From: an uncultured Gemmataceae bacterium
GTDB taxonomy: Bacteria > Planctomycetota > Planctomycetia > Gemmatales > Gemmataceae
NCBI GenBank assembly: GCA_963750165.1
Contig: CAVVPN010000004.1
Coordinates: forward strand, 1,184,001-1,248,000
DNA: 64,000 bases
Direction: 5' to 3'
Shown here: positions 1-64,000 of the stretch, piece by piece
Layout of the letters: each line of letters starts with the position of its first letter
Numbering within the stretch: position 1 is the stretch's first letter
Notes under the pieces: generated by a model
Told to the model about the DNA's origin: nothing
Seen by the model: the letters and a program-made list of their open reading frames with translations, nothing else
The model's database searches: none
Position numbers and translations under genes: made by a program

Positions 1-503
1 TGCGGGCGTTCGCCTACCGGGCGGTGTGGCCGCGGGTGTTGGGGTTGCGGCCGGTGCAGGTGGTGGTGGTGCGCGACCCGGACGGGAAGTTGGACGATGC
101 CTACCTGTTCACGACCGACGTGCGTGCGGACGTGGGGTGGGTGATTACGCAGTTCGCCTGGCGCTGGTCCATTGAGGTACTGTTCCGGGCGAGCAAACAG
201 GTGCTGGACCTCGAGGCGCCACAACACTACAGTCGGGAAGCGGTGGAGAAGGTGGCGCCGTGGGTGTGGTCGTTGCAGAGCGTCGTGATGGTGTGGTATC
301 TTACCGCCGGTCGGCAGTTGCCGGAGGCGGAGGAATTGCGCCAAGTGATGGGACCCTGGGAGAGTGAATGGTCGTTGCGTCATATGGTTGCCGTGTTGCG
401 GCGGGCGACTTTGAACGCCCTAATTAAACCCAAGTCGGCCGATGCAACGGAACTCCTGAAACTCATCGAAGCGCTGAAAAACTGCGTAAATCTCGCGGTT
501 TGA
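1..503 (+). mobile_element. DDE transposase, C-terminal part (IS701/IS4-like); element end near 529
   Basis: LFTTD...RWSIEVLFRASKQVL (RW.IE..FR..KQ motif); ORF open at window edge; interrupts the cassette gene starting at 660. Confidence 0.75.
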
Positions 504-529
504 GCACTCGGAAAAGTGCGACTGCCAAG

Positions 530-660
530 ATAGCATCGTAGGCTTTTTCAGCAGCATTCAGTTTTGCGTTCGCCAATTCTCGCAGTGTTTTCTTGTCTCC
601 AGCTGAAGACACACCACTAGCCAGGGCGAGGACGATAGGAATTAGAACGCTGTATCTCAT
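530..660 (-). pseudogene. Secreted cassette protein, 5' fragment interrupted by IS
   Basis: Signal-peptide-like MRYSVLIPIVLALASGVSSA; frame runs into the IS end. Confidence 0.55.
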
Positions 661-703
661 GATTCATCACCTCTGAAATAATGTATGAAGAATGAAGCAG
701 CGA

Positions 704-773
704 ATAAGAAAAGGGGTCGGGAGTCGATATTACGAATCTGAAAAACGTGTTATCGACTCCCGACCCCTTTTCT
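704..773. repeat. 70-bp REP-like hairpin, copy 1
   Basis: 23-bp perfect inverted arms AGAAAAGGGGTCGGGAGTCGATA / TATCGACTCCCGACCCCTTTTCT; identical to 6721-6790. Confidence 0.9.
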
Positions 774-817
774 CCCCCAGACGCTCTTTGGGCTTCCTCG
801 GCATTAACTCTCAAGCG

Positions 818-918
818 GCCGAACGACAGAGCTCAGCAGCCGGCTCACGCGGGCTAAAGCTTTGACGCACGACGAACCTTCCTTCGCGTGGCCGGTCGGC
901 TGCAGCGTTTGGTTCGGC
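818..918 (-). other. attC site
   Basis: GCCGAAC...GTTCGGC imperfect palindrome just after the stop of the 927-1586 gene. Confidence 0.85.
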
Positions 919-926
919 TCGGCTCG

Positions 927-1586
927 CTACCCCAACTGCCGGAGCGCCTTTTCCAGCCAGAAACAATACCACTCCAGAAAGGTGACCCGCTCTTGGCCAC
1001 CTTGTTGTAGGGGTCTGAGGCCGCCGTGGTCTGTTCGGTCATCATCCCACACATGGCCCGCCTCGGCGCCTGTTATAACCAACCACTGTCGCAACGCGCA
1101 ACCAAGATGGCAGATGGGAACTGCCCCATTGACATTGGCCGTGTTCCAGTACACGTGGTCCTCCCAAGCGTCCAGCTGACGTTGGTATTCGTCCTCCCAT
1201 TCGGGGTCGTTCTCTCGGGATTCATCATAGACCGGCTCCGCAGACAGGTCATTCCAGGGGCCGGTATGTGGGAACGGCTCGGAGAGAACGCCGACAAACC
1301 CATCGTTCTCGGTCCACGCCTTGTGTCCAAAGCCGTCGTCCATTTCGCCAAGTTTGAACAGCCCGTATGCAGGCCCTGCTCCGCCATTACCGACGCTGAT
1401 GAGGAAACCCCGGTAGTCTTGAGGCAAGGCGACACGATGACGAGCCTCAAAATCTCGCACGACTTCTTCCGGCAGTGGCGGGTGAGTGCGAAAGCCGTGC
1501 GCCTGGGAGCCGAATACCTTTAGTGGTGCGGCAGACTCCCGCAACCGACAAAGCCCTTCGCGGATCATGGCGAAGTCTTCTCTCAT
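927..1586 (-). CDS. SMI1/KNR4 (SUKH) family immunity-like protein, cassette
   Basis: FEARHRVALPQDYRGFL...GNGGAGP and ICHLGC motifs; GGAGG RBS. Confidence 0.85.
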   Translation of the reverse strand: MREDFAMIREGLCRLRESAAPLKVFGSQAHGFRTHPPLPEEVVRDFEARHRVALPQDYRGFLISVGNGGAGPAYGLFKLGEMDDGFGHKAWTENDGFVGVLSEPFPHTGPWNDLSAEPVYDESRENDPEWEDEYQRQLDAWEDHVYWNTANVNGAVPICHLGCALRQWLVITGAEAGHVWDDDRTDHGGLRPLQQGGQERVTFLEWYCFWLEKALRQLG

Positions 1587-1603
1587 CCATCGCCTCCAGT
1601 GTA

Positions 1604-1693
1604 GCCGAACTACCCAGTTCACGTGCGGGCCACTTGACGTAAACTATTCGCTGCAACCGTAGTCGGCCCGTCACGTGCAACGGCTGGTTCGGG
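1604..1693 (-). other. attC site (family A)
   Basis: GCCGAAC-TACCCAGTTCACGTGCGGGCC...GGCCCGTCACGTGCAAC...GTTCGGG. Confidence 0.9.
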
Positions 1694-1822
1694 CATGTTC
1701 TCTCTTGCCTTCGACCCTTCTTCCTCGGACCCAGTGTTGCTCTCAGCGGCAGCTCCCCGTCATGGTAGTTCCGCAACAGCACCCGATCCGGGCAGGCCAA
1801 CCGCGTCAAGCCGGCATCCGCC

Positions 1823-2233
1823 TCAAGTGTCCTTGGACGGTTTGTGCAGGGGTCGCTTCCACGTATCGTACAGTGATTGCAATTCTTGCTGCCAGTAGGC
1901 TTCCTCTTCAGCGGGGCCGCCGGTAAACCGACCGAGTTGCCTCGCCAGTCCGAAGAAGCCCGGGCCAGGCTTCCCACTCACGACCGATACTGCAACCGCG
2001 CTGAGCATCGGCCGCTTTGCTTTGACCTCATCCTCGGCGATCTCCCCAAGGATCTGCCCGGTCTCCCCGGCCATATATCCGCCCTGCAGCGGGAGGCCCA
2101 TGATGACCGCAATGTCCTGGTAGGTCGTCACGCCACGGTACTCTGCGGCGCGGATGAGTTCCGCAAGCACGCGGATGTAATTGGTCGTCCCGCGGTACTT
2201 GTCTTTGACGGGGAAGTGATCGAGGATTTGCAT
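1823..2233 (-). CDS. Hypothetical cassette protein, possible winged-helix
   Basis: 136-aa ORF with GGAGG RBS between two attC; TTYQDIA...RPMLSAVAV..GKPGPGFF. Confidence 0.7.
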   Translation of the reverse strand: MQILDHFPVKDKYRGTTNYIRVLAELIRAAEYRGVTTYQDIAVIMGLPLQGGYMAGETGQILGEIAEDEVKAKRPMLSAVAVSVVSGKPGPGFFGLARQLGRFTGGPAEEEAYWQQELQSLYDTWKRPLHKPSKDT

Positions 2234-2389
2234 GCTGCCTCCACAGGACGACGCCGTGCGTTCCGGGCTACTCGCTCATGACGACGGGTACCGCCGGGGC
2301 GCCTTCCGGCGCGCCCGAACGACCCAGCTCCCACGAAAATGTATTTCTGGGACTGTGTCCACCGAGGGGACCGTCGTGGGTGGTCCTGC

Positions 2390-3636
2390 TCAGGCCGCCG
2401 GTTCCGCCACGGTCACCTCATAGCCCATTCTCTGCAGCCGCCGCACCAGCCTCTCCTTCAGCCGGTCCTTGTCTGCCGTCCGGTAATAGTCCGGCCCCTC
2501 TTCCTGGTACGGCCGGCGCTTGCTCAGTAGTGTGTAGGCCATCCGCAAGATCCGGTGCCCCACCGCCAGGCAGGCCCGCTTGTCCCCGCGGCGTGCCTTG
2601 ATCCGATGGTACGTCGCCCGCAGACTGCTCTCCTTGGTGTTCGCCGCTCCCCGCGCCGCCTCCACCAGCGCCTGCCGCAGCCAGCGGTTGCCCTTGCGCG
2701 TCTTGCCGCTCTTCTGCTTGCCAGCGCTCTCGTGGTTGCCTGGACACATCCCCGCCCACGACGCCAACTGACCCTCCGACTGGAACCGGCTCATGTCCAG
2801 CCCGATCTCCGCCACGATCACCTGCGCCGTCCGCTGGTTCACCCCGGGAATCTGGTCCAACAGCGCTAGCGCCTGCGCGAACGGGAGGCACACCTCGGCG
2901 ATCTTCGCATCCAAGCGGACGATGGCGTCGTCCAGGTCGCTCACCTTCTGTAATTGCTCCCGCAGCAACCAGCGCTGCGTCGCGCTCATCACCCCGCGCA
3001 GCGCTTCCTCCAATTCCGGGATCTTCGCACGCAGCTGGCCCCGCGCAGGTTGGCCAGTACGGCGGGGCTGTCCACGCCCTCGGCCAGGCTGCGTAACATG
3101 TCTCGGCCACTGGCTCCCAGTACGTCGCTGGCCACGCCGGCCAACTTGATGTTGCAGTTCTCCAGCAACTTCTGGATACGGTTGCTCTCGTCGGCGCGCT
3201 GGCGGATCACTTGCGTGCGGTAGCGCGTCAAGTCCCGCAGTTCCCGGATTTCCTTGGGGGGCACGAAACTACTGCGCAACAGGCCCACACGCAACAGGGT
3301 GGCGAGCCACTCGGCATCCTTGACATCGGTCTTGCGTCCGGGCACGTTCTTGACGTGCTGGGCGTTGACCAGGACGACCTCAATGCCGGCCTGCTCCAGG
3401 ATGTTGAACACCGGCTTCCAATACACGCCGGTGCTCTCGATGGCCACGTGCCGACAGTCCGCCTGCACCAACCACTGCGCCAACTCCTGCAAGGCGCTGG
3501 TCATGGTCCGAAAGACCCGGCGCTCGACGAGCGCATCGCCCGAGGCACCCGACTTCAAGAGGCAGGCGGTCAGGGTCTTCTTGTGGACATCAATGCCGCA
3601 GCAAATGGTCAGCACGACAGGGAGCAGCGCGTCCAT
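2390..3636 (-). CDS. IS110-family transposase/recombinase (frameshift near 3040)
   Basis: GIDVHK, ESTGVYW, KTDVKDA, IPGV, ESAGK..SG...KGNRWLR motifs across two frames. Confidence 0.9.
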
Positions 3637-3864
3637 CGGAGTTCTCCAGACGCCCAGGGAGCATGCAGACGCCGGCGGTGGTGGAGTCTCCCACACGGGC
3701 ATATGGGCGCTGCGCCCAAATCAGGGTGCCTCGCGGCGTCCGGGTCCAACTCTGCGTCGGGCACGATGCACCAGCTAAGTCACGACCACAGCACGTCCCC
3801 AGACGCCCTCTATCCTAGCTCGCCTCCTTTTCATCGATCAGGGGGAAATTGGTTTCATGGAGAA
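3637..3864 (-). ncRNA. Candidate IS110 bridge RNA region
   Basis: ~230-nt non-coding end upstream of the recombinase, with segments matching the target flank and the element circle junction. Confidence 0.6.
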
Positions 3865-3987
3865 CTCTGCGGCGGGCCACTCGACTTAATGTGTCCGAGT
3901 AGACTCATATGGCCCGTCCGCAGCAGCACCTGGTTCGGACGGTTACTTTTCGACTTGGCCCCGTTCGCGCTTGGCCCAACAGGGGCT

Positions 3988-4509
3988 TCACGTGGGGCTC
4001 TCGCGCTCGCCACTGTCTGCGGCTGCGAAGGCCGCATGCATCTCGGCAGCCAAGTCCACCAGCGGCCGCCACTGGGCCGGCCACTCCGACCACCAGTGGA
4101 ACCGCCACCCCGACCACAAATCCCCGAAGACCGACAACTCATACCCGGTGCCGTCCGCCCCGCCGTACCCGCTGAGGTCCGGTTGGAGCGGCAGGGTGAG
4201 CGCCGTGACCCGGCGGAAGAACGCCTCCAACTCAGCCGAAACGAATGGGACCACCTCCAAGCCAACCAGCAGCAGCTCCGGCTCCGTCCGGACGGCGCGT
4301 GGCCGGGTCAGCGTCCACCCCTGGGCTTGCCGGACTTCCCACACCGAGGGCTGCCCGAATGAGGGGGCCACGATCAGTTGCAACCGCCGCACACCGATGC
4401 CCCGGGCGTGTACGTCGCGGCCGGCCGGGCGCGGCTCAGTGCGGATGCGCTCCCAGTCGGCCTCGTCGGCCTGTTGTAGCGTGAAGGCCCTCGCCCGACG
4501 GTTGCCCAC
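3988..4509 (-). CDS. Hypothetical cassette protein
   Basis: 173-aa ORF filling the cassette between attC sites. Confidence 0.65.
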   Translation of the reverse strand: MGNRRARAFTLQQADEADWERIRTEPRPAGRDVHARGIGVRRLQLIVAPSFGQPSVWEVRQAQGWTLTRPRAVRTEPELLLVGLEVVPFVSAELEAFFRRVTALTLPLQPDLSGYGGADGTGYELSVFGDLWSGWRFHWWSEWPAQWRPLVDLAAEMHAAFAAADSGERESPT

Positions 4510-4533
4510 TCGCTCCGCCTCCGCTTCTGCATG

Positions 4534-4632
4534 TCCGAACGATAAGGATAAGCTGCCGGGGCCGCCTGCAACGCCTACGAGCCGCGCGAAACCATGATGG
4601 CGGCCCCGGTCAGCTTCATCCGTTTGTTATGC
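4534..4632 (-). other. attC site
   Basis: TCCGAAC...AAGCTGCCGGGGCCGCC...GGCGGCCCCGGTCAGCTT...GTTATGC. Confidence 0.9.
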
Positions 4633-4642
4633 GGCACTTCGG

Positions 4643-5049
4643 CTAATCGCCAGAGACGATCAACCTCAGCTTCTCCGCCCTTGCAAACTCGATAAGCCAG
4701 ATCATCTTGGCGATGATCTCCAAAAGCTCCGTTTTCTTGACGACCCGCCAGATTTCGTTCTCACGGGCAGGTGTTTCATTCCAACCAGTTAGAACCTTCC
4801 ATTCATCGGGCCTGTGGGTTGCGTCTTCCCGTGCCGCTTTCAACTCGTCTTCAAGTCGATCAAGTTCATAACCGTCGATTTCGGCACCGCCATACAAGTC
4901 GACGAGTTCCTCGGCTCGCTGGACTTTGCGCCCTCGAAATAGCGATACAAATGCCAGTAGCAGCCAGTGTCATCGAGCCAAACAGACCGCTCGGGCGGAT
5001 TCACACGCGACGCGCGAAAGTTCTCGGCGACGTAGATATCGGCGGCCAT
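4643..5049 (-). CDS. Hypothetical cassette protein (frameshift near 4910)
   Basis: Overlapping ORFs 4840-5049 and 4643-4897 join into one cassette-filling gene. Confidence 0.6.
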
Positions 5050-5089
5050 TGGTTCGCACCCGTCTATACCGGCGAGGACTCGTCTTGCC

Positions 5090-5178
5090 GCATAACAACA
5101 GAGTTCACATGCGGGCCACTTGCCTCAATGTTCAACTCTCGCCTCAGATGGCCCGTCATGTGCAACATCTGGTTCGGG
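5090..5178 (-). other. attC site (family A)
   Basis: GCATAAC...TTCACATGCGGGCCA...TGGCCCGTCATGTGCAAC...GTTCGGG. Confidence 0.9.
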
Positions 5179-5266
5179 CATTTTCTCTCTCGACTCCGCC
5201 CCTTCTTCCTCGGCCCCGCTCTCGCGCTCACCCGCGAATCTCCACCGGGCAGTCGTGGTTCTGGCC

Positions 5267-5710
5267 TCAACGCTCGGCTCGCTGCGGGAAATCCTGAAGT
5301 TGCCGGCGCAGCGAAGCGACAGCCGCTTTCAACTCGGGTTCCCTCAGCGGGAACTCGACATAAACCTCCTCCTCTCGATTGGCCCACGGCGGCCGGGCCT
5401 CAATGGCGAAGGAGACGCGCAACTGGCGAGTCGCTCCCGTTCCGACTACCTCAAAACTCAGGTTCGGCTCGATGAAACCGCAGTACGGCTTCGCCTCGGC
5501 GCCAGCTGCGACCGCCTCCAGCCAGTCCGCCAGTTGTGTGACCTCGTAGGTGAGCAAGCTCGGGTCTCGGAACCGCCAATTGCCCCGGGGGTGTTGGACG
5601 GCCCCTTCGATGACCAACCAGTTCGAGTCGTACAAGGCAGTCGCTGCGCCAGGGAACTGATACCCGGCAATGCGCAACTCAAGCGCCATGTCACCGGTTG
5701 CCAACCTCAT
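5267..5710 (-). CDS. WapI-like immunity protein, first cassette behind attI copy 2
   Basis: LRIAGYQFP...YDSNWL...DPSLLTYE...FIEPNLSF resembles the WapI family; GGAGGAG RBS. Confidence 0.6.
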   Translation of the reverse strand: MRLATGDMALELRIAGYQFPGAATALYDSNWLVIEGAVQHPRGNWRFRDPSLLTYEVTQLADWLEAVAAGAEAKPYCGFIEPNLSFEVVGTGATRQLRVSFAIEARPPWANREEEVYVEFPLREPELKAAVASLRRQLQDFPQRAER

Positions 5711-5732
5711 CGCCGTCTTCTCCTCCGGCGCA

Positions 5733-5820
5733 CTCGAACCTCTGATTATAGTGCGCTCTGCGCAACGTAGCACGGCCAAGCGCAACGTAGCAAGGGCATG
5801 CGCAACGTAGCAAAGGGAAC
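5733..5820 (-). other. attI site, duplicated copy (3 direct repeats)
   Basis: Matches 14334 onward from the G|TTCG crossover; GCGCAACGTAGCA x3 at 20-bp period. Confidence 0.75.
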
Positions 5821-5966
5821 GCGTTTCCCATCGCCTTTTTCTTGTACCCTCCCTCCGCGGTTCGGACAAGGAAAAAAAATTCCGCAGCGGCGTTTTTTCC
5901 TGGCACCGCCTGGCACACGCCCGTACACTAACGATAATATGCATTCCTGGTTGGAGGAGATCAGCC

Positions 5967-6758
5967 ATGTCGCCGGAAACCGTACCCCAACCGCCTCGTC
6001 TGCTCGATCAACTTCGCCAGGCAGCGTTGACCCAGTTCGGCCGACCGGAACCCGGCGAGCGTTACGCGCGCTGGGCGACCCGATTTATCCTCTTCCACCA
6101 CAAGCGCCACCCCCGCGACCTCGGCGCCGACGAGGTGCAGCACTTCCTCGAACACGTTGGCAAAACCGAAGAGCGGCCGGTGGACGCCCTCTTCGCGGCG
6201 CGCGAAGCCCTGGCCTTCCTGTATCAACAGGTGCTGGGCATCCCCCTGGAGGAAGTTCGCCTGCCCGAACCGCCCCGCCTGCTGGAGCGGGTGCGGTTGG
6301 CCCTGCGCGTGCGGCACTACTCCCCGGCCACGGAAAATTGCTACGTCACCTGGGCGGAACGCTTCATCCGCTTCCACCACCTGCGCCACCCCCGCGACAT
6401 GGGGGCCGCGGAGGTCAACGCCTTCCTGACCCACCTGGCGGTCCAGGAGCGGGTCGCCGCCAGCACCCAGAACCAGGCCCTGAATGCCCTGGTCTTCCTG
6501 TTCCAGCAGGTGCTCGATCTGGACCTGGGCCGGTTAGAGGCGGTGCGGGCGCGGCGGCCGAAGCGCCTGCCGGTGGTCCTGGCCCCCGAAGAAGTCCGGC
6601 GCGTGCTGGAAGCCGTCACGGGAGGTTCCGGGGTGCTGCGACTCATGGCCAGCCTGCTGTACGGCGCCGGGTTGCGCCGGGCCGAGTGTTGTGGCCTGCG
6701 CGTGCAGGACGTGGACCTGGATAAGAAAAGGGGTCGGGAGTCGATATTACGAATCTGA
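5967..6758 (+). pseudogene. intI: Truncated duplicate of integron integrase (intI'), homology ends at 6720
   Basis: Same sequence as 14586-15339; cut by a REP hairpin; lacks the catalytic K, HxxR, H and Y. Confidence 0.9.
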
Positions 6759-6790
6759 AAAACGTGTTATCGACTCCCGACCCCTTTTCT
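6721..6790. repeat. 70-bp REP-like hairpin, copy 2
   Basis: Identical to 704-773; sits exactly between intI' and a half attC. Confidence 0.9.
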
Positions 6791-6794
6791 GTTC

Positions 6795-6860
6795 CTGGTG
6801 AGACTTCGAACCCTGATTTCACGTCATGCCGCCGCAGTCAGGTGCAACTTTTGGTTCGGC
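6795..6860 (-). other. Half attC site (one arm lost)
   Basis: Aligns with the right part of attC 13527-13623 (CTGGTGAGAC...GCCGCCGCAGTCAGGTGCAA...GTTCGGC). Confidence 0.8.
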
Positions 6861-7386
6861 CGGCTTGTCCTTGCACGATATCGAAATCGGTTGAAGCGGC
6901 CGGAAGTATAGTGTCACTGCCGAGCGATTTCACATTCCAGACAAGGCGTACGTCCACAATTGAAACACCGCCAAGCGATTGTTCCACTCGCCCTGTTTTT
7001 TCGCAAATCAAATTCGGACCGAATTTCTCGCAAAAAACAATGCCCGTCCCTTCGCGATAGAACTTGATGAGCGGGAACTGATAATAAACCCGATCGGTTC
7101 TGTCGGCCTCGTTGAAATCGTCAATGTAACGCGGAAGTTCTCGATAGGGCACTGACCGGCAACCTGTTTCGTCAGCCAACCACCAACCCTTGATAATGCC
7201 ACCGATTGCGCCTTTCAGGTCGCCTTCGAGGGCTTCCGCCAAGCATAATTTTTCAAAGACAGGGAGTTCCGCGAGTGCCGTCGAGTAGGTCAACGACAGG
7301 TAGTCGAGGAAAGCCAGTTCTTGGCGACGCGGGAAGAACCATGCTAGCGAGCAAGCAATGGCGTCGGACATTTCGCCTTCATTCAT
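6838..7386 (-). CDS. Hypothetical cassette protein
   Basis: Lower-GC 182-aa ORF with RBS; stop lies inside attC. Confidence 0.65.
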   Translation of the reverse strand: MNEGEMSDAIACSLAWFFPRRQELAFLDYLSLTYSTALAELPVFEKLCLAEALEGDLKGAIGGIIKGWWLADETGCRSVPYRELPRYIDDFNEADRTDRVYYQFPLIKFYREGTGIVFCEKFGPNLICEKTGRVEQSLGGVSIVDVRLVWNVKSLGSDTILPAASTDFDIVQGQAGRTKSCT

Positions 7387-7400
7387 CCGCTCGCTCCAAG

Positions 7401-7489
7401 GCCGAACAACCCAGTTCACGTGCGGGCCACTTGACTGGGCGTGTCCGTGTAGACTCAGTTGGCCCGTCACGTGCAACGACTGGTTCGGG
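7401..7489 (-). other. attC site (family A)
   Basis: Near-identical to 12403-12491. Confidence 0.9.
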
Positions 7490-7543
7490 CTGGTTTTTTC
7501 TTGCCTTCGACCCTTCTTCCTCGATCCCGCTCACGCGCCCAGC

Positions 7544-8227
7544 CTACACCTTGCCGAGCAACAAGTCCACCACCCAACAACCGCGGACGTGCGGGCCGGG
7601 ACCGCGGCAGTGTGACAGCATGTCGGCGTTGTCGCACCCCGCCTCCTCCAAAGCGTCAGCGAGGATCGGGAGCCGGTCGAAGGCCCGGTCGGCATAGACC
7701 CCGGCGGCGAACTGTACGACCGTGGAGGCGAGCCAGGACGGTTCAACCGAAACCGTCCGGAACGGATCCCCGACGATATCGGCGATCAGCCGGGCGACGC
7801 CCGCCCGGTCAGCCTCCCTCTGCCGGTGGATGGACTCCCCGCCCCCGGAGCGGAAGTCCCCGAAGACGGCCTCCCCGCGGAGCCGGACCACGAGCGCGGC
7901 GAACTCCTGGGCCGACTGCCAGACCATGCGGCGTGGGGAGAGCAGGAGTTGGCGGATCTTGTTCTCGGTCCGTATACCCTCCGTCATCACGAACGCGATG
8001 ACCCGCTCCGACCGCAGGCGGTTCAGCTTGTCGATTGTCACCTGCCCATCCGCGCACCCCTCAGCGGCGGCACACGCTTCGGCCAAGGTTGCCGAGGTGT
8101 ACCCCTCCGGTAGCAGGCGAAAGTACCCACAGGCCAGCAGCCGCAGTTTCCGCTCGCTCGCCTTCCCGCGTAGGCACTCCACCATCTGAGCCGGGTGGGC
8201 ACAAGCCAGCCATTCCGACTCAGTCAC
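7544..8227 (-). CDS. Gemmata-type expanded-family protein, cassette
   Basis: TESEWL...RKLRL and LPILADALEEAGC...HVRGCWVVDLLL signatures. Confidence 0.8.
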   Translation of the reverse strand: MTESEWLACAHPAQMVECLRGKASERKLRLLACGYFRLLPEGYTSATLAEACAAAEGCADGQVTIDKLNRLRSERVIAFVMTEGIRTENKIRQLLLSPRRMVWQSAQEFAALVVRLRGEAVFGDFRSGGGESIHRQREADRAGVARLIADIVGDPFRTVSVEPSWLASTVVQFAAGVYADRAFDRLPILADALEEAGCDNADMLSHCRGPGPHVRGCWVVDLLLGKV

Positions 8228-8244
8228 CGCACGCCCTCCGCGCG

Positions 8245-8333
8245 TCCGAACAACATAGTTCACGTGCGGGCCACTCGACTCAATGTTCAGTTGCAGCCGT
8301 AGTTGGCCCGTCACGTGCAACGCCTGGTTCGGC
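8245..8333 (-). other. attC site (family A)
   Basis: TCCGAAC...TTCACGTGCGGGCC...GGCCCGTCACGTGCAAC...GTTCGGC. Confidence 0.9.
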
Positions 8334-8410
8334 GTTGTTTTCTCTCGACTATGTCTCTTTTACTCACGAAGCCGATTCGAGCTGCGTCCTCTTTTCTTCT
8401 CCTTTTCTTC

Positions 8411-8809
8411 TCAGGCCAACTGTCGAATAAACCATCCGATTCCAACAAGGGATAGGGTGTACACAACCCGAACGACTGCCTGAAGCAACTGCGGCGATGA
8501 GGAATTCTCAATCTTCGCCGGCGCCGCCTCCCCGCGGTGACGATCATTTGAAGCGAGACCTGAAAGCGGGTCGAGTACGAACTGCACAAGTCGCAGAAGG
8601 AGGACGAGGCCAGACGCCTGGACGATGGTCAAGATCGGTAGCTGAAAGGCAGGGACTGCAAACCAGGCCCAAAGCAAGCTCGCCCCCCAGCCAATAACTA
8701 ACAGACTAATGAGTTCCGCAAAACCGTGCGCGAGCCAGAGCAAACAGCCAGTGAGCGGCCTCGCACTACTCGGAGGGGGCTGCGTCGCGGCCGGTTTTTC
8801 GTCGCTCAT
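8411..8809 (-). CDS. Small membrane protein, cassette
   Basis: About three hydrophobic segments; AGGAG RBS. Confidence 0.65.
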   Translation of the reverse strand: MSDEKPAATQPPPSSARPLTGCLLWLAHGFAELISLLVIGWGASLLWAWFAVPAFQLPILTIVQASGLVLLLRLVQFVLDPLSGLASNDRHRGEAAPAKIENSSSPQLLQAVVRVVYTLSLVGIGWFIRQLA

Positions 8810-8827
8810 CACGTTTCATCTCCTAGT

Positions 8828-8925
8828 GCCGAACTCCAAGGCTAAGCTGCCGGGGCCGCCTGCAAGGCCGTTAAAGCTCGCAAACCAGAGTGGCGGCCCC
8901 GGTCAGCTTCAGCCGCTGGTTAGCC
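8828..8925 (-). other. attC site
   Basis: GCCGAAC...GTTAGCC; same family as 4534-4632. Confidence 0.9.
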
Positions 8926-8931
8926 ACCCCA

Positions 8932-9823
8932 TCACCACACGTTGACAAAAAGCTGCGTCTCCATCTGGCCTTGCGGCTGCACCAAGGTGATGCCCACCGT
9001 GTAGGTGGGCGTCTTGACGTTCAAGAAGCGGACGTGCGCGGCAGGCAATCCTGCTTGCACCGCGCTGTTGAAACCGCGAAACATCAGGTATTCGAGCTTG
9101 TTCCCGTCGGGCGTGGTGTACGGCGACTTGGCCAGCGTTATGGTACCGTTGGGAACATCGCACTTCTTGTAGTAAAAGCTTGCCACCTTGTCGAAATCAT
9201 CGGTCGTCAGTCCGACGAAACCGCCGGCCATGTCGTTGCTGTCGTGCCAGCTCGATACCGTCTTGGTAATGTTCGGATACTTCCATTCCTCCCACTGGCT
9301 GATTTTTCCGGCCTTGGGCAAGGCAATCTCGGTCTTTTCCTTGTCCTCTTCGTCGAGGTCCACCTGGAACTTCGGATTGCCCGGATCAGGAATGGCCTTG
9401 CCAATGGCGATGCGTGTGATCGGTTTGTGGTTGGGCGGCTCCGGACCAAAGTTGGGACCATACTCCATGTGCATCGCGATGGCGAACCCGGGACTGAGGC
9501 GGTAAATCCAATGGTGCGACGAATTCTTGCCGCTCCCACCTCCACCGAGATTGACGTTCTTGTCAAGGCGCGCCTTGTCAACGCCAAGCAGCAAGAAGGC
9601 GTTATCCTGAGAAATCGGCAAGGGCAACGCCATCAGCTTTTTCCGAATCAGGGCGACCTCCTCGTCCCTGTACAACCCGTCCGAAGGTCCTTTGCCATCC
9701 GCGTTGGGACCGCGCGTCCTCGCCGGTGGGCGACCCCTGCTGATGGATGGCGAACAGGTAGCCCGCGCCGGCACCGGCCGCAAACAGCAACAGCAGGCCA
9801 ATGATGACAAGAGCTTTGCGCAT
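8932..9823 (-). CDS. Membrane-anchored/exported hypothetical cassette protein (frameshift near 9710)
   Basis: MRKALVIIGLLLLFAAGAG N-terminus joins the long 8932 frame. Confidence 0.6.
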
Positions 9824-9866
9824 CGAATACCCCTCGACGGATACAAGACAGCGCTGGGGACACGGC

Positions 9867-9964
9867 GGCTAACGACAAGGCTCTGCGGCGTTGGGGGCCA
9901 GGGTGGGCGTCAAAGCACGCAAGGCGTCACGGCCCCCAACGTCCGCAGCAGCCGCTTGTTCGGG
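9867..9964 (-). other. attC site
   Basis: GGCTAAC...CTGCGGCGTTGGGGGCC...GGCCCCCAACGTCCGCAG...GTTCGGG. Confidence 0.9.
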
Positions 9965-10448
9965 GTTGATCGCCGACCTGTTCCGCTTTCGTCGTTACAT
10001 CCGTGGCCGCTGGTTCAGCGGCAGGCCACAGCGGCTCATCCGCTTCATCGTACAGGACCCCACAGTTGACGGACACCACCCGGCCGAACTCGACCTGCAA
10101 CTCCACCCAGTTGCGGGGGTAGAAGAAGGTTTCCAGAGAGCCGTAGTCGTCGTGTTCGGGCTCCTCCCCCAGCACCGCCGAGACGAGGGCAAGCACCGAG
10201 GCAATCGGCTCACCCACGACTCGGTGCCCGAATAGGGTGGCATCCGGGCTATGCACTTCAACCCAGCCGAAGCGGTCACCGTTGTCCGGCTCAATCGAGA
10301 ACTCGGTCCGCGAGCCGAAATACTGCAACCGAAGTGCGTTGGAGTCCGTGCGGTATCGCTTGTCAGGCGGACCGAGGACGCAGACCAACTCCGGCTCGGT
10401 GAGGCCGAAGAGGAGTTGTCCCACGCTTTTGCCCGGACGGATCTCCAT
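9927..10448 (-). CDS. Hypothetical cassette protein
   Basis: 173-aa ORF with GGAGG RBS; reads into attC. Confidence 0.7.
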   Translation of the reverse strand: MEIRPGKSVGQLLFGLTEPELVCVLGPPDKRYRTDSNALRLQYFGSRTEFSIEPDNGDRFGWVEVHSPDATLFGHRVVGEPIASVLALVSAVLGEEPEHDDYGSLETFFYPRNWVELQVEFGRVVSVNCGVLYDEADEPLWPAAEPAATDVTTKAEQVGDQPRTSGCCGRWGP

Positions 10449-10464
10449 CTACTCGCCTCCGCCC

Positions 10465-10561
10465 CCCGAACGACTGCGTTCACCTGCCGGGCCGCCTGCA
10501 ACGGCGTGGTGTCGCGGAAAACCAGAATGGCGGCCCGGTCAGGTGCAACGCTTGGTTCGCA
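10465..10561 (-). other. attC site
   Basis: CCCGAAC...CACCTGCCGGGCCGCC...GGCGGCCCGGTCAGGTG...GTTCGCA. Confidence 0.9.
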
Positions 10562-10575
10562 GTGCCTCGCCTCCT

Positions 10576-10875
10576 CTACGCTTGTACTCCAACTTCGGTG
10601 AATTCCTCGCCGTCTTCGATGGCGCGAATGCTCTTCACCGGCCGAAACGAGAAATGGTACTTGCCATCCTCGTGTAGATCGTAGGCGCTCGGTGGACCAG
10701 TACCGAACACGAGCGATTCCTCGACTTGCCAATCATCGCCTCTCGACGTGGAGCGTGCGATGAATTTTCTTCCAAGGCAGCCCTCCAACAGTGTTCCGGC
10801 GACGAGCACCAGCTCCCGTTGCTGAATCACCGCTGCGACATTCACACGGATGCGAACAAGCGGCTCGTTTTGCAT
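10576..10875 (-). CDS. Hypothetical protein, 2nd gene of a two-gene cassette
   Basis: 99-aa ORF ending just before attC. Confidence 0.55.
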   Translation of the reverse strand: MQNEPLVRIRVNVAAVIQQRELVLVAGTLLEGCLGRKFIARSTSRGDDWQVEESLVFGTGPPSAYDLHEDGKYHFSFRPVKSIRAIEDGEEFTEVGVQA

Positions 10876-10890
10876 TACGCACCCAGACGG

Positions 10891-11094
10891 CTAACCCTCT
10901 CCGACACCGAGATCGTCCAACGCCTTGTCAATCTCGGGATGGACGCGGCGAAGGTCCGTCCCGTCCATGTCGCAACGCTGAAAGAAATCGATCAAATCGC
11001 GCACAAACTCGGCACGGAAATCATCTTCCGGAACGTTCCGCTGGATCAACGGCCACATTTCGCGGAACAGCTTTGCGCCAGCACGCCAGCTCAT
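10891..11094 (-). CDS. Hypothetical protein, 1st gene of a two-gene cassette
   Basis: 67-aa ORF MSWRAGAKLFREMW with GGAG RBS. Confidence 0.6.
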   Translation of the reverse strand: MSWRAGAKLFREMWPLIQRNVPEDDFRAEFVRDLIDFFQRCDMDGTDLRRVHPEIDKALDDLGVGEG

Positions 11095-11127
11095 GACCGA
11101 AGCTCCAGGGAAAGCACTCGCCGAGTC

Positions 11128-11224
11128 TGCGAACGACACCGTTCACCTGCCGCGGCGGCTGGTGAGACGTTGAACCCTGAAAAACCGTCGTGCCGCCGCG
11201 GTCAGGTGCAACGGCTGGTTCGCG
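11128..11224 (-). other. attC site
   Basis: TGCGAAC...CACCTGCCGCGGCGGC...GCCGCCGCGGTCAGGTG...GTTCGCG. Confidence 0.9.
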
Positions 11225-11230
11225 TTGACT

Positions 11231-11869
11231 TCACGCCGGTGGCAGACCCCAAAGTTTGCCGATCTCATCGGGGAAGCGCCACCAAGTCCGCAGGGATTCC
11301 ATTCTTTCCCAGCCTACGTTCTCACGCCAGGACTCGATCCACGAGGAGAGCATGTACAACGGCTGCGGCGGTCTCCAGTATATCCAACTTCGTACAGCGA
11401 CGGCAGTGCGGACCGGACCAGCGTTGGCACCAAAGAACCCGCACATGCGCCCGATGTCAAAAAACTGGCGAACAATGATTGGGGAGTAGCCATAGATGGA
11501 AGCGCGGTGTCGCGTCGGTTCATTGCACATCCATGCGCCACCTGAATCCATTACGTATCGGTTCCACTCGGGCGATCGCTCAGATTCCCAGAGTTGGCCA
11601 CCGCTTGGCGTCAACTCGACGGACCGATCCGTCTTCGACCACGGGCTTGAATAGTCCCGGCCAGTTGTCCAACCCAGCTTCTCGAAACGATCCAGCGTGC
11701 TAAACAGCGTGACATCGTCAAGACCGTGACAGGGGCGGTTGTATTGCTCCCCAAAGAACTCTGATCGGTACGACGCGCGGCTGCCCCACCGCCAGACAGC
11801 TTGGTCGAGCAATTCAAGCTCAGCGTCCGTCAGGCCGGAGACGCCCGTTCGACGACTTGTGTCTGCCAT
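11231..11869 (-). CDS. Hypothetical cassette protein
   Basis: 212-aa ORF filling the cassette. Confidence 0.7.
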   Translation of the reverse strand: MADTSRRTGVSGLTDAELELLDQAVWRWGSRASYRSEFFGEQYNRPCHGLDDVTLFSTLDRFEKLGWTTGRDYSSPWSKTDRSVELTPSGGQLWESERSPEWNRYVMDSGGAWMCNEPTRHRASIYGYSPIIVRQFFDIGRMCGFFGANAGPVRTAVAVRSWIYWRPPQPLYMLSSWIESWRENVGWERMESLRTWWRFPDEIGKLWGLPPA

Positions 11870-11893
11870 GTCTCATCGGGACGAACCCGAAAA

Positions 11894-11990
11894 CGCGAAC
11901 GACCCAGCTCAGCAGCGGCGGGGGCCGAGTGAGCTACAAGTCTGGGAAAGCCTACCTGCCCCCGCCGTCTGCTGCAGCGCCTGGTTCGGC
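11894..11990 (-). other. attC site
   Basis: CGCGAAC...CAGCAGCGGCGGGGG...CCCCCGCCGTCTGCTG...GTTCGGC. Confidence 0.9.
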
Positions 11991-12388
11991 GTCAGGGCCA
12001 CCCCGCGCGAACTCGAACTCGTCCTCGTGGCAGTAGAACAGCGCCACCCGCCGGCGGCCGGGAAGATAACCACGTCGTCCCGCGACGGGCAGAACATGTC
12101 CTGCCAGCGGTCGAGGAACAGCGGGGCGGGCATTTGGAACACCTCGTCCCGGCCGAACACCACCAGTAACTTGCCGCCACCGACCCGCTCGGCCAGCCAC
12201 CGCCGCGCCTCCGGCCCCGGATCCTCCACATCCAGCCGCTCGATGTCAGCGAACGCCGTCTCGCTCAACCCGTACCGCGACTGGCTGGAGCAGTCCCACG
12301 CGTGGCGGAAGGCGGTGAGGGCATCCGCGTCGCTCAGGGGGACGATCTCGGGGCCGAACGCTACCAGTTCCGAGTGCCGCCAACCCAC
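11952..12388 (-). CDS. Hypothetical cassette protein (frameshift near 12046)
   Basis: GTG start with GGAGG RBS; FCPSRDDVVI...ALFYCHEDEFEF spans two frames. Confidence 0.55.
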
Positions 12389-12402
12389 CGCACGCCTCCG
12401 CC

Positions 12403-12491
12403 GCCGAACTACCCAGTTCACGTGCGGGCCACTCGACTGGGCGTGTCGGTTTAGACTCAGTTGGCCCGTCACGTGCAACATCTGGTTCGGG
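12403..12491 (-). other. attC site (family A)
   Basis: GCCGAAC-TACCCAGTTCACGTGCGGGCC...GTTCGGG. Confidence 0.9.
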
Positions 12492-12505
12492 CCGGTTTCT
12501 CAAAA

Positions 12506-12528
12506 CGACTCCCGACCCCTTTTCTTAT
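12506..12528 (-). repeat. Single REP arm
   Basis: Minus strand ATAAGAAAAGGGGTCGGGAGTCG = first 23 nt of the 70-bp hairpin. Confidence 0.85.
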
Positions 12529-12536
12529 TTTCCTCT

Positions 12537-13418
12537 CTATTTCTTATACCTGTCGTTCACACACTTCGCCGCGTCCTTGACTGGCGGCAGACTCCCGCCT
12601 CGCTCGGCGAGGTTTTCGACCAACGCGCAGATGCCTGCGGAGGTAATGCGGTAGTTGACCTCGAGGCGTCCGACCACGTCTACGGTAATTTCCTCGACCA
12701 TTCCCAGGTCTATGAGTCCGGGGACTCGTTCGCCACCTGTCGAGTTGTGACCTCCGTTCAGCGCGCGGCAAAGAGTTCCGCTGAACTCGGTGTAACCGAC
12801 CCGCTCGTTGAGGGCGGCGCGGTTGTAGGTCGGCCAGTCGGTGCAGTGGTCGTCCCGGTCTCTAGGGCAAAGCGCGTGGAGGACGCGGATCTGCGGGGTA
12901 AGTAACTTCCGGTTCGTAGCGACGCCCTTGACGGCGCCCTCCAGGTTCGCTTCGATGACCTTGATGGCGTCAACGATTTTCTTGAATAGGGCCTTTTCCT
13001 TCTCGTCGGTTTTTTCCAGCATATCCTTTGCCCGGAGTTTGTCTTCCTCCGCTTTCTTGGCGAGATCGACTGCTGCTTTCTTGGCCGCCTGGACCTCCCG
13101 AGCTTCTTCGCAGAGCTTCGCATTCGCCTCGCTCAGCACGGACACACCTGTGTCGGGCGCGGACTCCTCCCGAGCTTCTTCGTCGAGTTTCGCCTCCGCC
13201 TCAACCTCGTCGAGCTTCGGCTTCGCCTCGTCGATTACCTCGACCACGATCTTGTTGCCCGTGTCAATTATCCTGACGCGCACCCCGCAGCTCGACGCGT
13301 AGTTGCGAATCATCTGAGCCATTGTCGATTGCGAGCAGTCGTAGTGGACACCGCTAACTAGTTTGGTTAGCGGCTTGCTGAACCACTCCTCCCACGGATA
13401 CTTCCGTTTAGCTGCCAC
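12537..13418 (-). CDS. Putative DNA-binding protein with central coiled coil, cassette
   Basis: KRKYPWEEWF N-terminus, charged helical middle, winged-helix-like C-terminus (LIDLGMVE...YRITSAG); GGAGG RBS. Confidence 0.65.
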   Translation of the reverse strand: MAAKRKYPWEEWFSKPLTKLVSGVHYDCSQSTMAQMIRNYASSCGVRVRIIDTGNKIVVEVIDEAKPKLDEVEAEAKLDEEAREESAPDTGVSVLSEANAKLCEEAREVQAAKKAAVDLAKKAEEDKLRAKDMLEKTDEKEKALFKKIVDAIKVIEANLEGAVKGVATNRKLLTPQIRVLHALCPRDRDDHCTDWPTYNRAALNERVGYTEFSGTLCRALNGGHNSTGGERVPGLIDLGMVEEITVDVVGRLEVNYRITSAGICALVENLAERGGSLPPVKDAAKCVNDRYKK

Positions 13419-13440
13419 CCACCGGTCCTCCCCTTTGGGA

Positions 13441-13514
13441 AGAAAAAGGGGTCCAGTTAATTTTGTACGTTAACTGGTCTCGAAACTCCCAAAAATCTAA
13501 CCTGACCCCTTTTC
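13441..13514. repeat. Variant REP-like hairpin
   Basis: GAAAAAGGGGTC...GACCCCTTTTC arms, inner CCAGTTAA/TTAACTGG. Confidence 0.7.
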
Positions 13515-13526
13515 CCTTCCTTTAAA

Positions 13527-13623
13527 CCCGAACGATTCAGTTCACCGGCTGCGGCGGCTGGTGAGACTTTGAACCTTGATTTCACGTGATGCCGCCGCAG
13601 TCAGGTGCAATTGATGGTTCGGC
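13527..13623 (-). other. attC site
   Basis: CCCGAAC...CTGCGGCGGC...GCCGCCGCAG...GTTCGGC. Confidence 0.9.
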
Positions 13624-13902
13624 GTCTTGGCCACCGGGCAGAGACCGCAAGAATCGCCGCAACTCAGCGACAACCACCGATACCTGCTCGGTATCAATGA
13701 ACTCTTCCTCGCCGACCGAGCAATGAGCGACAACGAGCCGATGGCACAAGCGCCGCGACTCGTGAACCTCCCGCAGACCGATCCGCTCCAGTCCCTCCAT
13801 GTGTGACTCGATGAATCGCTCCACCTGCTCCGACGACAGCCGACCCGCCTCGTACTCGTCGACGGCGTGAAGCATCCGGCTGATCAGGGACGCAATAGCC
13901 AT
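13582..13902 (-). CDS. Hypothetical cassette protein
   Basis: 106-aa ORF reading into attC. Confidence 0.65.
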   Translation of the reverse strand: MAIASLISRMLHAVDEYEAGRLSSEQVERFIESHMEGLERIGLREVHESRRLCHRLVVAHCSVGEEEFIDTEQVSVVVAELRRFLRSLPGGQDAEPSIAPDCGGIT

Positions 13903-13917
13903 CGGTGCGCCCTCTTT

Positions 13918-14013
13918 CCCGAACGACCAAGCTCAGTGGGCGCGGCGGCTCGGCGAGCTTGAAGTCTGAAAAGCGCCAATGCCGCCGCGGTCCACTGCAG
14001 TTCCTGGGGCGGC
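13918..14013 (-). other. attC site with degenerate R'' box
   Basis: CCCGAAC...CAGTGGGCGCGGCGGC...GCCGCCGCGGTCCACTG...GGGCGGC (expected GTTCGGC). Confidence 0.75.
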
Positions 14014-14018
14014 GTGTA

Positions 14019-14315
14019 TTACCTGGGGTGGCAAGCCCACCGCCACTCCTCCGGCACGCCGGCCAGCTCCTCCACCTCGGCCAAGTCCCACTCAGCGGTC
14101 CCGCACAGCGGGCAAGGGAACGGGCCGGTGTCGGCCCTGTCCCGCAACAGGCTGACCCGCCGGGAGAGGTCGGCGGGGTCGAGGTACAGGTCGGACAGCT
14201 CGTCGTCCTCGACGCAGTACCCGCCGCAACAGGTGGTCCGGTGCAAGCGGTAGTCCGAGTTGCTGCACCCGGCCCCGCCCCGCTTCTCGAACCGGTACTT
14301 ATCGATGACTCCCAT
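14019..14315 (-). CDS. Small Cys-rich (zinc-binding-like) protein, first cassette
   Basis: TCCGGYC and CPLC motifs. Confidence 0.7.
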   Translation of the reverse strand: MGVIDKYRFEKRGGAGCSNSDYRLHRTTCCGGYCVEDDELSDLYLDPADLSRRVSLLRDRADTGPFPCPLCGTAEWDLAEVEELAGVPEEWRWACHPR

Positions 14316-14331
14316 CGTCCACTTCCGCGCC

Positions 14332-14440
14332 GCCGAACCTCTGATTATAGTGCGCTCTGCGCAACGTAGCACGGCCAAGCGCAACGTAGCAAGGGCATGC
14401 GCAACGTAGCACGGCCATGCGCAACGTAGCAAAGGGAACG
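14332..14440 (-). other. attI site (4 direct repeats) with adjacent TATAAT
   Basis: Minus strand ...TATAATCAGAGG|TTCGGC; GCGCAACGTAGCA x4 at 20-bp period; lies between intI and the first cassette. Confidence 0.8.
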
Positions 14441-14585
14441 CGTTTCCCATCGCCTTTTTCTTGTACCCTCCCTCCGCGGTTCGGACAAGGAAAAAAAATT
14501 CCGCAGCGGCGTTTTTTCCTGGCACCGCCTGGCACACGCCCGTACACTAACGATAATATGCATTCCTGGTTGGAGGAGATCAGCC

Positions 14586-15911
14586 ATGTCGCCGGAAACC
14601 GTACCCCAACCGCCTCGTCTGCTCGATCAACTTCGCCAGGCAGCGTTGACCCAGTTCGGCCGACCGGAACCCGGCGAGCGTTACGCGCGCTGGGCGACCC
14701 GATTTATCCTCTTCCACCACAAGCGCCACCCCCGCGACCTCGGCGCCGACGAGGTGCAGCACTTCCTCGAACACGTTGGCAAAACCGAAGAGCGGCCGGT
14801 GGACGCCCTCTTCGCGGCGCGCGAAGCCCTGGCCTTCCTGTATCAACAGGTGCTGGGCATCCCCCTGGAGGAAGTTCGCCTGCCCGAACCGCCCCGCCTG
14901 CTGGAGCGGGTGCGGTTGGCCCTGCGCGTGCGGCACTACTCCCCGGCCACGGAAAATTGCTACGTCACCTGGGCGGAACGCTTCATCCGCTTCCACCACC
15001 TGCGCCACCCCCGCGACATGGGGGCCGCGGAGGTCAACGCCTTCCTGACCCACCTGGCGGTCCAGGAGCGGGTCGCCGCCAGCACCCAGAACCAGGCCCT
15101 GAATGCCCTGGTCTTCCTGTTCCAGCAGGTGCTCGATCTGGACCTGGGCCGGTTAGAGGCGGTGCGGGCGCGGCGGCCGAAGCGCCTGCCGGTGGTCCTG
15201 GCCCCCGAAGAAGTCCGGCGCGTGCTGGAAGCCGTCACGGGAGGTTCCGGGGTGCTGCGACTCATGGCCAGCCTGCTGTACGGCGCCGGGTTGCGCCGGG
15301 CCGAGTGTTGTGGCCTGCGCGTGCAGGACGTGGACCTGGCCCGCAAGCAAATCATGGTCCGCCACGGCAAGGGGGGCAAGGATCGGATCGTCATGTTGCC
15401 GAAATCCCTGGTGCCGGAGCTGGAAAAGCAGCTGGGGTCGCGGCGGGCGCTGCACGACCGCGACCTGGCCCGCGGCGTGGCCCGGGTGGCCCTGCCCACG
15501 GCCTTCGGCCGGAAATTCCCGAGGGCGGCCCAGGAGTTCGGCTGGCAATTCCTGTTCGCCTCGCGCCAACTATCCACCGACCCCAGGACGGGGGACACGG
15601 GCCGCCATCACCTCCACGAAGGGGTGCTGGCGCGGGCCATGACCCAGGCCCGGCGGCGGGCCGGCGTGAACCGCCAGGTGGGCTGCCACACCCTGCGGCA
15701 CAGCTTCGCCACCCACCTCGTCGAGCGCGGCGTCGATCTGCGCACCATTCAGGTCCTGCTGGGCCACGAGAGCGTGGAAACCACCATGATCTACACGCAC
15801 GTCGCCCGCCAGGGCCCGCCCGGCGTCACCAGCCCGCTCGACCTGCTCCACGACCTCACCGACGCCGACGTCCGGGCCGCCTGCGACGCCAACGGGCGAC
15901 TGACCCCCTGA
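14586..15911 (+). CDS. intI: Integron integrase with duplicated N-terminal SAM-like domain
   Basis: GLR, GKGGKDR, HTLRHSFATHL, LLGH, YTH catalytic motifs; IntI-specific patch LPTAFGRKFPRAAQEFGWQFLF; divergent from the cassettes. Confidence 0.97.
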   Translation: MSPETVPQPPRLLDQLRQAALTQFGRPEPGERYARWATRFILFHHKRHPRDLGADEVQHFLEHVGKTEERPVDALFAAREALAFLYQQVLGIPLEEVRLPEPPRLLERVRLALRVRHYSPATENCYVTWAERFIRFHHLRHPRDMGAAEVNAFLTHLAVQERVAASTQNQALNALVFLFQQVLDLDLGRLEAVRARRPKRLPVVLAPEEVRRVLEAVTGGSGVLRLMASLLYGAGLRRAECCGLRVQDVDLARKQIMVRHGKGGKDRIVMLPKSLVPELEKQLGSRRALHDRDLARGVARVALPTAFGRKFPRAAQEFGWQFLFASRQLSTDPRTGDTGRHHLHEGVLARAMTQARRRAGVNRQVGCHTLRHSFATHLVERGVDLRTIQVLLGHESVETTMIYTHVARQGPPGVTSPLDLLHDLTDADVRAACDANGRLTP

Positions 15912-15999
15912 ACCGACCTTCCCAGCGCCCGCCCCGTCTGCGAAAATGCAGGGGTGGGCTGTTCTCCCTTCCCCCTCCCTTCTCCCTTCCAGTGTCCCC

Positions 16000-17124
16000 A
16001 TGCAACCGACCCCCTCCCCGCCCCGCGGCGCCGCGCCGCCCATCGCCGACATCCCCGCACAAACGTTTCAGTGGCTGGTGCCCGGCTGGCTGCGCGCGGC
16101 GTGCTGACCCTGCTCGACGGCGACCCCGGCGTCGGCAAGTCCACGCTCGCCGTCGAGCTGGCCGCCCACGTCAGCCGCGGCACCAGCATCGTCGTGCCGC
16201 CGCCCGTCCTGCCCGAGCCGCCGCCCTACTATGGCGACCGGCCGCGCGAGCAAAAACGACCGCCGGCGCCGCCGCCGCCCGCGCCGCCACGGCCGCCCGC
16301 GGGTGTGCTGCTGCTATCCGCCGAGGACGACCCCGCCCGCGTGATCCGGCCGCGCCTGGAAGCCGCCGGCGCTGATCTGCAGCGCGTCTTCGTCCTCGAC
16401 CACCTGCCCGGCCGCGGCGACCAGCCCGTGCAGCTGCCCCGGGACGTGGCGGCGCTGCGGAAGATCATCGAGCGGCAGGGGGTGGCGCTGCTGGTCATCG
16501 ACCCGCTGATGGCGTACCTGGGGCGCGGCATCAACGTCGCCAGCGACCCCCACGTGCGGCGGGCGCTGCACCGGCTCAAGGTGCTGGCGGAGCAGACGCA
16601 GTGTGCCCTGCTCATCATCCGCCACCTGAACAAGACGGCGCACCTGCCGGCGCTGTACCGCGGCGGCGGCAGCATTGGCATCCTGGGGGCGTGCCGGCTG
16701 GCGCTGGTCGTGGGCAAGGACCCGACCGACGAAAACCGCCGCGTGCTGGCCATGAACAAGTGCAACCTGTCCGAGCGGCCGCCGAGCCTGTGCTTTCATC
16801 TGGAGGCGCGCGGCACGGCGTCGGCGCTGGTCTGGGACGGCGCATGCGACTGGACGGCGGAGGAGGTGTTGACGCGCGTGTCGGACGAGGTGGCCGAGCA
16901 GCTCAGCCGTGTGGACGAGTGCGCCGCCTTCATCCGCCAGTTGCTGGAGACAAATGGCGAGATGTGGTCGCGCGATCTGGAGAGCTGGTGCAGGTCGCAA
17001 CGGTTTGCGGAGCGGACGATCATTCGGGCGCAAGAAACTGCCGCTCAAGGTCACCAAGGATGCCTACCTGGGCTGGAAGCTCGAATTGAAACCGGAGGCC
17101 AGGGCGGCAAATCTTGACGTATGA
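16000..17124 (+). CDS. AAA_25/RepA-like ATPase (frameshifts near 16090 and 17030)
   Basis: Walker A GDPGVGKST, SAEDD, LLVIDP, IIRHLNK, YRGGGSIG. Confidence 0.8.
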
Positions 17125-17161
17125 AAAAGTTGGCTCCCTTGGCTCCCTTGGCTCCCTTGCT
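17109..17161. repeat. ~53-bp element with (TTGGCTCCC)3; second copy at 28443-28495
   Basis: Direct comparison, one mismatch. Confidence 0.85.
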
Positions 17162-17202
17162 GCGAAACGCCAGGCCGTTCGGTGACCCGCGTTGCCAGCG
17201 GT

Positions 17203-18957
17203 TCACGCCTTGATGATGTCGCGCACGGTCATGCCGCCGGGGATCATCGGCAGCACGTGCTCCTGGTACGGCACCATGACGTTGAGCACGTACGGCTGTT
17301 TGCTGTCGATCATCTCGTTGAGGGCCGCGTCGAGGTCCTCCTTGGCGGAGACGGTGCGGGCGGCGCACTTGAAACCCTTGACCATCGTCTCGAAGTCCGG
17401 GTACGGCTCCTGGTCGTGGCCGGCCCCCAGGTAAGTGTGGGCGCGGTTGCTTTCGTAAAAGCGGTCCTCCCACTGCATCACCATGCCCAGGTGCTGGTTG
17501 TTCAGCAGCAGTACCTTGACCGGCAGGTGTTCGGTATAAGCACACGCCAGCTCCTGGATGTTCATCAGGAAACTGCCGTCGCCGTCGATGTCGATGACGG
17601 TCTTGTGCGGGAACGCGGCCTGGGCGCCCATCGCCGCGGGCAGGCCGAAGCCCATCGAACCGAGGCCGCCACTGGTGAACCACGACCGCGGCTTGTTGAA
17701 ATGGAAGTACTGCGCTGCCCACATCTGGTGCTGGCCCACGCCGGTGGTGACGATGGTGTCGTCCAGCTGGCCGCGGTCGCGCAGCACCTGCCACAGCCGC
17801 TCGATGGCGTACTGCGGCACAATGGCGTCCTCGCGGTCCTGGTAGCACAGCGGCTCCGTCGCGCGCCAGTCCTCGATCTGCCGCACCCAGTCCGTCAGGC
17901 GGTCGCCGCGCTGCACGTCCGCCGCCGCCGGCTCGTCGAGCAACTTCACCAGCTCCGGCAGCGCCTGGCCCAGGTCCGCGATGATCGGCACATGCGCCGC
18001 CTTGATCTTGTTGATCTCCGACGGATCGATGTCGATGTGGACGATCTTGCCGTGCTTGGCGAACTCGCTGACCTTGCCCGTGACGCGGTCGTCGAACCGG
18101 ACGCCGAAGGCCAGCAGCAGGTCCGCCTCGTTGATGGCGTAGTTGGCGTAAATGGTGCCGTGCATGCCCAGCATTTGCAGGCACAGGAAGTGCTCGCTGG
18201 GGAAGGCGCCCAGGCCGTGGACCGTCAGCGCCACCGGGATGCCGGTGCGCTCCGCGAAGGCCCGCAGTGCCGCGGAGGCGTTGGCGGTGATGACGCCGCC
18301 GCCGGCGTAGATGATCGGCTTGCGGCTGCGGCGCACCATGTCGAGCACGACCAGCAACTGCTCGCGCGTGGCGGCGCGCTGGGGGCGGTAGCCGGGCAGG
18401 TTCATGGGCGGGTCGTAGTCCGGCACGATGCAGCGGTTCTGGACGTCCTTGGGCAGATCGACGATGACCGGGCCGGGCCGACCGGTGGTGGCGAGGTAGA
18501 ACGCCTCCTTGACGACGCGGGCGATGTCCTCGGTGCGCGTCACGAGGTAGTGGTGCTTGGTGATGGGCCGGCAGATTTCGACAATGGGCGTCTCCTGAAA
18601 CGCATCGGTGCCAATGACGTGCGTGCCGACCTGGCCGGTGATGGCGAGCAGCGGCACGGAGTCCATCTTGGCGTCGGCGAGGCTGGTGACGAGGTTGGTG
18701 GCACCGGGGCCGCTGGTGGCCATGCAGACGCCGACCTTGCCGCTGGCGCGGGCGTAGCCCTCGGCCGCGAAACCGCCCCCCTGCTCGTGTCGCGGCAGAA
18801 TGGTGCGCACCTGGTGCTGGAAGCGCGTCAGGGCCTGGTGCAGCGGCATGCTGGCGCCGCCTGGATAGGCGAACACCACTTCGATGCCGTGGTTGACCAG
18901 GCACTGCACCAGGATGTCGGCACCGGACTGCGGTTTCACTGTCGGCTCACTCATCAA
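17203..18957 (-). CDS. ilvB: Acetolactate synthase large subunit
   Basis: [31 protein letters not shown] motif. Confidence 0.95.
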
Positions 18958-19226
18958 TGACCTCGAATGCGTGTGCGGGGCGTGTGACGGCGGAGGCGTT
19001 TGAGGTAATCATAGCAGGTGCGGCCAGAGGGGAAGGTGAAAAGTGAAAAGTTTAGGAGTTACGTACACCTGAAAGGTGGCAAATTAGCTCTCTTGTCCTA
19101 ACTCGACGATGGGAGTAGACTTAAGGTGAGGGAAGCGCGACCGGTTGCGATGCCTCGGACAACACTCCAATCCGCATTTGTGTTCTTTGTGTCTTTGTGG
19201 TGAAATCCCTCTTCCGAGATGCGTTC

Positions 19227-20069
19227 ATGTTTCAAGTGTTCAAGAAGCTGAAGTATGCCGCCCGCGTGTTGCTATCGCGCGGCGGCGGGCAGCCCGAGAC
19301 CATCGAGGTCGCCGGCCGGCCCACCGTCCTGATGCACGGCGGCGATGGGCCGCCCCTGGTGTACCTGCACAGCACCCTCGGCGAGTCGCAGATGTGGCTG
19401 CCGTTCTACCAGACGTGGGCGAAGCAGTTCCGCACCCTGGTGCCGACGCACCCCGGCTTCGGCAAGAGCGGCGGCTTTGACCTGATCGACACGATTGAGG
19501 ACATGGCCTTCCATTATCTGGAGCTGTTCGACACCCTCGGCCTGGACGAAGTGTGTCTGGGCGGCGTCAGCCTCGGCGGCTGGATCGCGGCGGAGTTCGC
19601 GGTGCGCTGGCCGGAGCGTGTCAAGAAGCTGTGGATCTGCAACGCCCCGGGGCTGCGCGTCGAGAGCACGCCGCTCGGCGATCTGTTCCGCTACCTGCAG
19701 GACCGCGACAAGCTCCGCGAACTGCTCTTCCACGATCCGAAGTCGGCGCTGGCGACGCTCATCCTCAGGGACAACCCGGACGAGGAGACGCTGCTGAACG
19801 CTTACCAGGCGATGACGGTGCTGGCCCGGTTGACCTGGGAGCGGCCCTACGACCCGAAACTGGCGGCCCGGCTGCACCGCGTTCGCTGCCCCACGCTGCT
19901 GCTCTGGGGGGCGCACGACCGATTGGTGCCGCCGGCCTACGGCGAGGAGTATCGCAAGTACATCGCCGGCGCGGAACTGCAATTGATCCCGGACTGCGGC
20001 CACCTGCCGATGTTCGAGCAGGAAAAAGCGTTTGTGGCGGCGGTGGCGCGGTTCTGCGCCGCGGCGTAA
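19227..20069 (+). CDS. Alpha/beta fold hydrolase
   Basis: GVSLGG nucleophile elbow; LLWGAHD; CGH. Confidence 0.9.
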   Translation: MFQVFKKLKYAARVLLSRGGGQPETIEVAGRPTVLMHGGDGPPLVYLHSTLGESQMWLPFYQTWAKQFRTLVPTHPGFGKSGGFDLIDTIEDMAFHYLELFDTLGLDEVCLGGVSLGGWIAAEFAVRWPERVKKLWICNAPGLRVESTPLGDLFRYLQDRDKLRELLFHDPKSALATLILRDNPDEETLLNAYQAMTVLARLTWERPYDPKLAARLHRVRCPTLLLWGAHDRLVPPAYGEEYRKYIAGAELQLIPDCGHLPMFEQEKAFVAAVARFCAAA

Positions 20070-20080
20070 GGCAAACTCCC

Positions 20081-21118
20081 ATGTGGTACGGCTACCTCCT
20101 CTCCCTGGTGACCCTGACGGCCCCCGCCCAGCCAGGACCGGCGCTCGTGACGTTCAAGGGCCACACGCTCCCCGTCTGGGGCGTGGCGTTCTCGCCCGAC
20201 GGCTCCTTGCTGGCCTCCGCCAGTTCGGACCGCACCGTCAAGGTCTGGGACGTGGCCGTTGGCAAGGCGAAGTTCACCCTGACCGGCCACAAGAATTTCG
20301 TCACCTGCGTGGCCTTTTCGCCCGACGGCGCCACGCTGGCCTCGGGCGGTTACGACGGCACGGTACGGCTGTGGGACGCGGCCACGGGCAAGGAGCGGCG
20401 GGTACTGCACCAGGGCCGCGGCCTGGTGTGTGCCCTGGCGTTTTCGCCGTGTGGCAAATTACTGGCGTGGGGCTGCACGGACGGCACGGTGCGGCTGTGG
20501 GACGTGGCCGCCGGCAAGGGACGGCCGCCCCTGCGCGGCCACGACGAGGCGGTGCCGGCGCTGGCGTTCTCGGCGGACGGCCGGCTGCTGGCGACCGGCG
20601 GCGAAGACCGGACCATCCGTCTCTGGGACGTGGCGACGCGCCGGGAGCTGGCGACGCTGACCGGCCACGGCAAGGGCGTGACCGGGCTGGCGTTCAGCGG
20701 CGATGGCAAGGTGCTGGCGTCCACGGGGCTGGACCGGCACGTCAAGCTGTGGTCGGTGCCGCTGTTGAACGAACTGCTGGACCGGAGCGGTGGCGGTTCG
20801 GGACCGGCGGCGCTGGCGCCGTTCGCGGGCTGCAAGGCACTGGTGCAACGGGCGGGGCCGCTGGTCCGGACGCTGACGGGGCACAAGCAGTGGGCGACCG
20901 CGGTGGCGGTGCGGCCCGACGGCCGGGTGCTGGCGACCGCGGGCGGCGAATTCACGCGCGCGGGCAGTGTCCGGCTGTGGCGGCTGGCGGACGGCCAGCT
21001 GCTGCGGACATTGGAGCAGACGGCGGGGCCGGCGCGGGGCGTGGCGTTCGCGCCGGACGGCCGGCGGTTGGCGTGCGCCGCGGGCAAGACGGTGTGCGTG
21101 TGGCTGATGCCGGAGTAA
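20081..21118 (+). CDS. WD40 repeat protein
   Basis: Repeated GH...VAFSPDG...D.TV.LWD. Confidence 0.92.
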   Translation: MWYGYLLSLVTLTAPAQPGPALVTFKGHTLPVWGVAFSPDGSLLASASSDRTVKVWDVAVGKAKFTLTGHKNFVTCVAFSPDGATLASGGYDGTVRLWDAATGKERRVLHQGRGLVCALAFSPCGKLLAWGCTDGTVRLWDVAAGKGRPPLRGHDEAVPALAFSADGRLLATGGEDRTIRLWDVATRRELATLTGHGKGVTGLAFSGDGKVLASTGLDRHVKLWSVPLLNELLDRSGGGSGPAALAPFAGCKALVQRAGPLVRTLTGHKQWATAVAVRPDGRVLATAGGEFTRAGSVRLWRLADGQLLRTLEQTAGPARGVAFAPDGRRLACAAGKTVCVWLMPE

Positions 21119-21120
21119 GG

Positions 21121-21181
21121 GTCCGAGCCCGAGCGCTCGCGCGGGGCCTGCTTGGCCCCTCGCGGGCGCTCGGGCTCGGAC
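21121..21181. repeat. Intergenic hairpin family AGCCCGAGCGC...GCGCTCGGGCT (also 39094-39153, 45848-45898)
   Basis: Three related palindromes at gene ends. Confidence 0.75.
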
Positions 21182-21190
21182 CCCGGAACC

Positions 21191-22402
21191 TTAGCGGTAA
21201 AATGCCACGCTCGCGAAGCTGACGCTCTCGACGCCGCGCGGGTGGACGTACTGATCGTAGTGCAGCACCTGGCCGCAGCGCGGCTTCAGCGCCTCCAGCA
21301 GCGTGTAGGTCGGCGGCAGACCGCAGATGCGGCGGGCGTCGAGTTCGTCGGCGATCACGCGGAAGTAACCGTGCGGGTCGCCCGCCTCCAGGTGGTACAG
21401 CAGCGACAGGTCCTGGTTGCGGCTCTGCTCCAGCAGCGGCGGCGTCACCGGCACCGGGTCGCGGAACTTCGGCCCGATGTGCGCCAGGTCGCCGCTAATC
21501 AAGTAGCAAATCGGCTCGTCGATCTCCGCCTCCACGCACCGCAGCGCCGCGACCATGCGACCGACCTCCGGCTGCGCCGTCGGCGCCCGTCCCTCCTCCA
21601 CACAATCCTGGAACGACCCCACCACCAGCGGCACAATGCGAATCGGCCGCTTCTGTTCGTACAGGTATTGCAGAAACACCACCTCCAGTTCGATGGAGTG
21701 CTCCGGCAAGTGGGCCATCTCGTCGTCGAACAGGCCAGCGCCGTAGTGGTGGACGAGGCGGTCGATGTAGCGCTGGTCGGTCGGGGCGACGCCGAGCGGT
21801 GTCTGGAAATCCTTGCGCGTCAGGGTGAAACGGTGGCCGCTGTAGTGCGACGTGCCGATGATGACGAACAGCGCCGCCGGTGTGCGCTCGTAAACCTCCT
21901 TGAAGCCCCAGGCGTAGGTGCCGCCACCGCGCTGATAGTCGATGTGCGGCACCAGGGCGGCGCGCAGCGCGTTGTCGGGCCGCAGATCGCGCGGCGTACC
22001 CGGCCCGCGCGGACCGGTGAACAGCTGCCCCAGCTGCCGCCGCAGCGCCGCCGGTTCGCCCTCATAGCAGCCGACATGGCGCGGCGGCCGCACTGGCGCC
22101 TCGGCCAGCTCGCGGAAGCGCGGCCCCTCCAGGTATAGATCCTCGTCGAGCCGGCGGACCAGCTCGGTCAGGGGTTCGAGCGGCAACAATTCGTCGCCGC
22201 ACTGACGCAGGACTTCCTGGTGGATGTCGCGGACGGTACGGCGGCCGTCGAACCAGCGCAGCAAGTGGAACTCGGTCGGCGACAGCCGCCGCGGCGTCGG
22301 ACTCAGCCCCAGGTGATCGACAAGGTAGCCGGACTGGGGGTCACGCGGGTCCTGCACGGAAGCGACGTGCGGACGAAGCTGCGGGCGACTCATGGTGAGC
22401 AT
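21191..22402 (-). CDS. amrB: AmmeMemoRadiSam protein B (MEMO1 family) with N-terminal extension
   Basis: PHIDY, GTSH, EHSIE, SGDLAH, ICG motifs. Confidence 0.9.
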   Translation of the reverse strand: MLTMSRPQLRPHVASVQDPRDPQSGYLVDHLGLSPTPRRLSPTEFHLLRWFDGRRTVRDIHQEVLRQCGDELLPLEPLTELVRRLDEDLYLEGPRFRELAEAPVRPPRHVGCYEGEPAALRRQLGQLFTGPRGPGTPRDLRPDNALRAALVPHIDYQRGGGTYAWGFKEVYERTPAALFVIIGTSHYSGHRFTLTRKDFQTPLGVAPTDQRYIDRLVHHYGAGLFDDEMAHLPEHSIELEVVFLQYLYEQKRPIRIVPLVVGSFQDCVEEGRAPTAQPEVGRMVAALRCVEAEIDEPICYLISGDLAHIGPKFRDPVPVTPPLLEQSRNQDLSLLYHLEAGDPHGYFRVIADELDARRICGLPPTYTLLEALKPRCGQVLHYDQYVHPRGVESVSFASVAFYR

Positions 22403-22590
22403 CCTTCGACTCCATACGGGGTGCGCACGGTGATCGAGCCGGGAAGAGACGGTGAAGAGATTATAAAATGTGTGTGGCTCAAAGCAATTTCCAAAATCGG
22501 CAATTTGGCGATTTTGTCGCCGCCCCTGGGAGCGCTTTGGCCAGTGGTTTTTCCTTCCCGCCGCCCGGGCCGGGTGGTAAACTAACGGGT

Positions 22591-23329
22591 ATGAACACCA
22601 CCATTCTCCCTCGCTGGACCTTCCTGGGCGTGCTGGCGCTCTGCCTGGCCGCCCCCGGCTGTTACCCCGACGACGAGGCGCACCAGGACGGCTCGGTCAA
22701 GCCGCCGAACCAGGGCGCCGGCGCCAAGCGCGTCGCCATGGGCAAGAACGTCACGCTGGAGATCGACGGCCCGACACGGCGCGTACTGGTCAACGCGGTC
22801 GTCTGCCGCCGTGCCGAACAACTGGAGCAGCTGCTGTGCCGCAAGCGCACCAAGGAACACGAGGCGGTGCTGGCCGCGGACGTGGACGCGCGGCACATCC
22901 ACGCCGCGCTGCTGGCCGCCGGCGCCGTGGCGGGCAGTCCGGTCAAGTTCCAGCCCAAGCTGACCGCGCCGACGGGCACCGTCATCAAGGTGTTGCTGCG
23001 CTACACGGCGAAGGGCCAGACGGTCACGGTGCCGGCGCAGCAGTGGATTCGTCAGCGCCAAGACCAAGAAGTTGCTGGAGCACGACTGGGTGTTCGCCGG
23101 CAGCGTCCTCTACCCCGACCCGTTCGACAAGACCAAGCCGCCGATCTACGCCGCCAACGAAGGCGACATCATCTGCGTCGCCAACTTCGAGAGCGCCATG
23201 CTCGACCTGGCCGTGGTCAGCACCAAGGACAACGACGACCTCGCCTACGAGGCCAACACCGAGCGCATCCCCGCCCTGGAGACGCCCGTGGTCGTGATCC
23301 TGGAGCCGGTGCCGGCGAAGAAGAAGTAG
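22591..23329 (+). CDS. YdjY-like lipoprotein (frameshift near 23050)
   Basis: Lipobox APGC; LEQLLC...KEHE; WVFAGS; GDIICVANF. Confidence 0.75.
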
Positions 23330-23401
23330 CCGCTTTTTCAGAAGGTGTTGGCGAGCGGCGCGGCGTCAGCCCGCCGTGCGCTCGCCAACACCAACCGCCA
23401 T

Positions 23402-24475
23402 TCAATCCCCCGCCAGCGGCAGGTCGATCACCTCACCCGACTGGGCGCTGAGCGCCACCGCCTCGGTGAACTCCATGTACGCCACGCCGGTCGCGAAATC
23501 GGTGAAGCGCACTGGCGTGCCCGCGCGGATGGCCTCGACGAACTCCGCCTCCACCCGCCAGCCGCCCGCCTTCTCCTTCGGAATCGGAATCTCCGGCAGT
23601 TCATCGAGCCGCACCCCCTTGGGCGCGTCGCGGCGGTTGGCGCCCCGGATCCAGTCGGAGAGCAGATCGTAGCACAGCACGCCCTCGCTGCCGTACAGGT
23701 GGACCGCCAGTTGCTGGCCGAAGGGTGTCATGCCGCTGAAGTGATACGTGGCCCGCGCCCCGTTCTGCAGCACCGCCAGCACCTGCACGCTGTCCGGCGT
23801 GCCGACCGGCCGGCGCACGCCGCTCTCGGCGTCAATGCGCGACGGAATAAAGGCGTGGACCTGCGCCAGCACACGCACCGGCGGCGGCGCCCAGCGCAGC
23901 AGCGTCTCGTGGACGATGCCCAGCGTCAGCATGTTGAAGCCGGACAGGGCCGCGTCCTGCCGCCACGACAGCGGCGCTGCTGGGTCCGCCAGGGCCGCGT
24001 TCAGACCGACGACCTGTACCTCGCGCAGCTCGCCGAGGTAGCCGGCCTGGAGCAGCTCCGCCATGACGCGGTGGCCCTTGAGGCCGAACGGGCTGGGCAC
24101 CACCTGCGTGACCAGTTGCGGCCGGGCCTGGGCAGCGGCGAACATGCGCCGCGCCTCGGCGGTGGTCAGGCTGAGGCGGGCCTCGGTCAGCACATGCTTG
24201 CCGGCCTCCAGCGCCGCCAGCGTGATCGGGCAGTGCAGGTTCGGCCAGGTGCCGATGACCACCGCGTCGATGTCCGGGTTGGCGATCACGTCCTGCCAGT
24301 GTTCGTAGCAGCGCGGGATGTCGAAGTCGCGGGCCACGGCAATGGTCGATTCCGGCCGGCGGTTGCAGACCGCCAGCAGGCGCACCTCGGGCAGCGCTCG
24401 CAGGCCGGGGATGTGCCGCAGCCGGGTGTTCGCCCCCGCCCCGATCAGGCCGATGTTCAGCGTTTTGAGTGCCAT
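23402..24475 (-). CDS. Gfo/Idh/MocA oxidoreductase
   Basis: IGLIGAG; AGKHVLTE. Confidence 0.9.
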   Translation of the reverse strand: MALKTLNIGLIGAGANTRLRHIPGLRALPEVRLLAVCNRRPESTIAVARDFDIPRCYEHWQDVIANPDIDAVVIGTWPNLHCPITLAALEAGKHVLTEARLSLTTAEARRMFAAAQARPQLVTQVVPSPFGLKGHRVMAELLQAGYLGELREVQVVGLNAALADPAAPLSWRQDAALSGFNMLTLGIVHETLLRWAPPPVRVLAQVHAFIPSRIDAESGVRRPVGTPDSVQVLAVLQNGARATYHFSGMTPFGQQLAVHLYGSEGVLCYDLLSDWIRGANRRDAPKGVRLDELPEIPIPKEKAGGWRVEAEFVEAIRAGTPVRFTDFATGVAYMEFTEAVALSAQSGEVIDLPLAGD

Positions 24476-24580
24476 GCTCGCTCGCTCCTCCGCGCCGTCC
24501 CGGACAGTCACCCGGGGATTTTTTTATCCTGCCCCTATAATCTTGGCAAACGGCCGCACCCTCGTGACGGAGCCAACGCC

Positions 24581-26020
24581 ATGACCAACAACCCCGCCGC
24601 CCCGTCCCGGAAACAGCCGTGGGTCGCATTGGCGGTCGTCCTCGCCGCCAGCGGCATTGCTGTGTACACCTGCTGGCAGCACGCAACCGGCCCCGTCTCC
24701 CCCACGCCGGCCCCGGCGCCATTAAAATCCCTGGCCGTGAGCCGCACCTTGACCGGCCCACTCCACCGCTACCACTCCGTCGCTTTTTACACGAAAGGCG
24801 GGCAGTTAATTGCGCTGGACGAGCGCGGCGCCCTGCAATACTGGGACGTGAAAACGGCTCGGGTCACTTACACCAGCTTCCCGCGCACCGCGAGTTGGCG
24901 GCGGGGGGCCGCCTGGGTGCGGCCCTTCACCCGCGTCCGCGGGCAAGACCGGCCCCACCAGTTGCGGGCCACGGTGCTCGCGGTCGGCGCCCCCGCCGGC
25001 CTGGCGCCGACGCTGCTGCCGCTGGGGTTGACCGCCCACCTGCTCGACCGGGTACACCGCCAGGCCGCGTGGGAGCGGCGGCGCGTGCTCATCCAGGCGG
25101 GCTTGCTGTTCGGGCCGCTCTCGGAGCGGGCGGCGGCGCTGGCCCTCCCCCCGCAGGAGCTGGACCAGCTGGTCCCGCCCGACCCGGACCTGTGGCTGAC
25201 CGCCAGCTACTTTTTTGGCCCCTGGCACGTGGTCGGGGACCGGGACCAGCCGGGCGTGGTCATGATGTTTTCCCTCCTGTATCCGCCAGACCCGTCGGCG
25301 TTGACGACGAGATCCGAGGCTCGTCGGCAGGAGTTGTTCTGGTGTGAGTTGGCCCACCTTGGCGAAGATTACCATGAGAGCGAGCCGACGGCCACGTTCT
25401 GGTTGTTCGGCGAATTGCTCTGGCACATCAACTTTTCCCGGGACGGCACCCGGCTGTTACTCAGCGGCCGGGACAAGAGCTGGTATCTTCTGGAGAAGAA
25501 ACCCGGGCCGAACTGGGATTACGACCAGCGCAAGTTGACCTTCGCCCCCGAGGCCGGTCTGACCCCCCTGGCGTTGCTGCCGGACGGCAAGCACATTCTG
25601 GCCCACGACGCGGCCAGGGCCGTGGGCATCTGGGAGGCGGACACCGGCAAGCAGTTGCGGGCGCTGGCGGGCTCGGAGTACAGGGAGTCGCCCTTCGGTT
25701 TGAGCCCGGACGGCCAGCGCCTCGCGGTCTGTGATGGCACCGACGTGGTGGTGTGGGACCTCGGCACGGGCCAGCCGGAGAGCCGCCTGCTGGGGCTCGG
25801 GAAGCGAACCGAGCAGCTGGTGTTCGCGCCCAACGGTCGCCTCTTGCTTAGCGCCGGCGCCGGCCCCCTGCGCATCTGGGACGTGGACACGGGCCGGGAA
25901 CGCTACCGGCTGGTGTACGAGGGCGAGGCCCCAGCGTCGGTGGCGTTCGCTCCGGACGGCCGCCAGGTGGCCGCGGCGGTCGGGCGTGAGATACTGATCT
26001 GGAACCTGCCCGCGGACTGA
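24581..26020 (+). CDS. Membrane-anchored WD40 repeat protein
   Basis: N-terminal hydrophobic helix; C-terminal WD40-like repeats. Confidence 0.8.
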   Translation: MTNNPAAPSRKQPWVALAVVLAASGIAVYTCWQHATGPVSPTPAPAPLKSLAVSRTLTGPLHRYHSVAFYTKGGQLIALDERGALQYWDVKTARVTYTSFPRTASWRRGAAWVRPFTRVRGQDRPHQLRATVLAVGAPAGLAPTLLPLGLTAHLLDRVHRQAAWERRRVLIQAGLLFGPLSERAAALALPPQELDQLVPPDPDLWLTASYFFGPWHVVGDRDQPGVVMMFSLLYPPDPSALTTRSEARRQELFWCELAHLGEDYHESEPTATFWLFGELLWHINFSRDGTRLLLSGRDKSWYLLEKKPGPNWDYDQRKLTFAPEAGLTPLALLPDGKHILAHDAARAVGIWEADTGKQLRALAGSEYRESPFGLSPDGQRLAVCDGTDVVVWDLGTGQPESRLLGLGKRTEQLVFAPNGRLLLSAGAGPLRIWDVDTGRERYRLVYEGEAPASVAFAPDGRQVAAAVGREILIWNLPAD

Positions 26021-26042
26021 CCGCGGGGCGCCTTCTTTTCTT

Positions 26043-26086
26043 CGTTTACGTTTCGCGCGAACTGCTACCCGCGCGAAACGTAAACG
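26043..26086. repeat. Hairpin family ACGTTTCGYGC...GCGCGAAACGT (also ~50534-50587, ~62358-62428)
   Basis: Three related palindromes, each directly downstream of a plus-strand gene end. Confidence 0.75.
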
Positions 26087-26101
26087 GGCTCTGGTGTCGT
26101 C

Positions 26102-28411
26102 TCAGCGCCCGCCGGCCGGTAGGTTCTGCTGCAGATAGCGCGTCAACAATCCAAACAGGTGCCGCCGCGTGTTCCGGCCCTCGCTGATGCTGTGCGACCG
26201 ATTCGGATACGCCATCATCGTGAAGTGCTTGTTGTGCGCGATCAGTTCATCGATCAGTGCCTCGGTGCCGGCGTAGTGGCAGTTATCGTCGCCGGTGCCG
26301 TGGACGAGCAGCAGGTTGCCCTTGAGCTTGTGAGCGTGTGTGATCGGCGAGCCGTCGCGGTAGCCGGCCGGGTTGTCCTCCGGCAAACCCATGAAACGCT
26401 CCTGATAGATCGTATCGTAATAGCGCTGGTTGGGCACCGGCGCGATCGCCATTGCGGTGTGATAGAGGTCGGGATAGCGGAAGATGGCGTTCAGGCTCAT
26501 GGAACCGCCGCCGCTCCAGCCCCAGATGCCGACGCGCGTCGGATCGACGAACGCCCAGCGCTTCTGAATCGCCTTGACCGCCTCGGCCTGGTCGCGCGCC
26601 GCCAGGATGCCGACCTGGCGGTAAATGCATTTGCGCCAGTCGCGGCCGCGCGGCGCCGGCGTGCCGCGGTTATCCACGCTCATCACCAGGTAGCCGTGTT
26701 GCGCGAGCATCTGGTGCCAGAGGTAATTGGTGCCACCCCAGTGGTCCTGCACCGTGTTGCCGGCCGGCTCGCCGTAGACGTGGAACAGGACAGGGTATTT
26801 TTTCGTCGCGTCGAAGTCCGGCGGCTTGATGACCCAGCCATCCAGCTCGACACCGTTGCCGATGTCCACGCGGAAGAACTCCGGCGACCGAATTTTCAGG
26901 GATTTGAGTTTGGCGCTCAGGTTCTTGTTGTCCGCCAGTGTCCGCAGGGATTTGTGGTCCGGCAGTGTGACGAGATCAATCACCGGCGGCGTGGCGGCGC
27001 TGGAATAGGTGTGGATGGCGTAACGGCCGTCGGGCGAAATGTTGTAGTTGTGCCAGCCGGGCTGCTCGGCGGGCGAGACCTGCTGGGCGGCGCTGCCGTC
27101 GAGCTTGACGCGCCAGAGGTATTTTTGCGTGGCGTTCTTGGGCGAGGCGTAGTAGTAGAGCCAGCCGCTCTTTTCGTGGACGGCGGCCACGTCGATGATG
27201 TCGGCGCCGGGTGGGGTGATGGGTTTCAGTGCCCCGTCAGCGCGGTTGACCTTGTAGGCGCGCTTGCGGCCGTCGCGGTCGCTGACCCAGGTGAAAGTCT
27301 TGTTACTGTCTAGCCAGTGGACGTGGTCGCACACGTCTACCCAGGCTTTATCTTTTTCTGCAAGAACAACGTTGCCGGGAATTCCTGTTTTGTACGAATT
27401 GAACTCCCCCTGGGGTATATCAAACGGCCCACACAAGGCGACAATGTTGGTGTTTTGCAAGCGATTCAACTGCTGGACGACAACCGTTTTTTCATTGGGA
27501 ATCCAGTCCATGCGTGCAATATAGTGGCTTTGCGTCTCCTTCGGCGGGCTAACCCAATAGGGGGTGCCTCCACCGGCGTTGACGATCCGGATCGAACAGG
27601 TGGCATTGGGCCGGCCCGTCTTTGGGTACTTGAACTTGGCAAGTTGCTGGTACAATCCGTTGATGTTGTTCACCAGGAAATAATCGTCCACGCCGCTCGT
27701 GTCCAGTTGCCAGAACGCGATGTGCTTGCCGTCCGGGCTCCAGCGGAAGCCGTCGTACAGCGAAAACTCCTCCTCGTACACCCAGTCAAACGTGCCATTG
27801 ATGATGTGAGGCGATTTGGTTTCCGTGACTTGCTTGACCTTCTTCGAGTTCAAATCCTCCACGTAAATATTGCGGTCGTGGACATACGCCACACGGGTGT
27901 TGTCCGGTGAAAAGCGGGCGTGCATCAGCGTGGATGGCTTGGCGTCCACCCCGAGCTTACGCAGCTCGCGGCTGGTGGTGTCGTAGACGTAGTAATCGCC
28001 GCGCGTGTTCCTGCGCCAGACGCGCTTCGAGTTGGTGTAGATCAGCACCAGTGCCTCGTTGGCGGACCACTGATAATCGTCGATGCTCAGCGGCCGCGTC
28101 GCGTCCCGGGGGATCAGGTTGCCCGCGGACACCAGCACCGTCTGCTTGCCCGTGGCGGGGTCGATGCGCACGATGTCCTCGGCGCCCTTGGCGGTCTCGG
28201 ACGGCTCCAGGCGTGTGTAACCGCCCTGCTTCGGCAGCCAGTGAACGGAGCCGTAGCCCGCCGCGCCGAACTCGCCGGACGCGAAGATGCGGTCGATGCT
28301 CAGGCGGCCCGGGTCGGCCTCTTTTTGCTGGGCCGGCGCGACCGGGGCGGACGCCAGGAACAACAGCGCCAGCACTACGAAGCGCGGGCAAGCGTGGCGG
28401 ACGGCAAACAT
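26102..28411 (-). CDS. Dipeptidyl-peptidase IV (S9B)
   Basis: DWVYEEE, GWSGGG, DDNCH, SH. Confidence 0.95.
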   Translation of the reverse strand: MFAVRHACPRFVVLALLFLASAPVAPAQQKEADPGRLSIDRIFASGEFGAAGYGSVHWLPKQGGYTRLEPSETAKGAEDIVRIDPATGKQTVLVSAGNLIPRDATRPLSIDDYQWSANEALVLIYTNSKRVWRRNTRGDYYVYDTTSRELRKLGVDAKPSTLMHARFSPDNTRVAYVHDRNIYVEDLNSKKVKQVTETKSPHIINGTFDWVYEEEFSLYDGFRWSPDGKHIAFWQLDTSGVDDYFLVNNINGLYQQLAKFKYPKTGRPNATCSIRIVNAGGGTPYWVSPPKETQSHYIARMDWIPNEKTVVVQQLNRLQNTNIVALCGPFDIPQGEFNSYKTGIPGNVVLAEKDKAWVDVCDHVHWLDSNKTFTWVSDRDGRKRAYKVNRADGALKPITPPGADIIDVAAVHEKSGWLYYYASPKNATQKYLWRVKLDGSAAQQVSPAEQPGWHNYNISPDGRYAIHTYSSAATPPVIDLVTLPDHKSLRTLADNKNLSAKLKSLKIRSPEFFRVDIGNGVELDGWVIKPPDFDATKKYPVLFHVYGEPAGNTVQDHWGGTNYLWHQMLAQHGYLVMSVDNRGTPAPRGRDWRKCIYRQVGILAARDQAEAVKAIQKRWAFVDPTRVGIWGWSGGGSMSLNAIFRYPDLYHTAMAIAPVPNQRYYDTIYQERFMGLPEDNPAGYRDGSPITHAHKLKGNLLLVHGTGDDNCHYAGTEALIDELIAHNKHFTMMAYPNRSHSISEGRNTRRHLFGLLTRYLQQNLPAGGR

Positions 28412-28546
28412 TGGCACATCTCCTGAAGGCCGACCAGGGATCAAATCTCGACGTATGAAAAAGTTGGCTCCCTTGGCTCCCTTGGCTCCCTTGCTCGGTC
28501 AGCCGGCGTCAGCGAGGGGCGGGCCGTGCCAGCCGGCTCTTCGTTC

Positions 28547-28602
28547 GTAGTACCGCCTTCAGGCGGAATCAGCGCCCGGATTCCGCCTGAAGGCGGTACT
28601 AC
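28547..28602. repeat. GTAG-type REP doublet
   Basis: GTAGTACCGCCTTCAGGCGGAATC...GATTCCGCCTGAAGGCGGTACTAC. Confidence 0.85.
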
Positions 28603-28627
28603 GAACGAAGACAACGCGAACCGGCGG

Positions 28628-31600
28628 TCAGCTGAACTGCACCTGCACGTGCATCAGGTCGCCGGGGGCCACGTCGAACTGGGCCGCGTCGCCGCTGTGG
28701 CTGGCCTCCATGATGAGGTTGCCGCGCGCGTCCACCAGGGCGACGCGCTGCGGGTCGCGCACGCAGCGCAGCTCCGCGGTGCCGCTGAAGGCGGCGCACT
28801 CCAGCAGCCGTGCCGTCAGGGCGTCGCTGGTATCGACGCCCTCCGCGGGCCGCTCCAGACTGCCGGGCCGCAGCGTCGTCAGCAGCAGGTTGGGCGCGTC
28901 CAGGTGGAACAGCCAGCCGGTGGCGCCGATGTGCGGCGGTCCCTTCGTCGTCGGCACCACCACCACCGGCGAGACCACGCCAAGGGCCGTCTGCGCCGGC
29001 TGCTCGCGGTCCAGGCCGATGGTCAGATCGAAGGCAGTGCCGGTCTCGCCCTCCGGTTGCAGGATCACGTCGAGCATGCGGCTCTCGTGCCGCTGGTGGA
29101 ACGGCAGACCGCCGGTGAAAATCGTGGTGCTCTGCCGCGCCAGCCGCAGGTCCAGGTAGTCGGGGGTCTGCGGCCGCACGTGCGTGGTGATGTAGCCGGT
29201 GCCGTTGACGCAGCGCAGTAGCACGGCGCGCTCGTCGCGCCAGGCGAAACGGGCGCCATAGTAAGCATGCCAGGGGTAGCCCGCGGCCGGCTGCTCGGGG
29301 AAGAGTTCGATGCGCAGCTCCAGCACCGGCCGGCCCAGCCACACTCGGAAGCGCTGCCGGAAGCGCGCCAGCACCTGCTCCTGCTCGCCGTGGATGATCC
29401 CCTCGCTGACGACCTCGCCCAGCGCCGGGCCGGCGCTCGTCACCTTGATCTGCGTCGCCTTCATGGTGCCGCCGCCGGCCGGGTTGAACACCAGCCGCTG
29501 CGCCAGGCGGTTCAGGTTCGTGCGGTGGTCCTGGATGCCGCGCAAACCGCCCGAGGCGGCGTCGATCTCCGCCTCCAGATACTCGTTGCGCACGTGACGC
29601 TCGTCCGCCATCTTGATGCGGCTCGGCTGCGGCGGTGTGCCCTTCGGCCCGCTGCGTGGAATCCACGCGAAGCCCAGCGCCGGCACGTCCACCACCAGCC
29701 GCAACTTGTCGCCGTCGATCTGGCAAGCCTTGACCGGGCCGCCGATCGGCAGCGGTTGCTGGGCGCCGTCCAGCTCCAGCGTCACGCGGCGGATGAAACT
29801 GCATTGGTTGAGTAGCAAATAACCCGGCTCGTCGCTGGCGGCGCGCGATTGCAGTCGCGCCGCCAGCGTGGCGGCGATCTGCGTTTCCACCTCCGTCAAC
29901 CGGGCGTTGAGCGGCTCCGGTTCGGTGAGGTTGGGGCCGCCGCGCTCGACCTGGCTTTCGAGGTCGGTCAGGGTCGCTTCGATGCGCTGCGGGTCGCTGC
30001 GGCCGGCGAGACCACGGTGGATGGCGGCCAGCGTCCAGCAGGTATCGAGGCGGCGGCGCAGGCGGGCATGGCGGGCGAAACCGCTCACCGGCTGGTGCGC
30101 GGCGGGGCTCTCCCTTGTTGTGGCCGGGTCTCCCGACCCGGCCACGGCGCCGCTCTCGGTCGGGTTCTTCTGGTGGACGCGCTCGCTCAGGTAATCGTAA
30201 TGGAACTCGTCCGCGGCCAGCGCCGAGGCGTACTCGCCGGGCGGCACCTCGTTAAGGAAGCGCGACATCGTTTCCCACTGGCCGAAGATGGGGCCGAAGC
30301 GAGACAGCGCGAGCCAGTCGTCGTACCACGGTGACGGTTTGTGGCCACTGTGCAACAGGGCGACGACTGCGGTGTGGTCCTCGCGGATGGTCTTGAACAG
30401 CGTGTTGCCGAGGTTGAAGAAAGTTTCGGCGCTGTCGGCCGGCAGCGGCTTGCGGGCGAACGCCTCGATCTGCTTGCCGTCCGGTGATGGCCAGCTGATG
30501 ACGGGAGTCTGGTGCGGCGGCAGGGCCGAGTCGTCGAAGGCCAGGAACAGCGCCCGCGTCAGGCCGGTGCTGTGCAGCAACAGTGGCATCTGCGGGTGCA
30601 GGCCGAAGCGCTTGCGGGCGAAGACGCGCACGTCGGTGCCGAGCAAATCACGCGACACCACCTGACCGCGGAGCAGGTTCCACAGTTGCGACTCCAGCGG
30701 CAACAGCACGTCCTCGCGTTCGAGGTAGCCGCCGCCGCAGACTTCCACCTGCTCCGCCTGCACGCGCTCGCGCAACTCGGCGAAGCGCTCCGGCTGCTCC
30801 GCGGCCAGCCGTTCCAGCAGCGCCCCCGACACCACGATGCTGAGCGGCGAGCCGTGGCGCAAACGCCGCCGGCCAACACTCCGTCCATTTTTTCTCGTCC
30901 AGCAGCATCAGGTCGAGCAGGTGAATCGGCACCGGATACAGCACCTCGCGCGCCGATTGCAACCGCTGCGCCGCCGTCTGCAGGAAGCGCCGCCAGTCTT
31001 GCATCTCCTCCGTGGCGGGGGTCGGGGAGGTGTCGCCGTAGGACGGCTCCGCGTCCGAGCCGGCGCTCGGGTCGTCGTAAGGCGGCGAATCGAACGACGG
31101 CGGCTCCGGCGGTGGCGCTTCGCCTTCCAGGGGGGCTTCGGGGTCGGGCTCGTTGCTGGTGTCGGTGGCCGCGTCCGGCGTGGGCGCATCGAAGGGCAGG
31201 TCCGCCAGCGTGGCAATGGCCTGGCGGACGTGCTGCCAGAAGTCGGCGGCGTCGAGCAGGTTTTCGTGCTCCATCGCCTCGCAGAGCGTGGCGCCGAGCA
31301 GGTGGCCCAGGCCGATGCCGAAGAACGGCGCCACGTCCGCCGCCGGCAGCGCCAGCAGTTTCGCGGTGGCACCGTGTTCGTCGGGCGGCAGCGCTTCCAG
31401 GGCGGCCTTGAGGTTGGCGAGGGTGGCGGCGCGGTCGGGTGTGGCGCGGAAGGCGAGGGCGCCGGCGGCCTGGACACGCTGGTCCCAGTCGTCGGGCATC
31501 ATCAACGGCGGCGACTCCGGCACCGCGAAAATCTGGCCGGCCTGCGGTTGCTCATAGTCGTAGGGGGCCGAGACGACCGGCGGCCCGGCGGCGCCCCACA

Positions 31601-31727
31601 GCAGTGCGGGGTGCCACAGAGCCGAGTAGCCGTTGAGCCAGCAGGCCATGTCTTCCGCGGCCAGCGTCAGCGGATGCTGGCCGGGCAGCGGATACGGGGT
31701 CAAGAGGATCAGTTTGCGCTCGTTCAT
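28628..31727 (-). CDS. Large glycoside hydrolase family 38-like protein (frameshift near 30860)
   Basis: Two long overlapping ORFs; ESQLWNLLRG, FGLHPQMP, ISWPSPDG resemble the GH38 N-domain. Confidence 0.6.
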
Positions 31728-31773
31728 GGTGGCGTCGGCCGGCCGGCAGCCCGAAGCCGCCGCGGCCGCCGCG

Positions 31774-33005
31774 TCACCTGACGCGCTTCAGCTCGTAGAC
31801 GGTCCAGTCGCCGGTCTTCGGAGTGAGTTCCGTCGGTCGTTCCTTCCCTCTGGAGAGGGTAATGGTCAGTTCGTCGTTATTCAAGGAGTAGACGCCGGCG
31901 CGCGCGCCGTCGGGGTTGAGCCAGTCGATGGTTTTGGGCTTGGCCTTCGGGTTCAGCTTGAACGCGCCCTTCGGTGCCGCCTCGGAGCCGCCGCTGTCGA
32001 TGGTCAGTTCGCCGCCCTTGAAAATGAACTTCCGGGCGCTGCCGGCACCGGCACCGACCTGCTGTTGCCGGCTGACGCGCCATTCGCCCTGGAGCGCCGT
32101 GGCGTCGTCCTTCGGGCGCTCTCCAGCGTTTTCAGCCGCAGCCGCAGGGCTTCGACTTCTTTCCTGGCGGCGTCACGTTCCTTCCGGGCGTTGTCCGCGT
32201 CCACCTTGGCCAGAACCACCTCCTCATTGAGTTTGCTGTTTTCCTTGCGGAACTTGTCGAGGTCGGCATTCTTGGTCTGGAGCGCCTGCTTTTCCTGGGT
32301 CAGCTTGGCCTTGACGGCGAGCAGGTTCTTGACTTCCTTCTCCTTGACCTGAACCTGCTTGTCCTTGTTGGCCAGCGCATCTTGCAGTTTCTTTTGCTCC
32401 TCGTCGCGCTTTTTCAAGGTGAGCGCGAGCGCACGGATTTCCGCCGTCAGTCGCTGCTGCTCTTGCAGGGACTGGGCCAACTCCTTTTCCGCCTTGGCCA
32501 GCAGTTTGGTTTTCTCCTCCAGCTTCCTGTCCACGCCCGTGCCGGTCGATTTCAACTTGGCCAGCTCAGACTCGGCGGCCTTGCGCTTCGCTTCGAGGTC
32601 GGCCACCTTCGCGGCGTGGGCTTTCTGCTGCTGTTCCAGTTTCGCCGCCTGCTGCTGGGCGGCTTCCAGGTCCTTGAGCAACGGCTGTAACTTTTCGGCC
32701 GCCTGCTTTGCGTCCGCGGCTTGTGTCACCGCCTCGTCCCTGGCCTGCTGGATTTCGGCTTGCAGTTTCTTGATCGCGGACAGCCCGGCGGTCACCTTCT
32801 GATCCCGGGCGTCGCGTTGCTTCTTGAACTCCGCTTCCGCCTTCTCCTGCTCCTTCTTCAGGGCTTCAATTTCCCTGGCCCGGTCGGCGAGCTTCTGCTC
32901 CTTGTCGCGGTTGCCGTTGAACGCCACGATCAGAGCCACGGCCAGGATAAGCACCATCACGATGGAGCCGCCGCCCAGCAGCCGCATCAGTATTGTGTTG
33001 TTCAT
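31774..33005 (-). CDS. Membrane-anchored coiled-coil protein with C-terminal TIGR03067-like domain (frameshift near 32115)
   Basis: TM helix, long heptad region, then LQGEWRV...FKLNPKAKPKTIDW...GVYSL. Confidence 0.75.
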
Positions 33006-33171
33006 GGGATTCTCGTTCGCGGGTTGGGGGGTGCGTTGCGGGTTGGCCCGTCTCCGGGCGGTTGCTTCGATGTTGGCGAACGCCGCGGCGCCTGTCAAGC
33101 GAACCGGCAAAATTTTCCGCCGGCACCGATTGTGCCGGACGCTTTTATGACGACAGTGCCGGCCGGAGCGT

Positions 33172-35592
33172 TTGCGGCAGAAACCGCGTGTGCGGTTGCT
33201 ACAATATCCGCACGTCCTTTTGTTGGCTCAGGAGAGCGTCCGTGGCGAAGAAGAAGAAGCCCCTGCTGCACGTTTCGTTGCCGGAGTTGCGCGCCGCGTG
33301 GAGCGCGCCGGCCGCGAGGGCCGCTACCACCAGGCGCTGGAGCTGGCCAATTCCCTGTACCGTCGCGAGCCCACCGAGCAAAACCGCGAGCTGCTCAAGA
33401 CCATGACGCTCGGCCGCGCTCGCCAGCTGCGCACCGAGGGCAAGACGCGCGACGCTTATCAGATGTTGCAGAACGCCTTCTCGCACGACACCGCCCCCGC
33501 CTGGCTGGAACAGCTCGCCCAGGAGATGGCGCTGTGCGGCCACCCCGGCGAGGCGCTCAAACTGCTGGAGCGTGTGCCCAACTCGACAATCCGACTGGGC
33601 CTCTATGGCCACAGTGCCGACACGGCACTCGCCCAGGGGCCGGCCGGTCGCGCCACGCTGCCGGCGGAGTTGCAGCCGCAGTTCGACCTGGTCATCCAGG
33701 CGTTCGCCCGGCTGGAGACGGGCCAGGACGAGGAAGCGAAAACGCTGCTGCAAGGCATTGGGCTGCAGTCGCCGTTTCTGGAGTGGAAGGTGTTTGCCCG
33801 CGGCCTGTCGGCGTTCTACCAGGGCGACGACACGCGGGCCATCGAGAACTGGCAACGGCTCAATGCCGACCGGCTGCCGGCGCGCGTGGCGGCGCCGCTG
33901 CGCTTCCGTATTGACGCCGACTACCGCGTCGCCCAGTCACCGGCCACGCAGACGGTGTTGCAGCAGCAGAGCGACCGGTTGCAGGGTTCGACGCTGATCC
34001 AGGCGCTGCGCGGCGTGCAGAAGGCCGTGGCCAACGAGCGGCAGCTGAGCGACGCCTTCCGCCAGGCGGAAAAACTGCTGCCCAACCTGCAGCGCGAGGC
34101 GCCGCCGATGGTAACGCGGCTGGCGCGGGCGTTTTACTGGGCGATCATCAGCCACGGCCAGCCGGAGGACCTGCGCCGCTACCAGCGCATCTTCGGCCCG
34201 CCGGCGGACGACCCGAAACTGGCGCGGCTGGAGGCTCTGGCGCTGGAGCGGCGCGACCAGCCGGCCGACGCCCATCAAAGCTGGCAGGTGTACGAGCAGT
34301 CGGTGGCCGCCGACCGCCACACCTGGCCCGGCGATCAGGCCGACCGCGTCCGTGCCCTGGTCTGGCTGCACATGGGCCACAACGCCGCCGACGCGGCCGA
34401 GCTGCCCGAGCTGGACGAGTTGCCGCCGTTCTTCCGCAACCGGCCCGGCAAACCGCGGCCGCTCAAGCCGAGCGCCGAGGAGTGCTTCGAGAAGAGCATC
34501 GCGCTGGCCCCCGATCAGCTGGAGCCGTACATCGCGCTGGTGGCGTATTTCCTCGACGAGAACAAGGACGGCAAGGCAGAGAAGGCGGCGCGGCGGCTGC
34601 TGGCACACTTCCCGGACCATGTGCCGACGCTGGAACAGCTCGGCGAATTGCGCATGAAGAAGCGCGACTACGGCGAGGCACTGGAGTTGTACCAGCGAGC
34701 GCTGAAGGGCAACCCGCTGGAGCGGCGGCTGCGCAGCAAGGTGGCGAACGCCCACGCTTACCACGCCCGGGTGCTGGCCGAGGCGGGCCGCTTCGACGAG
34801 GCGCGGCAGGAGTACCAGGCGACGCTGAGCTTCGACGACGTGGGCGGCGGCGCGTCGATTCTGTGCAAGTGGTCGGCGTGCGAGTTCAAGGCTGGCGACG
34901 CGGCGCGGGCGGAGGAGCTGCTGGCCCAGGCGTACGTGCGGCAGGGTCATCGGCTGCCGGTCGCGTTTCACATGCTCATCGAGACGATCCGCTTCAAACT
35001 GGGCCGGACGCTGAAAAGCCGTTTCGACAAGGAATTCAAGGAGCAACTGAAGGAACCACCGGACGCGAAGGCGGCAGCGGCCATCGCCGAGACGGTCGCC
35101 GCCCTCCGGGCCGCGGGCGTCGAGTACACCGGTCAGAAGACGCACGAGAAGCAGGTGACCGCCTACCTCGACCGCGCCAGCGAGGCGACGTTCAGCGAGC
35201 AGCAGTTGACGGACATTTGCGAGGCGCTGCGGCGCGTGAAGTCGGTGCGGCTGTTCACGCGCTTCGTGCATCGCGGCCAGGCGCTGTTCCCGAACAGCCC
35301 GACGTTCTACCTGGCGGAGGCGGAATTCCTGGTTGAACAGGGCAAGCGTCGCTGTCCGATCTACGAGGCGCGGCAACTGCTGGAGCGGGCGCGAACGCTG
35401 GCGACGGCGCTGCCGCCGGACGACCGTCAGCGGCGCATGCTGGAGCGCATCGCCGACCTGCTGGACCAGGTGCGGGCCTTCAATCCGTTCGCGGCGCTCA
35501 TGGACGAGGTGCCCGGCCGGTTCTTCGAGAGCTTCTTCGGCGGCGGGCCTGAGTTCGACGACGACGACGATTACGAAGACGATTGGGAGTGA
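33172..35592 (+). CDS. Large TPR protein (start uncertain, possibly GTG 33242)
   Basis: Helical repeats (ALELYQRALKGNP, CFEKSIALAPD); acidic tail. Confidence 0.85.
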   Translation: MRQKPRVRLLQYPHVLLLAQESVRGEEEEAPAARFVAGVARRVERAGREGRYHQALELANSLYRREPTEQNRELLKTMTLGRARQLRTEGKTRDAYQMLQNAFSHDTAPAWLEQLAQEMALCGHPGEALKLLERVPNSTIRLGLYGHSADTALAQGPAGRATLPAELQPQFDLVIQAFARLETGQDEEAKTLLQGIGLQSPFLEWKVFARGLSAFYQGDDTRAIENWQRLNADRLPARVAAPLRFRIDADYRVAQSPATQTVLQQQSDRLQGSTLIQALRGVQKAVANERQLSDAFRQAEKLLPNLQREAPPMVTRLARAFYWAIISHGQPEDLRRYQRIFGPPADDPKLARLEALALERRDQPADAHQSWQVYEQSVAADRHTWPGDQADRVRALVWLHMGHNAADAAELPELDELPPFFRNRPGKPRPLKPSAEECFEKSIALAPDQLEPYIALVAYFLDENKDGKAEKAARRLLAHFPDHVPTLEQLGELRMKKRDYGEALELYQRALKGNPLERRLRSKVANAHAYHARVLAEAGRFDEARQEYQATLSFDDVGGGASILCKWSACEFKAGDAARAEELLAQAYVRQGHRLPVAFHMLIETIRFKLGRTLKSRFDKEFKEQLKEPPDAKAAAAIAETVAALRAAGVEYTGQKTHEKQVTAYLDRASEATFSEQQLTDICEALRRVKSVRLFTRFVHRGQALFPNSPTFYLAEAEFLVEQGKRRCPIYEARQLLERARTLATALPPDDRQRRMLERIADLLDQVRAFNPFAALMDEVPGRFFESFFGGGPEFDDDDDYEDDWE

Positions 35593-35598
35593 GGAACG

Positions 35599-35892
35599 AT
35601 GTCCGACCCGTATCAAGTGCTGGGCCTGCCGGCGGACAGCGATGACGACGCCATCCGCCGGCGGTATCTGGAGTTGGTCAAGCAGTTCTCGCCGGAGAAA
35701 CACCCGGAGAAATTCGCCCAGGTGCGGCAGGCGTACGAGAGCCTGCGCGACCTGACGACGCGGCTGCGGCACCGGCTGTTTGAGGCCGGGAAGAACGAGA
35801 GTGTAGACGTGATCATTGAGGAGCTGTCATGTCGGAACTTGCGCCGCCGCCTGTCCCTGCAGACGCTGCTGACGGCCGTCAAGGCCCCCTGA
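35599..35892 (+). CDS. Small J-domain protein (SPE in place of HPD)
   Basis: DPYQVLGL...IRRRYLELVKQFSPEKHPEKF..V..AYE.L. Confidence 0.85.
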   Translation: MSDPYQVLGLPADSDDDAIRRRYLELVKQFSPEKHPEKFAQVRQAYESLRDLTTRLRHRLFEAGKNESVDVIIEELSCRNLRRRLSLQTLLTAVKAP

Positions 35893-36827
35893 GTCCCTCC
35901 GAGATCGATGCGCTGCTGAACGACTTCCGCGCCTGGCTCACGCAGCACGGGGAAGCCGTGGTGGGGCCGGCGCCGGCGGAGGTGGTGGACCTGGCGACGC
36001 TGGTGGGCCAGTTCGTGGCGCTGCGGCACGAGGTCAACCTGCAAACGAAGGCGACGCGCGCCCAGCAGCAGCAGAACGCCGACACGTTGCAGCAGCTCGG
36101 CCAGGCCCTGGACGTGCTGGCGGCACGCGGGGCCGCCGTCGAGGAGGCGGAGCAAATCGGCCAGGACGAGCAGTTGAAACCGCTGCTACGCACGCTGGTC
36201 GATCTGTGGGACGCGCTGGCGCTGGCCCAGCGTGAGACGCAACGGCTGCAGGACGGTCTGCAACCGCTGCCGGAACCCGAGTCCGTGGCGGAGCCGGAAG
36301 CGGAGCCGATCGCGCCGCCGACGCTGGAGTCGGCCCCGCTGCCGAGGCCGAAGCCGCGTCCGTTCCTGGCGCGGCTGTTCGGCGGCGCCGGCGACCCGGA
36401 GGACGAGGCGGCGGCGCTCGCCGCGCACCAGGATTTGCAGGAAAAAGCCCGCAAGTTGCTCGCGGAGCAGCACGCGCGGCTGGCGAAGCAGCAACAGCAG
36501 CTGGCAGAGCAGCACGCCCGGCTGGCGGCGCTGACCGGGCAGCAGCGGGACGCGCGGCAGAACGAAGCGCGGCTGCGGCAGATGCTCGCGTCAGTGCTGA
36601 CGGGCTATACAATGAGTTTGCAGCGGCTGGAACGCGCTTTGCAACAGCACGGCCTGGAGCCTATCGCGTGCGTCGGTCAGCCGTTCGACCCCGAGACGAT
36701 GGAAGTGGTGGACGTGGTGGCGCAGCCGGGCCGTAATGGCACCGAGGTGCTGGAAGAGGTGCGGCGCGGCTACCGGCGGCGCGGCCGCGTCTTCCGCTAC
36801 GCCCAGGTGCGCGTGGCGCGGCCGTGA
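35829..36827 (+). CDS. grpE: GrpE-like nucleotide exchange factor
   Basis: GQPFDPETME...EEVRRGY...RYAQVRV. Confidence 0.85.
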   Translation: MSELAPPPVPADAADGRQGPLSPSEIDALLNDFRAWLTQHGEAVVGPAPAEVVDLATLVGQFVALRHEVNLQTKATRAQQQQNADTLQQLGQALDVLAARGAAVEEAEQIGQDEQLKPLLRTLVDLWDALALAQRETQRLQDGLQPLPEPESVAEPEAEPIAPPTLESAPLPRPKPRPFLARLFGGAGDPEDEAAALAAHQDLQEKARKLLAEQHARLAKQQQQLAEQHARLAALTGQQRDARQNEARLRQMLASVLTGYTMSLQRLERALQQHGLEPIACVGQPFDPETMEVVDVVAQPGRNGTEVLEEVRRGYRRRGRVFRYAQVRVARP

Positions 36828-36834
36828 TGTATTT

Positions 36835-36941
36835 CTCCCCTCTCCCCTCTCAGGGGGAGAGGGGTCGGGGGTGAGGGGGTCAGACGCTTGGCCCTGGAAA
36901 ACCACCCCCTCACCCCCGACCCCTGAGAGGGGAGAGGGGAG
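36835..36941. repeat. CCCCTCACCCC/GGGGAGAGGGG REP doublet
   Basis: Inverted arrangement in the grpE-hsp70 spacer. Confidence 0.7.
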
Positions 36942-36959
36942 TAAGAACAGGAGACCCCA

Positions 36960-38798
36960 ATGGCAGACCTCATCGTCGGCATTGACCTGGGCACCACCAA
37001 CAGCGAGGTGGCCCTGGTGCGTGATGGCCAGCCGCACGTCTTCGCCGAGGACGGCGATCCCATCCTGCCGTCGTTCGTCGGCCTGTCCGAGGACGGCCGG
37101 CTGCTGGTCGGCAAGGCGGCACGCAACCAGTGGGTGCTCGCCCCCGAGCGCACCATCAAGTCCATCAAGCGCAAGATGGGCCAGGACGTGAAGGTCAAAC
37201 TCGGCGACCAGGAGTATCGGCCGCAGGAAATCTCCGCCATGATCCTGCGGGCCCTGCGCGACCGTGCCTCCCAGGAGCTGAACCAGCCGGTGACGAAGGC
37301 GGTCATCACGGTGCCGGCGTACTTCAACGACGCCCAGCGCCAGGCGACGCGCGAGGCGGGCGAACTGGCCGGCCTGGAAGTGGTGCGCATCCTCAATGAG
37401 CCGACGGCCGCGTCGCTGACCTACGACCCCAACCAGCGCGACCTGCGGCGCATGCTCGTCTACGACCTGGGCGGCGGCACCTTCGACGTGTCCATCGTGC
37501 AGTCGCAGGAGGGCGTCATTGAAGTGCTGTCCAGCCACGGCGACACGCAACTCGGCGGCGACGACTTCGACGAGCTGTTGCTGAACCACGTCTGTACGCT
37601 GTTCCAGGAGGAGCACGGCATCGACCTGCGCCAGAACGTGATCGCGAAGGCGCGGCTGCTCAAGGCGGTCGAGGAGGCGAAGAAGCAGCTATCCTTCCAC
37701 CCACTGACGCGCATCGAGGAGGAGTTCATCGCCGAGAAGGACGGCCAGGCGCTGCACCTGAACGTGGAGGTGTCGCGTGAGGAGTACGAGGCGATGATCC
37801 GGCCGCTGCTCGACCGCACGATGGAGTGCGTGCAGCGGGCGCTGGACGACGCCCGGCTGACCGGCCGCGATGTGAACAAGGTGGTGCTGGTCGGCGGCGT
37901 CACGCGGACGCCGCTGATCTCGCAACTGCTGGAGGAGCGCCTCGGCCAGACCGCCCACCAGGAGGTGAACCCGGACCTGTGCGTGGCGATGGGCGCCGCC
38001 ATCCAGGCGGGTCTGATCGCCGGCGTCGAGGTCGGCGCCGTGCTGGTGGACATCACGCCGCACACGCTCGGCATCAAGTGCCTGGACGTGGTCGGCGGCT
38101 TCGACTTCCCGTTCCGCTTCGCGCCGATCCTGCACCGCAACACGCCGCTGCCGGCCAACCGCAGCGAGATGTTCCGCACCGTCCACGACAATCAGACGGA
38201 AGTCGAGATCGACGTGTACCAGGGTGAGAGCGACGACGTGCGGCAGAACTTCCGCGTCGGCAAGTTCATGGTGCAGGGCCTGGCGCGAGTGCCGGCCGGC
38301 AATCAGATCGTCGTGCAGCTGGACCTGAACCTGGACGGCATCTTGAAAGTGTCGGCGCGCGAGCGGGCGACGGGACTGCACAAGCAGGTTACCATCGAGA
38401 ACGCCATGGCGCGCTTCCAGCGCGACGAGCGTTCGGTGGCGCGCGAGCGGCTCGACCAGTTGTGGGAGGCCGCCCAGGGCAACGGCGATGAGGACGAGGA
38501 GGGTTTTTACGAGAACTTCGAGGACGAGGGCGACGAGGTTGAGGCGGAGCTGCCGAGCATGCCGGAGGCGCCGGAGCTGGTGTCCGGGCCGCGCGAGGGC
38601 CAGCGCGAGACGGTGCAGGCGCGGGCGCTGCTGGAAAAGGCGGAGCGGCTGCTGTCGGGCGTCTCGCCGGAGGACCGCGTGGAGGTCGAGCGGCTGATGA
38701 CCCGGGTGCGCACCGCGATGACCGACCGGCAATGGGATAAGCTGACCACGGCCAACAACGAACTGAGCGACATCCTCTTTTACCTGGAGGACGTGTGA
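36960..38798 (+). CDS. Hsp70/DnaK-family protein (paralogue)
   Basis: GIDLGTTNS, TVPAYFND, DLGGGTFD. Confidence 0.95.
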   Translation: MADLIVGIDLGTTNSEVALVRDGQPHVFAEDGDPILPSFVGLSEDGRLLVGKAARNQWVLAPERTIKSIKRKMGQDVKVKLGDQEYRPQEISAMILRALRDRASQELNQPVTKAVITVPAYFNDAQRQATREAGELAGLEVVRILNEPTAASLTYDPNQRDLRRMLVYDLGGGTFDVSIVQSQEGVIEVLSSHGDTQLGGDDFDELLLNHVCTLFQEEHGIDLRQNVIAKARLLKAVEEAKKQLSFHPLTRIEEEFIAEKDGQALHLNVEVSREEYEAMIRPLLDRTMECVQRALDDARLTGRDVNKVVLVGGVTRTPLISQLLEERLGQTAHQEVNPDLCVAMGAAIQAGLIAGVEVGAVLVDITPHTLGIKCLDVVGGFDFPFRFAPILHRNTPLPANRSEMFRTVHDNQTEVEIDVYQGESDDVRQNFRVGKFMVQGLARVPAGNQIVVQLDLNLDGILKVSARERATGLHKQVTIENAMARFQRDERSVARERLDQLWEAAQGNGDEDEEGFYENFEDEGDEVEAELPSMPEAPELVSGPREGQRETVQARALLEKAERLLSGVSPEDRVEVERLMTRVRTAMTDRQWDKLTTANNELSDILFYLEDV

Positions 38799-39082
38799 GC
38801 GTGCGCTGCCCCGCCTGTGGTGCCGAGAACACGCAAGGGCCGCAGTGCCGCCGCTGCCGGGCGGACCTGGCGCTGCTGTTCGCGCTGGAGGATCAACGAC
38901 AGCGAACGCTGGCGTCGTCGCGGCGGCACCTGATGCACGGCGACGCCACGGCGGCGCTGGGCCTCGCCGAGGACGCCCACCGGATGCGGCGCGACGCGGA
39001 GTCGTGGCAGGTGCTGGCGCTGGCGCACCTGTTGCGCCGCGACTTCGCCGCGGCGCTGCGCTGTGCGCGGGCCGGGGCGTGA
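38795..39082 (+). CDS. Zinc-ribbon + TPR-like protein
   Basis: CPAC...CRRC; overlaps the hsp70 stop. Confidence 0.75.
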   Translation: MSVRCPACGAENTQGPQCRRCRADLALLFALEDQRQRTLASSRRHLMHGDATAALGLAEDAHRMRRDAESWQVLALAHLLRRDFAAALRCARAGA

Positions 39083-39206
39083 GCGGGTGTCTTGTCCGAG
39101 CCCGAGCGCCAGCGCGGGGCACAGCTGGTCCCTCGCTGGCGCTCGGGCTCGGACAAGGCGAGCAGGATCATTTGAGAAAGGGTGTGGTGCGGAGAGGGGA
39201 CGACGC

Positions 39207-40480
39207 ATGGCGCAACGACCAGAGCCCGCGGACACCGTGCTCATCGTGGACGACGAGGAGCCGGTGCGGCGCACCTTCCGTGAGTGGCTGGAACGCGCCA
39301 ACCTCGGCGTCCGCATTCTGGCCGCGGCCGACGCCGAGGGGGCGCTGCGGTTGGCCAACGAGCAGCCCATCGACCTGGCCATCCTCGACTGGGCGCCGGC
39401 GCCGGCGAGGACGGCCTGACCCTGCTGCGCGACCTGCGCGAATATCAGCCCGACGTGGTCGCCATCATGATTACCGGCTACGCCAACAAGGCGACGCCGC
39501 TCGACGCCATGCGCATGGGCGTCCGCGATTACCTCGACAAGAACCAGGACCTCAGCGAGAAAACCTTCCTGGCGGCGGTGCGCAAGCAACTTGACCAGAT
39601 CCGGCCCGCCAAGCGCGAGCGGCAATTGAACCAGAGCCTGCGAGCGTTCCGTGAGTCGGTCGAAAAGATCCTGCCGCTGGTGCAGTCCACGGCGGCGCTC
39701 AACGACCCGGTGCCATTGCCGGACGCCGTGCGCGGCCTGTTCCGCTTCCTGCTGGAGGCGACGCACGCCCAGGGCGGCGTGCTGCTCGCGCGCCACTACG
39801 ACACCAGCAGCCAGCCCAGCGAACGGCTGCGTGCCTACGACGTGCAGGGCGATGCGCTGGACGCGCCGCTGGTGCCGTTCGCGCGGTCGCTGGCGGCCAC
39901 GGTGGTCAGCCGGCAGGAGCCGTGTGTCCTGGAGCATCTGGAGCAGACCGCGGCGGCCGGCAACGTACAGTTGCAACCGTTCGAGCGCAATCGGCGGTCG
40001 CTGCTGGCGGTGCCGCTGACGGTGGCGCCCGGCGTCCATGTCGTGCTGGAACTGTTCGACAAGCGTGGGCCGGGCGGCGCGGCGGTGGCGTTCACCGACG
40101 CGGATCAACGGCTGCTGCGGGCGGCGGCGGGCTTCGGCACGGAATTGCTACGGCAAGTGCTGGCCAACCGGCAGACGAATCAGGTGTTGCTGGACGCGGT
40201 GGCGGCGGCGCTGCGGGCCAGCGACGGCGTGACCGCCAGCCTCGGCGGTGACGTGGCCCAGCGGTTGCAGGAACCGCCGCCGGACGCCGTGCTCGACCAG
40301 CTGCGCCAGGGCCTTCGCGCTGCGCCGGGTGGCGCCGTGGACGCCGACGAAAGTTTGCGGTTGGCCGAGGCGATCCGCGTGCTGGCGCTGCGGCACGGCA
40401 GCCCGGCGCTGCGGCACTGCACGCGCCTGGTGGAGCAACTGCGCGAACTGCTCGACGCGGTCAGTGGTGTGGCGATGTAA
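39207..40480 (+). CDS. Response regulator with GAF-like domain (frameshift near 39400)
   Basis: VLIVDDE, LAILD, IMITGY, DYLDK. Confidence 0.85.
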
Positions 40481-40557
40481 AGGTTTGACGACCGAGATCG
40501 GCAACGGGGGCCTGGGTGGCATGGCACTCCGCCCCCCGCTCACCGATCTTGGTAGTC

Positions 40558-42577
40558 ATGCCTCACGAGGCGGAACTGCGCACGAAGACAAGAAATCCCA
40601 TGCTCGACGATGCCATCCTGCACCCGTTGTTCGCGGACGCGCTGCACCCCGCGCACTTCTTCCTGGGTCCGGATTTGCGGCTCGAATGGTCGCACGTTCC
40701 GGCGGCCGTGGAGCCGTGGGAGGTGTTTCAGGGCCGCCTGCTGGAACCGCGCTTCACACGCCAGCAGCGCACTTTTTCCACCTGGAACGTCTTCGTCATC
40801 GACCACGGCGAGCGCTCGGGCGAACCGCTCCTGTCGCTGAAGCTGGACCGCGCCGCCGGCCAGCTGCATGTCGTGCGCGGCCTGCACTGCCACGTCTGGG
40901 AGAACTACACCGAGGCCGGCAATGTCCTGCTCAGCCGCGAGACGACAGCCTGGCTGCGCGAGTTGGTCGGCACCATTGATCTGGCGCCGCCCCGACGCCG
41001 CAGAACTGCGCGCGGAAGTTGCGGAGTTGTTGTTTCACGCCGTCATCGGCACGAGCCGGCTGCCGCTGAGTTCTGTGGAGGCGCCGCACACGCTGTTTAC
41101 GTTCGGCCGGCTGGCATACTTCCCGCACATCACGTCGGCCGACGCCGAGCCGATGCGCACGCCGCAGGAGTTGATCGAGCGCGGCCTGACGGCGACCCTA
41201 CCGCGACGCGAATACGTCAAATTGCTGGAAACACTGCTGCGGGCGACGCCGGTGGACGAACTGGCCGAGATGACACGCCAGTTGATGGTACGCTGCCTCG
41301 CACTTGGCCGCGCGTGCCAGGACTGGTGCAGTGTGCCGCACGCGCTGCGGTTGCTGTTCCTGGAAGTTTCGCTGTCGCCGTGGACGGGGTTCGTCGAGAA
41401 CGCCCTCGCGTTCGTGCGGCAGCTGGAGGCCGAGGGCTGGCACTCGCTCGCCGAGCGGCTCGACCTGTTGACGGAGCTGCTAACACTCCTCGCCGACCAC
41501 CTCACCGCCTACGACCTGATTACCTTCCACTACCGCGGTGCGAACTATCCAGACGCACTGTTTCTGGACCTCCTTCTGAAGGAGTGCTTGGACCTGGCGG
41601 AGCGGCGGCCCGAGCTGTTCCGGGCGGAGGCCGCACCCGCGAACAGGCAGGACGCCCCGTGCAAGCGCCGCCAGGCACTGCTGCGCGGCTGGCTGCTGCG
41701 CCGCTGCTACGAGGGTCATCCGGTGCCGGACGCGCCGACCTCGCCGGGCGAAAACACGCGCGTCCTGCCGCCGCCGCACGTCCACGTCCCCGAGGAGCAA
41801 ATCCTGCAAACGACGCGGCGTCGCCGCCGGTTGTTCGAGAACGACTCGCTGCCCATCGGGTCCGAGTCGCTGGGCGTGCTGCACCAGGGCGTGGCGAACC
41901 TGTTCGACCCGAGGCTGCTGGCGGACCTGGGCCGGGCCGTGTTCATCGACCGTCCCCTGGGCGTCTTCAAGGCGCCCGCGGAGCCGGACCTGACGCGGCT
42001 GCTGGCCTACCGGGCCGTGAGCCCGTCCATCGCGGCGCGTCGGCTAGAGCAGTTGCTGCGCGACCCAATACTGGCGGCGCCGCCGGCGCTGGCAGAGCAA
42101 TTGTGTGCCAAAATAGCCGCAGGACTCACCGTGCGCGGCCTGCCGATCCGCGACGTGCCGGAGGAGTCGAGACCCGTCGTCGCGCTGGCCGACGCCCGCA
42201 AGGTTGCCGCGGATTTCGTCGTGGTGAGTACGCTGCCTGCCGGGCGGCACTGGCTGCGCGACCAACTGGTCGCTGCGGACCTCCATATCCGTTTCGACCT
42301 GAACTACCTGGCCTACGACACACAGGTGTTGATCGTCCGCGTGGCGCCGCACGGCACCGAATGGGAACCGGTGCTGGCCGTCTATGATGGCGAGTACCGC
42401 AAGCGCCTGGAACTGGGCGTGCGTCCAGCGGACGGCTACGAGCGGCGCGGAGTGCGGGAAATGCCCGCGTCAGGATTGCGATTGCTGCGCGTGTGGCAGG
42501 AGGAGGCGGGCGGGCTGCGCGAGATCGATCTGACGGGGGAAATGGTGATGCTGAGGCCGCCGCCGCAAGCAGGGTAA
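40558..42577 (+). CDS. Hypothetical protein (frameshift near 40990)
   Basis: Two overlapping long ORFs with host-like codon use. Confidence 0.65.
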
Positions 42578-42766
42578 TGTCGGCGGGCGCGGGACCGGGC
42601 AAACCGGTGGGGCGGCGCCGGTTGTGCGGGCGCTGCGGGCCGTGCCGGGGGTAGGGAATCAGTGACAAGGGGTTGTCACCGAGCGAAGCGGACTGCACAA
42701 TAGCAGCAGGGACAGCGACGACCGCCCAGGCGCCGGCGAACGAATCACCAACCCAAGGAGACCGCG

Positions 42767-43327
42767 ATGCGACGAACCACTTTGTGGTGCGGGCTGAGCC
42801 TGCTGGGCCTGTGTGCGTGGACCGGGACAAGCGCGGCGCAGGTGGTGGTCCGCGGGCCGTTCGGGCGGACGTGGGTGGCGGTGCAGCCGACGCCGACCGG
42901 CGGCACCGTGGTGAAGGCGCCGCTCGTGCTGGTGCAGACGGGGCCGCCCGTGGTGGTGCCGCCACCGCCGCCCGTGGTCATTCAACAGCCGCCGCCGCCC
43001 GTGATCGTGCAACCGCCCCCGCCGCAACCGCTGGTGCAACCGCCGCCGCCCCAGCAGCTGGTCGTGCCGCCGCCGCCCGCCGTGGTGCTGCCGACCAAAC
43101 CGCTGACGCACGCGGAGTTCGCCCGCATCTTCCAACCGCTGCCCGGTACCTATAGCGTGGTGCTGGTCCACCCCGGCAGCGGGGCGCCGGTCCCCGTCAC
43201 CTTCACGCTGCCAGCGGGCAACCCCCGGGTGCGTGTCCTGCACCGCAACCTCATCTTCGACTATGGCCGTCATGAGGTGGACATCCGCTTCGCCATCCAC
43301 GGCAAGGTCAAGGTGATCGCGCGCTAA
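42767..43327 (+). CDS. Exported proline-rich protein
   Basis: Signal peptide; V(V/I)QPPPPP repeats. Confidence 0.8.
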   Translation: MRRTTLWCGLSLLGLCAWTGTSAAQVVVRGPFGRTWVAVQPTPTGGTVVKAPLVLVQTGPPVVVPPPPPVVIQQPPPPVIVQPPPPQPLVQPPPPQQLVVPPPPAVVLPTKPLTHAEFARIFQPLPGTYSVVLVHPGSGAPVPVTFTLPAGNPRVRVLHRNLIFDYGRHEVDIRFAIHGKVKVIAR

Positions 43328-43371
43328 CCGCTCCCGTGCTGAAGGGCGTGCAGCCGATCCCTGGCCTGGCG

Positions 43372-44808
43372 TCAATCCAGCCGCAGTACCCAGATCGCCA
43401 GCGCGACGAAGCCGGCCCCGAACGCGGTCAACACGCCGCAGGACTGCGCCACCAGCGCCAGGTTCGGCGTCGGGCTGGCCAGCAGCTGGCGGTAGGCGTC
43501 CAGCGCCCAGGCGTGCGGCGTGATCCGCGACAGCTGCTGCATCTGTTCGGGCATCAATGAGCGGTCGCCCATCAGGCTGCCACTCAGGCCCGCCAGCACC
43601 AGCACCAGCAGCGTGCCATAAATGGCCACCTGCGTCTCGGTTTGCGCCAGTGCCGCCACCAGCAGCGCCAGGCCCATCGCCGCGAACGAGGTCGTCAGCA
43701 CCAGCGGCACCAGCCACAGCGGGTCCGGCCCCCAGCTCATGCCGAACAGCAGCCGGCCTGCGCCGAGCAGGAAAAAGCCCTGCGCCAGCGACAGCAAAAA
43801 GCACGGAATCAGCTTGCCCAGGACGATCTGCCAGCGCGTCAGCGGCGCCGCCTTGAGGCGCTTCAGGGTGCCCTGCCGCCGTTCACCGACGAACAGCCAG
43901 CCGACCGTCAGCACCAGGAAGAACGCGAACATCACCAGGTACGACGGCACCAATACCTGGTAGCGCCGGGCGCCGAGCTTGAGCAGGCCCGAGCCCTCCT
44001 CGTGGTAGCGGGCCACCTCGGCGGTGCCGCGTTTGGCCTCGCCCTCCGCCTTCGTCAGCGACGCCCAGGTCTTGCCCGTCAGGTTGTACTTGGAAAACAG
44101 CGCCTGCAGTGCCTTTTGCACACCGTCCGCCAGGTCCTTTCGGTCCTTGTCCGTGACGAACGCGCTGTTCAAGCTTCGCAACAGGAACGATTTGCTGCCC
44201 GTCTTTTGTGCCTCCTCGCTCAGCAATTTCACGAACTCCGGTTTGCCGATCTGCTCGAACGCCTTGCCGATCATCCACGGCATGACCACGCGCATCAGAC
44301 TGACCTGTGCCACCTGGTCGATGATGGCGGACGCGGTCGCCTGGGTCGGATCCTTGAGGATTTCCACGTCGAGTTCCTTCAGCCGCACGCCATCGCGGCC
44401 GAAGGGGTTGATGCCTTCCGGCGTGTTCAGGAACGACGAGCGCGACACGCGGCGGCTGAAGTCGGGGCCGAACACCAGGATGGCCGCTCGCTGACTGTTG
44501 TGGATCAACTCGTTCGCCTTGTCAAGATTGTCCACGACTTCCAGGCGGATGTCGGCGGTCTGGGCCAGGTCGTCGCGCACCACCTCGGACCACTTTTTCT
44601 TGAAGTGTTCCTTCGACTGGCTGTCGCCCTCGTCCAGGTCCAGGATAGTGACGCGCAGGCGGTCGTCGGGCTTCTGGCCGAAGCCCTCGCCCAGCGAGGC
44701 GCCCAGCACCAGGATGAAGATGAGAGGCATCGCCAGCAGGATGACCATGGCGCGGGCATCGCGCAGCAGCAGCCGCAGGTCCTTCTTCGCCAACGTCCAG
44801 ATCACCAT
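43372..44808 (-). CDS. ABC-2 type permease
   Basis: KDLRLLLRD, ERRQGTLKRL, multiple TM segments. Confidence 0.92.
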   Translation of the reverse strand: MVIWTLAKKDLRLLLRDARAMVILLAMPLIFILVLGASLGEGFGQKPDDRLRVTILDLDEGDSQSKEHFKKKWSEVVRDDLAQTADIRLEVVDNLDKANELIHNSQRAAILVFGPDFSRRVSRSSFLNTPEGINPFGRDGVRLKELDVEILKDPTQATASAIIDQVAQVSLMRVVMPWMIGKAFEQIGKPEFVKLLSEEAQKTGSKSFLLRSLNSAFVTDKDRKDLADGVQKALQALFSKYNLTGKTWASLTKAEGEAKRGTAEVARYHEEGSGLLKLGARRYQVLVPSYLVMFAFFLVLTVGWLFVGERRQGTLKRLKAAPLTRWQIVLGKLIPCFLLSLAQGFFLLGAGRLLFGMSWGPDPLWLVPLVLTTSFAAMGLALLVAALAQTETQVAIYGTLLVLVLAGLSGSLMGDRSLMPEQMQQLSRITPHAWALDAYRQLLASPTPNLALVAQSCGVLTAFGAGFVALAIWVLRLD

Positions 44809-44837
44809 AGTAGTGGCCAGTGGTCAGTGGTTAGTGG

Positions 44838-45773
44838 TCAGTCTCGCAAGCCGCGCCCGGTCAAATGCAGGAACACACGCTCCAAATTCGGCTCCTCCGT
44901 CTCCAGGCTCGTCAGCTCGATGTGCAGTTCCGTCAGCAGCGCCAGCGCCTCGACAAGCACGTGCTTGATGTCACGGCTGCTCAACTCCAGCGTGCGGCGG
45001 TCCGCCTCGCGCACGCGCACGCCCGGCAGCGCCTCCAGACGCTGCCGCAGCGCTGGCGTCACCTCCGGTACGCGGATGCGGATGAGCCCCTCCAGCCGCG
45101 TCAGCAGGTTTTCCAGCGTGTCACAGGCGATAATGTTGCCGTGATCCATGATGCCGATGCGCGGGCACAGCGCCTGCACCTCTTCCATGTAATGGCTGGT
45201 GTAGATGACCGTGACGCCACCGGCGTTCAGGCGGCGGACGCCCTCGAAGATGTGGTTGCGCGACTGCGGATCGACGCCGGTGGTCGGCTCGTCGAGCAGC
45301 AACAACCGCGGGCCATGCACCAGCGCCGCGCCCAGGTTCAGCCGCCGTTTCATGCCACCGGAGAATGTGTCCGCCCGGTCGCCGGCCCGGTCCTCCAAAC
45401 CGATGGCCGCCAGCACTTCCTCGACGCGCTGGCGCAGCGGTTCGCCGCGCAGGCCGTACAGCTCGCCGAAAAACAGCAGGTTTTCGCGGGCGCTCAACTC
45501 GTTGTAAATGGCCAGTTCCTGCGGCACGATGCCGATCTGCCGCCGCAGTTCGCGATCACGGCGGACGAGCGGCCGGCCCTCCAACCGGGCCTCGCCAGCG
45601 GTCGGCTCCAGCAGACAGGAGATGATGGACAGCAGCGTGGTTTTGCCGGCCCCGTTCGGCCCGAGCAGGCCGAACAGCTCGCCCTGGTAAACCTGGAGAT
45701 TGACCTTATCCAGGGCGACGAGTTTGCCGTAGCGCTTGCACAGGTCGTGCAGTTCGAGCATCACCGGGGCCAT
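44838..45773 (-). CDS. ABC transporter ATP-binding protein
   Basis: GPNGAGKTT, FSGGM, LLLDEPT. Confidence 0.96.
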   Translation of the reverse strand: MAPVMLELHDLCKRYGKLVALDKVNLQVYQGELFGLLGPNGAGKTTLLSIISCLLEPTAGEARLEGRPLVRRDRELRRQIGIVPQELAIYNELSARENLLFFGELYGLRGEPLRQRVEEVLAAIGLEDRAGDRADTFSGGMKRRLNLGAALVHGPRLLLLDEPTTGVDPQSRNHIFEGVRRLNAGGVTVIYTSHYMEEVQALCPRIGIMDHGNIIACDTLENLLTRLEGLIRIRVPEVTPALRQRLEALPGVRVREADRRTLELSSRDIKHVLVEALALLTELHIELTSLETEEPNLERVFLHLTGRGLRD

Positions 45774-45914
45774 GACTACCTCACTCGGGCGGCGCCTCCC
45801 CGGTCATGATAGGACAAGCGTGAGAACGTGTCTGCCGGATGGGTCAAAGCCCGAGCGCCAGCGAGGGGCAGCGCTGCCCCCACGCTGGCGCTCGGGCTCC
45901 GACGCGATTTGGGA

Positions 45915-47564
45915 TCAGTCGTTGTCGAAGAACTCCTGCGAGTTTAGGAACTGAATTTCGATCTGGTCCAGGTCCATCCCCGACTGCACCCAACCCTGCA
46001 GGCCGTGGTCATCGGGGTCGCGGTGCAGGAAGTTCTGATAGAACGAGGTGATGACGTTCGTGCGGTACTCCGCGGACACCAGGAAGTCCAGGGCCACCGT
46101 CTGCCGGCCCTGGCGCTGCACGTCGGTCAGCCAGGCGTTCAGGTCCGTGGTGCTCGGCGTGCGGTAGAGCACCAACTGATACACGGCGAGGATGAAGTTC
46201 TGGTCGGCGTTGCTGCCGCCGGTCAGGCCGTTGGCCCGGGCGGCGAACTCGGGCGTCGCCAGCAACTGCGCGAGCAACTGCTCCTGCGACATGCCGTTCT
46301 GCAGCCCATGCACCCAGCCCATCTCCTCGTTGCCCTGCGGCGCCCGGTTCAGGAACGTCTGATACAGGAAGCGGACGTAATCGTCGAAGTACTCCTCGGA
46401 GTGCAGGATCGCCTGCAGGGCGGCGGTCTGGTCGTGGCCGTTGAAGAACTGCTGCCAGCCGGCCAGTTCGTGATCGTCGGCGTCGCGGTTCAGCTTCAGC
46501 TGGTACAGGTTCTCGATGAAGATGTCGTCGTCGTTGGACAGCACCTTCTCGACGTTCACCAGCGTGGTCGTGACGCCGTTGCCCGGCAGGACGCGCGCGG
46601 ACAGGTAATCGGTGCCGGTGCCGCCGTCCAGCGTCAGGTTCTGCAGGCCGGTCGGCGTCGCCGTGAGGGTGAGCGCGAACAGGTCGTTGCCACCCAGGCC
46701 GTTGACGGTCACGCTGGCCTTGTTGGCGAAGGTGATGGGCACGAAGCTCTGCGCCTGGTTGGGCATCGGCGGCATCTGGCCAGGGGCGCCGGCATGTCGC
46801 CCTGGGCCAGGGCCTGGTCCTCGTGGTCCTTGTCCACCACGACGGGTTGCGGGCCGTGGCCGGGGGGGCCGCCGGGCGGCGGCGGTTGCAGCACGACGAT
46901 CGGTTGGTCGCTGTTCAGCGGTTGGATGGTGGCCGTGGTCACGCCGGGCGGCGCGCCGGCGCCGGCATGCCGTTGGTGATCTGGATCAGGTCGCGGCCAT
47001 CGGTGCCGTTGACGGTCAGATTGGCCGCCGTCGCTGTGTCCTCGAGCGCTTTGACCTGGCTGAAGGTGACCGTCAATGCCGGCGGGGTGGCGCTGGCGCC
47101 GCCGCTGAAGGTGAGCGTGCCGGAGGTGCCGTCCGCCCCGAAGGTGTAGGTCTCGTTCAGACTCACGCCGCTGGGGTTGCCCTGGATGGTGATGGTGTTC
47201 TGGCCAATGCCGCCGACGATGTTGATCGGCAGGGTCGAGGTGCCGTTGGCGTTGATCAGGCCGTTGCCCAGGTTGAGCGTGATGTTATCGTTGCCGCCTG
47301 CGCCGTTGACGTTAACCTGTGTGACGCTGGTCAGAGCGAAGCTTTGAGTGCTGCTGCCGTCACTGACCTGAATCATGGTGTTGTCGCTGGGGTTCAGCTC
47401 GACGCGGAGCTGGTCGGGGCCGGGGGTGCCGGTGACGGCCAGGGTGCCGTTGGTCAGGGTGATGGTCGGCACCGTACGGTCTTCCAGCGCCTCCACGCTG
47501 GGCCGCGGGCTTATCCGGGCAGAACGGCGGCGAATCGGGGACAACGTTGCGCGAACAGACCCAT
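45915..47564 (-). CDS. Extracellular DUF4214/SpaA-like repeat protein (several frameshifts)
   Basis: VEALEDRTVP export motif; repeated LYQ.FL.R.PD..G...W. Confidence 0.75.
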
Positions 47565-48071
47565 GGGTGAACTCCTTAAAAAAAGGCCTGAAAAGGACTC
47601 CGCAGGTTGAACCCAGGGCAATGCCGTGCGCAGACTGGGCGGGAGCTTGGTTCCGTGGACGAGACGCACCGGGATCATGGAATGCGAGAAGAACCCGGGC
47701 GCGGTGGCTCGTGCAGTGCGGCCCCGCCCTCGCGGCGCGACCGGCCAACCCGCGACGGGTTGCCTTTGGAGTGTAACGTTGGTCTTTTCGGCAAGTGCAA
47801 CCAGCATGCCAGGGGCGGCGAGCCTGGCCGAAATGCCTGGCGGCGCGGGGAGTCCGTCAACCAGGAGCGCTGGGACGGCGGTGTTTCATTTAAGACAATA
47901 GGGATGGGGCCGCATATGGATGCAGGCGTCCGGTCAGTCGTTTCCCGGCCCGAGCGGTTCCACGCCCGAGGTCGCATCCCGGTTGCCTGGCAAGGTAGTG
48001 CCAACCCCCTGGCACTGCCTTGCCCAGGGAGTGGATACTGCAAGATATTTATGAACGTTGATGTGTTTGAC

Positions 48072-48449
48072 TTAGCTGCCGTGCGCGGCCTGCCGCCGCC
48101 AGGCCGCCAGCACCTCCGGCAGCGGGTACTCCGGGATCGCCAACCCGAGCGTCGGCAACTCCTGCAGGCGTCGCCAGCCGCGCGTCACACGCCGCTCTTC
48201 CTCCGCCACGAAGGCCGCGTCCAGGTGCTCCTTGGCGAACACCCCGTCGCAGCGCACCGGCGCGAAGGCCGGATCGACCACGTACTGCGCCACCGCCGGG
48301 TTGCAGCGGATGTGCCGTTCGCGCTGCGTCGGCAGCGCCAGCGGGTGGACCTCACCGAGAACGTAGCGCAGGTACAGGTCCGACTCGGTGATCGCCTCCA
48401 CGTCGTGACCGCATACGTCGCACAGATAGCCCTGTTCGCACCGGACCAT
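48072..48449 (-). CDS. Hypothetical Cys-containing protein
   Basis: CEQGYLCDVCG; HIRCNP; GGAGG RBS. Confidence 0.7.
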   Translation of the reverse strand: MVRCEQGYLCDVCGHDVEAITESDLYLRYVLGEVHPLALPTQRERHIRCNPAVAQYVVDPAFAPVRCDGVFAKEHLDAAFVAEEERRVTRGWRRLQELPTLGLAIPEYPLPEVLAAWRRQAAHGS

Positions 48450-48609
48450 GCTCCCTCCATTGCGGACTGAAAGGCAAATCCAGCATAGCAGGTTTTCAAT
48501 CCGCAATCGGCAGCTCGCAATCCGCAATCCAGATTGCCAGCCGGATGTACAATACGGGTGGAGCCCGTTCCCGGCCGACCGGCCATTCTCTTTACGTCAT
48601 GAGGACCGC

Positions 48610-50518
48610 ATGAGCATTTCGACCCCGCCCGAGCGCGACGCCAGCTTCGCCGAGACCGCCCTCCGCCAGGCCGGCAAGACCGAGGAGGAAGCCCGCCGCA
48701 CCGGTGCCGTGGACAAGGCCGACGAACAGGTCGAGTCCCTGTTCGCGCAGCAGTATCAGACCGTCCATAGCCCCGTCCACAAGGCGATCTGGGAGGGCCG
48801 CATTCCGCTGGAACTGTTCAGCCCGCCGCCGCTGCCGCCGACCGCCCCCTGTGACGCGGCCATGCAAAAGTCCCTGGACATCGTCAGCAAACGCCGCGCC
48901 GAGGGCCGGCTTTACGACGCGCACGGCAAGATGGAGCCGGAGCTGCTGCAGGAGTTGGCAGTGGCCGGCTACTGGGGCATGTTGATCGATCCCAAGTACG
49001 GCGGCCAGGGGGCGCCGTTCGCGCGCTTCACGCACTTCCTGACCCGCGTGGCGGTGCAGGACGCAATGATCGCCGGCCTGGCGTCGGTGCACGGCTGCAT
49101 CGGTGCGGTGGACCCGGTGCGCAGCTTCGGCAACGCTGAGCAAAAGGCCCGCTTCCTGCCGCGGCTCGCCAGCGGCCAGTCGCTGTCAGGCTTCGCGCTG
49201 ACGGAGCCCGGCGCCGGCTCGGATCTGACCGCACTGCGCACCACGGCAACGCCCGTCGGCGACGACTTCGAGGTCACCGGCGAAAAGTTGTTCATCACCA
49301 ACGCCATCCCCGGCCGCACGGTCGGCCTGGTGGTGATGCTGGAGGGCAAGCCCGCGGTGCTGATCGCCGACCTGCCGGCCCAGGAGGATGAGCACTTCCA
49401 GGTGGTGCCGTATGGCCTGTACGCGCTGCGGCACGGCCACAACAACGGACTGCGCTTCAACCGCTTCCGGGTGCCGCGCCAACCTGCTGAAGCCGCCGGT
49501 GGGCGACGGCCTGACGATCGCCTACCACGGGCTGAACCTGGGCCGGCTGGCGCTGTGCGCCGGGGCGGCCGGCACCATGCGCGTGCTGCTGGCGAACCTG
49601 CTGCCGTGGGCACACTTCCGCCGCACTTACGGCCAGCCGATCGACACGCGCGAGCTGGTGAAGCGGCGCATCGCCCGGTTGGCGGGGTTGATCGCCGGCG
49701 CGGACGCGCTGGTGGCGTGGGGCTCGTGGCTGATCGACCAGGGCTACCGTGGCGAGCTGGAGTGCGTCATTGCCAAGATTTTCGGCAGCGAAGCGCTGAA
49801 GGAGTCGGCGATTGAATTATTCATGAAGACGCACGGCGGCCGCTCGTTCCTGAAGGGCCACCTGTTCGGCGACAACGTGTACGACTACCTGGCGCCGTGC
49901 ATCTACGAGGGCGAGGGCGAGATGCTGGGCCTGGCGTTCTTCAAGTCGCTGGTGAAGGAGCACGGCAAACAGTTCTTCGAGCCGATCGGCAAGGTGCTGC
50001 AACAGCACCACATGAAGACGTTGGTGCCGTATAACCCGATCCACCTGTGGCGGCTGCGGCGCGAGTTGACGGCGTACAGTCAGTGGTCGCTGGGCCAGCA
50101 GTTGCGGCGCCGCGACCGGCAGACAGTGCCGGGGATGGACGCCCGGCTGCGCGGCCACCTGGAGTTTGTGCAGGACTTCTGTGGCCGCCAACCGCTGGAG
50201 ATCAGCGCGGCGCTGCGCAAGCATCAGTTGAAGCTGGCGGATCGGCAGTGCCGCATGGCGGAGCTGTCGCAGCGCGTGCAGGACGTGATGGTGCTGCTGG
50301 TGACGACGCTGTGGGCGCACGGGCAGCAGAACGAACCGGCGGTACTGGCGGCGGACATTCTCTGCCAGGATCTGCGCCGCAAGTTGACTGGTCAGCGGCC
50401 CGAGGACCGGTACTATCGCGATTGCAGCAAGCTGGCGGATGTGATCATCGGCGGCGGTTTCGAGGCGCTGGCGGGGGCTCCGCAGCAAGAGATTTTGATG
50501 CCGTATGAGAACCGCTGA
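48610..50518 (+). CDS. Acyl-CoA dehydrogenase family (frameshift near 49480)
   Basis: FALTEPGAGSD, GEKLFITN, IYEGEGE. Confidence 0.9.
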
Positions 50519-50613
50519 GGCGGCGGGCTCTACTGCCCCCGTGTACGTTTCGCGCGGACTCGAGCTGCGCGAAACGTACACGGGGCAGGGTTGTACGCCA
50601 ACTCTGAAGGTGG

Positions 50614-52200
50614 TCACGACCACTGACCCAGAATGGTCCGCGCCGCGTTCCAGCCGGCGGCGCCGATGACGCCGCCGCCCGGGTGCGCCGCCGAACCGCA
50701 CAGGAACAGCTTCTTGATCGGCGTCTTGTAACCCGCGTATCCCGGCACCGGCCGCATCACGAACAGCTGGTTCAGCAGCATCGAGCCCTGGAAAATGTTG
50801 CCGCCCGTCAGGCCGAAGGTCCGCTCCAGGTCCAGCGGCGTCACGATCTGCCGGTCGATCACCGCCGATTTGAAGTTCGGCGCGTACTCATTGAGGATGT
50901 CGAAGCAGCGATCCGCGAACTGATCCTTGATCTCGTCCCAGGTGCCTTCCTTGAGCTTGTAGGGCGCGTACTGGATGAACATCGACATCAGATGCTTGCC
51001 CGGCGGCGCCACGGTCGGATCGACCACGGACGCCATCGTGCATTCCAGCACCGGGTTCTGCGATGGCCGGCCATACTTGGCGTCGTCGAAGGCGTGCTCG
51101 ATGTAATCCTGGTCCGGGCAGATGTGGATGGTGCCGCGGTGCTGCGGCCCCGGAACGCCAGGACACGCATTGAAGTTCGGCAGTTCCGACAGGGCCACGT
51201 TGATCTTCAGCGAGGCGCTGTCGTAGTTGATGTTGGCGACGACCTCGGCGAACTCCGGCGGCAAAATCTTCGGGTCGATCAACTTCTGGAAGGTCCAGCG
51301 GCAGTCGAGATTGCTGGCCACCGCCCGTGTCGCCTCGAACTGCTCGCCGCTCTGCAGCACCACGCCCACCGCGGTGCCGTTCTGCACCAGAATCTTCGCC
51401 ACCTCCGCCTCGGTGCGCACCTCCACGCCGAGGTCCTTGCCGGCCTTCGCCAGCGCCTGCGTCAGACCGCCCATGCCGCCGCGTGTGTAGCTCCAGACGC
51501 CCTTCTTGCCGTTGGTCTCGCCCATGACGTGGTGGAACAGCACATACGCGGTGCCCGGCTGCGACGGCGCTGCGAAGGCCCCGATGATGGCGTCGGTCGC
51601 CAGCGTCGCCTTGAGCTGCTCCGACTCGAACCAGCGGTCCAGCAGTGGCCGGGCGGCGCCGGTCAAAATCTCGACCGCCTCGGCCATCTTGCTGCCCAGG
51701 CTCTGAAACTTGCGGCCCAGCTGGAACAGTCGCCAGGCGTCGCCGATGCCCGGCCAGACCACGTTCGGCGGCCGCTGAATGATCGTCGGCTCGATCACCG
51801 CCGCGACGCGCTCCAGCATCTTTTCGTACTTGGGGTACGCCTCGGCATCGCGGGCGCTGAACTTGCTGATCTCGCGCTGGTTCAGCTGGGCGTCGGGCCC
51901 CATGAGCAGATAGCGGCCGTCCAGGAAGGGCGAGAAGGACGACGGGTTGCGCTCCAGCGACTCGAAGCCGTAGTCGCGCAGCTTGAGGTCGCGGACGATT
52001 TCGGGGCGGAAGAGACTGTTGACGTAGGCCGCCGTGGACACCTTGAAGCCGGGGAAGACCTCCTCGGTGACGCAGGCGCCGCCGACCACGTAGCGGCGTT
52101 CGAGCACCAGCACCTTCCAGCCGGCCTTCGCCAGATAGCAGGCCGTCACCAGCCCGTTGTGACCGCCGCCGATGATAATCGCGTCATACTTTCCAGCCAT
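50614..52200 (-). CDS. Phytoene desaturase-like FAD oxidoreductase
   Basis: IIGGGHNGL; GGNIFQG; HPGGGV. Confidence 0.9.
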   Translation of the reverse strand: MAGKYDAIIIGGGHNGLVTACYLAKAGWKVLVLERRYVVGGACVTEEVFPGFKVSTAAYVNSLFRPEIVRDLKLRDYGFESLERNPSSFSPFLDGRYLLMGPDAQLNQREISKFSARDAEAYPKYEKMLERVAAVIEPTIIQRPPNVVWPGIGDAWRLFQLGRKFQSLGSKMAEAVEILTGAARPLLDRWFESEQLKATLATDAIIGAFAAPSQPGTAYVLFHHVMGETNGKKGVWSYTRGGMGGLTQALAKAGKDLGVEVRTEAEVAKILVQNGTAVGVVLQSGEQFEATRAVASNLDCRWTFQKLIDPKILPPEFAEVVANINYDSASLKINVALSELPNFNACPGVPGPQHRGTIHICPDQDYIEHAFDDAKYGRPSQNPVLECTMASVVDPTVAPPGKHLMSMFIQYAPYKLKEGTWDEIKDQFADRCFDILNEYAPNFKSAVIDRQIVTPLDLERTFGLTGGNIFQGSMLLNQLFVMRPVPGYAGYKTPIKKLFLCGSAAHPGGGVIGAAGWNAARTILGQWS

Positions 52201-52220
52201 GGAATACTCACTGAAAGAGG

Positions 52221-52312
52221 AAATTGCAAATTGCAGATTGCAAATTGCAGATTGACAGACAGCGAATTGAGATGATTTTCAATTTGCAATCTGCAATTTG
52301 CAATTTGCAATT
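52221..52312. repeat. Inverted block of heptamer repeats (AAATTGC/AGATTGC)
   Basis: About 5 heptamers, spacer, about 5 inverted heptamers. Confidence 0.85.
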
Positions 52313-52314
52313 TT

Positions 52315-53292
52315 TCACGGTTGACGCTGGTACGCGCGGCCGACATCCACGCGCTCGAAGCCGAGGCCGCGGCATAGTTGCAGGGCGGTGGCGTTGTCGT
52401 CGGCGATCTGCAACTCCGTGATGTCAAAACACTGGTCCTGCAGCCGCTTGAGCACCTGCACCATCAGGAATTTGGCCAGCCCCTGCCGGCGCAGGGTCGG
52501 CGTCACGAACAAATCCAGCACGCCCGCCGCCGGCCGCTCCCAGCGGCAGCTGAAGCCCTCCATCTCCCAGACCAGGACGGAGGCGGTGAAGGCGCCGCTG
52601 GCACGGTCGCGCAGGGTAAAGGTGAGCGGCTCGACCAGGCCGCAGACGCATTCGCGCCACCAGGTCCCGACGCGGGCCAGGGCGTCCTCGCAAACCTCGT
52701 AGCGCGCCCGCAGTGCCGAGAAGCGGGCGTCGGCCACCCGGAGCGCCACGTTGAGCCGCCGCTGCAGCACCGAGACCGTGCGCACCGGCCGGTAGCCGTG
52801 GCGGAGCAGGAACGGTTCGACGGTCTCGTCGCTTTGCAGCACGCCCGGCAGGGCGCTGCCGCCGTACAGGCCGAGGTAGAACGGATCGAACGGCGCCAGT
52901 TCACCGGCGAAAAAATGCTGCGTACCACGAGCGCGGAGGTAGTCCTCGGCACGGCGGAGCAGTTCGGAGCCGATGCCCTGGCGGCGGCGGCCGGGCCGCA
53001 CGACGACGAGGCACACGACGCCGTTGGTCGGGTCGAGGGCGGTCTCGTCGGCATTGGGGCCGAAGCCGGCATGGACGAAGCCGACGAGCTGGCCGGCGTC
53101 CTCCGCCAGGATGAGGCCGTCGGGGTCGAAGTAGGGCTTGGCGAAGACGTGCCGTTCCAGAGGCGTGCTGGTACGCAGGGCGACGGCCCCGCGGCCGCGC
53201 AAGGCGTCGTTCCACACATCCAGCAAACGAGGCGGATCGGTGTTGCGGAATCGGCGGAACTCAACCACGTTGGCACCCTTCTCCGCGGCCAC
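52315..53292 (-). CDS. Tandem GNAT acetyltransferase
   Basis: RRQGIG and RRQGLA motifs. Confidence 0.88.
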   Translation of the reverse strand: MAAEKGANVVEFRRFRNTDPPRLLDVWNDALRGRGAVALRTSTPLERHVFAKPYFDPDGLILAEDAGQLVGFVHAGFGPNADETALDPTNGVVCLVVVRPGRRRQGIGSELLRRAEDYLRARGTQHFFAGELAPFDPFYLGLYGGSALPGVLQSDETVEPFLLRHGYRPVRTVSVLQRRLNVALRVADARFSALRARYEVCEDALARVGTWWRECVCGLVEPLTFTLRDRASGAFTASVLVWEMEGFSCRWERPAAGVLDLFVTPTLRRQGLAKFLMVQVLKRLQDQCFDITELQIADDNATALQLCRGLGFERVDVGRAYQRQP

Positions 53293-53419
53293 GGCACTCG
53301 GCCCGACGGTGTGACGGCCTTCATAAACTCATCTCATTATAGGCAGCCGGGGGGGCGACGCAAGGAGTCGCGCAACGGCCTGGCGGAAGGGTAAACGCGG
53401 GATCATATCATTCATCCGA

Positions 53420-54319
53420 TCATTCCACCCAGACCCGGTGCAGAATCACAATACGCGGCTCGTCCGGCCGATAAATGAACAGCTGGACGCTGCGCACGTC
53501 GCTGAGGTCCAGCGGTTCCGGCCGCGCCCGCCGCACCGCCTCGGCCAGGTCCAGGGTGATCTGATGTTCGCCGGACGGGTAGCGCTTCTCGAACTGGAAG
53601 TGCGTGGTTTCCCCGGGGCCGCCGCGGGTGCGCAGCGAACAGACGACGACCAGTGGGCCGCCGGTCACGGTGAAGGTGCAGCACAACCGCCGCCGGCCCG
53701 ACCAGTCGTGCACGACCGGCTCCAGCGCCGCGTCCGGGTAGTCGTGCGGCCCCGGCAGCAGTTTCAGCCGCGCCACCCCGTCCGCCTGCCGCGTCAACGT
53801 GGCCTGGCGACACTCCCAGCGCAGCAGTTGCCGATCCGTCGTGAAGTCCGCCAGGATCGGAAACGCGGCGTGGCCCTCCGCGGCGTCCAACAGGTACGGC
53901 CCGGCGTCGGCGACCGGCCAGGCCACCAGCGCCAGCAACAGCAGCGCGTGCAGCGCCAGGCGGCCCCTGGTGCGCGGCGGTCGGCAGGCGTGGACGAGGA
54001 CCACGGCGGCGGCGACGCCCAGAGCACTGCGCACGAAGTCCTCCACATTGCCAGTACGGCCGAAGTGGTCCTGCACCAGCTCCGTCAGCCCCGCGAGGGT
54101 CAGGGCAAGTAGCACCGGCCACCGCCAGCGGCGGCCCAGTGTCAACCACAGGCCGACGGTCAGCGCCGCGAACAGCGGCACGTGGCCAAGGTCGAAGAAC
54201 TTGCTCTGCCAGCGGCCGTGCCAGGACTCCGGCAGCGGCGTCAACAGCACCGCGACCGTCAGGAGCACCGCCACGACCGCCACGGCCAGGGGCCACTTGC
54301 GCGCCACGGGTTGCCTCAT
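53420..54319 (-). CDS. VanZ-like membrane protein
   Basis: DLGHVPLF...TELVQDHFGR...D; TM helices. Confidence 0.7.
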   Translation of the reverse strand: MRQPVARKWPLAVAVVAVLLTVAVLLTPLPESWHGRWQSKFFDLGHVPLFAALTVGLWLTLGRRWRWPVLLALTLAGLTELVQDHFGRTGNVEDFVRSALGVAAAVVLVHACRPPRTRGRLALHALLLLALVAWPVADAGPYLLDAAEGHAAFPILADFTTDRQLLRWECRQATLTRQADGVARLKLLPGPHDYPDAALEPVVHDWSGRRRLCCTFTVTGGPLVVVCSLRTRGGPGETTHFQFEKRYPSGEHQITLDLAEAVRRARPEPLDLSDVRSVQLFIYRPDEPRIVILHRVWVE

Positions 54320-54422
54320 TTCCAGCGACGAGTGAATGCCTTCCTCGCGTGCATCGGGTGAGCGGTGTGCCACTGCCCGGCACTGCCTCAATACAATAGC
54401 GGCATCACCAAGGAGACACCTT

Positions 54423-56186
54423 ATGAAACCCTGGCTGCCCGTGCTGCTGCTCGCGGCCGTGTTTCCGGCCGGCACCCTCCTCAGTCACGTCGAGATCACG
54501 CAGGAAGTCCCCGGCCCCGCGGAGGCGGCGGACCTGATCGTCCACAACGGCAAAGTGCTGACCGTGGACGCGAAATTCACGGTCGTGCAGGCCGTCGCCA
54601 TCAAGGGCGACCGCGTTCTGGCCGTCGGCGCCGACAAGGCCATCCTGCGTCACAAGGGACCGAAGACCACGCTGCTCGACGCCGGCGGCAAGACCGTGCT
54701 GCCGGGCCTGTACGATAGCCATGTCCACCCGGTCGGCGCCGCCACCAGCGAGATCACCGCCCCGCTGCCGCCGTTGAAGTCGCTGGACGACGTGTTCGCC
54801 TACATCCGCGCCCAGGCCAAAGCCAAACCGAAGGGCGACTGGATCGTGATGCGTTTCGCGTTCCCGACTCGGCTGAAAGAAGGCCGGTTCCCGACGAAGG
54901 CCGAGCTGGACGCCGCAGCACCGGAACATCCCGTGCTGTACCACGCCGGCCCCGCGGGCATGGTCAACAGTTACGCCCTCAAAATCTCCGGCGTCACGAA
55001 GGACGCGAAGAACCCGGCGGCCGGCGTCATCGTCCGCGACCCGAAGACGGGCGCGGCGACCGGTATGCTCCGCAACGCTTACGGCGTGCTCAAGGGTGTG
55101 CCGCCGGCCAACCCCGCCGGCAAGGCGGCGACACGCGCCGCGGTGAAAAAACTGTTCGCGCTGTACAACGCCCAGGGCCTGACCAGCGTCGCCGACCGCA
55201 ACGCCGACCGGGCGGCACTCGATCTGTACCTCGATCTGCACGCCAAGGGCGAGCTGACGCTGCGCGTCAACGTGGCCCGCGGCGTCAGCCCCTACGGCAC
55301 ACGCGAGGAGGTGGCGAAACATCTCGACAAGCTGCCGGGCAAGGATGGTAAGGGCGGGCCGACGGGCGTTGGCGGCGTCTGGGTGCGGATCGGGCCGATC
55401 AAGTTTTTCCTGGACGGCGGCATGCTCAACGGCACCGCGTTCATGCGGACGCCGTGGCCGCCGGGGCCGACGTACCAGATTGTCGAGAGCGACTACCGCG
55501 GTCTGCTGTTCGTGCCGCCGGAGCAGGTGAAAATGCTGGTCGAGGAGGCGGCGAAGCGCAAATGGCAGGTGACCGCGCACACCGCCGGCGAGGGCGCCAT
55601 GGACGTGCTGCTCGACGCCTACGACTTCGTGAACCGGTCGATTCCGATCAAGGACCGCCGCTTCTGCATCACGCACGCCAACTTCCCGTCGCAGCGCAAT
55701 CTGGAGCGCTGCCGTGACCTGGGCGTCTGCGCTGACGTGCAGCCGGCGTGGCTGTACAAGGACGGCAGCACGCTGTTGCAGGTGCTCGGCAAGGAGCGCA
55801 TGCGCTGGTTCCAGCCGTACAAAAGCTGGCTGAAGTACACGACCATCGGCGGCGGCAGCGACCACATGATTAAACTGGACGACCTGGAAGCGACGAACCC
55901 GTGGAACCCGTGGCTGGGCATGTGGGTGACGCTGACGCGGCGGACGGCGGGCGGCGACGTGCTGTTCCCCGAGGAGCGGCTGACGCGGCCGGAGGCGCTG
56001 CGGCTGTACACGATCAACAACGCCTACCTGAACCATGAGGAGAAGGAAAAAGGGAGCCTGGAGGTCGGCAAACTGGCGGATTTGATTTTGATCGACCGCG
56101 ACTTCCTGACGTGCCCGCTGGAGGATTTGCCGCGGACGCAGGTGCTGCTCACGATGGTCGGCGGGCGGGTGGTGTATCGGCGGTGA
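54423..56186 (+). CDS. Amidohydrolase 3 family
   Basis: PGLYDSHVH, KFFLDG, GSD, GSLEVGKLAD. Confidence 0.92.
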   Translation: MKPWLPVLLLAAVFPAGTLLSHVEITQEVPGPAEAADLIVHNGKVLTVDAKFTVVQAVAIKGDRVLAVGADKAILRHKGPKTTLLDAGGKTVLPGLYDSHVHPVGAATSEITAPLPPLKSLDDVFAYIRAQAKAKPKGDWIVMRFAFPTRLKEGRFPTKAELDAAAPEHPVLYHAGPAGMVNSYALKISGVTKDAKNPAAGVIVRDPKTGAATGMLRNAYGVLKGVPPANPAGKAATRAAVKKLFALYNAQGLTSVADRNADRAALDLYLDLHAKGELTLRVNVARGVSPYGTREEVAKHLDKLPGKDGKGGPTGVGGVWVRIGPIKFFLDGGMLNGTAFMRTPWPPGPTYQIVESDYRGLLFVPPEQVKMLVEEAAKRKWQVTAHTAGEGAMDVLLDAYDFVNRSIPIKDRRFCITHANFPSQRNLERCRDLGVCADVQPAWLYKDGSTLLQVLGKERMRWFQPYKSWLKYTTIGGGSDHMIKLDDLEATNPWNPWLGMWVTLTRRTAGGDVLFPEERLTRPEALRLYTINNAYLNHEEKEKGSLEVGKLADLILIDRDFLTCPLEDLPRTQVLLTMVGGRVVYRR

Positions 56187-56419
56187 CCCATCTTGTCTGC
56201 CGCTTGCGGCTTGGGCAAGCAATATAAATTGAAGTCGTTTCAAGCCAGGTTGACGGTGCTTTTTCCGGGCAAGGCGGCTATTCCCTCCGCCTGTTTTTCC
56301 TGACAGGTGAGGGAGTCCCATGCGAACCGTCGCCCTTGTGCTTGCCGGTCTGCTTCTGTGTGCGGCGTGCGGCTGCGGAACGGTGGCGAACCTGCGCGGC
56401 GAAAACCTTGCGCTGATCG

Positions 56420-57093
56420 GCGGTGGTGTCGGCGGCGCTGCCGCCCTGGGCGCCGAAGCCCGGCACCAGGAAAAGCACATCCGGCAACAGCTGGCGCACC
56501 GCCGCCCAGGCGCCGACCGCGGCGGCGACGTGCTGGTAGAGCGGTTTGCCGTCGCAGAGCAAATCCTGAAAGAGACTGGCGCCGCGGTTGCTGGTGCGGA
56601 CGAGGACGAAGACGCCACGGCCGTCCTGGCGGGCGCTGCGCAGGAAGGGTTCGACGGCGTCGCGGCCGAGGTAGGGGTTGACGGTCAGGGCGTCGGCGTC
56701 CCAGACGGGCAGCGGCGGGCCGCCGTGGCGGACGCCGGCGAAGGCGGCGTCGGCGTAGGCGACGGCGGTGTCGGCGATGTCGTTGCGCTTGCCGTCGAGG
56801 ATGGTGAGCACACCGCGTTCACGAGCGCGGCGCAGGACGCGCTGCAGCGCGGCCAGTCCGGCTGGACCACACGCCTCGAAGAAGGCGAACTACAGCTTGA
56901 CCACCGGCACGACCACTTCCAGGATGCGCAGCGATAATTCCTCAAAGGCGGCGACGGCGTCCAGGGTAGCGTTACCATGCCGGCGGCGCAGCTCGTCCGG
57001 CAGCAGGGCCCAGCGCGGGTCGAGGCCCACGCACAGGGCGTTGCCGCGCCGGCGGCTCAGGGCGGTCAGGCGGTCGGCGAAGTGGTCGATGAC
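56420..57093 (-). pseudogene. pyrF: Decayed orotidine-5'-phosphate decarboxylase
   Basis: LCVGLDP, DGKRNDIADT, TVNPYLG, LVRTSN, LVPGFGAQGG; in-frame stop, frameshift, GAVVGAT segment absent. Confidence 0.8.
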
Positions 57094-57515
57094 AGGCCTC
57101 CAGATGGAACCGAAAGTACTTCCATACCCTTACAACAACCGGGCAGATTTTTACCTCACCCCACAGCTACCGTCCAGAGATTTCTGATGAATTTGCCTTT
57201 TCGTGCTCGCGCTTTGAAAAACCCCCCTTTTTTGTGCATTCTCTCTTGTTTACGCCTTTTTGCCTGATTATCATACGTGGATGAATTTGGTGAGGAAGAA
57301 AGTCATCCGAGGTGCAACCGGACTGGCGAACGAAGCATCGGCTCCGTTTATGCCAAGTCAAGCGCTTGTGGTCGTCGGAAATTGCGGGAGAAGGTAGGCG
57401 TTTCTTGTCGGCAGCGCGGTATGTTTCCAAGAGAAAAAGGCCCGGAAGGCCAAGCGTTGAACACCCTGACCAGCGGCGCGAGCCGCTCCGGGATCTTGTT
57501 AAGGAGAGAACTGCC

Positions 57516-58235
57516 ATGCGATTTGTTGCCCGATTCGCAGTGATTGTCATCGTGGTGGTTGGTGTGACCGCTGCCACGGCCCACGGATGGTACGGACAGA
57601 AGACCGTGGTACATACGCACATCCGCACCTGGGGTGGGGCGACCCCGACATCGAGTTCGCCAGTCTATGGCTCCCCAGTCTACGGTTCGCCCGTGTACGG
57701 TTCGCCCGTGTATGGCTCGCCGGTGTATGGCTCGCCGGTGTACGGTTCGCCCGTGTATGGCTCGCCGACCTACGGTTCCCCGACGTACGGTTCCCCGACG
57801 TACGGTTGCTCTGGCGGGTCGTTTGGCTCGCCAATGTACGGTTCGCCAATGTACGGTTCGCCATCCTTTGGATGCACAGGCGGTAATGCCGGGTTTTTCT
57901 CGCAGGGGTTCGGGAACCAGGGGCTCATTGATCCCCAGGGGCTCATGACCTGGTTCAAGTTTTTTAAGGATTTGCAAGGCACCATTGGCGGTGGCGGTAC
58001 GACGCCCTCCGACTCCAAGTTGCTCAGCCGCATTGAGGCCTTGGAGAAAAAAGTCGATGCCTTGAAACCGTCCGACTTGCTCCCCGCCGACTACAAGGAG
58101 TTCAAAGCGAATACGGAACAGGCGTTCAAGGGAATTAACGCCTACCTGGATCGTTTGGACTCCAAGTTAGACGGCATCCAGGGTCGGCTGAAGGTTCTGG
58201 AAAACAAAACAAAAAATCTGAAGGAACAGCCTTGA
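57516..58235 (+). CDS. Exported SPxYG-repeat protein with C-terminal coiled coil
   Basis: Signal peptide; 7 SPVYG + 3 SPTYG + 2 SPMYG; heptad tail. Confidence 0.85.
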   Translation: MRFVARFAVIVIVVVGVTAATAHGWYGQKTVVHTHIRTWGGATPTSSSPVYGSPVYGSPVYGSPVYGSPVYGSPVYGSPVYGSPTYGSPTYGSPTYGCSGGSFGSPMYGSPMYGSPSFGCTGGNAGFFSQGFGNQGLIDPQGLMTWFKFFKDLQGTIGGGGTTPSDSKLLSRIEALEKKVDALKPSDLLPADYKEFKANTEQAFKGINAYLDRLDSKLDGIQGRLKVLENKTKNLKEQP

Positions 58236-58543
58236 TGGGGCGTCGCTGAAGGCTTGTTGAAGCGCCGCGCGACGAATCGGACAGAACCCCTGTCTGTTCT
58301 CCGCGCGGCGCTTCTGTTTGTTGGTGGCCTCAAGGTAACGCCGGATTTCTCACCGCACCAGCAAGTTTTTTTGTTTTTTTATTGCTTCCGCGACTGCGCC
58401 GACGGTATTTTCACATCCTGTGTCAACCCTGACGTGAAGACGACGGTTAGGCTCGGCTTTTTCCGGCCGGCCCCTGCCCGTTCGTGGACTCCGTACGTCC
58501 CAGGGAATTTCCAATCTGTTGACCCTCTTTTCCAGGATGAAGC

Positions 58544-59809
58544 ATGGCCAAAGCGAAGCCCGGTGCCAAAGCAAAGACCGGCGCGAAGGCGAAATCCGGC
58601 GCCAACGCGAAATCCGGTAGCAAGGCGACGACCAGTGCTAGGGCGGTGGCATCCGCGCCGGGGGCGGGAGTTCCCCTGGCACAACCTTGTGACTTCTGCG
58701 TGGTACTGACCCTATCCCCGGATGCCCAACCCGAGGCCGCCCTCCGCGCCCTCCAAAGAAACGCGCGTGCCAACCAAGGTGCTCTCAGCGCGCCGCTAGC
58801 GGGCACGGACCCGGAAGTCGCGCGGGCGGTGGTTCAGGCGTCTAAAAAATGGGCGAAGAACGACACCATCACCATCGGGTTTATGAACGGCACCGCGTCG
58901 GATCGGGACTTTGTGGAGAAGGTGTGCCGGGAGTGGTTTGACGGCGTCGAGACGGACCTCCAGCTGGATTTCGGCCGGTCCCCGGGAGGCGCCAATGTCC
59001 GGATCGAGTTCGTGCCGAACGGCCCGAACCAGTCCGCCATCGGTCTGGACGCGGAATCGCCGCAGTTCGCCGGTAAGTCCACCATGACGCTCGGCTTCAT
59101 CCCCAGTTCCAGTAACCTTCCCGAGAAGGAGAAACGGCGGCTCACCCTCCACGAGTTCGGCCACGTCCTGGGCTTCCTCCACGAGCACCAGCGCTCCGAC
59201 CGGCCGTTCACGCTCAACATGCAGGTGCTGCGGAACACGTTCGGTGTGTCGCCAAATTTCTGGAATGACGACCAGATCAACTTCAACATCACCAACACGT
59301 TTCAACTCGACAGCAGCAATTTCCTGACGACCGAGTTCGACCACAACTCCATCATGGCCTACTTCATCCCGGCGGCGGCGGCGAGCGACGGCATTGGCAC
59401 GCCGATCAATAACGACCTGTCCGACGACGACCGGAAAATGCTGAAGCTGGTGTACGGCAAGGGGAACGGGCAGACCCAGGTCACCCCCCTGAGCAAGAAA
59501 GACTTGCCTCTGGGCGCGACCTCGCCCACCCAGGTGTCTCTGAAAGCCGGCCAGGTACAGCCCCTGACCCTGACGATTCCCAAGGCCCGCATGTATCAAA
59601 TCCGAACGGTCGGCGACAAGCACACTGACCTGGAGGTCTTCGGGCCGGATAACGACAGCGCGTCGATCGGTCGAGGCGTTCTGGATTTGGAGAGTTTCAA
59701 CATGGTGGCCAATCTGTTTCTGGAACCCGGCGCCTACCTCGTCAAGGCCGCGCTCAAGAGTCAGACGGAGAGCGGCGACTTCGGCGTGACCGCCAAGCTG
59801 CTGTCCTGA
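58544..59809 (+). CDS. Astacin-like (M12) metzincin protease with C-terminal PPC-like domain
   Basis: HEFGHVLGFLHEHQR; Met-turn SIMAY; AK-rich N-terminus. Confidence 0.88.
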   Translation: MAKAKPGAKAKTGAKAKSGANAKSGSKATTSARAVASAPGAGVPLAQPCDFCVVLTLSPDAQPEAALRALQRNARANQGALSAPLAGTDPEVARAVVQASKKWAKNDTITIGFMNGTASDRDFVEKVCREWFDGVETDLQLDFGRSPGGANVRIEFVPNGPNQSAIGLDAESPQFAGKSTMTLGFIPSSSNLPEKEKRRLTLHEFGHVLGFLHEHQRSDRPFTLNMQVLRNTFGVSPNFWNDDQINFNITNTFQLDSSNFLTTEFDHNSIMAYFIPAAAASDGIGTPINNDLSDDDRKMLKLVYGKGNGQTQVTPLSKKDLPLGATSPTQVSLKAGQVQPLTLTIPKARMYQIRTVGDKHTDLEVFGPDNDSASIGRGVLDLESFNMVANLFLEPGAYLVKAALKSQTESGDFGVTAKLLS

Positions 59810-60083
59810 GGCCGTTCCCCAGCGGCCTCAACAGAGAGTACGTATTATTCCCCGCCCCGGCCCTCCCACCGGGGCGGGGCGGGGGCCGCCAACCCACTTG
59901 CCAGTGTGCCGCCCTCAGCCGCCTTTGCCAGTTCTGCCGCAAGCCCGGTTTTCACCGGCACTATGGAAATTGACCAAACTTCGGCGCGGTGGATAGTCGA
60001 AAAGAAGAAAGCCCGCCGCAGCCGGCTTTGGTGTCGGCCCGCGTTGCCGGGTTCCTTCCCCACCCAGTCGAAGGATCGACCCC

Positions 60084-60995
60084 ATGCGTGCCCCGCGCGC
60101 GTTCACCTTTGTGGCGGCAGGCCTAGGCCTGCTGCTGGCCCACACCGGTAGTCACGGCCACCCGCCCCAGGATCCCTGTATCACCCCGTGCCAACCGGTT
60201 ACCGTTAACGCCCCACCGCCCAAGGTGGTGGTCCACCTCTCGCCGCCCGAGGTTGTCATCAAATCGGACTGCGACTGCTGCACCAAGCCCGCGCCCCGCT
60301 GTGCCCCTTGCTGCGCTCAACCGGCCGCCCCCTACTACCCTGCGGCTCCGATGGCGTACTACCCGATGGCCGCGGCGCCGACCATGACCATGATGCCCAT
60401 GGCCTCGTACACCTACGCCGCGCCCATGCAGTCCGCTCCGATGATGATGCAGTCCGCCCCGATGATGACGCAGGCGGCCCCGGTCATGTCGCCAATGTAC
60501 TCCGCTCCGGTGATGGCGGCCCCCACCATGGTTCAGGCTGCCGCCCTGACGTACCCCGCGGCTGCCCCCACCTTCAACGCGCCGGCCGCACCCGTGATGA
60601 TGCCGTCCTCCCCGAGCATGCCAGCGTCGCCGTTCTGTGGGTCCGGCTTCTCCAGCCCGTTCAACTCGTCGTCGGCCAGTTCCGCGGCCACGCTGGCCGG
60701 CATGAAGGCGTTTCACGAGACGAACCTGAAGAACCAACTCAACGCCCTGGAGGACACGCGCCGGACCCTGGAGTTCCAGATGTCGATGGTCAACCCCAAT
60801 CTGTCCGGTTCGCCGACAGTGGGCAAGGCGGCCGCGCCACGGCAGACCGGTACTGACGATGCCACAACCCGTAAAATCAACGAGATTGAAACGACCATTC
60901 ATCGCCTCATGGGCATCATCGAAACCCACGCCGACACCCTGAAAAGTCACCAGAATCGCCTGAAGGAACTGGATAAAAAATCTGGAGGCTCTTGA
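60084..60995 (+). CDS. Exported Cys/Pro/Met-rich repeat protein with coiled coil
   Basis: Signal peptide; xAP(M/V)M repeats; heptad tail. Confidence 0.8.
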   Translation: MRAPRAFTFVAAGLGLLLAHTGSHGHPPQDPCITPCQPVTVNAPPPKVVVHLSPPEVVIKSDCDCCTKPAPRCAPCCAQPAAPYYPAAPMAYYPMAAAPTMTMMPMASYTYAAPMQSAPMMMQSAPMMTQAAPVMSPMYSAPVMAAPTMVQAAALTYPAAAPTFNAPAAPVMMPSSPSMPASPFCGSGFSSPFNSSSASSAATLAGMKAFHETNLKNQLNALEDTRRTLEFQMSMVNPNLSGSPTVGKAAAPRQTGTDDATTRKINEIETTIHRLMGIIETHADTLKSHQNRLKELDKKSGGS

Positions 60996-61281
60996 GTCCT
61001 TCGGGGGCCGCGAAGGCGGGGCGAGCCGTCACGGACACTTGATGAAGCCCTGCCGCGCGGATTCCCGCACGGCAGAGGTGGCGAACTGGGGGCGCGTGGC
61101 GCCCCCTCTTTTTTTCCGACGTTGGCGGGCCGCGCTCGCTTTCACCGTCACGGACAAACCGCGCGGGGTTGTCGATCTTCTCAAGCGTACCGAAGAAACC
61201 GACGATAACGGAGTTAAGGCGAACAACGGTTTTTGCCACCCGGACTGCCGGGCTGGCGCTTACCATTACGGGGAGAGTCAC

Positions 61282-62346
61282 ATGCGTCCATGGGTCGCCT
61301 TACCCATTCTTGTGTTCGGGCTGGGCTGTCACCAGTGCTGTACTCTCCCCCCCGAATGTTGCCCGCCCAAGACGTGTGATTCCTGCTGCGGCCCCTGGGG
61401 GACGACACCGCCAGGCTTGCCCCAGCAGGCGCCGCAGCCGTGCCCTCAGCCCGCGCCGCCGGTTGCCGTACCAAAACGGCCTGTGACAGCGGAGGTACAG
61501 CAAGCGCCGCCCTGCCCGCCGCGGGTGAAGCTGTTGCCGCCGGACGTGGAAGTCAAGGGTCAGGAGGTGATCCACGTCAACGTTCCCCCGCAAAAGGTGT
61601 ACCTGACGCCCCAGCAACTGGCCGCCCACCTGCCGCCTCAGCAGGCTCCGGCTTACCAGGCGCCGCAGATGATGACGCCGATGGCCCCGACGATGATGAT
61701 GCCTGCGGCCGCGCCGATGCAGATGGCCAGTTCCACGGTGGAGTCGGTGCCGAGCAACCGGGCCACACCGGCTCTGGGCATTGACTGGGTTAAGATACGC
61801 ATCCCCGTCCTGCGCCTGTTCGCCATCCCCAACCAGGAACAGGTCACGGTCACCATGCGTCAGTCAACGACGTCGCAGAGCCCCGTCCTGGCCGCCCCGA
61901 TGGTCCAACAGGCTACCATGTACCAGGCAGCCCCCGTGATGCAGGCGCCGATGATGCAGGCCCCTGTCATGCAAGCGCCGGTGATGCAGGCCCCTGTCAT
62001 GCAGGCGCCGGTGATGCAGGCGCCCGTGATGCAGGCCCCTGTCATGCAGGCGCCCGTGATGCAGGCGCCCGTGATGCAGGCGCCCGTGATGCAGGCGCCC
62101 GTGATGCAGGCCCCTGTCATGCAGGCGCCCATGATGCAGGCGCCCATGCAAATGGCTCCCGCGGCGCCACAGCAGCAGGCCCCGATGGCCTGCCCGCCGT
62201 GTCCACCCTGCCCGCCGTGCCCGCCCAGTGCGTCGCCCGAGGACCTCCAGCGACTCAACCAACAGCTTCAGACGCTACAACAGATGCTCCAGCAACGGAC
62301 GCAACAGAACCCCTGTCCGCCGCCGTGTCCGCCGCCCTGCCAGTGA
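61282..62346 (+). CDS. Lipoprotein with QAPVM repeats and CPP motifs
   Basis: Lipobox GLGC; ~14 QAP(V/M)M; CPPCPPCPPC; Gln-rich helix. Confidence 0.85.
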   Translation: MRPWVALPILVFGLGCHQCCTLPPECCPPKTCDSCCGPWGTTPPGLPQQAPQPCPQPAPPVAVPKRPVTAEVQQAPPCPPRVKLLPPDVEVKGQEVIHVNVPPQKVYLTPQQLAAHLPPQQAPAYQAPQMMTPMAPTMMMPAAAPMQMASSTVESVPSNRATPALGIDWVKIRIPVLRLFAIPNQEQVTVTMRQSTTSQSPVLAAPMVQQATMYQAAPVMQAPMMQAPVMQAPVMQAPVMQAPVMQAPVMQAPVMQAPVMQAPVMQAPVMQAPVMQAPVMQAPMMQAPMQMAPAAPQQQAPMACPPCPPCPPCPPSASPEDLQRLNQQLQTLQQMLQQRTQQNPCPPPCPPPCQ

Positions 62347-62744
62347 TGAGCTCGACCGGACAACAGCGGACCCCGTTGACGTTTCGTGCTCCCGCAGCGC
62401 GAAACGTCAACGGGGTCCGCTGTTATCCAGCCGCTTTTATTTACGGACGCTGAGCAGGATCGGCGGGCTGGCGTAACTGACCTTCACCACAAAGTTGATC
62501 GATACGTGCGCCAGCACGCTGATCGCACGTGCTCGATGGGGCCGTGTTGGGAGCGCACTTCAGGACGATATGGCCCTTGCTGCCGCCGCCCAGCAGCGTC
62601 TTGCTCTTGCCCGCCACCACGGTCACGCCCGGCGGCAGCCCCTGCACGTCGATTTTCACCGGCCTTGTCCGGGTCGCAGCGTGAAGTCCGGCCAGACGAA
62701 ATCCGCCTCGACGTGGTAGACGAAGTGGTCGCCGCCCTTCGGCA

Positions 62745-63323
62745 TCACTTCTTGGTCTTCTGCACGGTCATGGCCTGGATGCGATGCCGTTCAAAGTCGG
62801 TGTAATAACGGATGGTGACGGTGTCGCCTTTTTTCAGCGTCTTGATCTTCGCGATGGTGGCGTCCCAGTGCTCCTTCGGGTAGGTGGCGGCGAAGCCCTC
62901 GGGCGGTCCGTTCTTCGGCTTGATTTCGACCCACCACTGGTGCGTGGCGAGCACCTTGCCCGTCATCACGCCCATGTTGTTCGGGCTGTTCGGGTTTTTC
63001 GTGCCGGTGCGCACGATGCTGGTGAGCTGCTGCTTGTCGCCGGTCATCTTGTAGGTCAGGCGGACCCGCGCCACCGTGAAGATGCCGTCCACCGCCTTGA
63101 GCAGTTTCTTGTCGGCGCGGTCGAAAATGTAGGTGGCCGGCTCCTCCTTGCCGTCGAGTTTCACCTTGATCCAGTTGTCGCGCTTGTCGAGCACGATGCC
63201 GGAGACGGGGGCGCCAGGCTTCGGTTGCCCAGCCTTGCCGCCGGTGCCGCCGGCTTCCGTCCAGCCGACCGCAACGAGGCCGAACAGCCCCAGCAAACCG
63301 AGCCAGAAAAGACGCCGTGCCAT
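62745..63323 (-). CDS. Exported hypothetical protein
   Basis: Signal peptide; GGAGG RBS. Confidence 0.75.
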   Translation of the reverse strand: MARRLFWLGLLGLFGLVAVGWTEAGGTGGKAGQPKPGAPVSGIVLDKRDNWIKVKLDGKEEPATYIFDRADKKLLKAVDGIFTVARVRLTYKMTGDKQQLTSIVRTGTKNPNSPNNMGVMTGKVLATHQWWVEIKPKNGPPEGFAATYPKEHWDATIAKIKTLKKGDTVTIRYYTDFERHRIQAMTVQKTKK

Positions 63324-63356
63324 GATCCTTCCTCCAATCGATGTAAGGCGAGCGTA

Positions 63357-64000
63357 CTACTTCTTGCCGACACAGGTCAGACTTTTTGGGCCGCGCAGGA
63401 AAATCCTACCGTCCGAAACCGCTGCGGACGGGCCGGAAAGCGTCCACTCATTCCGCTCGCCTTCGCCCAGGTCGTTGCGGGCCAGCACCTCCAGTTTCGG
63501 CCCGGCCTTGAGGACGCAACTCTTGCCGGAGCTGGCGAAGTAAATCCGTCCGTCCTTGGTGGCGATCGGGCTGGGGAAGGTCGGAATGCCCTCCACCGGC
63601 TCCTCGTACACCAACCGGCCGTCGGCCACCGTCCAGCAGCGAACGGTGCCGGGCGGCGACGCGCGGTACAGATAGTCGCCGACGATCACGGGCGAGCCGA
63701 AGCCCTTGGGGCTCGTGGCATGTCGCCACTTCACGTGCGTCTTGCTAACGTCGCCAGTACCGGTGGGGTCGATGGCCAGGGTTTCGCCCCCCTCGCCGCT
63801 GGCGATGACCAGGCCGGCGCCGGCGACCAGCGACGCATAACGGTTGCCACGCCACTTGCACCACCAAACATCCTTGCCGGTCTTCGCGTCCAGGGCCACC
63901 ACGCCGCCCTCACTGGCGACCACGATCTGCGGCCGGTCCTTCGCGATCACCAGCAGCGGCGAGCTGTTGTGCGCCCGGTCGTGCTGCTTGCGCCGCGCCT
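63357..64000 (-). CDS. PQQ-like beta-propeller protein, partial
   Basis: ALDAKTGKDVW, SPVIVGD, SAAVSDGRIFLR. Confidence 0.88.
   Translation of the reverse strand, partial: ARRKQHDRAHNSSPLLVIAKDRPQIVVASEGGVVALDAKTGKDVWWCKWRGNRYASLVAGAGLVIASGEGGETLAIDPTGTGDVSKTHVKWRHATSPKGFGSPVIVGDYLYRASPPGTVRCWTVADGRLVYEEPVEGIPTFPSPIATKDGRIYFASSGKSCVLKAGPKLEVLARNDLGEGERNEWTLSGPSAAVSDGRIFLRGPKSLTCVGKK

Follow-up and report, generated by a model that had tools for sequence, protein, structure and literature searches.

The window analysed here is a 64,000-nt stretch of DNA (G000:C4:1184001-1248000) from a 9.6-Mb assembly with 66% GC, and it contains an integron. An integron integrase gene on the plus strand (14586-15911; TIGR02249, 465 bits against a cutoff of 265) heads the array, and the array comprises 42 attC-like rows in 60 kb. 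The sites carry R'' and R' boxes and form imperfect hairpins, as expected of integron attCs. The cassettes and the insertion sequence described below are on the minus strand, both pointing away from the integrase. A 961-nt, 99.5% identical duplicate (5760-6720 and 14379-15339), containing the 5' part of the integrase gene, lies within the cassette array. The cassette protein encoded at 927-1622 resembles SMI1/KNR4 only weakly, with a score under the cutoff, and positions 24-503 encode a C-terminal fragment that resembles another transposase by eye and has no Pfam match.

An IS110-family insertion sequence occupies 2330-3864 on the minus strand, 1535 bp between two 2-nt cores, and interrupts an attC site. 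The left part of the split attC (3865-3938, minus strand) runs from the R'' box (3938-3933) through most of L', includes the core at 3866-3865, and has sister sites in the array. The right part (2314-2329, minus strand) consists of the core at 2329-2328, a 7-nt right flank (2327-2321) and the R' box with G/TT at 2320/2319. The two flanks, rejoined computationally, form a full attC hairpin (-24.4 kcal/mol). Three full copies (the other two 1 nt longer) are present in the genome, with flanks that diverge outside the target, and each of the three splits a different attC, always at one and the same base of the L' box, where 8 nt separate the core from the G/TT crossover. A sequence-only reading of the locus had proposed that the element (2314-3939) splits an attC at a CTC core, and had raised the question whether other copies sit in attCs as well. 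The split attC and the shared position of the copies (3/3) stand, but the core is 2 nt (CT on the plus strand, at 2328-2329 and 3865-3866), the third base being common to target and donor in just 22 of 73 homologues, and the element interval is consequently corrected to 2330-3864. Among 93 homologues the core is AG in 80, AA in 8 and AC in 5, three classes that were imposed by the search. The left boundary is confirmed by five further multi-copy sets, in which divergence sets in 4-10 nt outward of the predicted left core. As in other IS110 elements, the target is specific and a short core is shared without target duplication. The non-coding ends measure 228 nt upstream versus about 60 nt downstream (homologue medians 226 nt at the left and 30 nt at the right).

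Further occurrences of the element and its relatives were recorded. The third copy (G000:C3:2408182, L002) lies on a different contig, where it occupies an attC within a run of cassettes; that contig has no integrase match. The same genome carries a second element of this branch (G000:C3:527330-528550; L004, L029), with 53% protein identity and no attC noted in its flanks. In 10 of the 93 homologues (L013, L039, L042, L060, L069, L104, L113, L143, L144 and L153) the left flank is a right-end-like motif; tandem copies or half-match insertions into donor-like sites are candidate readings. Four contig sets that were searched yielded fragments of the element only, with neither a circle junction nor a further insertion site among them, an outcome that weighs neither for nor against expression.

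The transposase gene (2390-3636, minus strand) encodes a DEDD RuvC domain and a Tnp domain with a catalytic serine, as expected of IS110 (PF01548 and PF02371; NF033542, 285 bits against a cutoff of 140); the catalytic residues are D16, E67, D104, D107 and S304 in the intact copies. The closest folds to the AlphaFold model (pLDDT 89) are the IS621 and ISCro4 recombinases, with 8wt6, 8wt9 and 9t56 as the best Foldseek hits. In the window copy a 1-nt deletion near 3045-3047 splits the transposase into 215 aa and 207 aa; the other two copies encode an intact protein of 415 aa. The deletion may be real or may be an assembly error. A soil contig of run X1, identical across 2836-3107, has the base that is deleted in the window copy. 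The window copy, with its ends and RNA region kept and no intact transposase, could be mobilised in trans by the two intact copies. Six substitutions private to the window copy, five of them silent, fall within 36 nt (2771-2806), a clustering suggestive of gene conversion by a diverged relative. Positions 2390-2510 (residues about 375-415) encode a C-terminal extension of this branch past the Pfam domains, with a predicted helix at residues 390-403; the extension is a candidate binder of the left-end hairpin or the repeats described below.

Covariation was examined in a sample of homologues. The RNA profile matched 153 of 158 distinct homologous upstream regions; 110 loci that carried the inner repeat motif and scored 4/5 or better for the hairpin were kept (96 after near-duplicate removal), and 43 were dropped (motif absent, sequence cut short, or lower score). 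The ends were placed from DNA motifs alone, giving 93 left ends, 73 of them with right end and flank. Since loci were selected by the inverted-repeat and hairpin motifs, the frequencies of these motifs are inflated. The homologues are related, and kinship was addressed by close-pair swap and held-out tests only. The held-out set comprised 10 loci (8 from 110 plasmid records, one genome and one viral contig), two of which were apparently anchored at the wrong hairpin. Overall, the guides covaried at z 8-27, with support from close-pair swaps. Homologues with 70% and 74% identity are labelled Gemmataceae and Isosphaera, respectively, which makes a planctomycete the probable host. At E<=1e-100, 7493 of 8000 scored candidates are homologous, the shared layout being established for part of them only. 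The RNA profile matched 2 of 21 viral loci with 29-45% identity, and the layout is supported down to about 45% identity.

The upstream non-coding end is predicted to encode a bridge RNA with its core at 3667-3786 (minus strand), composed of a target loop (3786-3744) and a donor loop (3741-3667). The consensus structure, drawn from 53 of the 96 loci, has two internal loops, both with a closing stem at the base and a hairpin at the tip. Compensatory change was detected in 20 of 22 tested pairs, 93.6% of cells pair, and 0 of 500 shuffles reached the score, in a test that was favoured by the structure having been derived from the same alignment. Slid controls of the RNA alignment gave 33-50% pairing. 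The structure is visible only in the alignment: single-sequence folds of the non-coding end were no better than shuffles (z -1.05, -0.34, 0.88 and -0.75), and Rfam gave no match within the 64-kb window. A long G-U-rich helix of 3810-3790 with 3668-3650 could enclose both loops, and flanking complementarity of this kind is also seen in some homologues. IS110 elements are expected to have a two-loop RNA with guides that covary with the target and the element ends. Such an RNA is predicted here, and the bridge RNA candidate that had been proposed in the upstream non-coding end is upheld by its covarying structure. From sequence comparison, we are close to certain that this is an IS110-family element with a bridge RNA programmed for attC.

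In the target loop, 3762-3750 matches the left flank 3877-3865 at 12/13, a level reached in 0.0004 of 5000 shuffles of the 228-nt non-coding end, and had been read as the left-target guide. The match covaries, but only 5 nt and the core act as a guide. This second target guide (3750-3756, minus strand) repeats, in the same sense, the core and the 5 nt of the left flank that precede it, and its 3756-3752 part tracks the left flank (4.49/5 versus a null of 1.41, n = 93; swaps 32:0 in 40 close pairs). The GCCC part of the 12/13 match is an RNA stem without covariation (z 1.0), and positions -6 and -7 do not covary either (z 0.7). Adjacent to the guide, a handshake dinucleotide (3748-3749, minus strand) matches the left end at its first two positions (1.91/2 versus 0.94, z 18.2; swap 11:0); the role of the handshake guide is described in PMC11208158. 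The first target guide (3773-3781, minus strand) is complementary to the core and right flank with 7 Watson-Crick and 2 wobble pairs, and forms 8/9 Watson-Crick pairs at each of the sites of the other two copies. Sequence complementary to the right flank is in excess solely on the 5' side of the left-flank guide (4.00 versus 3.31, z 8.1; swap 15:4), with z 0.9 on the 3' side and z -1.3 at 3720-3727. The first guide is the looser one, with a mean of 3.8/7 in the 54 of 73 homologues in which it ends in the core. Because the right-flank guide is 5' of the left-flank guide, the order is reversed and IS1111-like, a conclusion in which we place high confidence from the covariation. The IS621-like guide order expected earlier had to be abandoned, and with it 3720-3727 as the best right-target candidate; the left-target guide is not ahead of the right-target guide in gene orientation as in the IS621 type, and the actual right-target guide is at 3781-3773. 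Read on the plus strand, the target loop is the IS621 template with a CT core (9-nt guide, hairpin, then 5-nt guide, core and handshake), i.e., it reads DNA opposite to the orientation of the transposase gene.

The predicted 14-nt target corresponds to the spacer and L' box of an attC. Among the 928 genomic CT+CTGCG sites, the three empty sites that pair best with the first target guide, among those listed, are all attCs (two with 6/7 pairs, one with 5 pairs and 2 wobbles). Array attCs with the L' motif are occupied in 2 of 9 cases and other attCs in 0 of 33. The empty attCs at G000:C4:1153234, 1154314 and 1158992 match the guides as well as the occupied sites do and are the predicted next insertion sites. 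The attC at 9867, to which attention had been drawn, does contain CTCTGCG, but it is matched by the other target guide at 4/7 only and is empty. Among the 93 homologues with DNA context, only the window element passed as an attC insertion, plus one attC-like flank; about 70 proteins with 70-86% identity lie outside this count. The 70-75% homologues are not in attCs by the same test, and neither is an added close element, L195. From the sampled flanks we concluded that the clade as a whole does not target attC and, since these homologues are outside attCs, that the attC targeting seen here is a recent guide reprogramming, selective for one attC subtype. Next to the partial 89% homologue L185 lies a hairpin formed by a different attC-type arm (z -4.45), although no R'' box can be recognised there; the target guide of L185 is altered and matches its own flank.

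The donor loop also contains two guides. At 3694-3688 the RNA equals the right end plus core at 7/7, a level reached in 0.032 of 5000 shuffles. The corresponding second donor-loop guide (guide B; 3688-3695, minus strand) has the same sense as the right end and core, and its 3695-3690 part tracks the right end (5.52/6 versus 2.84, n = 73; swap 15:0), so the identity with element end and core noted in the sequence-only reading is confirmed by covariation. The donor-loop handshake is weak (0.71 versus 0.53, z 3.2). The complement of left-end nt 1-6 is absent from five RNA windows, the ribosome-binding site (RBS) region included (z -2.1 to 1.9). An unbiased column scan gave instead a same-sense diagonal between 3726-3719 and a site within the left end. 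This first donor-loop guide (guide A; 3719-3726, minus strand) has the same sense as an internal left-end site (3836-3843, minus strand; 21-28 nt inside the left end), with 7/8 matches and a wobble at the eighth. Among 96 loci guide A matched the inner site at 6.30/8 versus 4.10 (z 18.8; swap 22:2, p 1.8e-5), with one bulge allowed if the spacer was at least 10; in the 48 loci with a spacer of 9, without a bulge, the values were 6.17 versus 3.89, and in the 10 held-out loci 5.9 versus 4.7 (p 1e-4). The canonical partner, the left-end complement, gave 1.77 versus 1.77, and at left-end nt 3-6 58 positions changed alone and 2 concordantly. The two donor guides are thus not found to read opposite strands of the end junction, as they do in the IS621 type. 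The guide A match is imperfect: 8/8 was reached in 15 of 96 loci, just 5/8 in the viral locus L228 (40% identity), and of the 14 joint changes seen in the 16 equally spaced close pairs, 9 did not produce a match in both members. A wobble bias is found only at position 7 (16 versus 2), and none at positions 1-6 (8 versus 10). No RNA partner complementary to guide A was found in 33 windows (left end and RNA) or in 10 right-end tests; the best complementary partner reached z 4.0 with weak swap support, versus 11.4 for the same-sense site. Guide A probably does pair with the inner site, judging from these comparisons.

An 11-nt complement of the circle junction overlaps the RBS (3638-3648, minus strand) and had been taken for a donor guide. 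The string is indeed an exact 11/11 reverse complement of the predicted junction (0.0002 of 5000 shuffles), but it does not covary (z -1.6; swap 11:14), is 9/9 in only 1 of 93 loci (the window element itself) and 6/9 in the 89% homologue, and lies outside the donor-loop stem. We consider it lineage-specific and not a guide. In a computed read-through transcript the Shine-Dalgarno bases pair with the left end (P 1.0), and the complement may mute translation of read-through transcripts from the cassette promoter. In IS10 and IS50, translation is muted in read-through transcripts.

The inner site sits between a left-end hairpin and an inner repeat that is complementary to the right end. The hairpin (3844-3857, minus strand; arms 3857-3853 and 3848-3844) starts 7 nt inside the core and has 4 of 5 pairs in the window element; across homologues, its start is separated from the core by 6-7 nt and its end from the inner repeat by 9-11 nt. 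At least 5/6 pairs are present in 84 of 105 ends, and 42 close pairs displayed 33 compensatory, 6 one-sided and 0 broken double changes in the arms. The inner inverted repeat (3828-3834, minus strand) is the partner of a right-end sub-terminal repeat (2334-2340, minus strand) 4 nt inside the core, and the two repeats change together in the held-out loci L236, L239 and L240. When junction strands were folded in isolation, the hairpin formed (P>0.5) in 54 and the outer stem in 51 of 73; the fold of the window element is weak (P 0.19 for the hairpin and 0.12 for the outer stem). Mismatches in the hairpin on the sense strand are G-T in 27 and A-C in 5 cases (6 versus 2 at interior pairs, 12 versus 1 at the conserved-T position), and this G-T excess points to the sense strand, or to RNA, rather than to the antisense strand as the one that folds. 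Loop motifs and energies were uninformative on the strand of the hairpin (GNA triloops 8 antisense versus 7 sense; energies equal, p 0.50), and the T..C loop bias is also seen in RNA hairpins.

These features suggest a model for the donor. Both donor guides, having the sense of the transposase strand, would pair with the antisense strand, which corresponds to the first-cut 'top' strand of IS621. Guides in an internal RNA loop are antiparallel, so the DNA segments they read must be antiparallel too, and one strand that supplies both needs a U-turn. The left-end hairpin would turn the strand back, and the inner and right-end repeats would close the other side. In the folded junction, a bubble would remain with 12-13 nt (4 + core + 6-7) on one side and 10-12 nt on the other, a size near that of the IS621 donor bubble (14 bp). 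On this model one folded strand serves as the donor, either as an ssDNA circle or as an extruded cruciform; one strand exchange at CT would join the donor strand to the attC bottom strand, and replication would complete the insertion (copy-out). That the donor strand folds back as a pseudo-duplex read by both guides we rate somewhat short of an even chance. The full explanation, an attC-programmed IS110 element with reversed target loop, internal-site guide A and folded-strand donor, appears to us evenly balanced. Extended to a large multi-phylum IS110 branch, it would describe an RNA-guided ssDNA integrase with a folded-strand donor and one strand exchange, without second-strand synthesis, here aimed at attC, which we put forward tentatively.

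The covariation of guide A with the inner site could also reflect regulation: guide A might be an operator guide that brings the RNP to the inner site by the -35 box and represses the element's own promoter, and the donor would be recognised by a half-match (guide B, handshake and core) together with protein contacts to the inverted repeats. RNA-guided self-repression is known for Cas9 with tracr-L. In 28 of 96 loci a TAnnnT follows the inner repeat at a distance of 16-18 nt (other 3-nt bins, 0-17), and loci with this -35-like spacing match guide A better (6.96 versus 6.03), although the spacing effect may be a clade effect. The remaining 68 loci, the window element among them, are without the spacing and yet match guide A at 6.0/8; no TAnnnT peak at -35 spacing was found in 73 junctions, and no promoter in a scan of the window. 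Half-match recombination has been reported for IS621. Autorepression would leave the compensated left-end hairpin unexplained; it is the main rival of the folded-strand donor, and we judge it unlikely.

Another possibility places the hairpin in RNA, as the 5' hairpin of a longer precursor, with the identity of guide A and inner site arising from RNA folding alternatives or homogenisation. The sense-strand bias of G-T over A-C and the lack of wobble bias at guide A positions 1-6 are consistent with it, as is the 5' hairpin with which the IS621 RNA starts (PMC11208160). It is nonetheless quite improbable, as no window has a shared complementary RNA partner (z 4.0 versus 11.4), guide A occupies the homologous position of a first donor guide, and the identity is confined to 7-8 nt with a bulge tolerated; the donor loop would, moreover, have no first guide. 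Least of all do we expect the layout of the sequence-only reading, in which the guides follow the order of IS621, 3727-3720 serving as right-target guide and the RBS match as right-donor guide. We regard it as having a minimal chance: the 11/11 complement of the junction does exist and is seldom reached by shuffles (0.0002), but neither place covaries (z -1.3 and -1.6; swap 11:14), and the RBS match, 9/9 in 1 of 93 only, is outside the donor-loop stem.

The IS1111-attC group has reportedly been treated by Tetu and Holmes in 2008 and by Post and Hall in 2009. In the published literature searched, attC targeting is named only for IS1111 members. The ISKpn4, ISPst6 and ISPa25 seekRNAs of that group have in common with our element RNA-guided insertion at a fixed attC position, and IS1111 elements share with it a top-strand match before the bottom-strand match and, less clearly, sub-terminal inverted repeats (PMC11187229). 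In that group, however, the RNA follows the gene and the transposases have 330-350 aa, whereas here the RNA is upstream and the transposases are of the 395-455 aa IS110 class (PMC11187229). The IS1111 repeats are 7-17 bp near both ends; here they are 6-11 contiguous pairs (a motif that was partly selected), and the left partner is about 30 nt inside, behind the hairpin.

With IS621 and ISCro4 (IS622) the element shares the DEDD and Tnp-serine enzyme and an upstream RNA (PMC11208160, PMC11208158 and PMC13626964), the order of target loop and donor loop and, once the DNA is flipped, the target-loop layout and CT core (PMC11208160); the long upstream non-coding end (228 nt here) is common to the IS621 type. 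Identity is about 23%, and the protein has 415 aa here versus about 320 aa. In contrast to those elements, the DNA is read opposite to the gene, guide A tracks an internal left-end site on the strand of guide B, and sub-terminal repeats of 6-11 nt with a left-end hairpin take the place of a STIR of 2-3 bp. The transposase motifs of ISSsu10 and ISArsp3 (ISfinder names; similar rows in PMC11208160 Supplementary Table 1) resemble those of the clade, by eye only.

Top-strand-only excision is reported for IS621 (10.64898/2026.08.31.748434) and CazIS110-1 (10.1101/2025.10.25.684509). As described there, top-strand copy-out, ssDNA circles and top-strand ssDNA integration are what a fold-back donor would need. 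The same preprints give a canonical donor loop that reads opposite strands; the word 'hairpin' occurs 0 times in the CazIS110 text, and for CazIS110-1 the use of duplex donor brought an advantage of about 20-fold at one junction (10.1101/2025.10.25.684509). An internal-site donor guide or fold-back donor was not found in the available portions of the literature (including 10.64898/2026.10.21.760802, 10.1101/2025.05.14.653916 and 10.64898/2026.09.15.751765), of which PMC11208160 Figure 6d, Extended Data 10c, Fig. S12 of the October 2026 preprint and the supplements could show the branch. What appears new, on the present covariation evidence, is guide A as an unusual donor guide that reads an internal left-end site on the strand of guide B. 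A published guide prediction rebuilds the donor as a duplex with 25 nt per end (10.64898/2026.10.21.760802), and if the folded-strand donor is true, duplex-donor pipelines can overlook one of the guides of this branch. The model, if true, would also suggest that insertion can be programmed with ssDNA as the donor. A donor guide that pairs only on a folded or bent strand allows a direct test with three mutable parts.

Recombination on folded single strands, resolved by replication, is carried out by the integron integrase on folded attC and by the IS200/IS605 ssDNA transposases. These are unrelated enzymes without a bridge RNA, and the likeness is an analogy only. If the model is true, an RNA-guided ssDNA integrase would here be aimed at attC, which is a folded-ssDNA recombination site too. 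By feature comparison, the element is in the IS110 family and outside the IS621-type and IS1111 groups as defined; attC targeting has arisen in an upstream-RNA IS110 lineage as well, by guide reprogramming selective for one attC subtype.
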